From assembly GCA_030295235.1 (NCBI GenBank), contig AP026167.1, forward strand, positions 248,001 through 312,000: a stretch of 64,000 nt of DNA, in the 5' to 3' direction. Made by a program: the position numbers and the translations under genes. The notes beneath the pieces are model-generated. The model saw only the letters and a program-made list of their open reading frames with translations. It was not told the origin of the DNA and searched no databases. This DNA comes from Fistulifera solaris. Taxonomy: Eukaryota. Shown here in pieces: positions 1 through 64,000 of the stretch (position 1 is the first letter of the stretch; every line of letters starts with the position of its first letter).

Positions 1-19
1 TGTTTGGCTGTCGATACAG

Positions 20-1360
20 GGAAAAAATGGAATCGGAAAGAATAAGGATGGTCAATGTGCGGATGACACTATCGTGCGGGTTCCGCCGGGAACGGTAGTC
101 CGTGAATTGACCACGCAAAAGTTGGCTGGTGAATTGCGAACGCACGGAGAAAGACTGTTAGTTGCCAAAGGAGGGCGAGGTGGACGGGGAAATGCAGCTT
201 TCATGACACAGCGTCGGACGGCACCGAAATTAGCGGAACGAGGAGAACCGGGAGCATCGCGCTGGTTGAGTATTGAACTGCGGTTAGTGGCCGATGTTGG
301 CTTTTTGGGTATGCCGAACGCGGGAAAGTCTACTTTATTGGCGGCAGCTTCCGCCGCTCGGCCCAAAATTGCCAATTATCCGTTCACAACGATTGTTCCG
401 AATCTGGGAGTATGTGATGTCGGGGATGGGGCGGGCTTGGTGCTATGTGATATTCCGGGGCTGATTGAAGGAGCCTCAGAAGGTGCAGGTATGGGCGGTG
501 CCTTTTTACGACATGTGCAAAGATGTAAGGTTTTGTTACATGTAGTCGACGGGACATCGGAAGATCCGGTGCAGGATTTTATTACGATCAATAACGAATT
601 GAAGCAATACGACGATTTCCTGGCACAAAAACCACAGGTTGTTATTCTGAACAAAGTGGATGTTCCTGAAGTAAAGGAGAAAGAAGAAGAGTTGTTGCAA
701 AGCCTTCGTGAGGCAGCCGGACATTCTCGCGTGCTGCCCGTTTCAGCGGCCACCACCGAGAACGTTAGTCAACTCATGTCTCGGCTCAGTAAGTTTGTAG
801 CGGCGCAACCCAAGCCAGATTTACCACCGCTTCCGGAAGTAGATTTGTCCAAGGCGGGCTTGGAATATGATAGTGATGATTACGAAATCATTTCTGATCC
901 TGCCTATCCTGGACAATGGCGCATATCTGGACAGCACATTGAGCAAATTGCCAAAATGACACATTGGGAGTACCCAGAAGCAGTGGAACGTTTCGGCCGG
1001 CAGTTGGAAGCTTTGGGAATCAGCAGTGAATTATCCCGTCGAGGCGCCGAAGATGGAGATCTGATCATGATCGACAAGTACGATTTTGAATTTTCACCGA
1101 ATTTGACCAATCCTTACATTCCCCCCGAATTAATCGAGGCGGAAGAAATGTTTGCTTCGAAATCTCGAGCGGCTGTAAAGAATGACGAAGAGGACGACGC
1201 GCTCTGGAGGCCGTTCCAAGAGGGTGGATTTTTGGATGTCGACACCGAAGAATTAGTTGGGTTTGGGGATCTTGATGATTGGATGTTACTCGAAGACGAT
1301 GAGTTTGGCGATGACTATATTCCTGAAGAGGGTGATGAAGTATGGACATCTAATGAATAA
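20..1360 (+). CDS. obgE: Obg/CgtA family GTPase, 3' exon (5' part lies outside the window)
   Basis: Gly-rich Obg fold (GGRGGRGNAAF), G1 GMPNAGKST, G2 YPFTT, G3 DIPG, G4 NKVD and a C-terminal Obg-CT region. The AG acceptor at 18-19 opens the frame (GKNGIGKNKDGQ...). Confidence 0.92.
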   Translation, partial: GKNGIGKNKDGQCADDTIVRVPPGTVVRELTTQKLAGELRTHGERLLVAKGGRGGRGNAAFMTQRRTAPKLAERGEPGASRWLSIELRLVADVGFLGMPNAGKSTLLAAASAARPKIANYPFTTIVPNLGVCDVGDGAGLVLCDIPGLIEGASEGAGMGGAFLRHVQRCKVLLHVVDGTSEDPVQDFITINNELKQYDDFLAQKPQVVILNKVDVPEVKEKEEELLQSLREAAGHSRVLPVSAATTENVSQLMSRLSKFVAAQPKPDLPPLPEVDLSKAGLEYDSDDYEIISDPAYPGQWRISGQHIEQIAKMTHWEYPEAVERFGRQLEALGISSELSRRGAEDGDLIMIDKYDFEFSPNLTNPYIPPELIEAEEMFASKSRAAVKNDEEDDALWRPFQEGGFLDVDTEELVGFGDLDDWMLLEDDEFGDDYIPEEGDEVWTSNE

Positions 1361-1391
1361 AAGAGAGAACGTTGCGACTAGACTATATCTA

Positions 1392-2959
1392 TTACTCTAT
1401 CTTTCTTAGCTTGGCAACGAAAAAACCATCGCACTGGCCAACTTCATCTGTGTTTACACCCGGAATGACTCGAATAAATCCATCTCTATCAATGGCTTTG
1501 TCAAAGCCAGGAATGTCGCCCTCTTGGAACGGAATCACTTCAACTTTTGATCCTGTTTTCCGTTTCAATAATTGTTTCACTTGATTTTCACTTTCGTTTG
1601 GAAGCAAACTGCATGTGGCGTACACGAGGCAGCCGCCCAAATCCAAAAGATTGTCAATGGCGTGGCACGTAATGGCAAATTGTGTTTGAAGAAGATCTTC
1701 GTAGTTCGCGTCACGTCGCAGTACATCGGGTCGTTTACTGGCGGTTCCGGTAGCTGTACACGGAACGTCCGCCAAAATCCCCTGGATTTTTTCATCCGTC
1801 TGCCATTGGGAAGCGTCCGCAATATGAATGTCCCAGTCCATGTTCAGGCGTTCTCTATTTTCTTTCAAACGCTTGGAGCGTCGATTGGAAATTTCGACTG
1901 CCGTGACAGTGCCGAATCCGTAACTTGAAAGTTGAGCCGTTTTCCCACCTGGGGAAGCACACAGATCCACGACATGTTGCTCTCGAACGGACTCCTTTCT
2001 ACTCAGCTCCTGATAAAGAGCCATGGCAGGAATGGTTGCTGCTACATCTTGTAGCCACCAAATACCCTCCTCGTATCCGGGCCAATTCGAGATGGGCCCT
2101 GGCGGAGGATGATCGATACGAATGGATCCCTGTGGTAAGATGGTCGCATTGTCAAATGTCCCCGCAATGTCTTCCAGGACGTCCTTCGATTGTCCTGGAA
2201 TATACCCTTGACGGTGATACATCGTGGACTTTCCATCATCGATGCCTCCAAAATTTTGTGCGTCGCCTCTTCTCCCCAGGCTTTCTTCCATGCCTCAATT
2301 AACCATGGCGCTGCATTGTCTTCAACGCTACAGCATTCAGCCAACAACGTGGGACCTTCCCGCGACAATCGTCGCAATAAAGCATTTACAAATTTGATTC
2401 TCGTTTCGGAAATAGCTTTCCTATCTTTAAAATTCATGCGCAACACATCGACGGTTTCTTTGACGGCCGCATGCGCCGGAGTCTCCAAAAACAAAAGCTG
2501 GGCCGCCCCGACCATCAAGACAGTTTGCAACAAATACTCTTCTTTCGTGCGACGCTTGTGTTGCGTCTGACAATGTTCGAGAACCTTTTCGATTTGTCCC
2601 TTTCGTCGTTGTACGGTCGTTAAAAGTCTTCGACAAAAGGCCCGATCTCGCGTCGAAAGTGTGGCGAATTGAGGGTGACGCGAGAGTTGTTCGATGGGAT
2701 CCGATGATTTCTTGGACAGCAACGCATCCACGACGAGATAACGAGTAGATATTGTAGTTGTTTGGTGACTTTCGGTGCTCGATTGTACAATTGTCAAGGC
2801 ACGGGGATGCCGTACCGTAGGACTTTGAAGGAGACGAGGACGAGCGGCAAGAAGGTCGGCTGTATTGGAGAGTGAGAGAAATCCCTCCGAAATTGACGTT
2901 TGTAGAACAGTCAGGCACAGTACGCAAACGGCTCGCTTTGTAATGTGTGCAGAATGCAT
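1392..2959 (-). CDS. rsmB: RsmB/Sun-type RNA m5C methyltransferase (NusB-like + MTase domains), probably plastid-targeted; one frameshift near 2195
   Basis: Motifs HAAVKETV and FVNALLR (NusB-like), QDVAA, DLCASPGGKT, DVPCTATG, YATCS and DGFFVA, spread over overlapping ORFs 2042-2959 and 1392-2291. Hydrophobic N-terminus followed by EG-F. Confidence 0.88.
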
Positions 2960-3801
2960 TCTGGCTTTTCCTTTTTTATGTTCTTGGCTGTTTTGATTCT
3001 CTGTTTCAATACCGATTTCTCCTCGTTATGTTCTTGGCTATTTTGCTTCTCTGCTTCGATATCAATAGTCTTTATAGAAGCTTCAGACTTTTATATCACA
3101 ATAACGCCGTGATGATGATGGTGGTGGTGATGACGATGATGATGAATTGGAATGTTTTCGCAGCCGAAAATGAAGGGTCATCAGACAAGAGTCGTTGCGG
3201 CATTCCATTTCTGTCCGTTTCGGTGAAGTTGCATTTTGCGTCAGTTTCGCACCGGAAACGTTACATAGGCTTTCTACTTTTTCGTATCAACATTCAAAAA
3301 ATTCGGCTTCCGTATTTTCCGTCCATCTGGCGACAGCCGGCGTAGTTTCCAAAACGTCATTTTTGGACTTCCACATACATAACAAAATATTCATGACTGG
3401 TGGGAACTAAAGCTCTACTAGCTATAAAGAGACCAGGGAAGAGAAGCTAGTCAAACGAATTTTGTATTACTGCATGTAATCGTCGGCTTCCCGCCTTGAG
3501 CGTTGGTCCAGCGACAATTGTGGATGACGAAGCAAGGCAGCGTGGCGAAGTCAAAGATGGGTTTCGATCGGCAGCCGTCGACGCGTAAGAGCTTTGCGGG
3601 AGAAAGGATACAGCGTGGAATCAATGTAGGCTCCTGAAAGCCAAGACAGATTGCAGAAAACTAAGGTAACATTACCTTGACTCTACTAGAAGTTTCAAAG
3701 AGAAGCCAAAGTCACAAGAGTTATGTCTCTATTAAAATAGTTAGCACCTCAGGAAACCTCGGAACCTAATTATTTATAGGATCGATAACACTCGACTCCG
3801 C

Positions 3802-4124
3802 TTAAGAATTCAACGTTGACTGTGGTGTAATCGGTCGATTGCCCTGTATGACCGACAAACCGAAGAATCCATGAGAAGAATGCCGATGCATTGTGGATTT
3901 TACCTGGAAAGATGAAAAGTGGAGCACTCCCTGCACGAACGTACCTTGCACGTCTCGGAATTGTCGGTGGGCTGTAATTTTGGCAAGCCATCTTCCAGTC
4001 GGGGTGGAATGTTCTGCTCCATGGACGTTCCGCAACAGTCCTGTCTTTGGTCCTCGAACGCATAAAATGGCCGACATGCGTCCAATATTTCTCGATAGAC
4101 ATCCAAGTGGATCTCGGACGCCAT
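3802..4124 (-). CDS. Possible small two-exon ORF (MASEIHLDVYREIL...), function unknown
   Basis: ATG at 4124, a good donor (AAG|GTACGT) near 3944 and a CAG acceptor near 3844 would give about 73 aa. No recognisable domain. Confidence 0.2.
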
Positions 4125-4592
4125 TCTGCAGCGTTGGTTTGCGAAGGATATGAAAAAGGTAGGTATGAAAAATAATGACAATGCGAACAAATCAAAGGAT
4201 GCGCCATTCCAGTTTCGAAATATCAAAAACGACGGGGAAATGTGAGCAGTGTGATGCGAGAAGGATGCCATGTACGTTGAAGTACGTCAACTTGCGCTGA
4301 AGACCATGTATGCTTTCGGCAGTTGGCAGTTGGTTCGTTTCTGATGAAAAGGAAAGGACAAGTCTTAAAATTTGAAATCGCGAAGGCTGCATTGAAGTTT
4401 CTCAGAAACGACAAGGTTGGTTTGACTTTCCAAAAGGATAGTCGTTTGAACGTCAGCAAACTCTCGTGCGCACTTCAACCGGCATTTGGTAGTTCGGTTC
4501 GCGTTTGGTGGATGGACAGATGGCTTTCGGAAACCGTGGCGCCAGCGTGGCAAATGGCACAATGGCCTTCAAGCCGGACTCCCTGTTGTATC

Positions 4593-4722
4593 TGAGTCAT
4601 GAGTCATGAGGGCGACGAACAAAAATATTCGTGACTCATTCCATCTGAGGAGTCAGTAGTCACTTGTGAGACGTGAACATGAAAATGACTCTTTGCACCG
4701 AAAAAGTTTCGATGATGACTCC
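4593..4722. promoter_or_regulatory. Cluster of TGA(C/G)TCA (AP-1/bZIP-type) motifs upstream of the copine gene
   Basis: TGAGTCA-TGAGTCA in tandem at 4593-4606, TGACTCA at 4632-4638, and further TGACTC at about 4686 and 4716. Confidence 0.4.
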
Positions 4723-4902
4723 TCCACCTTTGGGCCGACTTGAATGAGATGAGCTTTTAACAACAATAACTTCATGGTTCTCCAATAAATGCTTTTGGCG
4801 GTTGCACGTCAATCATACCGCGGAGACGACGTGACAGAGTCTGTTTTAGAAAGCCTCATCGTTCCGATAGAGCCTCACATTGCGTGAAGAACAAATCTCA
4901 CG

Positions 4903-7085
4903 ATGCTTCCGCAAAAAGTAATCAACCAAATGATGCTGAATCCCATGATGAAGCTCAAGCAATCCAAGGGTCAGGGAGGTCGCCGTGGGAAGCTAAAACG
5001 CCAGAACTCGCGCTTGGCATGGGATTCACGCATTACAGCGCCATCCATTAAACTGGATTTAGTGGTAGAATGCCGGCGATTGCCCAAGAAGGATAGTTTC
5101 AGTCAGGCGAACGCCTTTTGCGGAGTGTGGGAAGTACCGCCGGGTTTTCGATCCGAGGGTTCGAAAGGGGTTAGTAAATTACCCGCACGTCAGGAAAAAG
5201 AAATCGGTAGAACAGAAGTTGTACGAGAAAACAAAAATCCGAAATTCAGCACGACTTTTCGATTGGAATACCGATTCAACATTGAGCAGACGTATGTTGT
5301 GCGAGTCTACGACGAAGATTTGAGGTATGCATCTGATTTGAAAGAGCATGACTTTATTGGGGGATATGTTTTTACGTTGGGTGAATTGCTCGGAGCCAAT
5401 GGATGTTCTATAGCGCGTCCGCTGGAAAAAGGAAACGCATTTTTAATTTTGACGGGGGTCGAAATTCTCGAAACGAGGGAGGTACTGGAATTCCGATTCT
5501 CGGGACAGGGATTAGGTTTGCTGGAACGTAAAAACAAGGTGCAGGATGTACTGAAACAAATTGACAAAGTTCATCTGGCCAAGAATGCACTGAAAACGAT
5601 CGACAAAGTGAACGTTGCCAAGACCATGTTGGATTCTATCGATCACTTTGATCCTTACTTTACACTAGAGAAACTGAATACAGAAGATCAGACCTGGAAG
5701 GTAATATGGAAATCAGAAGTGATGAAAGACGATCAGGATCCATGCTGGAATGTTGCAAGGTTGCCGTTGCAGTTGTTATGCGGTGACGATCCCACGACCC
5801 CACTGAAAATAACTATTTGGGATTGGAATCGATTCACTCCAGGTACGTGAGTGTAATGAGTTGCACCCCCGCTTGGTCTTGTACTTGTTGCGCGTTCCTT
5901 CCTTCTAAATTGATACGCTCATTTTCTTCACCTCGATTGCAGATGAATTGGCTGGTTTTGTCGAAACTTCCGTGGACGAACTCGTCCACAAAGCAAAAGC
6001 GCGGTATACCCATGTTTGATGTCATGTTCGAAAAGCGAAAAATATTGGGCGGTACCAAGTTGAAAAAGGCTGGTTGTCTCAAAGTTCTCAAGGGTGCAAT
6101 TGTCGAAATTCCCAGTATGATGCAGTACGTGTCGGGTGGCTGTAAGATGGACTTGATTTTCGCCGTCGATTGCTCGTTTGGTAACGGGGAAGATATCCGG
6201 GAAGAAAACAATTATCATTTCCATACACATACGTGGCTCAATGGTAAGTGTGTCCTTGACTCTGCGTTTTCTGAGAAGGTTCGCATCTCATCCTTCAACC
6301 ATGCGTCCTCCATCGTGACAGATTACCAGGCCGCAATACTAAAAATTGCCAGTATCTATGATTCGTTCGACACGGCCAATCCTTTTACGCTGTGGGGTTA
6401 CGGAGGTCTGATCAACGGCGCCCAGCAACCCTACTTCATTATGGGAGAGAACCTAGCGAGCTCGGACGCGGTCGTGCAAGCGTACGACATTTTCTTTGCC
6501 CCCGACAATCCGTATTTTACCTTGGGACCTCGTGCCGAGATGCGACATGTGGTCCAAGCTGCCATGTATCGGGCAATCCGATCCAATCAGCAACATCACT
6601 GCTATACGACTCTCGTGATCCTATCGACGGGAGAAATCAGTGATTTACAGCAAACGATAGACTCGGTGTGTTCATCCGCAGAAGATGCGCCACTCTCTAT
6701 TGTTATCATTGGTGTGGGTGGAAAGAGTTTTAAGAATATTGAGAAGCTCATGGGCGACGAATCGGGTAAACTGCGGCATTCCAATGGTGTCCCGGTAGCG
6801 TTGGACGTAGTGCAGTTTGTGGTGTTTAACGACTACCATGGCAGTGCGAGTCGGTGTGCTGCCGCTGCCCTCCGTGATGTTCCCGAACAATTTGTGCAGC
6901 ACTTTTTGAATGCCGGCGTGAAACCCAAACCGCCCCAAGCTATGCCGGACTTTGAGGAACTAGTCAGTAAATCAGTGAAGCAAATGAAGAAGCTTAGAGA
7001 TGGCGGTAAGAAATCCAAAAAGAAGAAAGTTGTCGAGAAGCAGGAAGAAGAAGGGGACGATGATAAATCAATGGAGGCACTTTAG
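4903..7085 (+). CDS. Copine (C2A-C2B-vWA); introns 5843-5942 and 6244-6321; frameshift near 5996
   Basis: C2 motifs (IGRTEVV..NKNPKF, VYDED, DPYF, WKSEV..DQDPCW) and copine vWA motifs (FAVDCS, YTTLVILSTGEISD, PLSIVIIGVG, DVVQFV, VPEQF). GT..AG introns are visible. Confidence 0.9.
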
Positions 7086-7290
7086 AGGCAGCGCCGAAGA
7101 GAGAACGATCTGTTGCATTCTTTTTCTTCACACCTTTATTTCATCAATAAGCCCTGCCGTCACTATCGTGCTAAAGTTAAAACTGTGATCATTTCATCGA
7201 GCGCACAACGAAAGACCTTTAGGTTTAACGAGTAAGACTCTAGCGTTTCTAGAATTCATTCTGGAGGGACCCATTTCAGTCGTGTTCCTA

Positions 7291-8177
7291 TTACAATTCG
7301 GCCGTTCCCACCATAGATCGTTCTACGACTATTTTATTCCAACAATCTTGAATGTAGGGAATGCTGGCAATTTCGACCAACCAAATCAAAAAGGTCCAAA
7401 AGGCCATCGTCACCAAAGGCACTTGGGGATTGCGATCGTACCACAAGGAAAAGGTCGCGTGCACAAAAAGAAGGGCGCCACGCAGGCTCGAACGGCTACG
7501 TACGCCACACTAAATAAATATTCAATCATCAGGTACAATTGTTGACTGAGCGGACCATTGCAACACTCCAATTGTTGTGCCGCAATTGCAATAAAGTACG
7601 CATTGTGAAACGGATTCGTCATTTCTCCCAAAAACATGCAAATAAAGGCCGACTGGTGTCCCGCACGATGAATCCGACACAAGGTCATGTACAATGTCGT
7701 GGCAATGTGATGCCCCAAGAACATAAGCGCATCGCCTTGAATGCCATCATCGCTCATCGTCCAATTCAACCACAATACATTGAGGAGACAGTCGTAGAGC
7801 ATATAGCCGGTACAGAATTGAAGCAGACACGTTGCGGCGTGTTGATAAAATGCCGGTGCTTCCGCGAGGGATTCACTCGGTCGATACCGATGAATGCGAA
7901 AGGTTTGCCACAGGGAAGGCACCAAGAGGGACGAATGCAGCATGGCGGGGACACTGGCGGATGCCGTCTTGGTGACAAAGGAAACGGCCGGCCATCCAAA
8001 GATGGTGACCATGACAAATTCGGCCAGAAAGCGGACGCCACTCAAAAAAAGGGCCGACGCCAGTGTCAAGGAAACATCGAGACCTCCTACGGAGATTCGT
8101 GGCAATGCGTCATCGATGTTGCACCACCATTGCAGTAAGCGCGGTTGCTGGCTGCTTTTATTAGCTGGTTGTGTCAT
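7291..8177 (-). CDS. TLC (TRAM/LAG1/CLN8) domain membrane protein; frameshift near 7467
   Basis: Multiple TM segments with GYMLYD, FLGHH and GEMTNPFHN, typical of TLC proteins. The alternative frame continues ...SIPYIQDCW... to a TAA at 7291. Confidence 0.8.
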
Positions 8178-8302
8178 CACTTGTGCTTACAAAAAAGGAA
8201 AGGGAGTGAATTATTTATCAAAGGTATTATAAGAAGCAATTTACTTGTACTTGTACTTGTACTTAGTAGACGAAAACGTTTCGTCTCATCTCATTCGCGT
8301 TG

Positions 8303-8305
<3 letters not shown>

Positions 8306-8338
<33 letters not shown>
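8306..8338. repeat. (GT)n microsatellite, about 16 units
   Basis: Perfect dinucleotide run. Confidence 0.97.
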
Positions 8339-8339
<1 letters not shown>

Positions 8340-8498
8340 TGCGACGCGACGGCGGAGCAGGTGCGCCTTGTTTTACTTTTCTCAATACAGTGAGATCAAA
8401 ATCCGCGATTATTATAATGAGTACCGCGCCGACTTCCACCTGTGCATACAAAAAAATAATGAATGCGATCGATTATTTATCCCCGCGATATTCTCTGC

Positions 8499-9518
8499 TC
8501 ACCACTCGGGATCTTGCACAAACGTAACTTGCTCCTGGGTACGGGGATGAGGAAATGATAGTTGATACGCATGCAAATACAGTCGTTGGCGGTCCTCGTT
8601 TTCATTTCCATACAAAGTATCTCCCACAATTCCTCCAAAATGAGCCGCACAATGGACCCGCAATTGATGGGTGCGGCCCGTGATGGGTTTCAATTCCAAA
8701 TAATAATCGTCACTGTCAGCCACTTGTCGTCGTCGCCACAGCGTCGTGCATTCTTTGGCATCATCTTTGTCTGTCGAAATTTCCCATTTCAATCGTTCGT
8801 TTGGTGAAGGTTTCAAGGCATCGTGGATCGTTTGCCATTCCTCCTCTGTTGTCGTCACGGTCGTCGTCGGTAGTCGATGTACCTTGGCCCAGTATACTTT
8901 TGTTACAGAATAACGTTCTCGCCAAGCACGACACAAAGCCGCGGCCGCCAGTGACGTACGTCCCACCACCAAAACACCCGATGTAGCACAATCGAGTCGA
9001 TGCACAATATGCCAGGCCGTGGCAGTCGTCATCGGATACCATAAGCACAATTGTCCCACGACGGATTCTTCGGGAGTTGTAGCTTTCGGCAAGAGACGTC
9101 GCTGTGCTTTCGACAATCGTTGAAAGATGCGGGGCAAGAGTGTGATTGTGACATCTTCATTCTTGTTGTTCTCGGCGGTAAAGGTCGCCGCCCCGTACTT
9201 GGACCAATTTCGTTTCACAAACGATTGAAAGGGTTTCCATTTGTGCGGAAGACAGTTGGCATAATTGTCAACTTGTGATATTTGACATAAGAAGGTATCA
9301 ATCTCATCTTGGGGCTGTGTCAGGGTCTTGGCATAGTTACAAACGACGTGTTTCCAAGCTTGAGAGGCCGAATATTGGGGTTGTTGTTGTTGTTGTTGTG
9401 GCTCCGCATTTCCTGGAACGGTCCGTAAATGAGGTGGCTTGGCCACTACAACTATATCATCGTCTTCATATAAGATACGAATCCGTAATGGTAGTGGTAT
9501 ATGTGCTAAGGGAGACAT
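8499..9518 (-). CDS. RluA-family pseudouridine synthase
   Basis: ILYEDDDIVVVAKP, HRLDCATSG (catalytic Asp), PITGRTHQLRVH, GDTLYG, LYLHAYQLSFPHP. Confidence 0.92.
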   Translation of the reverse strand: MSPLAHIPLPLRIRILYEDDDIVVVAKPPHLRTVPGNAEPQQQQQQPQYSASQAWKHVVCNYAKTLTQPQDEIDTFLCQISQVDNYANCLPHKWKPFQSFVKRNWSKYGAATFTAENNKNEDVTITLLPRIFQRLSKAQRRLLPKATTPEESVVGQLCLWYPMTTATAWHIVHRLDCATSGVLVVGRTSLAAAALCRAWRERYSVTKVYWAKVHRLPTTTVTTTEEEWQTIHDALKPSPNERLKWEISTDKDDAKECTTLWRRRQVADSDDYYLELKPITGRTHQLRVHCAAHFGGIVGDTLYGNENEDRQRLYLHAYQLSFPHPRTQEQVTFVQDPEW

Positions 9519-9922
9519 TTTATGCTGATGGATGATGTGAAATGGTCGGATCTAATTGTTGTAAAAAAAATACTCCGTAAACAAATAAAAAACGACGTGC
9601 GAAGAAAATTACCCGCCGTAAAGGTTTCTACAGTAGGGGTGGGGGAACTTCCGAAACGGTACTCAAAGCTCATAGCAGTTGAATTATTCTCAAGTTTCAA
9701 CAGCGAAAGTAAAATCTTCCTACTACGTAGCAAGTTTCGCTGACGGCGGGGTGGCGAATCTTGCCGCCGATCTTTCGTCGTCATCTCTCCTCTCAGAAGT
9801 AAAAGGTACGTAGTTACTACTACTCCGTATTAATTACTCCGAGTACTCCATACTTTTTTTGCAATCACAACACATAACAACACAACAACACAACCAAACA
9901 AAAAAAGAACAACAAACAAACC

Positions 9923-11315
9923 ATGTCGTCGTCTCCTGTTTCCTCTCCTCCTCCTCCTCCCAAGAAATATATCAACATTAATGGTGTTATGAAATTGAAT
10001 CCGGAATACAAACAGTGGAAAGCTTCCACCACCCTGAGTGCCGAGGCGTTGCCGATCGTGTCGACAGTTCACGATTGTCAAGAAATGCAATCGGTCGCTC
10101 CTTCTTCCCAGATCAATAGTGAAACGCAAGAGACCCTCGATTCGATCCCCCAACGTTTGGATGGAATTTTATCGCCCGATACGGCCTTGACGCAATTGAC
10201 TAACTTGCTTTCCAAATACGAAGTGCCCCTCGGTTTGTTACGAAAATTGTTGATTCTGTCGGAATTTGATGTCTTGGAATTTTTGATTGATGATAGTGGA
10301 AGTATGGGATTGCTCAGTGATACCCAAGATGCGTACGGACGAACGCATACGCGTTGGCAGGAAGCGGCGAGTCGCTTGAAGGAAATGATGGAAATTCTGT
10401 CGTTTTTGCCCTTTCAACAGGTCAAAATTTGGTTTCTCAATCGTCCACAGACGTTACATTTCCAACGCCAGCATCGCGATCCGACTACATTGTTTCAAGA
10501 TATGGTTGCACAGATTGATCAAGTCTTTACCACAGCCCCTCCGTACGGGAGTACGCCCGCCTTGGAACGTTTGCAACAATCCTTTCGCACGTATCCACCG
10601 CAACAAAAAGTGGCACGTTACTTTTTTTGGAGATGGTGTCCCCAACGGTGGAAAAATGGCACAAAAACAGATTTTGACCTTGTTACAAACGCGTCCACAT
10701 CCGGAACAACATCCTGTCACGTTTTTGAGTTGCACGTCCAATGATGAAGAAGTGTTGTGGATGAAAGAAGCGGAGGAAGCTGCACCCTATTGTGCCGAGT
10801 GTGATGATTATGAGGATGAAAGACGGGAAGTCTTGGCCGATCAAGGAGCGGCCTTTCCGTATACTCGAGGCTTTTGGTTGATTTGTGCACTCGTGTCGGC
10901 CTGCTTCCCCGATGATTTGGATGCGTTAGATGAAAGTGTACCCTTTACGAAAACCACGTTAGACCGACTGTTGGGTATGGATCATACCGGAGAGTCGTAC
11001 AAGTATTATTTTGAGTGTTTCGTCAAAGCGCAAGCCAATAAAAAGTTGGAAAAGAAGGGGTTGTTTGGTCTACGCAACAAAAATAAAGTGGATGCCTTTA
11101 AAAAGAACCAGAACTGGAAACCCTACTACGATGAATTTGTCATTGCTCCCGTGGCACATCAGATACCTGTCGTTCGAGAATTCCGAGAAAAACTCAAAAG
11201 TTGGCATCGAAGTAAGAGACTCAACATTCGTAATATTCATTCGTTACAACAAAGTTCTAGCGTGTTTACATACACTCTTTATTGTTCCTACGTATGTGTG
11301 TCTTACTTCAATTGA
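9923..11315 (+). CDS. vWA/MIDAS-type protein of unknown function; frameshift in the T-run at 10622-10628; true stop uncertain
   Basis: [10 protein letters not shown] (DxSxS), RW.EA, FLNRP, GSTP and FFGDGVP, spread over ORFs 9923-10744 and 10506-11315. Confidence 0.7.
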
Positions 11316-12488
11316 TTCGCCGACCCTTGAAAGGCACTCGAGGACTTGAGCTTGGAATATTTCCCGGCAATCCGTGACTTTCGTTTCGATTCGACGTGGA
11401 TCGGTTCCGACGGTGGTGTTTCGGACGCACTATTTGTTGCACTCGTGGTCCGACCACTCCCATTCATGCTGCTGGCAGTTTGTTGCACCAAAAGTCGTTT
11501 CGCGGCTGCTTCGGCACGGAGTGCCCGAATATCGACTTCCTTTCCCGACGCATCCACGAGCGGAGCCGGGGCCTTGCCATCGAGTCGACGGGCACCCTCG
11601 CTTTGCAAGGCCCAATAATCGACCGCGGGTGCCTCTTCCGGAATTGCGGCATTCTTTTGCACTCCCGTGGCTCCCAGTCGTTCCGCCAAGGGAATTTCGG
11701 TTGTTTTTGAATTGTTGTTGCTTTCGGGACGCACAATTTGACCATTGACAATGCGTATTCCGGTGGCCTTTTCATCGGGAGCTTCCACATTGTTGTCGCC
11801 TTGACTAATATTGCTCACTTCCGTCGTCGTCGTCGGTCGTTCCGGTTCCACATACCCGACGGGTGCATCAAAGTCCACTTGACAATCCGTTTCAATAATA
11901 CAGGCGGCATCCGCTGGCTGGACTTGTTGCAAAGCAAGATGATAATTCTTGTCATTGTATTGAATTTGTATGACATCCCCCAAGGTGACGCACGAAAAGT
12001 TCCGTAACGCATGCTCCAACACAGCTTTCGGATTCGAAATTTCCAAAAAGTCGACGGATTGGGGCTGCAACTTGACAAAGGTGGCCTTAGGTAAACTGAT
12101 ATTTTTGACGGTAATCAAACTCCCTTCTTCGATTAACAAATTTTGCATCATCCAGTACGGAATATAACAGCATCCTTCTTCGGCCGTAAATTCCAAAACT
12201 CCCGAGTGAGTCCGACGAGATGAAGCCGCCGTGAGCTGAAACAGCATGGGATAATCAACATTCAAACGGGCCAGTGTGTCAAAGGCCGACGGCGGTAACA
12301 GAATCTTGTCTCCTCTCTACAAAATAGAGAATGAGTGTCAGCTCGTGAACAACCAGCCGAAGAAGAAGAAGAACACAATGACTCACCTCCAAATGCGCCT
12401 TGTCCGCGGCAGCGACGGAATAGCAATGATACTGTTCTTCAAAGTGACGCACAGCGGGGCCGGCAAAGCCCCATCCTGGAAGCATCAT
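11303..12488 (-). CDS. UFD1: Ubiquitin fusion degradation protein 1; intron 12317-12386
   Basis: [56 protein letters not shown] and a C-terminal SHP-box-like FQGSANQL. Confidence 0.95.
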
Positions 12489-12902
12489 AATAATGCAGCT
12501 GCTTATCTCTTTTTCGAATAAAGGAAATAATTTATAACTGAAAGGCACTACACAAAGACTGTTTTATGCTCTTATTTTTCACTGCTTCTCGCGAATACGT
12601 AATGTCACTTACGGTAAAACGAGGAATCAATCGTTAATCGTGCCTCGTCATTCGTCATGGTCATCATCATCATCATCGATCGCTCAGTCGCCCTCGAGAG
12701 ATGAAATAAAAATAGAACGAAGAACGAAGAACTTCGAGCGGCATGACGAACGACGAGCGGACGATTGGGTCTTGAGAGATCGTGAATGAAAAGGATCGCA
12801 TTGCTTATTGTATTTTTGGTTGTCATTTCATTTCATTTCATCCATCCAACACAAAAGCATTCATCCTTTTGTCTGTGTACCTCGTCTTCCTCTTCAGCAA
12901 CA

Positions 12903-14135
12903 ATGACAACAGCTACTAACAGCATTTACATGGTCACCATGTCCGCTCCAACAAACATTGCGGTCATTAAATATTGGGGCAAAGCCGACACACACTACAA
13001 CACACCCATCAATTCCTCGCTGTCCGTGACGCTGGATCAAACGGAGTTACGAGCCATAACGACCATCGCTGTCTCCAAACAATTCACAAAAGATCGCTTT
13101 TGGTTGAATGGTGTCGAAGAAGACGAACTATTGCACAGTCCACGATTCCGAGCGTGTATTGAAGGAGTACAAAAATTAGCGCAAGATCATTACGATGCGC
13201 AAGGCAATTTAATCTATTCCAAAGAAGACTGGAAACACTTGCATTTGCACATTTCGTCGTACAATACCTTCCCGACAGCGGCCGGATTGGCGAGTTCGGC
13301 TGCCGGATATGCGGCCCTCGTCGCGGCCTTGTGTCAACTTTATCACGCCGTGGAAACCTTTCCGGGAGAATTCAGTACCATCGCACGACAGGGCAGTGGT
13401 TCGGCGTGTCGTTCCATGTACGGTGGTATTGTGGCCTGGCGACAGGGAACTCCCAAACAAGAATGGCGAGACAGTAAAGCGGAACCGGTGCTAGAGGATT
13501 GGCCCCAACTTCGGGCACTCTTGTTGGTGGTCAGTGATAGTAAGAAAGATACCAGTAGTACGACCGGCATGCAAACATCGGTACAAACGTCTATGTTGTT
13601 GCAATACCGGGCCCAACACATTGTTCCGGCGCGCCTGCAAGCCATGGAACAAGCCTGCCACGCCCGTGATTTTGGCACATTTGCCCAATTGACCATGCAA
13701 GATTCGAATCAATTTCACGCGACTTGCTTGGATACGTATCCGCCCATTTTTTACATGAATGATATTTCTCGTCAAATTGTGCGGATTGTGACCGTCTACA
13801 ATTCATGGGCGGGAGAATTGCGGGCGGCGTACACATTTGATGCGGGTCCGAATGCCGTCATTTATTGCTTGGAGCAGCACCAGCAGCATCTAGCAGCACT
13901 TTTGTGTCATTATTTTCCCATTCCCAAAGGCGCTCTTTCGGGTCTGGATACTAGCAGTATGGCACTGGAAGAGTCGCTGTTGCAAGCGTGCAATGAAACC
14001 GGGCGGATTCCGCGGATGGGGGATGTGCAAACCATGTATGCCACCAAACCCGGTCCCGGACCGCTGGTAGTGACCGATGTTTGTAATTTGGATCCAGAGA
14101 CGGGTCTCAATTGTTATGTTCCTTCTTTGAAATAA
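12903..14135 (+). CDS. MVD: Diphosphomevalonate decarboxylase
   Basis: APTNIAVIKYWGK, FPTAAGLASSAAG (GHMP), ARQGSGSACRS, DSNQFHA, AYTFDAGPNA. Confidence 0.97.
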   Translation: MTTATNSIYMVTMSAPTNIAVIKYWGKADTHYNTPINSSLSVTLDQTELRAITTIAVSKQFTKDRFWLNGVEEDELLHSPRFRACIEGVQKLAQDHYDAQGNLIYSKEDWKHLHLHISSYNTFPTAAGLASSAAGYAALVAALCQLYHAVETFPGEFSTIARQGSGSACRSMYGGIVAWRQGTPKQEWRDSKAEPVLEDWPQLRALLLVVSDSKKDTSSTTGMQTSVQTSMLLQYRAQHIVPARLQAMEQACHARDFGTFAQLTMQDSNQFHATCLDTYPPIFYMNDISRQIVRIVTVYNSWAGELRAAYTFDAGPNAVIYCLEQHQQHLAALLCHYFPIPKGALSGLDTSSMALEESLLQACNETGRIPRMGDVQTMYATKPGPGPLVVTDVCNLDPETGLNCYVPSLK

Positions 14136-14632
14136 GCCTCTCAAATAACAACTGTCCTGTGATCACATAAAATGTCGAGTTAATTTGATTGCTTGTTTAG
14201 AAATGATGATTCAGCCTGTATTAAATTTGGTTATACAGCTCTTTCGATACGAAGACGCATTGGTATGTCCCGTCTCGTGTTATTTGATTGGCACCGTCTC
14301 CAAGAATAAGCAACTATGGTCTCCTTAAGTTAGCTTCGGACTGCATCCCCATGTCGCACCGTCGCAACAATGAGGTCTCAAAAAAATAATGTAAGGTAGT
14401 ACCAGTCGTAAGCTTACCGGTTCTAAGTAAGTGTGAGGGTAAGCTACTACGGAGTATTTTGGCGACATCCATTGCATTATTTTTACGAATGCAGCCGACA
14501 AAAATTCAATAAATAAATGAACTGTAATGCTTTGCCGTTTGATTATTGCTTGTAACCTCTCTCAATAGCACAGTAACAAAATACTCGTAGGATATGAATG
14601 AGTGCAGTCATTCGTAGAAGACGAAGCCTCAG

Positions 14633-15686
14633 ATGACGACACTTGACAATTTGTCAGACGATCTACTCTCCATTGCTCTCAAATATCTTGACCCCTCAGA
14701 TCTTTGGCGATTAGGGCTCGTTTGTCGCAAGTTTCACGGAAAAGATCCGGATTGAAATGCCCTTCAGAAAGAATTTGAAAGGAGAGATCTGACTTTGTCG
14801 AAGCAATATCCGTCGGATAGTCCTCTCATTGGTGTTTTCAATCCCCGTCAGCGCGTCATTGCGTTTGAGCGATGCAGCTCATTTGCAAGGGAAATGACAC
14901 AAGAAGCACAACGACACGAGACTTGTGGTAGTTCTTGTAATATGCCTGACTCTAAATTTCTCGATTTACACGCATGGATCCCAGAATCAATGAATGGACT
15001 ACGAGGTGGAAAACACTATCTATTTTTCTGTCAAGTTACTCGTAGTGACAATCTCTTGTGGCGAGACTTCGTGAAGGAATACTATCTGAAGCCGGACTTA
15101 GAGAGTCCTATGGATGATCTTCGCCGTTTGCCGGACGGTACGCTGAAAAAAGTTGCGAAGTTGTTAGGCGCCGAGAAAGGCAAACTTTGGGAACATTTTA
15201 ATGATTGCTTTGTTGAGGGGTCGGAAGTCACGCTTCATCTTGACACTAGCAACGTAGTCGAACTGGGAAAAACTTTGTATGGGCTCTGATCTACACGTGA
15301 CACTGGTCAGTCTGATCCTTTCTCAAGACGAAGGGGGGGGGGTTGGGGGGCAGCCACCCGAGTTACGGCTTCATTACTCGTCGTGGTGGCATTATGTTCG
15401 CCTACCTCCTCTGAACGAAGGCTCACCGTCCGTCAACGTTTTGCGCGACCAACGCATAGCAGTCCACAATCGGGAGTACGCTGACTACGCTACCTTAGTT
15501 TTGATCTGGAACACGATGTCTTCTCTTCATAGCATGTCTCTTTGCTATAATTTTGACAACTGAAAAGATAATGATAGGGACCTTCATCAGTATATTGACG
15601 GAGCTGATTATTACTACGACGGTGAAAGTTTCGAGGATTATGACGATAACAGTGGAAGTTATGAGGATTATGAGTTTCCCGATTAG
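14633..15686 (+). pseudogene. F-box-like protein, disrupted copy (in-frame TGA at 14753 and 15561, frameshift near 15270)
   Basis: MTTLDNLSDDLLSIALKYLDPSDLWRLGLVCRKF is F-box-like. Colinear with the 16323 paralog (DSPL, FERCS.FA..MT..AQRH, LHLDTSNV, PELRLHYSS). Confidence 0.7.
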
Positions 15687-16322
15687 AATTGATTGTGCAT
15701 TATTCAAAGGCAGTTCAAAGGAGCTACTGCAGAATGTAATGCGGGGATGTGCAAAGGTGCAAATGGTAAATTACCGATGTATGTCGCTTATGGGTCCGAA
15801 AGAACACACGCAACCTTTTATTCCCGTTCAGAAAGAATTTGTGCAACAGAGTCTGCTAGCTGGGCTCGCCTAATGATATTGTACAATTTACGCTGCAATG
15901 GCTACAGCAGAACTGCAATTGTTTTTGTTGCTCACGGCATCATAGATTTACATGCTAAATACAATGGAAACGCCGATGTTGATGATAGCACTACTGGCTG
16001 TTGGACAGAAGTATTTTAATTCTCGTTGGGACTCGTCAACGATCTCACCGGTTTTCATGCGAAAATCCAGCTTCCCTCGCGCCAAATTGCTTGCCTACCT
16101 AGTACTTGGTTCTCTTGTTGAGAACTTCCGTCTCACAATATCGATCCCCTATCGTATTCCCACGAATCATCAACGTCCCGTCTTTTTTCTGTTCATTACA
16201 ACCATACGAATAAAAAGCAGCGCCAGTTTCCACTTGCTCGAAGGGCACAGAGTAACCCACATGGCCGACGAGAAGAAAAACACCCCTATCTTTCATTTCA
16301 GTTGATATCGCTCTTTGAAACA

Positions 16323-17286
16323 ATGTCAGTTTTGTTCGATTTACCAAATGATGTGTTCTCCAGCTGTATCCTCAAGTATCTTACCAGCACGGATCTTTGG
16401 CGCCTACAAGGTGTTTCTCGTCGCTTTCGCCAGAATGATTTGACAAAGAATGCCATTCAGAGAGAAATCGTAGCCAGGGATAAGACTTTAATCCTGTCAC
16501 AGAATTATCTCCCGGACAGTCCTCTCATGTATATTTTCGATCATGCTCGGCGCGTATTGTCGTTTGAGCGATGTAGCGACTTCGCTTGGAAAATGACACG
16601 GCAAGCACAGAGGCATCAAAGGCGTGGTTTTTTCTTGTAAGAGGTCTGGCTGTAAATGCCTTGACCTACATGCTGACATCCCGGAATTAGCGAATGGAAA
16701 GCGTGATGGAAAGATTTATTTGTTTTTCGTGCAGTTCACTTCCAAGGGCGAGCTGCTTTGGGAAGGATTTCTTCGGGATTACGATCCACAAGGCGACGTG
16801 ATCACTCCCATGGACGACCTTCTCCGTAAGCCCGATGGAGAATTAAACGAAGTTACTGAGATGCTAGGACCGGTAGTTGGTGACGTTTGGGTCCAGTTTG
16901 AGCAAAGCTACGTGGAGGAGTCTAACGTGGAGTTACACCTCGACACTAGCAACGTCTCGAACTTGACCAAAGAGGATGTGAATTCTTCTCTGCATGTGAC
17001 ACTTATCAGTCTGATTCATTCACCCGAGCAGTCGGCGTCAATACCAGAGCTACGACTGCACTACTCGTCGGAGGGATGCCCACAGCTGTCTTCACCTACC
17101 TACGAGTCGCCGTCGGTCGACATTTTGCATGACCAATACGTGACCTTGAGGAAGAACGATCATGCGACTCCTTTCTTGATTTGGAAGTCGAAACCTTGCC
17201 TTCATAGTTTTTCTCTGCTTTACAACTTCGACTTTGATACGTATACATTCGACCGTGATATGTTTTACGACTTTTTCGACGAATGA
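16323..17286 (+). CDS. F-box-like protein; frameshift in the T-run near 16630
   Basis: LFDLPNDVFSSCILKYLTSTDLWRLQGVSRRF is the F-box pattern. The C-terminal domain is shared only with the upstream copy as far as can be seen here. Confidence 0.72.
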
Positions 17287-17607
17287 AAAGAGGTGCAGGC
17301 AATCATGAGAGCTCAACTTGGAAGCGTTACGCACTTGTGGAACTAGCGATTATTTCAGCTTGCTATAAGCGTTTAGGGACCTAGGTATCTTGCATCATTC
17401 GAGCAAACTCATTGTATACTCGCTCGCAAACTTAGTTGTGGTATGTGTCTGGTGCGAGTGCATCGCAATTCATAAGCTTTCAACGCCATTTTCTTCACAG
17501 CCTTAGAAATGAGAATAACCCTACTTGTTAGAGATGCTAGAGATACTCTTTGAAGACAAGTGATGATCATCGCAACCAGCGACGATGTTTTATGAGATTG
17601 CTCTGCT

Positions 17608-18516
17608 TCAAGCATTTGCCACAGCATCATCATCATCTTCCGTGTTATTTCGAACAGCATGATAGGGCTCACCAAACGTATCGGCAAATACCACTTCTTC
17701 CAACGGCAAACGCGGTGTGTATTGAATCCGGTCGGTCGCCGACTCCTCGTATTCGTACCCCATCGCTACCACGAGAGGAACATGATAGCGATCCGGAATC
17801 CGTAATACTTCTTTCATTTGATTGCCATCGAATCCTTCCATCACACATGTCCCTATATCATGCGATGTGGCGGCCAGAATGAACGATTGGGCCATCAATG
17901 CCGTCTGTTTCGTCGACCACGTTTGAATCGGTTCAATTTGGGGCTGTGGCTGTTCGGTGGCTGACGAAAGTACTCGTGTGACGCCCTGTTTCAATGCGGT
18001 CGCCAAATGTCCTTCTCCCAACAAGAAGGATGTATAGAGGGGCAACATGGACAAATACGCCGGATGCCGATGTCCTTGTTCCAATTGCAAAATGCGGGAT
18101 ATCCGTTGACTGGCTTGCAAATCGGCCAAAAGACCACCATGGCGGAACAATCCTTGGTACGATATTGATTCCGGGGTCCTAACATGACATGTTCGGCCAA
18201 TTCTTGCAAGGTTGCGGAATTTTGGACGAGAATTACTTGTGTGGGTTGTAAGTTGAAACTAGTGGGTGTGCGCTGGTGTTGTGGGATGGTGGATAATGAG
18301 GAACAGTTTGCGGTATTTAGACAGCACGAGAATAAGGGACTTATTACATTATACATATATAAGTATCTCAACAAGCAAATAACACGAAATAAAACGTACC
18401 AAAGTCGACTCGAGAATGTCTTGAAGAGTTTCCGGAGGAATGATGCGATCGATTTGAAAGCGATTGATCGTTCTTCGTTGATGTGCAATAGCACGAAAGA
18501 CTTGAGCTTTCGACAT
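17608..18516 (-). CDS. Nitroreductase-family flavoprotein; intron 18273-18399; frameshift near 18130
   Basis: MSKAQVFRAIAHQRRTINRF, RTPTSFNLQP, ILAATSHDIGTCVMEGFD, VVAMGY and PRLPLEEVVF match the nitroreductase pattern. Confidence 0.88.
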
Positions 18517-18938
18517 TTGTTTTTAACCGTTGTTTGATTGATTCAAAAGAAGGTAAGGATGGGCTTGTTGTTGTGACGAATGCTCGATGGAATACATTCT
18601 CATCATCAACAATAATAAACTCATCACAATCCATCGTGGTCAGCTTTTTACTGGTAGTGTGTTTCGTTTTGCAACCATTCGCGTCGCGCTCGTAGTAATT
18701 GTTTTCGTCTGTCCACGTCATCTAGGACCCAGGACTCGTTCGAGTCACGGACGGATCGAATCCGACCGAAAAAACGGCACCGCACAAAAAAAACAGGCTC
18801 GTGTTTTTCTTTCACAGAAAACGGCACGACACACGTTGGAACGAAAAGGATGTTTTATTCTCTTCTCCGCATAATATTATTCTCATAATATCACATCCTC
18901 TTTCTCACAAAACAGAACCAACAAAAACGAACCCAATC

Positions 18939-19241
18939 ATGACGAACATTCAATTGCCCTCTGTCGAAGCTTATAAACATCGTTATCGCGGACAGATCTT
19001 TCGTCCCAAGGCCACGGCGCCCTATTTGGTGCCTTCTTCTTCGGAAAGTGAAGAAGACTTCTCTACAGTGACGAAAGAACGATGGACGATACCCGCCACT
19101 CCTACTAATTCGATCGACGTGGAATTGTGGAAAGATGAAGAAACACGTCAAGCCGATGAAGACATGTTGGATACTTTTCAACGAATGATGGACGATCTGG
19201 TGCGACAAGCTTTTCGCGATATTGATGCCGGCAATTATTAG
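18939..19241 (+). CDS. Small acidic hypothetical protein (about 100 aa)
   Basis: ATG follows a CA-rich 5' leader; the ORF fills the gap between two genes; no domain recognised. Confidence 0.5.
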   Translation: MTNIQLPSVEAYKHRYRGQIFRPKATAPYLVPSSSESEEDFSTVTKERWTIPATPTNSIDVELWKDEETRQADEDMLDTFQRMMDDLVRQAFRDIDAGNY

Positions 19242-19320
19242 CACACAAATTATTGATGAGTATTGATCTAATGAAATAAAACCAAAACACCTCCTTTCTT
19301 CTTTGCACTCGTTCTTTGCC

Positions 19321-21746
19321 TCACATATCCGGAAGAATACCATTCGATCCAGCACGTTCCACCATTTGTCGATACAATCCATTCGGTCGTTTCATGAGTT
19401 CGTCATGGGTCCCTTGTTCTTTCACATATCCATCTTGTATAAAGGCAATGCAATCGGCATGTTGCACCGTGCGCAAGCGGTGTGCCACAATCACGGTCGT
19501 CATGGATCGATTGTTGATCCACCATTCTTCGAGTGCTTGTTGGACGGCCTGTTCGGAGGCAGCATCCAAAGCCGAGGTGGCTTCATCTAACAGCAGTAAA
19601 GATGGATTCAGTATAATGGCCCGTGCAATAGCGATGCGCTGCTTTTGTCCACCAGATAATTGGACACCCCGTTCTCCCACGGTCGTTGCGTAACGATCAG
19701 GAAAACGGTCAATAAAGCCATCGGCGTGAGCCAAGTGGGCCACGCGTTGCACTTCTTCCAAGGAAACCCTTCTGTGGACCCCGTATGTAATATTGTCAAA
19801 AGTGTGCCGGAAAAGAGGACCGGATCTTGTGTGACGACTCCAATGTGACGACGGTGTTGCACAAGATCCATTGCTTTCAAATCCATTCCGTCGATGCGGA
19901 TAATCCCATCAATTGGATCATAAAAACGTTGAAGTAGATTAATAATGGTGGTTTTCCCACATCCCGAACATCCGACCAAGGCCATGGATTTCCCGTGAGG
20001 GATTTCTAAATGTAGATTTTGTAGCACGGGTTGATTGGGTCTACTGGGATAACAAAAGTTGATTCCAATCAGTTCCACATGGTATTTTTGCGGCTCCTGA
20101 ATCGAATTTTCAAATCTTTCGCCATGGTCAGTATCGCGAGATTCATCGGCCCGTACCGATAAAGCGTTCACCGACGGGGGCGGCGGCATTCGGTCCAACA
20201 ACTCGAATACCTTATCTCCAGCTCCCGATGATTTGATCAGGGACGAATACGATTGAAATAAATTCAGCGTTTCATTCTGCAATTGACCTTGGTATAGCAT
20301 AAAGGCAAGTAGTACTTCCGGTGTCAGTTTGTGCTGCGATATCAAAACCGATCCAATCCACAGTAGTGAGGCTTGAACGATCGTGTTGATGAGAAATGTG
20401 CTGACACTCATGTAATAAACACCTGTCATGAAGAGCTGACGAATATTGAGTTGAAATTGACGTTCGATTCGGTGAATGTATCGATTCCATTCCTTCTGCT
20501 CGGCGGCAAAGGCAATGACTGTCCTAATGTTGGCCAACGCTTCCTGCGCCACCGCATTGGCTTCGGCTAGAGCTTCTTGCACTTGTGTGGCATTTTGACG
20601 CAACCAATCCCCGTACATTTTGTTGATGATGGCCACCAATGGGATGATACACAAAGTGCAAGCTCCCAGTGTCGGACTCCGAATCATTAAATACGTGATG
20701 ATCCCCACAATACGGACAACTGACTCGACACTGAATCGAAAAAACCAGGTCAAATCTCCCGCCATTTCACTGCAATCGCTACTAAGACGACTGGACAGTT
20801 CACCGGACGAGTGAGTATCAAAGAAGGCTACCTCTTGTCGAATGATCTTGGCAAACAAATCCAAGCGCACCCCTCGAACGATCCGTTGATTGGCGTACCC
20901 GAACAAGAAAATGCACCAAAAGTCCAAGGCAGCATCGATGCTTCCAAAAATGAATAGTAACAGGATTTCGTGTTGCGCTTTGGAAAAGTCTCCGTGACCG
21001 AGTGCCGACAGGGTCGTCGAAACAAAGTGGGGAATGGATAAAGAAAAAGGAAGTCGAATCAATAGGGCGATGCAGCCGGCATACAAATACAACACTTCGG
21101 GTGCTGCTAATTGCAGTAGTCGAGTCGTTCCTCGAATGCGATTGCTTGCATGGGTTTCATTGTCTGTAGGAGAAGCTTCATCCTCGGGTGCCGAATCATT
21201 GTCGTCGTCATCCATTTCGAGCAGACGATAACCTCCATCTTCATCATCTTTTCCGTGCATGTCATGATCCCAAGAAACAAGATGACTGTTATTGGACGCT
21301 TCCTGCGGAAGATCATTCATGGGTTGAAAAATCACTTCTTCTTCTTCTTCTTTTTCGTCATCGGCGGGCGGCCAAAAGGAAGTCATCAATCCAACGCATG
21401 CCGCCACAAAGATCCACGCTCCACCGATCAAAAATAATAGTGAGGAGGACAGAGTTCCCAAAATTACGAGAGTGAGACCCGTGCAACATGAAGTTGACAG
21501 TGCCCCGCGACACAGTTGCACCGACGACGACGACGATGATGATGATGATGATGTAGGGTCATCACAAAAACGATCGCCGAGATGAGGAATCGTCAGCCAC
21601 AAATTCGATGCCGCCTGACTAACGAGTATTACCACGACCAGCAGTGTTTCATTGGAAGCGTTTTGATACTTCCAGCCCACCGCGACGACAATGAGACCCG
21701 CCTGGGCCAGACAGGAGAAGAGACTCGTCCAAAGGCTGGAATGCAT
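19321..21746 (-). CDS. ABCB (TAP/ABCB9-like) half transporter with an extra N-terminal TM region; frameshift near 19790
   Basis: [15 protein letters not shown], Walker A GCSGCGKT, signature [23 protein letters not shown]. Confidence 0.92.
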
Positions 21747-22053
21747 GATTGTTTCGGATCCTCGAGTCTAGAAAATTCATTCAAAATTAGTTAGTTCTAT
21801 GTTAGCATTGATTGAGATGATTTTTTCGTTCTTTTGGTGTGTGTATGTGTGTTTGTCAAGTAAACTTTGTTAGCACGTATGGTGAACGAGGAAGCGAATA
21901 AGCGAAGCGGCAGAAGAAGTTGTGAAAAGGAGAAGGTGTCATCATGGTCACGCGTTTTTTCGTCGTGTGAAAAACTGTTTCATCTGTCGCATCGGTGAAC
22001 TAGGTTTCATAGTAACCGAGAAAAATGGCTTCACTTATCTTTCACAATAAATC

Positions 22054-25000
22054 TTATGGTTGCATCCACTGGCCTCGCAATCGCAGGGCCACACTTTCCA
22101 ATTGCTGCGAAGCGGCTCGACTGGCCGCCCGCATTTCACGAAGTTGTGTCCGCGGGGCTTTTTTCGGTATTGGTCAAATCAATCAGTTTCACCGAGGCCT
22201 TCTGCAGGCGCGATTGAACCAATGCGGTTTGGAGTAATATGGAATCATCATCTTTCGTTTTTTGCGCCAACGGTAGGGGCAGGGGAGCTAGTTCCGACAC
22301 GGCCTTGGCCGTAGCAATCGCTTGCCATTTCCATGATTCACGTAGAGCTTCTTGCAACGCAGGACGAAACAGTGAGGCTTCAAGTGAAAGGTTCGTGTCG
22401 GGTCGATTGTTGGAGGATAAGTCACTGATCGAGGTGAGGGCACGGCGTGGAGCTCCCTTTGCGGCCGCTGGCGGTATCTTTGAGAGATCGTATTTCGTTC
22501 TCGTATTCATCGACTTGATGTTGCAAGACTTCCATTGCTTCCATCAACTGGTACACAAAAAAGAAAGCGATGAGTCGCAGTTCACATCCGTATACACATG
22601 TTAATAAACACTGAAGCTGGTACGTACCACTCGATTCTCTTCTATGAGCGTGTTGTATTCTTGTGATGATTTCAAGTCCGTCGACAGATTTCGCGGAGCG
22701 GTGACGTTTGACTTGGCCAGCATTCGTTCAAGTTCTGACAGACGAGCATTTTGCATGGCAAGCTCCTTAGCCCGGGACGATAGGTTCTGAAGGATCGTGT
22801 GTCCGGTGAGTAAAATTTATTGAATAAAGATCCATCATAGCTTTGATAACTTACCTTCTCGAGAATCGCAATCTTGCTTTCAGCATTATGCAGCTTGGGT
22901 TCGTTTTCAACAGCGGTAGACAAACTGTTCTCAACTTGACGCGATCGGATCAGATAATTGACATCTTCGCCATCACCATCGATTTCTCTAACGGTCTTGA
23001 AGAGAGCGGAAAGTCGATCCCAAACGTCATCTGCTTCCGGTGATAAAGGATGAAAGGAGCGTTCTTCAGTCGGATTCAAGTTTGCAGCTCGAAGCGCCGC
23101 AGAAAGCAGATTAAGTGACCGACGTGCCGAATCGACAGCAGCTTCACATGCATTCATATCGCCACTCGCCAAAATAACCTCATGGACTGACTGTAAAAGC
23201 AGCGATGAATCTGTTTTAACAGATGACACCAGGGTAGCAAAATTCGACACCATACTCTCACTCGTAATATTAATGTTGGCGAAACGCAAACATGCTGATG
23301 ATGCTTGTACGCCGCACTGCTCCACTTTGTTGTAGATTTCGTTCAGAGACGTTGCTTCGGTGGAGTCTTCTGCATTGATCACCGACGATAACATGGCAGC
23401 AGCACCCATGCACGAAAATTTGGACAGTGATACTTCCTTCAGTAAACTAAGACCTGGGGGTTCCAACCAGTTGGTACAAGTGGACCTTCTTCGCGGTCCA
23501 GGTCTGTTTCTAATTGATGCAACGTGTTTATGGTTGCTTGGCGCAAACGTTCGATATTGGATTGCTCTGCTATCAATGCGCCTTCCTCCTTCATCGACTG
23601 AAGCACATTACCCAAAACTAAATCCAGGTCCAACATCGAATGACTGAGTAGGGCTCCAAGTTCACCGGACACTTCAGGACTAAGTAGATCTGGCCATTGA
23701 CCTGCTGCAATGTAGCGAATGAGACCGCTGGATACATTGACGATATCAAGAGCATACTCGGCCTGATGAAACAACGTCGCGACTTCCGCTTTGACTTCGT
23801 CAGATACTGCGACATTCCCAATCGCATTCTTCTGTTCCGAGGGGATAGGGGGACGAATAGATCTGGTAAATGAAGTGGTGATTGCTGCTAACGACTGCGA
23901 TGCCTTGCTCACTACCTTGGCGGTCAGCAATTCTCCCTTGATGGCAGCAACTTCTGCACCCACCGCAGAATGTGGTATCAATGCTTCCAAGCGCGTTGAT
24001 AGCTGCCGATAAATTTGTTGATCAATTTTATCCATAACAGCTTTAGCCTCACGCTTACGCAGAGCGGCCGCATCGGCCACCAGTTGGGCCGCTTTCGCCA
24101 ACGCCTTTTGGGATGACGCTATGAGACTCTTCTGCTTGCCCTCCCCGCCTTCTTGAAGATCGATGAGAGTTTGCTTTTCTATCTTCAGCGTCTCCACGGT
24201 GGTTCGATAATTTGCGATAGTTCGGCGCATATCTTCTTCGCGACGGCGTTGCCTTAATTGACAACAAAAGGGTAAGCGCAAGCTCCATCTAATTAAAAGC
24301 CAACGAAGTACGAAGTCAAAACAACTTACATTTTGATGGCCTCTTCCAGATTGCGAATAATTGTATCGCGACCTTCCAGATCTCGATTGATGGCTTTGAG
24401 TTCATCCGCTTGCACTTCTTCCATTTCCGCTGCCAATTCTGCCGCTTCCTCCAATTCACGAATGGTGGATTGAAGCTGGACAATATCTTCCTCCAATGAC
24501 AAGACGCGGTCGCTCAAGTCTTCAACCATTCCTTCAAACGCCGCTCCCTGCTCCACCATATCCTTAAGTTCGTTAATTTCATCTTCCATCCGCGCTTTAA
24601 GTTGTCGAAGAGACTCCAACTCGTTCATCATTGATTGACTGGAAGCTATTTCCTTTTCAGCATCTCGCAATTGGCGTTGCAACTCCATCTTTTCGACCGA
24701 AGACTGTTCTCGGACACGAATTAGCGCTTGTCGGAAACGGGCATTTTGCAATGCTAGTGCCTGTGCCTTGTCTTCGGCATCCATGTCTCCCATGGCCTCA
24801 ACGTCCACGGCACGCTCGTTAACCTGTTTGGCATCTTCCAATTCTAATCGCAATTCGTCCACTTGTATCTGTGCCGTTTCTGCATCAATTTTGAGTTCTT
24901 CGTACCGATCTTCCAGAATTTCCTTTTCTTCTAGTAGCTGCTCTTTGTCCAATGTCAAGTCTTCCAACGCATTCTCCAATTCTAAATGTTCCTTTTCCAA

Positions 25001-25645
25001 TTGCTCGATTTTGCGCCTATAGGTACTGATTTCTGCTTGTAATTTGGCCCGTTCCTTGTAATGCTCCGTACTGATACTATTTCGCGATTCCTGCTCCGCG
25101 AGTGAATGTTTCAAGTGCGAAAGTTCTGATTGCACTTGAATCGCGGCCTCTTGTTCCTCCTGACGCAATTGTTGCATGCGCTCGAGTTCTTGTTGCAATA
25201 GTTGCACTTCACGCGCGGCGGTTTGCAGTTGCACTTGTAATTCGGCACTCCGATCCGAATCCCCTTCCTGCGAGGATGATACAGTACTGGCTTGTTGTAA
25301 TTCTTGGCGCAATTGTTCCACTTGTTGCTGATACTTGGTTTTCATTACTTCTAATTCCTTTTGCGAAGATTGTTTCTGCTCCACTAACTGCACTTTCAAT
25401 GTATCGAGTTCCTGATGCAATGCTTCCATTTCTTTCTTATTCGAAGTGAAGGAATCGACGGTGGTCGTGACACGTACAGGACTGCGCGCTGTGACAGTTT
25501 CGGACAACTGCTCCGCATCCACTGCTGTGGTTGCGCTGGTACTGATTTCTTTCTTACTCTCCTGCAAGGCCGCTCTCCGTTTGCGAATATCTTCCAGACG
25601 AGCTTTCATCGCGGAAGAATCACTTTGGTTACCGGTAGTAGTAGC

Positions 25646-25678
<33 letters not shown>

Positions 25679-26167
25679 TGTTGTATCGGCTGTCGTTGTG
25701 CGTGAAGAAGGAGGTTTGGCAGACGGTGTTGGGGCGGGTGTGTTCGCAGGAGTTTTCACGCTCGTGGTGCTCGGTATCGCACTACTCCTTTGCTTGGCGG
25801 GTGTTGCAAAATCACTGACTGTTGTTGTAGAAGCTGTCGCAGTACTCGTAATATTGCTACTACTACCTCCCGTCGCCAATTCTCGTTTGAGTCGCAATTG
25901 CTCCAACCTTGTTAAATTTCGTTTCTCGACACTGGCCGCCTTGACAAAGATCCCACAATTCGTTGGACAATTGGTGAAATATTCGACACCTTGGACGGTC
26001 CCATCATTTTTCCCTAACCCCGTCGAAGATCCCGTCAAACGAATCCCGACCCATTCATCACCAGCATCAAATTGCACTGGGCCGAGAAACGCCACAATGC
26101 CTTCGAGGGCACTGCCGTTTTCGCGGACGACACGGACGGGGTCGTTCAATTGCAATGCTTCGGGCAT
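22054..26167 (-). CDS. DCTN1: Dynactin p150Glued; introns 24253-24329, about 22785-22853 and about 22550-22628; frameshifts near 23458, 22680 and 22160
   Basis: N-terminal CAP-Gly (WVGIRL..GKNDGTVQGVEYF..CGIFVK), S/T-rich linker, long coiled coil with LEDLTLDKE and EGMVEDLSDR. Confidence 0.88.
25636..25680. repeat. (GTA)n coding microsatellite encoding poly-Thr in the dynactin linker
   Basis: Near-perfect trinucleotide run. Confidence 0.9.
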
Positions 26168-36410: not shown

Positions 36411-38726
36411 CTATAAGAAATATCTACCTGGCCGAGGTGCCGCAGTGTGTTTCTCTGTCTCTGTGGTTGTTTCCTTTTTCGGCGGAAATGACTTGGCCAT
36501 TTTCTGGGTCTTGGCACGGAGCGATTCTGTCACCTCAAATCCGTTAACAAGCCATTGATCACGATTAGCTTCCAGTTGCTGATAAAATACCGCTCCAAGA
36601 AACTCGCCAAATACACCAGTTTCGTCAAGCTGCAGAGCTAGAGGCTCTACGTAGCTTTCTAGCGCTTTAGCTTGGTTGTCGAACCATCCAGGTCCTGGAT
36701 CTGGTCCTCTTCCTGCTCGATGAGCCATCGATAGCTCTCGATACAATCGCGATGACCACCTCTTCATATTTGGCCAGCTTTGCATGCTGTGTGCGACGTC
36801 TGCCGCTCGCAGAATTAATTCCAACACAACCAAGGCCTTTAATTCATCAGGCTCATCTAAGAAAATTTCTTCATCGTGGACGCCTGAGACTAATGATGTT
36901 CCGCCGATGGAACCTCTCGGATGAACCTCAATTGATTCACCTGAGAAATCCATCCCTCGCAGAATTCCGAGCCGCTTGCGAAAGCTGGCACTTTTTTCTG
37001 AGTACGCTCCACTGCTAGCCCGTCGCATCATTTTCGTTTTGATTTTTTCTGAGTTTTCGTTAAAAAGTTTTTGATAGGGTGTATTGGTGACTTCCTCTTC
37101 GTCAATACGCTGCCCTGTAAGTGGTCGAAACCGAGTTACATTCCCCGTACTGGCTCTTCTGGGGACCATTCGTTTCATCTGACCTGAAGGCGGACGCCCA
37201 GCATTGAACCGCAAATCTGTTTTTGCAGATATCAGGTTCCTAAACAAATAGTCGCGTTCATCATCTGACGAAGGAGGAGTCAATGAAATGCTTGAGCTGC
37301 TCACATCACTGGTCCCTTGTTGGGTTGTACCGCCATTCATCTTCTTGGCTGGCAAATCACCATTCCTCCGAAACTTTTCCAAATTCACTTTATCTCTTGT
37401 AAGCGCACCTCCTTCTTGCCTTTTGTGAGCGAGAATAATAGAGCCTTGTCCGTAGGAGGCTGCACTGTCGGTACTATAACTCTGCATCGAATGGCGCCTT
37501 GTCATTCGAGAATACTTCTTGGTCGTTTCCGCCAGTAATGCCTCTTGCTTTTTCCTTACCATGGCTCCCATCACTGAGTCTTTCAAACTACTACTGGCCG
37601 AATCTTCGTCTACAAATGATGTAATCGAGTCTTCCATGTTGTAAACCGGTTTACCCGAGCGGATCCTATTGTTTGCGTAGGAATCATCATCCTGTTTTTG
37701 ATGCGACGAATTCGTGAAGTGGCGCGCTCTCAACATTTTTGTGTACGAATCGAAGGTCACATCAGACACCATCGAATTTTGGGATGCATTGGAACCACGC
37801 CTTGAACTACGAAACCCTGACGCACTCACACGAGGCATGGAGATGTTGCTGACCATAGAACCTCTCCGTGGAACTTTTTCGCTCGTTTCTTCGAAATCGT
37901 CACCTCGTTCCATGGCAAAGGCCTCCTTCCACTTAGACTTGTTCAGTTGTGAACGTTCGGGACTGGCAATGTCTGTGGAAAGGACGGCGCTGACCACAGT
38001 ACTTCGAAAGAAGCGATAGTCAATGTCTTTTGGAAACATGACGGACCGAAGATCAGCGTATTTGTCACGCAGCAGTTCTTCAAACGCTAATTGCAGTGAC
38101 CGTTGCTCATTGATCGAGTTATCATTGTAAGATATGGCCAACGGGTGCTCCTCCAAGGCTAGTTGTCGGTTCGAGATGCCTTTGTGATCAACGTCATGAA
38201 TCAGAGCTGCGAATATGAGTGCCATTAGCGCGACCGGGTCATGCCGCAAACCAAACGCCGGTGGAGGTTTTCCGTCTAAGAAGTCATCGCTATCCAAAGT
38301 GAGCATGAGATCCATGATTTTGTTGGCAGATATTACGACGTGGTAGGCATGCTGAAAATTGTGAAAAGGTACATCGCGATAATTTTCCAAAATAAAGCGT
38401 ACAAATCGTCGCAACTGCTGCATGACATTGGCATTGATTTTATCCGGGTGCCAGGGTCGATTATCAATTAAGGCTTTCCGACAAATACCACTGGTAGATA
38501 AGTCATGCTGCTCATTCGAATCCGCCGACAAGACAGCCGCTATTCGGACCACCAACAGTGATGTGATGCGTTCGACACATGCCTCTATCTCTTTCGGCAT
38601 CACAACATTGGGATCTTCCCCCTCTCCTAAATTATTCCAATCTTGTACCGATAAGGCTAGTGCCTGTAATGCACACTGTTGGGTCAGCTCGGCTAATTGT
38701 GAATGATCACCATCGGAAGAAGTCAT
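36411..38726 (-). CDS. Class I cyclic-nucleotide phosphodiesterase with a long insert inside the catalytic domain
   Basis: YRDVPFHNFQHA, IHDVDHKGISN, VLSTDI, then about 370 aa of low-complexity sequence, then LRAADVAH, W..RLYRE and WFDNQ. Confidence 0.9.
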   Translation of the reverse strand: MTSSDGDHSQLAELTQQCALQALALSVQDWNNLGEGEDPNVVMPKEIEACVERITSLLVVRIAAVLSADSNEQHDLSTSGICRKALIDNRPWHPDKINANVMQQLRRFVRFILENYRDVPFHNFQHAYHVVISANKIMDLMLTLDSDDFLDGKPPPAFGLRHDPVALMALIFAALIHDVDHKGISNRQLALEEHPLAISYNDNSINEQRSLQLAFEELLRDKYADLRSVMFPKDIDYRFFRSTVVSAVLSTDIASPERSQLNKSKWKEAFAMERGDDFEETSEKVPRRGSMVSNISMPRVSASGFRSSRRGSNASQNSMVSDVTFDSYTKMLRARHFTNSSHQKQDDDSYANNRIRSGKPVYNMEDSITSFVDEDSASSSLKDSVMGAMVRKKQEALLAETTKKYSRMTRRHSMQSYSTDSAASYGQGSIILAHKRQEGGALTRDKVNLEKFRRNGDLPAKKMNGGTTQQGTSDVSSSSISLTPPSSDDERDYLFRNLISAKTDLRFNAGRPPSGQMKRMVPRRASTGNVTRFRPLTGQRIDEEEVTNTPYQKLFNENSEKIKTKMMRRASSGAYSEKSASFRKRLGILRGMDFSGESIEVHPRGSIGGTSLVSGVHDEEIFLDEPDELKALVVLELILRAADVAHSMQSWPNMKRWSSRLYRELSMAHRAGRGPDPGPGWFDNQAKALESYVEPLALQLDETGVFGEFLGAVFYQQLEANRDQWLVNGFEVTESLRAKTQKMAKSFPPKKETTTETEKHTAAPRPGRYFL

Positions 38727-39228
38727 CGAATCTGATGGAAGGGGAACTAGGAAAAGAATAAGCGAATTGTCCGACTTTTGGGTGGTACTTTCGCGATTTC
38801 AACAAGCAATGTTTACGGCAACTGTGGTTCCTAAATGGTTGATTTCATCCCCATCCAAGCCGTTTCGGTGCTTTCCAATTGCAAAACAAGACGCGTCCAA
38901 GCGTTTTGTTTGTCTTTCGCTCTCTTCATCGGAGTTTCGTTTCAAATTTTGGAGTTCAAAGGAGTCTTCTATACGAAAAACAGTGAAGAATATGTCGGAA
39001 AGGCACTCTGCGGACATGGTCATAAGTCAGCCAACGCAACCTTTCCTACTTATAGATCTCACAGCAGATAATCTGAGTCATTCCGCCATGCGCCTCAAGC
39101 AGCAAGCTGAATTAATTTAAGTTTAGAGCTTTATATAGACTGGCTAAAAAGTCAATTACCCTAGCACTTGCACGAAGATATTCCATTCTCCTTGTACTCG
39201 TTCAATCCGTAGCATCTCTGCTAAGGCT

Positions 39229-41037
39229 TTAGTTGTCTGGTAGGGGCAACTTTTCGGCTCCTTCCTGCACAATTTTTTGGGCGATCATCAAACCTTCGAT
39301 GAGCCACTTATCGCGGTTGGCAATTACGTTCGCCGCAAACTGCTCTCCGTTCCTCTCTCCAAACACGCCTGTATCATCGAGTCGATGCGCCAAAGGCAAA
39401 AGATAGGATTCCAAAAAGCCGATTTGGTTCTCAAACCAACGAGTTTCCGGGTCGGTACCTCGTTTCTTGACGTAAGCGGTACGTAGTTCCATGTACAAGC
39501 GATTCGAAAACTTGACCATGTGATCCCATCCCTGCAGATTATGAGCCACGTCAGCCGCCAACATGATCGTTTCCATGACAACGGTAGCTTTCAGGTCGTC
39601 ACTTTCATCACTTTCCAAATCTACACCGTACGTCGTGGGATCCGACGCCGCGGAATGTGCCAAGGATCCCGTCCGCGTGTATGTTTCCAAAGTCTCTCCA
39701 GATAGATCCACCGTGCGCAAAATACCGAGACGCTGTCGGTATTTGGAAGAGGTCGAATTCCGACTGGCCATGGAAGACCGACGACGTTCAATCCGATGGG
39801 TAATCGATCGTCTCCTGTGGTCCAACCAGTTAGAAGGTAACTCCATCTTGGTTTCTTCCACATCACCATTTTCTGAACCTTCCGGAGTAATCGTGGGACT
39901 ATCTTGATCGTCGGGTTGCTCAAAACTAACCTCGGAAGTTCCAGTGTCACCCGTTCCTCGTCGATTGTGACGACGAAACGCGACATTTTGTCCCGTCAAA
40001 CTCATGCGACGAGCCTGTGCTTTCATCTTGCGTTCGATGGTTTCAATTCTGAAAGTTAAATGACGAAAACAAGAAGTGAGGATGGATGGCTTTTTTTAAT
40101 GGATCGAAAATAAGTAAATCACACGCAAATAAAGATACGTACGGATCTCCAAATGCTTCCTTCCATTTGGACTTGACCAACTGCGACCGTTCTATAGTGA
40201 TTTCCAGAAGAGGAAGAAGAAGAAAGAATAAGACGGAAATTCTTGCGCAAAAACGTTCGCACTGGCAACTTGTCATGTAGATCACTTACCCGGTGACGCG
40301 ATATCGGTCGTCAAGACCAAATTGACGACAATTTTACGGAATCGAAAGTATTCGTCTTTTTCGGGGAAAATAACAGTTCGCACCAATTGAAATTCATCTT
40401 GCAATAATTCCGAAAAGGCCACATAGATACTCCAATTTTCTGCAATCGACTGGTCATTGTATAATACGGCCAATCGATCATCTTCCTGCGCCAATTGCCG
40501 ATTGGGAATGCCTTGATGTTCAACATCATGAATGAGAGCTGCATACAGCAGCGCCAATAAAGCGACCGGATCGTGTCGTAACCCAAAAGTCACGGGTGAT
40601 TTCTGGCCCGTTTGCTGACTCACCATCATGTCAATCATCTTATTGACCGATAGCAGGACATGAAAACCGTGTTCTCGATTGTGATACGGGACATCTTTGT
40701 AACCCGCGATGATGCGTTTTACAAATTCACGCAATTGACTGTAAAATAGCGCCGTGAGTGCCTTGGGCCATTTGGTTTGTTTCATGAGTGTCGTACGACA
40801 AATGTTGCTGGTACTCAAATCCGGATACGTCCCCAACGGAGCCACGACCGCGACACAACGAATGAAAAGGAGTGCCGTCGCACGATCTACGAGCTTTTCC
40901 AAATCGTTCGTGGGTTCTGTATCCGGATTGCCCGTTTGTAGACCCAATTGATGCCATTCTTCGACGGTCAGTGCCAGCGCGAGTGTCGCGATGGGAGCGA
41001 CCGGAGTCGGCGCATCATCATCGTTGGGTTCAGTCAT
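39229..41037 (-). CDS. Class I cyclic-nucleotide phosphodiesterase, tandem paralog; two introns (about 40050-40143 and 40193-40289)
   Basis: YKDVPYHNREH, IHDVEHQGIPN, VLTTDIASPERSQL.KSKWKEAF, LAADVAH, WFENQIGF. Confidence 0.9.
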
Positions 41038-41570
41038 TCTCCTAGAATATGTGCTTTTTTATTTATTTGCTTCTTAAATGCAACAAGAGGTATTGAGGAG
41101 TGTTTTACTTTCAATAATTTGAAGGCAAAGCAAAGGGTGTTTTTCGTATGCTGTGAATGTGTCGGAAGACAAAAAGACCCTTGCGGGGGGCGGAAATGTC
41201 CGGAAGGATTCATCCGAGTGAGTCCCGTTTGGTGGTTCCCGGCCGGACCCCGTTCGTTTCCGTCCGTCCATAGTCCGTTCTGTTAAAACGGAATCCAGAA
41301 GCTGCGCGAATACAAACAAACTCTCATCAATCAACATTTGCCAGGTGGAGAATTCCCATTCGGAAGAAATAAACACACGACTGAATACCTGTAGTGGACT
41401 TTCGACGCTTCTCGATTCTCGACTCGACAGCAACAACACGCAAAAGCAAAAAAAAGATCGTTTGGTTGTGAGGGAAAGAACCACACATTCTAGAGAAACA
41501 CCAACAAATCTATTTCTACTACTTTCTCGAGTAACAGAACAACTACGAATCATCTACTAACAAAAAATTA

Positions 41571-42785
41571 ATGGGAGAATCTGCTCTACCCGTCGCTTAT
41601 GGCGTCCCCATTGCTGCGGCAACCGCATTCGACGACAACGTCGTGCCCACAGCGCCGCCGGATTTACGAACGGCCACCACCATCAATGGCGGACGTAGTT
41701 CTCGTGTCTTGTTACCCGCTCGTTCTCAACACATCGAACCTTTACCGGAATCTGTCTTTCAAACACTGGCCGAACAAGGATTCACGAGAGGTCTCGCGGA
41801 AGCTCTTTGCCAAAACAAAATCGCCTTTCCTCTCAAAATTTGGATCGTCGATAATTCGGGTTCTATGAATCATCACGACGGACATCGATTCATTGCCACG
41901 AAACGCCGCGAAGATATTCGTTTAGTCGAATGTTCGCGATGGGCGGAAATGCAACAAACCGTCGATTATCACGCCCAAATGGCGGCACTCCTCCAGAGTC
42001 CGACGGTCTTTCGTCTCTTGAATGATCCGGGTCGACTTTGTGGACCCCAGCAATTCAGTATTGCCGAAACCGAAAATTTGAGTCATGATTTGGCCGTCGC
42101 GCAGTCGACGATTCTCAATACCAGTCCCAGTGGGGTAACGCCCCTCACGGAGCATTTGCAAGAAATTCGTCAGAACATTCAAGACCTGTTGCCGCAATTG
42201 CGTCAAGATGGAAGTAAAGTCGTGGTGGTAATTGCTACCGATGGAACTCCGACGGATACACAAGGCATACAAAGTGCCACGACGGAACGAGAATTTGTGG
42301 CCGCCTTGAAAGGACTCGAAGGACTACCGGTATGGGTGGTGGTACGGCTGTGCACAGACGATGAGACAGTCGTACGATACTGGAACGACCTGGATGGGCA
42401 ACTCGAACTGAGTTTAGAAGTATTGGACGATTTTGTGAGTGAAGCCGAGGAAGTACATGAACACAACAAGTGGTTAAATTATGGTCTCCCGTTACATCGG
42501 ATGAGAGAAATGGGATTTCATCATCGTTTGTTTGATCTACTCGACGAACGTCCTTTATCGAAAGATGAATTGCGAGACTTTTGTCGAATACTGCTGGGGG
42601 AAGGCAAGATGGATGGGGTACCGGATCCACAGGCGCACTGGGATGACTTTGTCTCGGCGATATCCGCTATTGTGCAAAAAGAGAGTAAACAATGGAATCC
42701 CATCTCCAAACGAGTAGAGCCTTGGATCGATATCAAGCGATTGAAACGTGACTATGGTAAAGGTCTATTGCGGTATCTTTGGTAA
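41571..42785 (+). CDS. vWA/MIDAS-domain protein
   Basis: WIVDNSGSM, SRWAE, GVTPL, VVIATDGTP, VRLCTDD, WLNYGLPLHRMRE. Confidence 0.8.
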   Translation: MGESALPVAYGVPIAAATAFDDNVVPTAPPDLRTATTINGGRSSRVLLPARSQHIEPLPESVFQTLAEQGFTRGLAEALCQNKIAFPLKIWIVDNSGSMNHHDGHRFIATKRREDIRLVECSRWAEMQQTVDYHAQMAALLQSPTVFRLLNDPGRLCGPQQFSIAETENLSHDLAVAQSTILNTSPSGVTPLTEHLQEIRQNIQDLLPQLRQDGSKVVVVIATDGTPTDTQGIQSATTEREFVAALKGLEGLPVWVVVRLCTDDETVVRYWNDLDGQLELSLEVLDDFVSEAEEVHEHNKWLNYGLPLHRMREMGFHHRLFDLLDERPLSKDELRDFCRILLGEGKMDGVPDPQAHWDDFVSAISAIVQKESKQWNPISKRVEPWIDIKRLKRDYGKGLLRYLW

Positions 42786-42950
42786 TTGCGGTCCCGTCCT
42801 GTTGCTTTGCGCCAAATTGTGCTATATATAATTTAAATATTATAAGTTCAATCATCAATTTTAAGCCTTGTCTTTTGCTTCGTAACAATACTTTAGGCGA
42901 AGAAAGTGAGCGCGTATTATTGGTTTATGAATAATAGTACAGAAATAGCA

Positions 42951-44132
42951 TTATTTCGTGTTGGAGTTCTTGCGGAGTAAACCAAAGAATTGTTTGTTGC
43001 TGTAGGATTTTTGCAGCTTCTTGGTATCCACCCAAAACTCCATTTTCCTGGTCATAGGATTCCATGTTTGTCCCTGTTCCTTGTTAAAGCGTGTCACATT
43101 CGAGAGAAACTGCTTCGAATTGACTTCATGATCGCTTTGTTGAATATTCGCCAAGAACTCTTTGCCGAACAACATTCCGACCACTATCGACGCCTCTTCC
43201 TTGTCGAGGCTGCGTTGACCTAACATACTCAATAAATGATGCCCTATCCCCATTTCTCGACAGCGATGTAACGTGAGACCGTAGGTTAACCAAGGATTGT
43301 GTTTGTGTATCTTTTTGGCCTCTGAAAAGTATTCACCGACGATTTCCAGAGGCTCCTTTAATCGTCGACTCAATTCCGTATAGTGATGATACACTTTCGA
43401 GTCATCGACGCATAAACGCACAATGAGCCGAACGGGAAGTGATTGCAATACGCGCAAATCGTCCGCCAGTGTCCTATCTTCGGGCAATCCGGCTACCGCC
43501 AAAACCACAATTGCCTGTTGTTTTTGGGCCCGCAATTCGGATTCGATGGTGCGTATTCGTTCGTAAATTTCTCGCAAGTGCTCCGATAGCTCGTTGGCAC
43601 CCCGGGGTTCACAATCTCGCACAATCGAAAGAGCGGCATCGACTTCGGATTGTTGACGGTACCGTCCGACGCAAAATTCCCGCGCACACGCCTGGGGCGG
43701 AAAATTGATGAACCGAAAGATCGTGGGTGTTTCGTTGAGTCCCGCTAATTGGATGTGAAAGTCCATGGTTTCTTGCAATTCGATCCATCGCGAGCACGCG
43801 ATCACTTGGTGATGCAGTTCACTGCCCAAGATGCGTTTCCCGTCCATGACGCGCATGTGCCCGCCATTGTCAATGAGCCAAAACCGGATGGGATAATACG
43901 GATTGCTGTGTGGTATCACGGAGGCGACACCTTTCGAGAAGCCTTGATTGATTAATGCTGCGATGATGGATTGTTCTTTCCATGGTTCATGAGCGATGGC
44001 TAAACCGGAGGACGCGGAGGAGACCGTTTCGCCCATTGACGCGTCTCGACTCTGTTGATCATTATTGTTTTGTTCCCCAGATGACTGGCGTTGATATTTA
44101 TTCATGTTGGATGTTATTGTTGTTGCATTCAT
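42951..44132 (-). CDS. vWA-domain paralog with degenerate MIDAS, convergent with the 41571 gene
   Basis: Colinear with the 41571 protein (QGFSKG, WLIDNGGHM, SRWIE, VRLCVDD, WLTYGLTLHRCRE, WNP...E.W.D.K.L). Confidence 0.78.
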   Translation of the reverse strand: MNATTITSNMNKYQRQSSGEQNNNDQQSRDASMGETVSSASSGLAIAHEPWKEQSIIAALINQGFSKGVASVIPHSNPYYPIRFWLIDNGGHMRVMDGKRILGSELHHQVIACSRWIELQETMDFHIQLAGLNETPTIFRFINFPPQACAREFCVGRYRQQSEVDAALSIVRDCEPRGANELSEHLREIYERIRTIESELRAQKQQAIVVLAVAGLPEDRTLADDLRVLQSLPVRLIVRLCVDDSKVYHHYTELSRRLKEPLEIVGEYFSEAKKIHKHNPWLTYGLTLHRCREMGIGHHLLSMLGQRSLDKEEASIVVGMLFGKEFLANIQQSDHEVNSKQFLSNVTRFNKEQGQTWNPMTRKMEFWVDTKKLQKSYSNKQFFGLLRKNSNTK

Positions 44133-45345
44133 GGTGACATTTGCAGAAAATAAGGGAGACAGCATCATCATCATATCGCAGTCGTGAGGTCTTCCCAACG
44201 ATACCTGGTAGGTTTTCACAACACGCCGCACGCAACTCGCAGCCAATTCCTTGAAATCTATTATATGTACAACAAAAATGATAGTGGCGTAGGACGTCTT
44301 TAGAGTTTATTTTTTATCGATGGTTGGACTTCGCTGTTCGCATTTCGCATGCCTGAGGCCTGAGCGTCGAGCTCGAAACTGCACGAAGCACGAACATCAT
44401 CATCATCTACCTACTACCACCACTCTTTGTCATAAAGAACTAGTGATTAAGAGTGCCCAGCCACACTAGAAAACAGAAAGTGTGAATGAAATAAGGCATA
44501 AGACGCGCATTCGTCGCTTCTTCTCTTCGCATTCGTCATTCCGCCTACAATATACTGCAGACTGCAGACGGTCCTGGGTCCTGGGTACTCATTTGCCCTC
44601 ATGAACAATCCAGAATACAGACTTCAGCAATAAAACAATCTGTGGCTTCATCCGGGCGCGCATGAGTCTTTCCCTGGTCAGGTCAGTTAGTATGCTTCTG
44701 CGAAATCCAAGAGAAGGAATGCCAAAACGGAATCCCCCTCATTGGGAAACGGGCTCGGGACTGGCCCTCTACTAGCGCACTAAGGCTAGGGAGTTAGAAC
44801 CAAAGCTTACTCATTGAAGTGTCAGACTGAAATATATGTGAATGAAAAGTGGAAAATTCAGTCGAATGTCAAGATTAGATTCTGACGATTAAAAATTAGG
44901 AATAAAATATATATGTGGAAAAAAAAAATTAATAAAAAAGAAATACGTACAAACGAGGCAAAGTTGGTAAGCCAAATTTTGTATCGAGAGGAAAACTTCA
45001 ATATTGCCGTCTGCCGTCTGTCAGAAAGAGAAGAACTGGGGTACCGGATTCTCTTGGAAACTGTATTTTTAATTCGGACTCATAGGAACAGGGCTAATAC
45101 GTAGTACGGAGTACACTCGAATATGACTGGCTTTTTGCAATCGTTATCCTTAATCCAACTTCCAAACAACCTTGAACCTTCCTGTACAACCCTTGGTACC
45201 AGTAATAAACCGTTAACTGTTGCCATTCATTTCTCAGCATCATTCATCACGGTAATGAACAAAGAAGGGCTAAACGAACATTCTTACAACAACAGAGCCA
45301 ACTGAAAGGGAGTAGTAGTTCAGTTACCCACAAAAATACAGCGCC

Positions 45346-46509
45346 ATGTCGGATGAAGCGGAAAAGCGATCCCTGGAGAGTGAAGCCAGCATTCCCATTA
45401 AGAAACGAGCGCGACTGACTCATTCCACATCATCCCAAAGGCACGCTCATTTTGATTGCTTCAGTGGAGCCGCTGGTGATATGCTGCTAGCATCATGTCT
45501 CGATGCATCTGAAGATCCTGGGCATTTAGCGGAACGAGTCGTCCATGCGATCAAGTTAGGCCTGCCCGAGCTGGCGGAGGAATTTCACCTTTCTTACGAG
45601 AAAGCATGGAGGGGAGCCGGGAGTATCTATGCCATGACAGTGAAAATCGAGAGTGTTTATAAGCATCAAGCTGTCCCGGTTCCTTCTAAAAATTTTGCGA
45701 ATGATCGAGAAGCATGCATATCCGATGCAGTAGTTGGAATTGATGACGAGATAACACACAATCATTCGCATTCTCCTGGTCACTCGCACAGACATAGTCA
45801 GGATCATCCTCATGATCATTCACTCGAACATAACCATGGGCACTCTCATGGTCATTCTCATGTGAATGATACATCACTGATCCAGTCGGAGGCGCTCGAT
45901 AAAGGCGTTTCTCGTTCAGAACACGACCATCATCAATCATTACAAACGACTGGACCCCTGCGAAACCTACCGGAGATCAGGAGAATGCTAGAAAATGCTC
46001 CAGAAGAGCATATTCCTTTGTGGGTCAAAAATACTGCCATCGAGGCCTTCGTGGAATTAGCAAAAGCCGAAGCCTCCGTGCATGGGGCCAGTGGCATTGA
46101 TACTGTACACTTTCATGAAGTCGGTGCCGTTGATTCCATTGTCGATACTGTGGGTACACTTCTTGCTTTGCATTTTCTCGGCGCCAAAACATTTTCGATG
46201 AGTCCTTTGCCTATGGGAGAAGGTGCCGTGCGGACCGCCCATGGCATCCTCCCCGTACCAGCTCCCGCGACATTGCATCTGATGGTAGGCATGCGCACGG
46301 CACCAGGGCCGCCGGGAGTCACAGGAGAACTAGTTACACCCACCGCAGCGGCAATTTTGCGAGTATTGACCAACAACACGACGGGTGTTGCCACAGACCG
46401 GCCGCCACGATTTACGTTACGGCGAATTGGACTTGGTGCTGGAACGAAAGACTTTCGGGGACATCCCAACATAATGCGTTTATTTCTTGGTGATGACGTT
46501 CTTTCCTAA
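45346..46509 (+). CDS. larC: LarC-like nickel-insertion protein (N-terminal LarC1 region) with a His-rich tract
   Basis: HFDCFSGAAGDML, His-rich tract, RNLPEI, LAKAEASVHG, VHFHEVGAVDSIVD, TAHGILPVPAPAT, GELVTPT, GLGAGTKDF..PNIMR. Confidence 0.9.
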   Translation: MSDEAEKRSLESEASIPIKKRARLTHSTSSQRHAHFDCFSGAAGDMLLASCLDASEDPGHLAERVVHAIKLGLPELAEEFHLSYEKAWRGAGSIYAMTVKIESVYKHQAVPVPSKNFANDREACISDAVVGIDDEITHNHSHSPGHSHRHSQDHPHDHSLEHNHGHSHGHSHVNDTSLIQSEALDKGVSRSEHDHHQSLQTTGPLRNLPEIRRMLENAPEEHIPLWVKNTAIEAFVELAKAEASVHGASGIDTVHFHEVGAVDSIVDTVGTLLALHFLGAKTFSMSPLPMGEGAVRTAHGILPVPAPATLHLMVGMRTAPGPPGVTGELVTPTAAAILRVLTNNTTGVATDRPPRFTLRRIGLGAGTKDFRGHPNIMRLFLGDDVLS

Positions 46510-46572
46510 AACCTCTGGGCAGGGATTGGCTATCTAAGATCTGAGTCGATGATGTGATAATGCTAAAATATC

Positions 46573-46640
46573 GCCACGTGTTTTCATTCACGGGTCTCAA
46601 ATGGTACGTAGAAATCTCACCACACAAATTGCCACGTGGC
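46573..46640. promoter_or_regulatory. Two G-box (CACGTG) elements upstream of the small HSP gene
   Basis: GCCACGTG at 46573-46580 and the perfect palindrome GCCACGTGGC at 46631-46640. Confidence 0.4.
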
Positions 46641-46756
46641 AATTGAGTCGTGAACTCACTTTCGCATCCACGTTTCGATTGTTTAGCCGCTTTATCCGTT
46701 CCATTTTCCTCTCACAAAATCGATCTCGCCCCCGATTTCAAATTTTTCAAACAAAG

Positions 46757-47395
46757 ATGCTGTTCAACAAAACCAAAACTTCAGCTTTCATCATACTCCT
46801 CGCCATGCTAGGCACAGCCGAGGGCCGCGGCCACGGTCGCCACAGTGCGTTGCTGGCTCCCCGTCGTTACCAGTACAATCGTTCACTGGATCCGATTGAT
46901 ATGATTGGCGAGATCTTTACTGCGCCTATTTACATGAACAGTTTGCTGGGTCGTAGTGAACCGAATCTGTTGAAAGTGTCTACTCCGAACAGTCCTTCCT
47001 ATGATGTCTCGGTAGACACCGAAAACGGACTCGTGGAGTTGACGGTGGAGTTACCGGGTGTGCGATCGGAGGATCTAGACATAGAACTGGTGGATACAAG
47101 CTTGCTTCGCATCAGAGCTTCTCGAAAAGTGAAACACAACGGTTCTTTTGTCCAACAAGAGTTTGATCAGAGCTTCCAGCTCGACAGAGATGTTGATCCG
47201 GACCACATCAATGCGTCCCTTACCAATGGTGTCTTGACAGTTCAAGCCAAACGAAAAGAGAAATCGGTCAAGAAAATCTCCGTTCTTTTAGACGAAGCCC
47301 CAATAAAAAACGCAGTGGCGAAGTCGAACGAAATTGCGGAGGAGACGTTGAATGAGCAAGACCCCGACGATATTACCGTTGTTGATAGCGACTAG
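46757..47395 (+). CDS. Small heat-shock protein (HSP20/alpha-crystallin) with a signal peptide
   Basis: VELPGV..EDLDIEL, FDQSFQL..DVD...I.ASLTNGVLTV. N-terminal hydrophobic FIILLAMLGTAEG. Confidence 0.88.
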   Translation: MLFNKTKTSAFIILLAMLGTAEGRGHGRHSALLAPRRYQYNRSLDPIDMIGEIFTAPIYMNSLLGRSEPNLLKVSTPNSPSYDVSVDTENGLVELTVELPGVRSEDLDIELVDTSLLRIRASRKVKHNGSFVQQEFDQSFQLDRDVDPDHINASLTNGVLTVQAKRKEKSVKKISVLLDEAPIKNAVAKSNEIAEETLNEQDPDDITVVDSD

Positions 47396-47482
47396 ATCTC
47401 CAATAGAGTAATTAATCATTAGCAACATTAGCAACTCTAAAATAAACGACAAACATGAAAATGATGAGTGATTTTAGTGGTT

Positions 47483-50035
47483 CTAATTTTCTTCATCTCC
47501 AGTGTACAGAGGAGCTTGCTCTTCCCAATCACTATCGTCGTCAACCCGGCCAACGCTCTGCTCGTCGTCACTGGCAAACGCTGCTTCAAGCAAGCGTTGT
47601 TTGCGTTGTGCTTGTTCAAGTTCCCTCTGACGTTTTTCTTCCGCGCGTCGTCTTTGATTAGCAAGGTCCTTCTTTATATCGTATTCCTCAATCTGTAAGG
47701 GTCTATCCAACGGGAGAGTGCGCTCTTGCAATTCGAGCTTTGGTCGCTCACGCCCCGATGCCAAAAAGCGAGAGCCTTCTTTCCCATCTTCCTGTGTACT
47801 CAAACTATCAATATTCTCGCTATGCACGGTTTCTGAACGAGGCTTGAGAGGTATTGGCATTCGCTCAGAAACGACGGGAATGAACTGACTGCCCGTATTC
47901 TGTTCTGCTGTTTGCTGCAATGGATGGTCGGCCCTAGTAGCATTGAAAGTAGGTCCTCTCCATGCTCTTGCAGCAGCGGAAAGTAGCGGAAACGGAGCTC
48001 TAGTCTCTTGAAGCTTTGAGCAATGTATGTACCTACGAGGCTCTGGATCAAATGATTCAGTTCGTAGATTCCAAAATGCCGCATATTCATGAACCATTGC
48101 CCGTGTTGGGCGATCCATTTTGTTCAAGGGTAAGGAAGCCGAAGTGTCATCCGCCAGAAACGTCTTCCATCTTTTCTCAAGCTTGACTAACACAGTCATC
48201 TTGTCGCGGGCTTGTAGAATCAAAGAATCAGGATAGACCGTTGTATTCAATTCATTACCATATTCGTCCAATTGCAAACCCTCCGAAGGGCGAGCCCAAC
48301 CGGAATTCAAGCTGCCGGAAAAGCCACGGACCGTGCTTGGAACCACCCCCAATGCCTCGGCAAACGCTCGATTGCGATTCAGCTGTTCGATACTAGGGCC
48401 TTCACTGGTGGCCGATATCTCTTTGGGAATTTCTTTCGCGATTCCTACGCCTATTGCCGAAGGGTTGGACCCGAACGTTAGATTCGACATCATCGCACGA
48501 CGGATGGCTTCCTCGCGGGCCTCAAATTGACGTTGCAGTTCCTCAGGATCTGTTTTCCTCACAGCGCTGCCAATGTTGGCAAGCGTTTTAGAGGGTGGCT
48601 TTTTCTCTGCCGGTCGCTGTGTACTGCGGGAAGCTGGTTCTGCAGGTTTTGGTAGCTGCTGGACAACTGTGGAAAGTGAGGGGAACTCCCAAGCGCGCGG
48701 CACAGCACCGGATCCATGCTGTTGGGTGATATGAGACGAGGACCAGAGGGTATTACTTGACCCCACTTGTTGGCTTGCAGCGATGTCCGGGTGTGCTTCC
48801 GTTCGTAGCCCCGGATTCAACTCATCATCAATCACCATGAATCCCGTTCCGCCGTAGATGCCGTTTTCGTGATCATCCGTGGGAGATTGTCGTGACCCTG
48901 TTGTATTGTTTCGCTGTCGGCGGCGATTGTATTGTTCCGTAGATGCTGCTTCGTGTGCTAAATATTGCTGCATCAAAGTGTTGCTGTTGTTAGCAGCGCG
49001 GTTGCTTTGGTTCACAGTCGAATTTCCAAACATGGCATTCAAGAGATTCCGCGCTTCTTGTTGCAAAATAGCTGCCCTACCAGTCGCTGTGTTCGCTGCA
49101 GCACCGGCTGTGGACAAAGTAATTCCTTTGGCATCGTACGCCTCCGTCACGTTCATATTATAAAACCCATGTCGTCGCAAGTATCGATCGAGATTATTGA
49201 TCTCGTCTCTAGTCAAGTCTCGTCGATTGAGTGGATCGATAAATTGCAACTGCGATACCATATAATAAGCGAGTGCTCGTCCATCGTAAAGGTTCACATG
49301 TCTACCTCTTAGATCGAGAATCTCGGCAGTGTCGTCATTCTTAAGATCCGCATCCACTATCCCATGCTGTTCTCCCCACTGTTCCGCCAAAATACGTCGC
49401 TGGCGTTCTTCTTCTGTTTCGTGGGGTGTATCGGGAACGGGAGAGACGTCCGGAACGGGCCATTCTTCAACCGGGAGATATGGTTCATTGGCAACCAAAG
49501 CAAACGGAGGGTATTTCAAATCTCGAATATGATCCAGCGTAATGGGATCGACGGCATCTTCAGGAACTTTGCTTTTCCAGGGATATTGCTTATCCGCTGC
49601 ATTTCGTTTCCTGTTCCTCTTTTTCTTGTTCGAGTCCCCGTTCTTTTGAATCGGATTTCTGGGCTCCGTTTCTTTCGGTTGTGATACACCTTCCTCCGTC
49701 ACGATATTGCCCTCCGAAGAGCTCTCTATTTTTTGGTCCGTTTTCTTACTCGTATTCCGTTTCGATCGATTCCTACTTTGTGTCTTGGATGGCTGATTGG
49801 CGTTCACTTTCGGCGGACTCGAGGCGTCGTTCGTGTTCACAGGCGTTTCATTGCATGCTCCGGCTTGTTGTTGCTGTTTGTGTTTGCCCCTTCGTCTCTT
49901 TTTCGGTGCACCCGATGAATGCGGATTGTTTCCAGCGTCACGATTGTTGGTTGTCGTGGCAAGAGATTCCTGTGCACGATCGCCTCCTTGTTTCTTGGGA
50001 TTCGTCCGTATGACTTGACTCGGAGTGAGATCCAT
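47483..50035 (-). CDS. R3H-domain protein with a U-box-like N-terminal region
   Basis: LNKMDRPTRAMVHEYAAFWNLRTESFDPEPRRYI is an NF-X1-type R3H. Uninterrupted ORF of about 850 aa. Confidence 0.78.
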   Translation of the reverse strand: MDLTPSQVIRTNPKKQGGDRAQESLATTTNNRDAGNNPHSSGAPKKRRRGKHKQQQQAGACNETPVNTNDASSPPKVNANQPSKTQSRNRSKRNTSKKTDQKIESSSEGNIVTEEGVSQPKETEPRNPIQKNGDSNKKKRNRKRNAADKQYPWKSKVPEDAVDPITLDHIRDLKYPPFALVANEPYLPVEEWPVPDVSPVPDTPHETEEERQRRILAEQWGEQHGIVDADLKNDDTAEILDLRGRHVNLYDGRALAYYMVSQLQFIDPLNRRDLTRDEINNLDRYLRRHGFYNMNVTEAYDAKGITLSTAGAAANTATGRAAILQQEARNLLNAMFGNSTVNQSNRAANNSNTLMQQYLAHEAASTEQYNRRRQRNNTTGSRQSPTDDHENGIYGGTGFMVIDDELNPGLRTEAHPDIAASQQVGSSNTLWSSSHITQQHGSGAVPRAWEFPSLSTVVQQLPKPAEPASRSTQRPAEKKPPSKTLANIGSAVRKTDPEELQRQFEAREEAIRRAMMSNLTFGSNPSAIGVGIAKEIPKEISATSEGPSIEQLNRNRAFAEALGVVPSTVRGFSGSLNSGWARPSEGLQLDEYGNELNTTVYPDSLILQARDKMTVLVKLEKRWKTFLADDTSASLPLNKMDRPTRAMVHEYAAFWNLRTESFDPEPRRYIHCSKLQETRAPFPLLSAAARAWRGPTFNATRADHPLQQTAEQNTGSQFIPVVSERMPIPLKPRSETVHSENIDSLSTQEDGKEGSRFLASGRERPKLELQERTLPLDRPLQIEEYDIKKDLANQRRRAEEKRQRELEQAQRKQRLLEAAFASDDEQSVGRVDDDSDWEEQAPLYTGDEEN

Positions 50036-51079
50036 TTCTTTCTTGTCTTCACCCACACTTTCCCTATTTCGTCCTCCTTGTCGTGTTCGTGTACCGTTAA
50101 TGTTTTCAGATTAATCAATGAAACGAAGTGGTTGCAATGATTTACAAGTAAGTTAGAGGCAGAAACCCAGACGTGAGGTGCAATAATCAGAGTAACCGCA
50201 AAACAAAAAACCCACCATGGTCGTGATCGTTTGAGTGTTGTTACGGGACTGGGTGATATGATTCCCGGGTTCCGAACAACGGATGGTTTCAAGATGGTCG
50301 ACTTCCGCAGCTAAAACGTAATGATGGCGATTCATGGTTATGGAATATTTCGGTGAAAGAGTGTGATATCAAAGCATTGGCTCCCCCCATGGACCATTCT
50401 ACATCATTAGTACTACTTCCTTGTCGAAAACGTGAGTTAACGCACAGGCCTAGCGCGGTCTACTATATCTACTAGGAAGTACCCCTGGAACCTTTGAACG
50501 AACTTTTTTTATCGTTTTTCTGAAGAAAAGGTAAGATTTGAGCTAGGAGTAATGAGATGACGGGAAAGGTTTGTTTGGGAAAAAGCATCATGGGAATATA
50601 TACTGCGGTGTGCGAAAGGCTTGATACTGAGAAAATGGGACTTAAACTTCAAGAGGTTTCCTTGACTATGGATTTTGCACGGAGAGAAAGAATGGCTGAG
50701 GAAGGTTGCTTGAAATCAAGCGAAGAAAGATACTGGGATTGTCGTAAAGGAAAATTTGGAAGTCGGCAACAGAGAAAAACAAATCAATGATTGTAACAGG
50801 TTACTCTCCCGAGGAAAGTGACGAGCGCTTCATCGTCGGCATCGCAGCCTCCCAATTTTGCTCCCTCCCTTCCGCCAATGATCCAAAATCCCGCAACTAG
50901 AATAAGACAATGATGTGTCTAGTAGGAGCTCGTACTCTTTCAACTAACTGTGACTTCATAATCCGTCTGTCCTCCGTAAGCACGGCCCCCGAATGATTAA
51001 TAATAAACCGACACGAAGTTTTCTTCGAACAACACGGCAAAAGAAAAAAACAATCACTTCCGAGACTTCCAATATCATC

Positions 51080-52457
51080 ATGATGTTGGATTCATCATCT
51101 CCCTGTCGAATACTTTTACTCGTACTGTTGCTACGATACACGGCTCATGCATTCACCGCAACATTATCCACGCATGGACCGATTTCTATGGGCGTAGAAG
51201 AATTGGCCCAGCAACTGGGTGGCCTCGGTCGAGCGCGACTGGTTTGGGATTATTATTCCATAGGCATCGATCCGGCGGTATTTTTCGACTCTTGTGAAAC
51301 AGGAGAATCGATAGAAACAATTCAGAAACTGTTACCAAGTTCACGGAGGTCACAACCGTTGGGGAAAGAAGCCCTCGATCGTTTGTCGTCTCTCTATCAA
51401 AACCCCTCCGGTCGTTTAGAAGGTGGAGTGGCATCGTTGTCGCACATTTCACAAAGTCGCGACAAAACGACTAAATTGTTACTGCGACTGGTGGATGGAT
51501 TGGAGGTCGAAACGGTGATTATTCCCTGGGGCGACACGCGCAGTACGGTGTGTATCAGTTCTCAAGTGGGTTGTCGACAAGGTAATCGTGCTTTTGTCTT
51601 CGTCTGGTCGCATGACAACGGAACTATTCTAAATTTCTTGATCACGCAGGATGCACATTCTGCGCCACGGGTCGTATGGGAAAGATACGTTCCCTGACAT
51701 CGGACGAAATAATTGCTCAATTCTTCTTTGCTAAGAAAATCAGTCGCACACATAATTTACCGGAAATTCGTAATGTTGTATTTATGGGCATGGGGGAACC
51801 TGCGGATAATGCGGAAAATGTTGTTCGTGCTACCCACATATTAACAACGCGAGAATTGTTTCAAATTTCGGCAATGAAGGTGACCGGTACGTATGCTCTC
51901 TGACTTCTGATTGATAAGGGGTACGACTCATCATCCCACGTCTTTTCATCGATTCCGCAGTATCTACAGTAGCACCCACTCCGGATGCCTTTCAGCAATT
52001 CGTCCATGCACCGTGTGTTCTGGCGTGGTCCGTCCACGCCGCTAACAATGAATTGCGCAGAAAGTTAGTCCCCACTACGCAATATTCGATGGAAGACTTG
52101 CGACAAGGTCTCATTGATACATTATTGCAACGTCCTATGAACAATTTACGTGTCGTCATGTTAGAAGTAGCGTTGATGGATGGTGTCAATGATTCCATTA
52201 AGGAAGCGGACGAATTGGCTGAGTTTGCCCGCGTCTTGATGGAACAAGTGCCCGGTTGTAAATTGACTGTCAATTTAATCCCCTTCAATGACATTGGTCA
52301 ACAATTATATCGCAAACCATCCGAAGAACGTGTCGTGGCGTTCCAACGTCGTTTGTGGGAACACGGCATATTTACGCACATTCGCAATACTCGAGGTGAC
52401 GATGAATCAGCCGCGTGTGGACAGTTGGCCACGAAAAAAGCGCCAAGAAAGGATTGA
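51080..52457 (+). CDS. rlmN: Second RlmN-type radical-SAM RNA methyltransferase; introns 51582-51649 and 51887-51960
   Basis: Spliced [47 protein letters not shown]. Signal peptide followed by HA-F. Confidence 0.92.
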
Positions 52458-52518
52458 TTGATAATGGAATGCTATTTACATTAAAACTGTGTTAACTGAT
52501 GTTTCTTTGTTTTTCGCA

Positions 52519-53334
52519 CTAGTCCGTCATGGGGACCGCAAAGAAGTTCTGGACGGTGACGGACGGTGCGTCGGCATCCGGAATGCGTTCGTACACGGCA
52601 TGATACTTTTTGCCACCTTGTCGTGCTACTTTCTTTCCTTCTTCAGTTTCATGAATCATAGCTTCGATACAAGGATCATTCGCTTCTTCTTTTACCGTGA
52701 GACGACGGAAAAGAGGATGGGCATCACATTTCGCCACGTGCCATTGATGTAATTCCTCGACATCCGTAATACAATACAATCGACCAATAGTTGGTTTCAA
52801 CACATGAGCATATTCGGACAGAAGTCGTTCCGAAACAATGCGTCGGGGATGGTTCTTGCGCTTGAAATGTGGGTCGGGGAAACAAAAGAATAATTTGTCG
52901 AGTGACGCGGCGGCAAAGAAATTGGGCAAGAACTTCATGGAATTGGTACGCAGCACACTGCAATTTTGGTACAATGGGCCTTCTTTTCGAGCCGCCACAA
53001 TCCGTAATCGAACGTATTCCGTAACTTTGGCACGAATCTCCATCCCCAAGATCCGGGCTTCCGGTGGTAAAATTTTCCCCAGTGCCATCGTCAGTCCTCC
53101 AAATCCACAACCAATGTCCAAGACGGTCGGTGCCACATTCCCCTGTAGTCCAGGATAATGATCGATCGTCCAATCCATAAGATCGGGTCGAATGGGATAC
53201 GCGAATGAATCATTGTGTGACAGTGGATTGCAATGCGCTCGTTGGCGGTAAAACTTTTTCTGTGGTCGTTCGCCTTCGGGCGTGATGACGAGTTTTCGCT
53301 TATCATGGTCTTCGGATGATGCTTCGCTGGACAT
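52519..53334 (-). CDS. TRM8: tRNA (guanine-N7)-methyltransferase Trm8/METTL1
   Basis: PQKKFYRQRAHCNP, DIGCGFGGL, GMEIR, FCFPDPHFK, TEEGKKV. Confidence 0.96.
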   Translation of the reverse strand: MSSEASSEDHDKRKLVITPEGERPQKKFYRQRAHCNPLSHNDSFAYPIRPDLMDWTIDHYPGLQGNVAPTVLDIGCGFGGLTMALGKILPPEARILGMEIRAKVTEYVRLRIVAARKEGPLYQNCSVLRTNSMKFLPNFFAAASLDKLFFCFPDPHFKRKNHPRRIVSERLLSEYAHVLKPTIGRLYCITDVEELHQWHVAKCDAHPLFRRLTVKEEANDPCIEAMIHETEEGKKVARQGGKKYHAVYERIPDADAPSVTVQNFFAVPMTD

Positions 53335-53848
53335 GTTTTCTCAAGAAGAAGAAAGCAAATGATTATACAAACTGATGAGGAAGTGATAATAATAATAATA
53401 ATATTATTATTAATAATAATGATAAGGATCGTTTTGATTCTACAATAATGTTTGAAAATCGAGCCGAGCAGGTTGTTCGCTTTTTCCTGTTATTTAATTG
53501 GTGATAGAGCGGGGTATGGTGGGAGTAGCGACGTCCAGACGACCAGCAGATCTTACATGCATGAGAGCGCTATGTGTCGTACCATTACTCAAAGCAGACG
53601 AGCTCGACACGCATGCAGTGCGCGTGCGCGCTGACTGTGTGATGACTCACTCATTTTTTTTTCACTGGAATCTTGACACTAGGTAGTAGGATCATCCTCT
53701 TCCGCTTCCGGAGTACTACCTGGTACCTATTATAATTCTCTTTGTTGGTTTGTACTACAACCAAGTATTACTCCGTATTATTTTTTTACTGCTCTCGTCT
53801 CGTTTTGCAACAAAGGACGAGATAGAGAGAGAGACAGAGAGAGAAGGT

Positions 53849-55502
53849 ATGCGATTCTGGAAAGCGGCTTCTTTCTTACTTTGGTGCAACATTGACACCC
53901 TTGCGTTAACCGGTCACTATCGTCCATTAGCATCGTTTTTACCAAAACTACGTGGAGCAAGTTCTCGGAAAATAATGATGACATCGACATCGACATCGAA
54001 GGAAACGGCGTATCAGCAGTTGCTGCAGGAACTCGATTCCATCAAACAGTTATCCCGTGCGGCCAGTGTACTGGAATATGACAAAATGGTATTCATGCCC
54101 ATGAATGAACACAGTTCGATGGCACGAGGGAAACAATCGGCCGCTCTCGCAGCGGTGATTCACGAAAAATCCATTCAACCCAAAATCGGGGAACTCTTGG
54201 ATGAGGCACAAACGGTCGTCACCGATCCAGAACAGAAACGTGTCCTTGAATTGGCCCGGAAAGAATACGAAAAGAAAATACGCGTACCGACTGAATTGGC
54301 GGCACGGAAAGCTCAATTGTCTTCCAAGTCGTACAAGGCCTGGACGGAAGCACGGGCGGCGAATGATTTCAGTCTCTTTCAAGAGCCCTTGCGGGAATGT
54401 ATCGCGACCGCGATTGAAGTTGCTAACTGCTACAAGAAGACAGAGGATGATAACCGTAGTGTGTATTCGATTTTGTTAGATAACTATGAAGTGGGCATGG
54501 ATCCAGCACGCATCGACCAAATCTTTGATCAAATCAAAGCCGCTCTCGTTCCTTTAATCGAAAGAGTACTCGGTCCCGATGCCACGGCACCATCGCAAGA
54601 GCCACTACAGGGAACATTCGACATTGAACAACAAAAACAATTGTGTCAAACGATTGTCAAACAAATGGGTTTTGATGATACCCATGGTCGCATCGATGTC
54701 AGTGTCCATCCGTTTACCATGTCCTTGAATCCCCATGATGTTCGTATCACGTCACGATTCCGAGAGAATGAATGGTATCAAGGATTGGCGGCGACCATGC
54801 ACGAAGGGGGTCACGCCATTTACGAACAAAATTTGCATCCGGCATCTCGTCCCATCGACGAAGCGCTCAGCATGGGGATGCACGAAAGTCAATCCCTCTT
54901 TTGGGAACGACACATTGGACTTTCCAAAGAATTTTGGGACTATGCGACGCCCATCGTCAATGAACATTTAGGAACCAATCATTCTCCCGAAGCATTGTAT
55001 GGTGCCGTCAACTACGCCAAAAAAATCCTTCATTCGGGTCGAAGCGGATGAATTGACGTATCCTTTGCACGTGATTTTGCGTTTCGAAATTGAACGAGAT
55101 TTCATTCAGGGTCAATTGTCCGTGGAAGACATTCCCGCCCGGTGGAATGCCGATTTCCACACATTACTCGGTCTACAGGTGCCGTCCGATGAACAAGGCT
55201 GTTTGCAAGACATTCACTGGTCCATGCTCGCGTATGGTTATTTCCCCACCTACTTGTTAGGGGCCGCCGCGGCCGCACAACTTGCTCATTATTGTGCCAA
55301 GGATATTCCCGATATGAAAGATAAGATTAAGAAGGGCGAATTCTTGGAAATCAAATCTTGGCTCACGAACAAGGTGCATCAACATGGCAAACGCTATCCC
55401 AGTTTGGATGCTCATTTCGAAGCCGAATTGGGTGAACCGTTGAATCCTTCGTATTACATTGACTACTTGGTGAACAAGTACACGGAGTTGTATCAATGTT
55501 AA
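53849..55502 (+). CDS. M32 (carboxypeptidase Taq-type) metallocarboxypeptidase; frameshift in the A-run near 55022
   Basis: GRIDVSVHPF, DVRITSR, HEGGH (HExxH), HESQSL, IRVEADE.TYPLH, GCLQDIHW, GYFPTY. Confidence 0.93.
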
Positions 55503-55556
55503 AGTAAAACTAATTTGAGTGATACCATACGAATATAAAGATAGCGGAAAGGTTTA

Positions 55557-56584
55557 TTACGCTTCATTAGGATTCATTTGCGTCATTTGTGTTGCAAAGT
55601 TCATTGACTGTGTATCCGCTACAATGGTCGGTGCTTCCGACACTTGTGTAGACTGATTCTCCTGGGATGAAATCTCTTGCGTCGCCTGATCCAGTAGTGT
55701 AAGACTCTGTGTGGGTTCCTCCGTAGACTCGTCCGCTGCCTGGGTATTCGTTTCATTTGCAACGGATGATTCGTCGTTTGGCTCAGGCTCTTCCTCGAAT
55801 TCTGGCTCGTTCGAGGCATCCACCGACGCGTCGTCGTCCGGCACAGATTCCTTGTTCACAAGAAGACTCACAAGAGTCGGTTCGTCTTCAAATACGGCTT
55901 CTTCTTCGTCACTGGAATCATCGTGAATGGTTTTTCGACGTTTGGCGGCTGGAAGGGACGTTGTTTGAGATGATTCGTTAGCAGTCCTCGTCACGGGATG
56001 AGGAGACGACTGCACCGGATCTTCTTTCAGGACATCATCATACTCCATCGTAGGATCCTCTGGCGGCGCCCGCAATCCCAACTCCAATTCGTGCAACAAT
56101 TTCTCGGCTTTTTCACGTCCCAACACGTGTTCGACGTATCGATTCCGGGCCGTATCGCGTAAATGTTGCAAATACGTTTTAGTGGGCTGTTTGGAGCCCA
56201 ATTGTTCAATCATCAACAAGACATCGGTACTTGACGATTGGGGCCATAATTCAACGAAAAATTCCTGATACAATTTCATTAAAGAGCGTGTATACTGTGC
56301 GGCCGTTTTCGCGTCGCGGGGAAGTTTCGAATTCAAAGCTTTAAAATCATCGGGAATACGAATCAATCCATTTAGGCCGGTCAAATGTTCCACTGTCAAT
56401 GTGGGACGCTTCTTCTTTTCTGGGTAACACCGGAATAATCCAAATCGGGGGCATCGTCTTTGTTGCGTTTCTTCTCTCTATCGTTGTCTTCGTCCGCTTC
56501 TCCATGCTGTTCTGATAAAAGACGCTCTTCTTCTTCCTCCTCCTCTTCTAAGTCACTATCAAGTGAATCGTATAATGTTGCCAT
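55557..56584 (-). CDS. Tipin/Csm3/Swi3 replication-fork protection protein; frameshift near 56415
   Basis: Acidic N-terminus, KRRPTLTVEHLTGLNGL..IP..F, LM.LYQ....LWP, IEQLGSK, and an acidic TQ-rich tail. Confidence 0.75.
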
Positions 56585-56689
56585 GGTGATGGTTGATTCT
56601 GTTGGAATGACAAGTACTTGTAATAGATGATGTAATTGTTATAATCTGTTTGTTGTGGTCGAATGTCATTGTATGAGGATGAAAGAGTA

Positions 56690-56812
56690 AAGTGGCGGAG
56701 ATGAAGACGAGTGTAAAGAATGCCCGCGCGGTTCCAAATGGATCCGTTCACGGATCCCTAAATACACTCTTGTATCCAAAGTGACGCGCACGGCGTCTCC
56801 TTCGCGCGCCGG
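56690..56812. promoter_or_regulatory. Putative bidirectional G1/S promoter with E2F/MCB-like CGCG elements
   Basis: CCCGCGCGG at 56723, GACGCGC at 56783 and TTCGCGCGCC at 56801, inside an otherwise AT-rich spacer. Confidence 0.45.
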
Positions 56813-56985
56813 CATGGTTCGGAGGATGGAGGCAAATATAAAATAATACCCCGGAGTAGAAACAAAGCTTGTTTGTTTCATCCTTTCATCACAATGCGAT
56901 GATGATTCTGCTATAAATTTAAGCACTTTCTTTCTTTCAAATTTTCCGTTCCTTCCAGTACAAACAAGCCAATAGCATCATCATC

Positions 56986-59537
<2,552 letters not shown>

Positions 59538-60179
59538 AAATGGTGGAGAAGTACATACATGCAATAAGAGCCCACTAGTCGTTCGGCAGTTTCGTTTCAA
59601 GAAAGTGGAAGACAGACGTCAGCTCAATGTTTATGTACTCAGCGTATTTTTCATTAGACGGATCGTCTGTTGCTAATAGGATCGACCAGTAAGCCTTGCC
59701 CTTTGCTATCAGTGATGGTGACAAATCGAGCAATGCAGAACTCGGTTTCTACGTTCTTTAGTTTCACGACTGGTTTTCAGCCACAAGTCGTCAAAAGGCG
59801 TGTGAAACGGGCAGTCTACTTCTCTGTTGCAAGTCTTGTTATAGTGAGCAGTGAAAGACTCACAGCATTAGTCGCACTATGATCATTATAAATGATTGTT
59901 TGAAATAAAAAGGCTCCATTTAAGCTGACCTTTGAAAGTTGATTACATTTGGCTCGCGCCCGTCGATTATTCGCGTTGAAAATCTTGCCGTCTGCGACCC
60001 TAATTTTACTATAATTTCAAAATGTAGGCCTATTTTCGGCACGACTGTATTTCAGTCACGATAAAGCTGGCCGTCGTACGTCGCTGCTCGTCATCGTCAC
60101 AACATCGTCGCGCCATCTCGTTTTATTAAAAAGCCAACGATCAAAGAAAGGGAAAAGGAACCTCTTCTTCTACAACCAG

Positions 60180-61132
60180 ATGAGATTTGCAAGAATTTCT
60201 TGGTTCGTTTCGCTGGTTGGAACATTCTCAGGGATTTCCGCCCTTCATCCATGTGTGCTTTCACGTCCCGCCCTCTCGCTCCGGCCGCTTTCGACGCAAT
60301 ACATGTCCTCATGGTACGCTGACGAACTGATAGCGAAGCATCATCTCATACAAGGACATCTAGACTGCGTCGAGGTCAAAATCAATTTACCTAAAATTGG
60401 TGTGGTTACATTACTCGAAGCAACAGCGGCAACACAAAATGTTTTAGTAGAGTTGGCCATTGAGGATGACACCGAGCAATTACCCAGTGGTGATCCTTAC
60501 GGGGCTGTTCTGTGGCCAGCATCGTTGGTAATCGCGTCGCGACTCCTTGATTTTGTGTCTGGAAAAAGTGTGCTGGAACTAGGGGCCGGAACGGGGTTGG
60601 TTTCACTCGCAGCCGCGTTGGGAGGAGCAAAATCGGTATTGGCTACCGACTATGAATCGTTGCCGTTAACAATAGTGGAATACTCCGCCAGAGAGCTCAA
60701 TCAAATACCAGTGGGCCGAGGGCTTTCGCTAGATACCGCCTTCTTGGACCTATGTGATCTGCGACAGCCCTTGCCTGTAGCGGATGTGGTAGTTGCTGCC
60801 GATGTCATGTACGAGCCTTCGACAGGGAAAGCATTGGCTCACCGAGTACTGGAGGCAATGACTGCCGGCTCTCGTGTTTTAGTAGGAGATAGCCCCGGTC
60901 GCGCTGGGCGTCCGGCTTTCTTGGAAGAGTTACGTCGTTTGGGCGTAGAAGCATCTTTGTCGACACACTGGGTTCGACGGTCAAAGGTGAGCGAAACGAT
61001 CTCATATGTGGTCCGGGTTCACTAACCGTATCAACTGTACCAAAGGAATTGATTGTGGCGGTAATGGACCTTCTTCCGGAACACCATCAATCCGCGATCA
61101 GAGAATTTCGAACGAAGAAGTCGTGCATTTGA
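60180..61132 (+). CDS. METTL21/family-16-type SAM-dependent protein methyltransferase with a signal peptide; frameshift near 60955
   Basis: YGAVLWPAS, VLELGAGTGL, ATDY, VAADVMY, DSPGR. Confidence 0.85.
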
Positions 61133-61503
61133 AGTAACGACTCGCAGCGTCAGTACAAGCAAAGCCTCGATACTCAGCGCTTTCAGTTCGATTGTTGATA
61201 ACAAATTGATAGAGTAAACACAGTCAAGCTAATTGCAAAATATCAACTGGACAACTTCTTTCACTGCGTTTGGGTTGAGGGAGGGTATTTGGTAAGGTTA
61301 GAGGGTAAAAGGTTGTCGAATTGTGAGTTACATTTTTTACAAGTGTACAATAAATTCTACTGAGTGTTTAATGTTTATTGAGAGAAAGCAATCACTGGTA
61401 ACTGGATCGTGGAAAGCGGATCTATGCCCTTTCGATGTTACAAGGTACAAGCTACTGGTACTAGGTACTAGTACTTGTAGCAACTTAAGAAGAGGGATGG
61501 TGG

Positions 61504-61765
61504 TATAGTTCGACACGCTCTAAAATAACAAATAAAATACCGATATTCACGTTATAATAACGTATTATATCAGAGCCATTTTTCCCAATATCGATATTTG
61601 TCGATAATTGTACGCCTGACAGACGGATTTGTGGCATTTTACGCTAAAATGGCTGTATTTTGCGGGCGAAGACAGACGGTCGCCGATATTAATATCGGTT
61701 ATTATATCGTATAATACGATATTGATATTCGTAAAAATCGAAATATCGATATTTGTCGAACTATA
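61504..61765. mobile_element. Non-autonomous DNA transposon (MITE), 262 bp, 12-bp TIRs, 8-bp TSD (hAT-like)
   Basis: TATAGTTCGACA (61504-61515) and TGTCGAACTATA (61754-61765), flanked by GATGGTGG at 61496-61503 and 61766-61773. AT-rich interior with repeated CGATATT. Confidence 0.88.
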
Positions 61766-62556
61766 GATGGTGGATGGTGGGAAGAATGAAGCTTGATTGT
61801 GTTATTGGGAGAGGCGAAAGGCGGCAGGCGGCAGGCAAGAGGCAAGGTGCAAGACAAGAAGTTGGAAGTTGAAACATGGAAATGCAGATTCCTCTAGAAT
61901 GTAAAGGACAACGGGAAATGTGTCGTGGTTCGTGCTCTAGACTGTACTCTGACTATCTTCGTTTAAGGATTTAAAGCAAGTTTTAAAGCGCTCCGACTTC
62001 TGACTCTGACTCAATAAAAACGAGCTAGATAAATAACAATATTTATAGTGAAAAGTAGCTGAGAAATGGATAATTCTTCCTATATACTTATATACCATAC
62101 GAAACTGGAAACCTAGCGGGATGAGGCATGAGGATTGAGGATTGATAATGCTTACTTTATTATTCATCTTTCTTCTCAGTTCAGTTCACTGTTGTGGTGT
62201 ATCTTTTTCTCGTTGGTCCTTTGTCGTTTGTTGTTTGTCGAGCGCAGGACGCTGGAGGTAGGATGCAAGCACTGACTCCGTCTCCTGATGTGCGTCTTAA
62301 GTTTCATGTGCTAAAGCGACCAGGAATAGCTGTATAACTGTGTAGCTAAAAGGAAGAAGTGAACAGTGGAATTACCCAATACAAAATTGTACAACTATAA
62401 ACAGACGATCTCATAGAACTATAGACGACTCCTACCTCCAGAAAGGAATCGAAACTATTTCGTAGCTTTTTTGAATTTCTGAACGCGTGCTTCCTCTCAA
62501 TCAAACAAATTTGGCTATTGGTCAACTTCTCGTCCTTGCCAAAGAACCGTTTTGAC

Positions 62557-63762
62557 ATGAGCTACGGACTGCACTATCCCCTGTGGCTGCTCCACAAGCG
62601 ATTTCCTTTCATCTTCTTAATCCTGATAGCGTTTCACGCTTTTCTTTCGACTTCGTTTCTCGCCAAGCTCTCGAGGGACTACCATTTGCACCTCTTCCGC
62701 TACGAGCCTACTCCGCAAGCTCTCGACCCAAACGCTTCCTTCTCCGCGTGCTTATTAGTCAAAGACGACAATGCTATTCTAAGTGAATGGATCGCGTATC
62801 ATTACCATGTTCTGAGACTGCGGCGACTGATCGTCGCTGTCGATCCAACAAGCACAGATTCACCAGGCGAGATCTTAGAAAGATACAGTCGACTGACGGA
62901 TCTTGAAATCATTCAATGGAAAGACGAAGATTATCTGAGCCCCGATTTCCTTAGAAAACATCAGCCCGTCGAACCGTTCTTGCGAAGGGGGTCCGCCGAT
63001 ACATACTTGTCTCCCGAAAAGATGCGACAAGTCGCGAATCATCGATACCGACAAAGTGCATTTTTCGCCGCTTGTTTGAAGGAAATGAAAGTACGGGGAA
63101 GCTCGTACGTCATTCACATCGACACGGACGAATTTGTGACTACCGAGAATCCCTTCGCGGAAACCAGAGAGGGCGATTTGCACCAAGACAGCGCATCGAC
63201 CGAAGATTCGGTCCTGATGAAAGTACAAAAGCACATTCAAGAAAACAACCACGACTATCCTTGCTACAGCGTATTTCGCGTTCCGTACGGCTCGATAGAA
63301 AGCACGGAGGGACAAGTCAATGCTATGGTTCCACGTAACTTTGACGCCCAGCAATTCGAAACCTTGCGCTGGCGACACCACAGTAGTCCCGAAAAGATGA
63401 TGCTAATCGAACACTATCCCAAAGTGATTGTCGATGTGTCGGTTTTGCCGGCCGAACGGTTGTCGCGAGAAACGGTTTCCAGCATTCATCGTCCGTTCTG
63501 GGATATTTGTGAGCATATTCAGCAACCCGCCGAACATCCGGAGTTATACCGAGACCAAGCCATCGTGATCAATCACTACGTGGGAAGTTGGGAACGATAT
63601 GGCTCCAAGAACGATGATCGACGGAATCAAATGACTTATGAAAGTAGAGCTACGGCGAATGAGGGCGCGTACGATGGCATTAGACCTTGGTTGCAAGATT
63701 TTACCGATGCGATGGGTGTTGCTCGAGCCACAGCTCTTCTGGGAAGTCAATATCAGCGTTAA
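62557..63762 (+). CDS. GT-A fold glycosyltransferase (GT92/GT2-like), type II membrane protein
   Basis: N-terminal TM helix, SACLLVKDDN..L.EWIAYH, IHIDTDEF (DxD), KVIVDVS, INHY.GSWE. Confidence 0.8.
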   Translation: MSYGLHYPLWLLHKRFPFIFLILIAFHAFLSTSFLAKLSRDYHLHLFRYEPTPQALDPNASFSACLLVKDDNAILSEWIAYHYHVLRLRRLIVAVDPTSTDSPGEILERYSRLTDLEIIQWKDEDYLSPDFLRKHQPVEPFLRRGSADTYLSPEKMRQVANHRYRQSAFFAACLKEMKVRGSSYVIHIDTDEFVTTENPFAETREGDLHQDSASTEDSVLMKVQKHIQENNHDYPCYSVFRVPYGSIESTEGQVNAMVPRNFDAQQFETLRWRHHSSPEKMMLIEHYPKVIVDVSVLPAERLSRETVSSIHRPFWDICEHIQQPAEHPELYRDQAIVINHYVGSWERYGSKNDDRRNQMTYESRATANEGAYDGIRPWLQDFTDAMGVARATALLGSQYQR

Positions 63763-64000
63763 ATTTGAATTTGATATTGGGTCTCCGCATCACATTTTGA
63801 TTCATTTTACTTGTAAATAATGTGTAATATTAATTGATGCATCACCAACGCTCAAAAATTTCGCACTACCTGGTAGTGCTGCGTGTTGTTGTTCGAAAAC
63901 TCCGCCTCTTGCCGTGACTCCTCATAGCATTCGTGAGTGACGTCACAGAAACACGCAGAAAAATGAACGCTTGTCGAACCCATTCGGACGACCATGAAAA

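What the first reader, a model, noticed from the sequence alone, without database searches (positions are those of the whole stretch)
45346..46509. Eukaryotic, intronless LarC half-protein with a large His tract and an NLS-like N-terminus: possible nickel-pincer or Ni-handling system in a diatom
Seen: the LarC1 motifs, a tract HNHSHSPGHSHRHSQDHPHDHSLEHNHGHSHGHSH, and an N-terminal PIKKRARL. The ORF stops just after PNIMRLFLG, and I see no LarC2-like sequence before the next gene. No larA, larB or larE lies in the window. Established: LarC inserts Ni into the nickel-pincer nucleotide cofactor in prokaryotes; its C-terminal domain binds CTP; and in Lactobacillus plantarum larC1 and larC2 are joined by frameshifting. 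Inference: this alga either has a split LarC with the other lar genes elsewhere, which would mean a little-studied eukaryotic NPN pathway, or has repurposed LarC1 as a Ni store or chaperone (for urease, for example), possibly nuclear.
Basis: partly seen in the sequence, partly recalled or inferred. Interest (0 to 1): 0.75.

Follow-up and report, generated by a model that had tools for sequence, protein, structure and literature searches.

The report
Diatom nickel-inserting enzyme split in two
This diatom has every gene needed to build the nickel-pincer cofactor, but its nickel-inserting enzyme is divided between two unlinked genes, one keeping the nickel chemistry and the other keeping the CTP step behind a folded but catalytically dead copy of the first, which gives a natural test of how this enzyme hands over its intermediate.

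Summary
The ORF is real: 387 aa, a complete LarC1 domain with every residue shown essential in Moorella LarC, and no LarC2 anywhere on its contig. The genome holds larB, larE and a hexonate-epimerase-type larA, all unlinked. Its only LarC2 lies in a second gene (C2/C1) fused to a degenerate LarC1 domain. That domain keeps the fold, is under purifying selection (dN/dS 0.25), and has lost the His tract and catalytic residues. The same pair occurs in three other named pennate diatoms; named centric diatoms, brown algae, Nannochloropsis and an oomycete have the usual fused LarC. Trees place both forms among diatom LarCs. So LarC was duplicated and each copy lost the complementary half. The His tract is ordinary for LarC, and the NLS-like motif is not conserved (11 of 103). 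Eukaryotic LarA enzymes and split prokaryotic larC genes are known. The diatom pathway and the pseudo-domain partner were not found in eight literature searches or in the scan's earlier notes.

The parts
45346..46509 (+). larC-alpha: intronless ORF, 387 aa, LarC1 (nickel-insertion) domain only
   Evidence: AlphaFold model mean pLDDT 79.6 with disordered 130-195
45394..45417 (+). PIKKRARL, NLS-like basic cluster in the low-confidence N-tail; not conserved across the family
   Evidence: K[KR]x[KR] in 11 of 103 LarC1-only N-termini
45448..45483 (+). HFDCFSGAAGDM motif; D45 = Moorella D15 (acidic pocket)
45757..45861 (+). His tract, residues 138-172, 15 His in 35 residues, inside a low-confidence insert; ordinary for LarC
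45961..46146 (+). Catalytic core: R206, E242, H246 and HFHEVGAVDSIVD (255-267) = Moorella R71, E104, H108, H116, H118, E119, D124, D128
   Evidence: alignment to PDB 12bi, mutagenesis in PMC13510736, conservation
46240..46479 (+). H299, P305, E328, H373, R378 = Moorella H160, P166, E187, H226, R231
46507..46509 (+). Stop codon 9 residues after PNIMR, where the interdomain linker would begin
   Evidence: stop at the same place in the C17 copy
46757..47395 (+). Downstream Hsp20 gene; a separate gene, shows that no LarC2 exon follows
   Evidence: PF00011 E 6.7e-15; contigs with poly-A ends in runs X2 and X4

Best explanation
The gene encodes the nickel-insertion half (alpha) of a two-gene LarC in a complete diatom nickel-pincer nucleotide (NPN) pathway. 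LarB and a CXXC-C type LarE make P2TMN. The unlinked paralog beta (dead LarC1 fold + intact LarC2; G000 C2:207561 and C1) attaches CMP using CTP. Alpha binds nickel with its His cluster and tract and inserts it in its acidic pocket. The cofactor serves a LarA of the hexonate-epimerase group. The two genes arose by duplication of a fused diatom larC, after which each copy lost the complementary function. SHOWN: gene content, domain architecture, residue retention and loss, fold of the dead domain (predicted), purifying selection, distribution. INFERRED: enzyme activities (from homology). INFERRED and least certain (about 0.5): beta's dead LarC1 domain is a docking adaptor that takes alpha into mixed LarC1 trimers on the LarC2 hexamer, replacing the covalent linker.
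For: Alpha keeps all ten residues whose loss cut activity strongly in Moorella LarC; nine are invariant in 119 of 119 LarC1-only proteins and D15 is in 109 of 119. Beta is the only LarC2 in the genome (3 of 3 candidates, two loci), passes NF052512 (120 bits, cut-off 50) and fits 6bwq at rmsd 1.9. Beta's N-half aligns to alpha along the whole LarC1 domain (hhalign probability 100, E 1.6e-46, 12% identity), models at pLDDT 91.8 with the same order of helices and strands, and has dN/dS 0.25 (95% 0.16-0.40) between the two haplotypes. In 104 beta proteins R71 is kept in 0, H118 in 2, H160 in 1, D124 in 3, D128 in 4, and none has a His tract, while LarC2 invariants are kept in 103-104. larB 209 bits (cut-off 175), larE 177 (150), larA NF052594 549 (500). 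Both alpha and beta are named from Epithemia clementina, Cylindrotheca closterium and C. fusiformis. Fused LarC is named from Attheya, Chaetoceros, Thalassiosira, Skeletonema, Cyclotella, Ectocarpus, Scytosiphon, Choristocarpus, Tribonema, Nannochloropsis and Aphanomyces. Beta's LarC2 groups with diatom fused LarC at 98% SH-aLRT; the 15 least-decayed beta LarC1 domains form one long-branched clade (97%) among diatom sequences.
Against: No activity or expression of alpha is shown. In Moorella LarC, changing the linker cut activity below 10%, so a non-covalent arrangement needs another solution. Residues named as conserved at the LarC1-LarC1 interface are mostly lost in beta: H108 in 17 of 104, P166 in 29, R231 in 41, none in this genome's beta, on an uncertain alignment. 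The LarC2 tree does not recover beta as one clade (5 changes, weak support), so a single duplication is not shown. Both larB copies have a frame break at the same A-run in this assembly; I read it as a long-read homopolymer error but did not verify it.
Confidence: 0.8

Rival explanations
1. Same pathway, but alpha and beta never bind: the CMP-linked intermediate diffuses from beta to alpha, and beta's dead domain only stabilises beta or keeps the interdomain cleft. This is a variant within the 0.8 above.
For: Interface residues are largely lost in beta. In 4 of 4 prokaryotic genomes tested, a LarC1-only gene is partnered by a LarC2 with no LarC1-like domain, in two cases on another contig, so a dead domain is not required everywhere.
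Against: All 104 beta proteins of 390 residues or more keep an N-terminal region, and it is under purifying selection here. The intermediate is thought to pass through a LarC1-LarC2 cleft and the linker matters in Moorella LarC.
Confidence: 0.3
2. Alpha has been repurposed as a nickel store or chaperone (for urease or NiSOD), possibly nuclear, and NPN synthesis is not its main job.
For: His tract in 117 of 119 alpha proteins; PIKKRARL is kept in both haplotypes with N-tail dN/dS 0.17 over 29 codons; the one UreG reading frame inspected shows no His-rich N-terminus, though an upstream exon was not excluded.
Against: The substrate pocket and proposed nucleophile E104 are invariant, core dN/dS is 0.08, alpha is the genome's only intact LarC1, and the rest of the pathway is present. 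His tracts are common in fused LarC. A side role in Ni buffering is not excluded.
Confidence: 0.08
3. Alpha and beta serve different ends: beta is a CTP-dependent enzyme for another pathway, as earlier notes suggest for some archaeal LarC copies lacking nickel residues, and alpha acts on another substrate.
For: The genes are unlinked.
Against: No fused LarC remains in this genome, so NPN synthesis has no other source of either half. The two losses are exactly complementary.
Confidence: 0.08
4. Artefact: a fused larC cut short by an unspliced intron, an assembly break or bacterial contamination.
For: Intron-truncated LarC1-only models do exist in Thalassiosirales-like sequences, where a GT-AG intron lies in the linker. 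This assembly has several 1-base indels in lar genes.
Against: No LarC2 on C18 or C17; both haplotypes stop at the same place; run X1 covers all 30 bins of the stretch laid with no joint at the gene's 3' end (it may be the assembly's own sample); GC is like the rest of the window; the nearest relatives are diatom proteins; larB has a GT-AG intron.
Confidence: 0.02

Closest known systems
LarC of Moorella thermoacetica (PDB 12bi-12bl; PMC13510736)
   Same: LarC1 domain with the same His cluster and acidic pocket residues; LarC2 domain present in the cell.
   Different: One fused chain with an essential 13-residue linker and six active LarC1 domains. Here the active LarC1 has no LarC2, and the LarC2 chain carries a dead LarC1.
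larC1/larC2 of Lactiplantibacillus plantarum and split prokaryotic larC genes
   Same: LarC1 and LarC2 in separate reading frames; His-rich LarC1 (21 His in L. plantarum, PMC13510736). 6 of 80 prokaryotic loci examined have a LarC1-only frame and one more is cut by the locus end.
   Different: L. plantarum joins adjacent frames by frameshifting; the four other prokaryotic genomes tested use a LarC2 without any LarC1-like domain. The diatom split came from duplication of a fused gene, and the genes lie on different chromosomes.
Fused LarC of centric diatoms, brown algae, Nannochloropsis and oomycetes
   Same: Nearest relatives; the inferred ancestral state, with the same His tract.
   Different: Single chain with both intact domains.
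LarAH15 of Phytophthora nicotianae and GntE2 of Thermotoga maritima (NPN-dependent gluconate 2-epimerases; PMC11770544, PMC7583248)
   Same: The diatom LarA matches GntE2 (4NAR) best, E 1.3e-29, and keeps the equivalents of H154, K164, H180 and the EV/S loop.
   Different: It passes the group-18 model NF052594 (putative hexonate epimerase); its substrate is untested, and it was not compared directly with LarAH15.

Membership tests
LarC (NPN nickel insertase) | LarC1 domain | tested here: met
   TIGR00299 180 bits over cut-off 90, full profile; PDB 12bi E 2e-36
LarC (NPN nickel insertase) | Essential His and acidic-pocket residues (D15, R71, E104, H108, H118, E119, D124, D128, H160, E187) | tested here: met
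   10 of 10 kept in the window protein; H70 and H72 are not kept, H72A is harmless in Moorella, H53 was not mapped
LarC (NPN nickel insertase) | LarC2 CTP-binding domain in the same chain or joined by frameshift | tested here: not met
   No LarC2 in the window or on C18
LarC (NPN nickel insertase) | LarC2 available in the genome | tested here: met
   Beta gene on C2 and C1, NF052512 over cut-off; family-invariant residues kept. The published list of CTP-contact residues was not seen.
LarC (NPN nickel insertase) | CTP-dependent Ni insertion into P2TMN | not testable with these tools
   needs biochemistry
NPN pathway (larA, larB, larC, larE) | larB present | tested here: met
   NF033503 209 bits over 175, two copies with an intron; exon 1 has a frame break at an A-run in both assembled copies
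NPN pathway (larA, larB, larC, larE) | larE with SGGXDS and a sulfur-transfer motif | tested here: met
   TIGR00268 177 bits over 150; SGGVDS, CFAC and a distal Cys fit the CXXC-C [4Fe-4S] type of PMC9283937
NPN pathway (larA, larB, larC, larE) | An NPN-using enzyme with cofactor-binding Lys and His | tested here: met
   LarA-like on C1 and C2, NF052594 549 bits over 500; residues by alignment to 4NAR
Enzyme/pseudoenzyme heteromer | Partner keeps the fold but lacks catalytic residues | tested here: met
Enzyme/pseudoenzyme heteromer | Physical binding of the two chains | not tested
Nuclear protein with a monopartite NLS | Basic motif conserved across orthologs | tested here: not met
   11 of 103; localisation itself is not testable here

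The most novel reading that the evidence does not exclude
Pennate diatoms run a heteromeric LarC: a LarC2 hexamer whose tethered LarC1 domains are dead adaptors that recruit a free, His-rich catalytic LarC1. The pathway is also split between compartments, with LarB and the Fe-S LarE in mitochondria (both have basic, acid-free N-terminal extensions) and LarC and LarA outside, so P2TMN must be exported. This would add a third nickel-enzyme system to diatoms beside urease and NiSOD (those two recalled, not checked here).
Probability: 0.3. Interest if true: 0.78.

Novelty: new variant of a known kind. Interest (0 to 1): 0.62.

Why it matters
The 2026 LarC structure paper leaves open how the CMP-linked intermediate crosses about 25 angstrom steps from LarC2 to LarC1, why the linker is essential, and what the three LarC1 positions do. 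The diatom pair separates the tethered LarC1 from the catalytic one, so mixing purified alpha and beta tests these questions directly. A complete NPN pathway in a major phytoplankton group also points to an overlooked nickel demand and an unassigned sugar-acid epimerase; a DUF111 gene was a hub of a glucose-responsive module in Nitzschia laevis (PMC8401676; which paralog is not stated).

Tried and rejected
Complex prediction of alpha with beta was not available, so binding has no verdict. RNA check: no RNA holder is listed; run X1 looks like DNA (flat depth across intergenic DNA, two haplotypes) and the RNA-like contigs of X2-X4 do not cover the gene, which says nothing on expression. Foldseek of the alpha model found nothing at E 0.001; that library lists no full-length LarC structure. 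The 2018 LarC2 paper is not held. A supplement search of PMC11770544 for diatom and Phytophthora names found nothing in the one file held as text; its figures S1 and 2 may list diatoms and could not be seen. LarC1-only models in Thalassiosirales-like sequences looked like a second split but are explained by a linker intron in the two loci read; two transcript-derived ones (P0459, P0462) stay unexplained. Of 80 metagenome loci fetched with the beta alignment, one (L026, diatom-like score and GC) has the beta architecture. The closest prokaryotic LarCs are scattered over many phyla at low identity, so no donor can be named. ESM Atlas hits for beta were bacterial PF01969 clusters of 309-352 aa that could not be inspected; a prokaryotic analogue of beta is therefore not excluded. 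The careful LarC2 tree did not finish; quick trees were used.

Full report
Observation. The ORF at 45346-46509 (+) is an uninterrupted 387-aa frame with the quoted His tract (residues 138-172), PIKKRARL (17-24) and the end PNIMRLFLGDDVLS. It matches PF01969 over positions 2-234 of 375 and the whole NCBIfam LarC1 model. A LarC2 profile finds nothing in the window, and an Hsp20 gene starts 247 bases after the stop. The genome has 51.7 Mb in 62 contigs, with each lar gene found twice on paired contigs. The best named relative is labelled Fistulifera solaris (86%), and its N-terminus equals that of the C17 copy.

The rest of the pathway. Searches of the own genome found larB on C6 and C5, larE on C9 and C10 and a larA-like gene on C1 and C2. 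The copy of each tested passes its curated cut-off, the LarA as NF052594, a putative hexonate epimerase. Its best solved relative is T. maritima GntE2, with the cofactor Lys and His and the EV loop aligned (numbering from PMC7583248 passages). LarE has the CXXC-C motif of the [4Fe-4S] type. larB has a GT-AG intron, which marks it as a nuclear eukaryotic gene. Both larB copies break frame at one A-run; the C1 beta copy and the C17 alpha copy also have 1-base deletions. The database protein for the C17 copy is intact there, so I read these as assembly errors; this is inferred, and unverified for larB.

The partner gene. PF01969 has six matches in the genome, which resolve to two genes in two copies. 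The second gene (beta, 395 aa) holds the only LarC2; its C-half fits the LarC2 crystal structure at rmsd 1.9. Its N-half is a LarC1 relic. Profile comparison aligns it over the whole domain at probability 100 but 12% identity, and the AlphaFold model (pLDDT 91.8) has the same order of elements as alpha without the His insert. I mapped the residues tested in Moorella LarC (PMC13510736, parts 1-3 of 6 read) through the 12bi alignment. Alpha keeps all ten essential ones. Across 119 alpha, 104 beta and 56 fused proteins, nine are invariant in alpha, whereas beta keeps R71 in 0, H118 in 2, H160 in 1, D124 in 3, D128 in 4, E119 in 6, D15 in 6, E187 in 13, H108 in 17 and E104 in 40. The fused set was chosen for having the HFHE motif, so its conservation there is by construction. 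From the 120 beta-side proteins I dropped 3 N-truncated pieces of fused LarC and 13 under 390 aa before this count. The decay is graded from mild to severe. Between haplotypes dN/dS is 0.25 (0.16-0.40) for the dead domain, 0.18 for LarC2 and 0.08 for the alpha core, so the dead domain is being kept by selection.

Distribution and origin. Of the best 120 hits to alpha (query included, of 7939), 119 lack LarC2; of 120 beta-side proteins (query included, from the best of 904), 120 have LarC2 and none has HFHEVGAxD. Names are given for only a minority of rows. Both forms are named from Epithemia clementina, Cylindrotheca closterium and C. fusiformis; one form alone appears for Nitzschia inconspicua, Nitzschia sp., Pseudo-nitzschia australis, Mayamaea, Seminavis and Fragilaria. 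That these are pennates is my own knowledge. Fused LarC is named from Attheya, Chaetoceros, Thalassiosira, Skeletonema, Cyclotella, three brown algal genera, Tribonema, Nannochloropsis and Aphanomyces. In quick trees, beta's LarC2 lies in a 98% clade with diatom fused LarC but is not itself one clade; the 15 least-decayed beta LarC1 domains form a 97% long-branched clade among alpha and centric sequences. This fits duplication inside diatoms, near the base of the pennates; the number and order of events were not tested. One caution: in Thalassiosirales-like sequences an intron in the linker yields false LarC1-only models, so some unnamed alpha rows may be of that kind. This cannot apply to the window gene, which has no LarC2 on its contig.

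Mechanism. LarB and LarE make P2TMN; beta's LarC2 adds CMP from CTP; alpha binds Ni and inserts it; LarA uses the cofactor. These activities are inferred from homology. In Moorella LarC, LarC1 domains form head-to-tail trimers tethered to a LarC2 hexamer, and the linker is essential. The simplest use for a conserved, folded, dead LarC1 on the LarC2 chain is to recruit alpha into such trimers; I put this at about 0.5. Against it, the interface residues named in that paper are mostly lost in beta, and four prokaryotes with a LarC1-only gene manage with a LarC2 that has no such domain.

His tract, NLS and compartments. A window with 10 or more His in 40 residues occurs in 117 of 119 alpha, 36 of 56 fused and 0 of 104 beta proteins and in 33 of 80 prokaryotic loci. 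It goes with the catalytic domain and is no sign of a new job. The basic motif is in 11 of 103 alpha N-termini, so nuclear location is at most lineage-specific. Both LarB and both LarE copies begin with 25 residues holding 3-5 basic and no acidic residues, unlike alpha, beta and LarA. That pattern resembles mitochondrial presequences (my knowledge; no predictor was run, and only two haplotypes were seen).

What is known. Eukaryotic LarA homologs are reported, all in the GntE branch, and the Phytophthora enzyme is an NPN-dependent gluconate epimerase (PMC11770544: passages, section 4 and one supplementary file); that paper also notes NPN-biosynthesis genes in some unicellular eukaryotes. Split larC is known from L. 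plantarum and occurs in 6 of 80 prokaryotic loci here. Databases already label diatom proteins as LarC family. Eight searches found no paper on a diatom NPN pathway or on a LarC pair with a dead domain; the library lacks most subscription papers. Other papers seen: PMC9283937, PMC7583248 and PMC13524815 (passages), PMC8401676 (section 10), PMC7972479 (one irrelevant match). The scan's earlier notes hold no such eukaryotic case.

Verdict. A real gene and a new variant of a known enzyme: LarC divided between a catalytic LarC1 and a pseudo-LarC1/LarC2 partner within a full diatom NPN pathway. Interest 0.62.

Noticed in passing
L007:1048-2043 and L008 (larB), L014:1474-2478 - and L015 (larE): LarB and LarE start with basic, acid-free extensions like mitochondrial presequences, while both LarC chains and LarA do not; the pathway may span compartments.
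   Followed up: partly
L007 and L008, larB exon 1: Both assembled larB copies break frame at the same run of six A; probably a homopolymer error, a real frameshift site is not excluded.
   Followed up: partly
L028:1470-1900, L029:60-480; P0459, P0462: Thalassiosirales-like larC has a GT-AG intron in the interdomain linker; retention would give a LarC1-only protein, and two transcript-derived proteins end there. A possible forerunner of the pennate split.
   Followed up: partly
window:44640-44945: A repeat upstream of the gene with summed contig depth 1500-3800 against 11-17 on either side in run X1, with loose ends; looks like a small mobile or repeated element.
   Followed up: no
window:46757-47395 +: Hsp20 with a hydrophobic, signal-peptide-like N-terminus; poly-A-ended contigs in X2 and X4 carry the other haplotype's letters.
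   Followed up: no
window:41535-42785 + and 42951-44306 -: Two convergent, similar-looking genes with no Pfam hit at E 0.01; their DNSGSM/DNGGHM motifs recall von Willebrand A domains (recalled, untested).
   Followed up: no
L020 and L021 (larA-like): The LarA has two basic inserts (TKKLKS, KRRR) and lies between a histone H3-like gene and a GTPase-like gene (neighbour names recalled from the sequence).
   Followed up: no
L188:1255-2106: The UreG reading frame shows no His-rich N-terminus, which I recall for plant and fungal UreG; an upstream exon was not looked for.
   Followed up: no
P0438 (Chaetoceros tenuissimus): This fused LarC has a second His-rich stretch in the interdomain linker.
   Followed up: no
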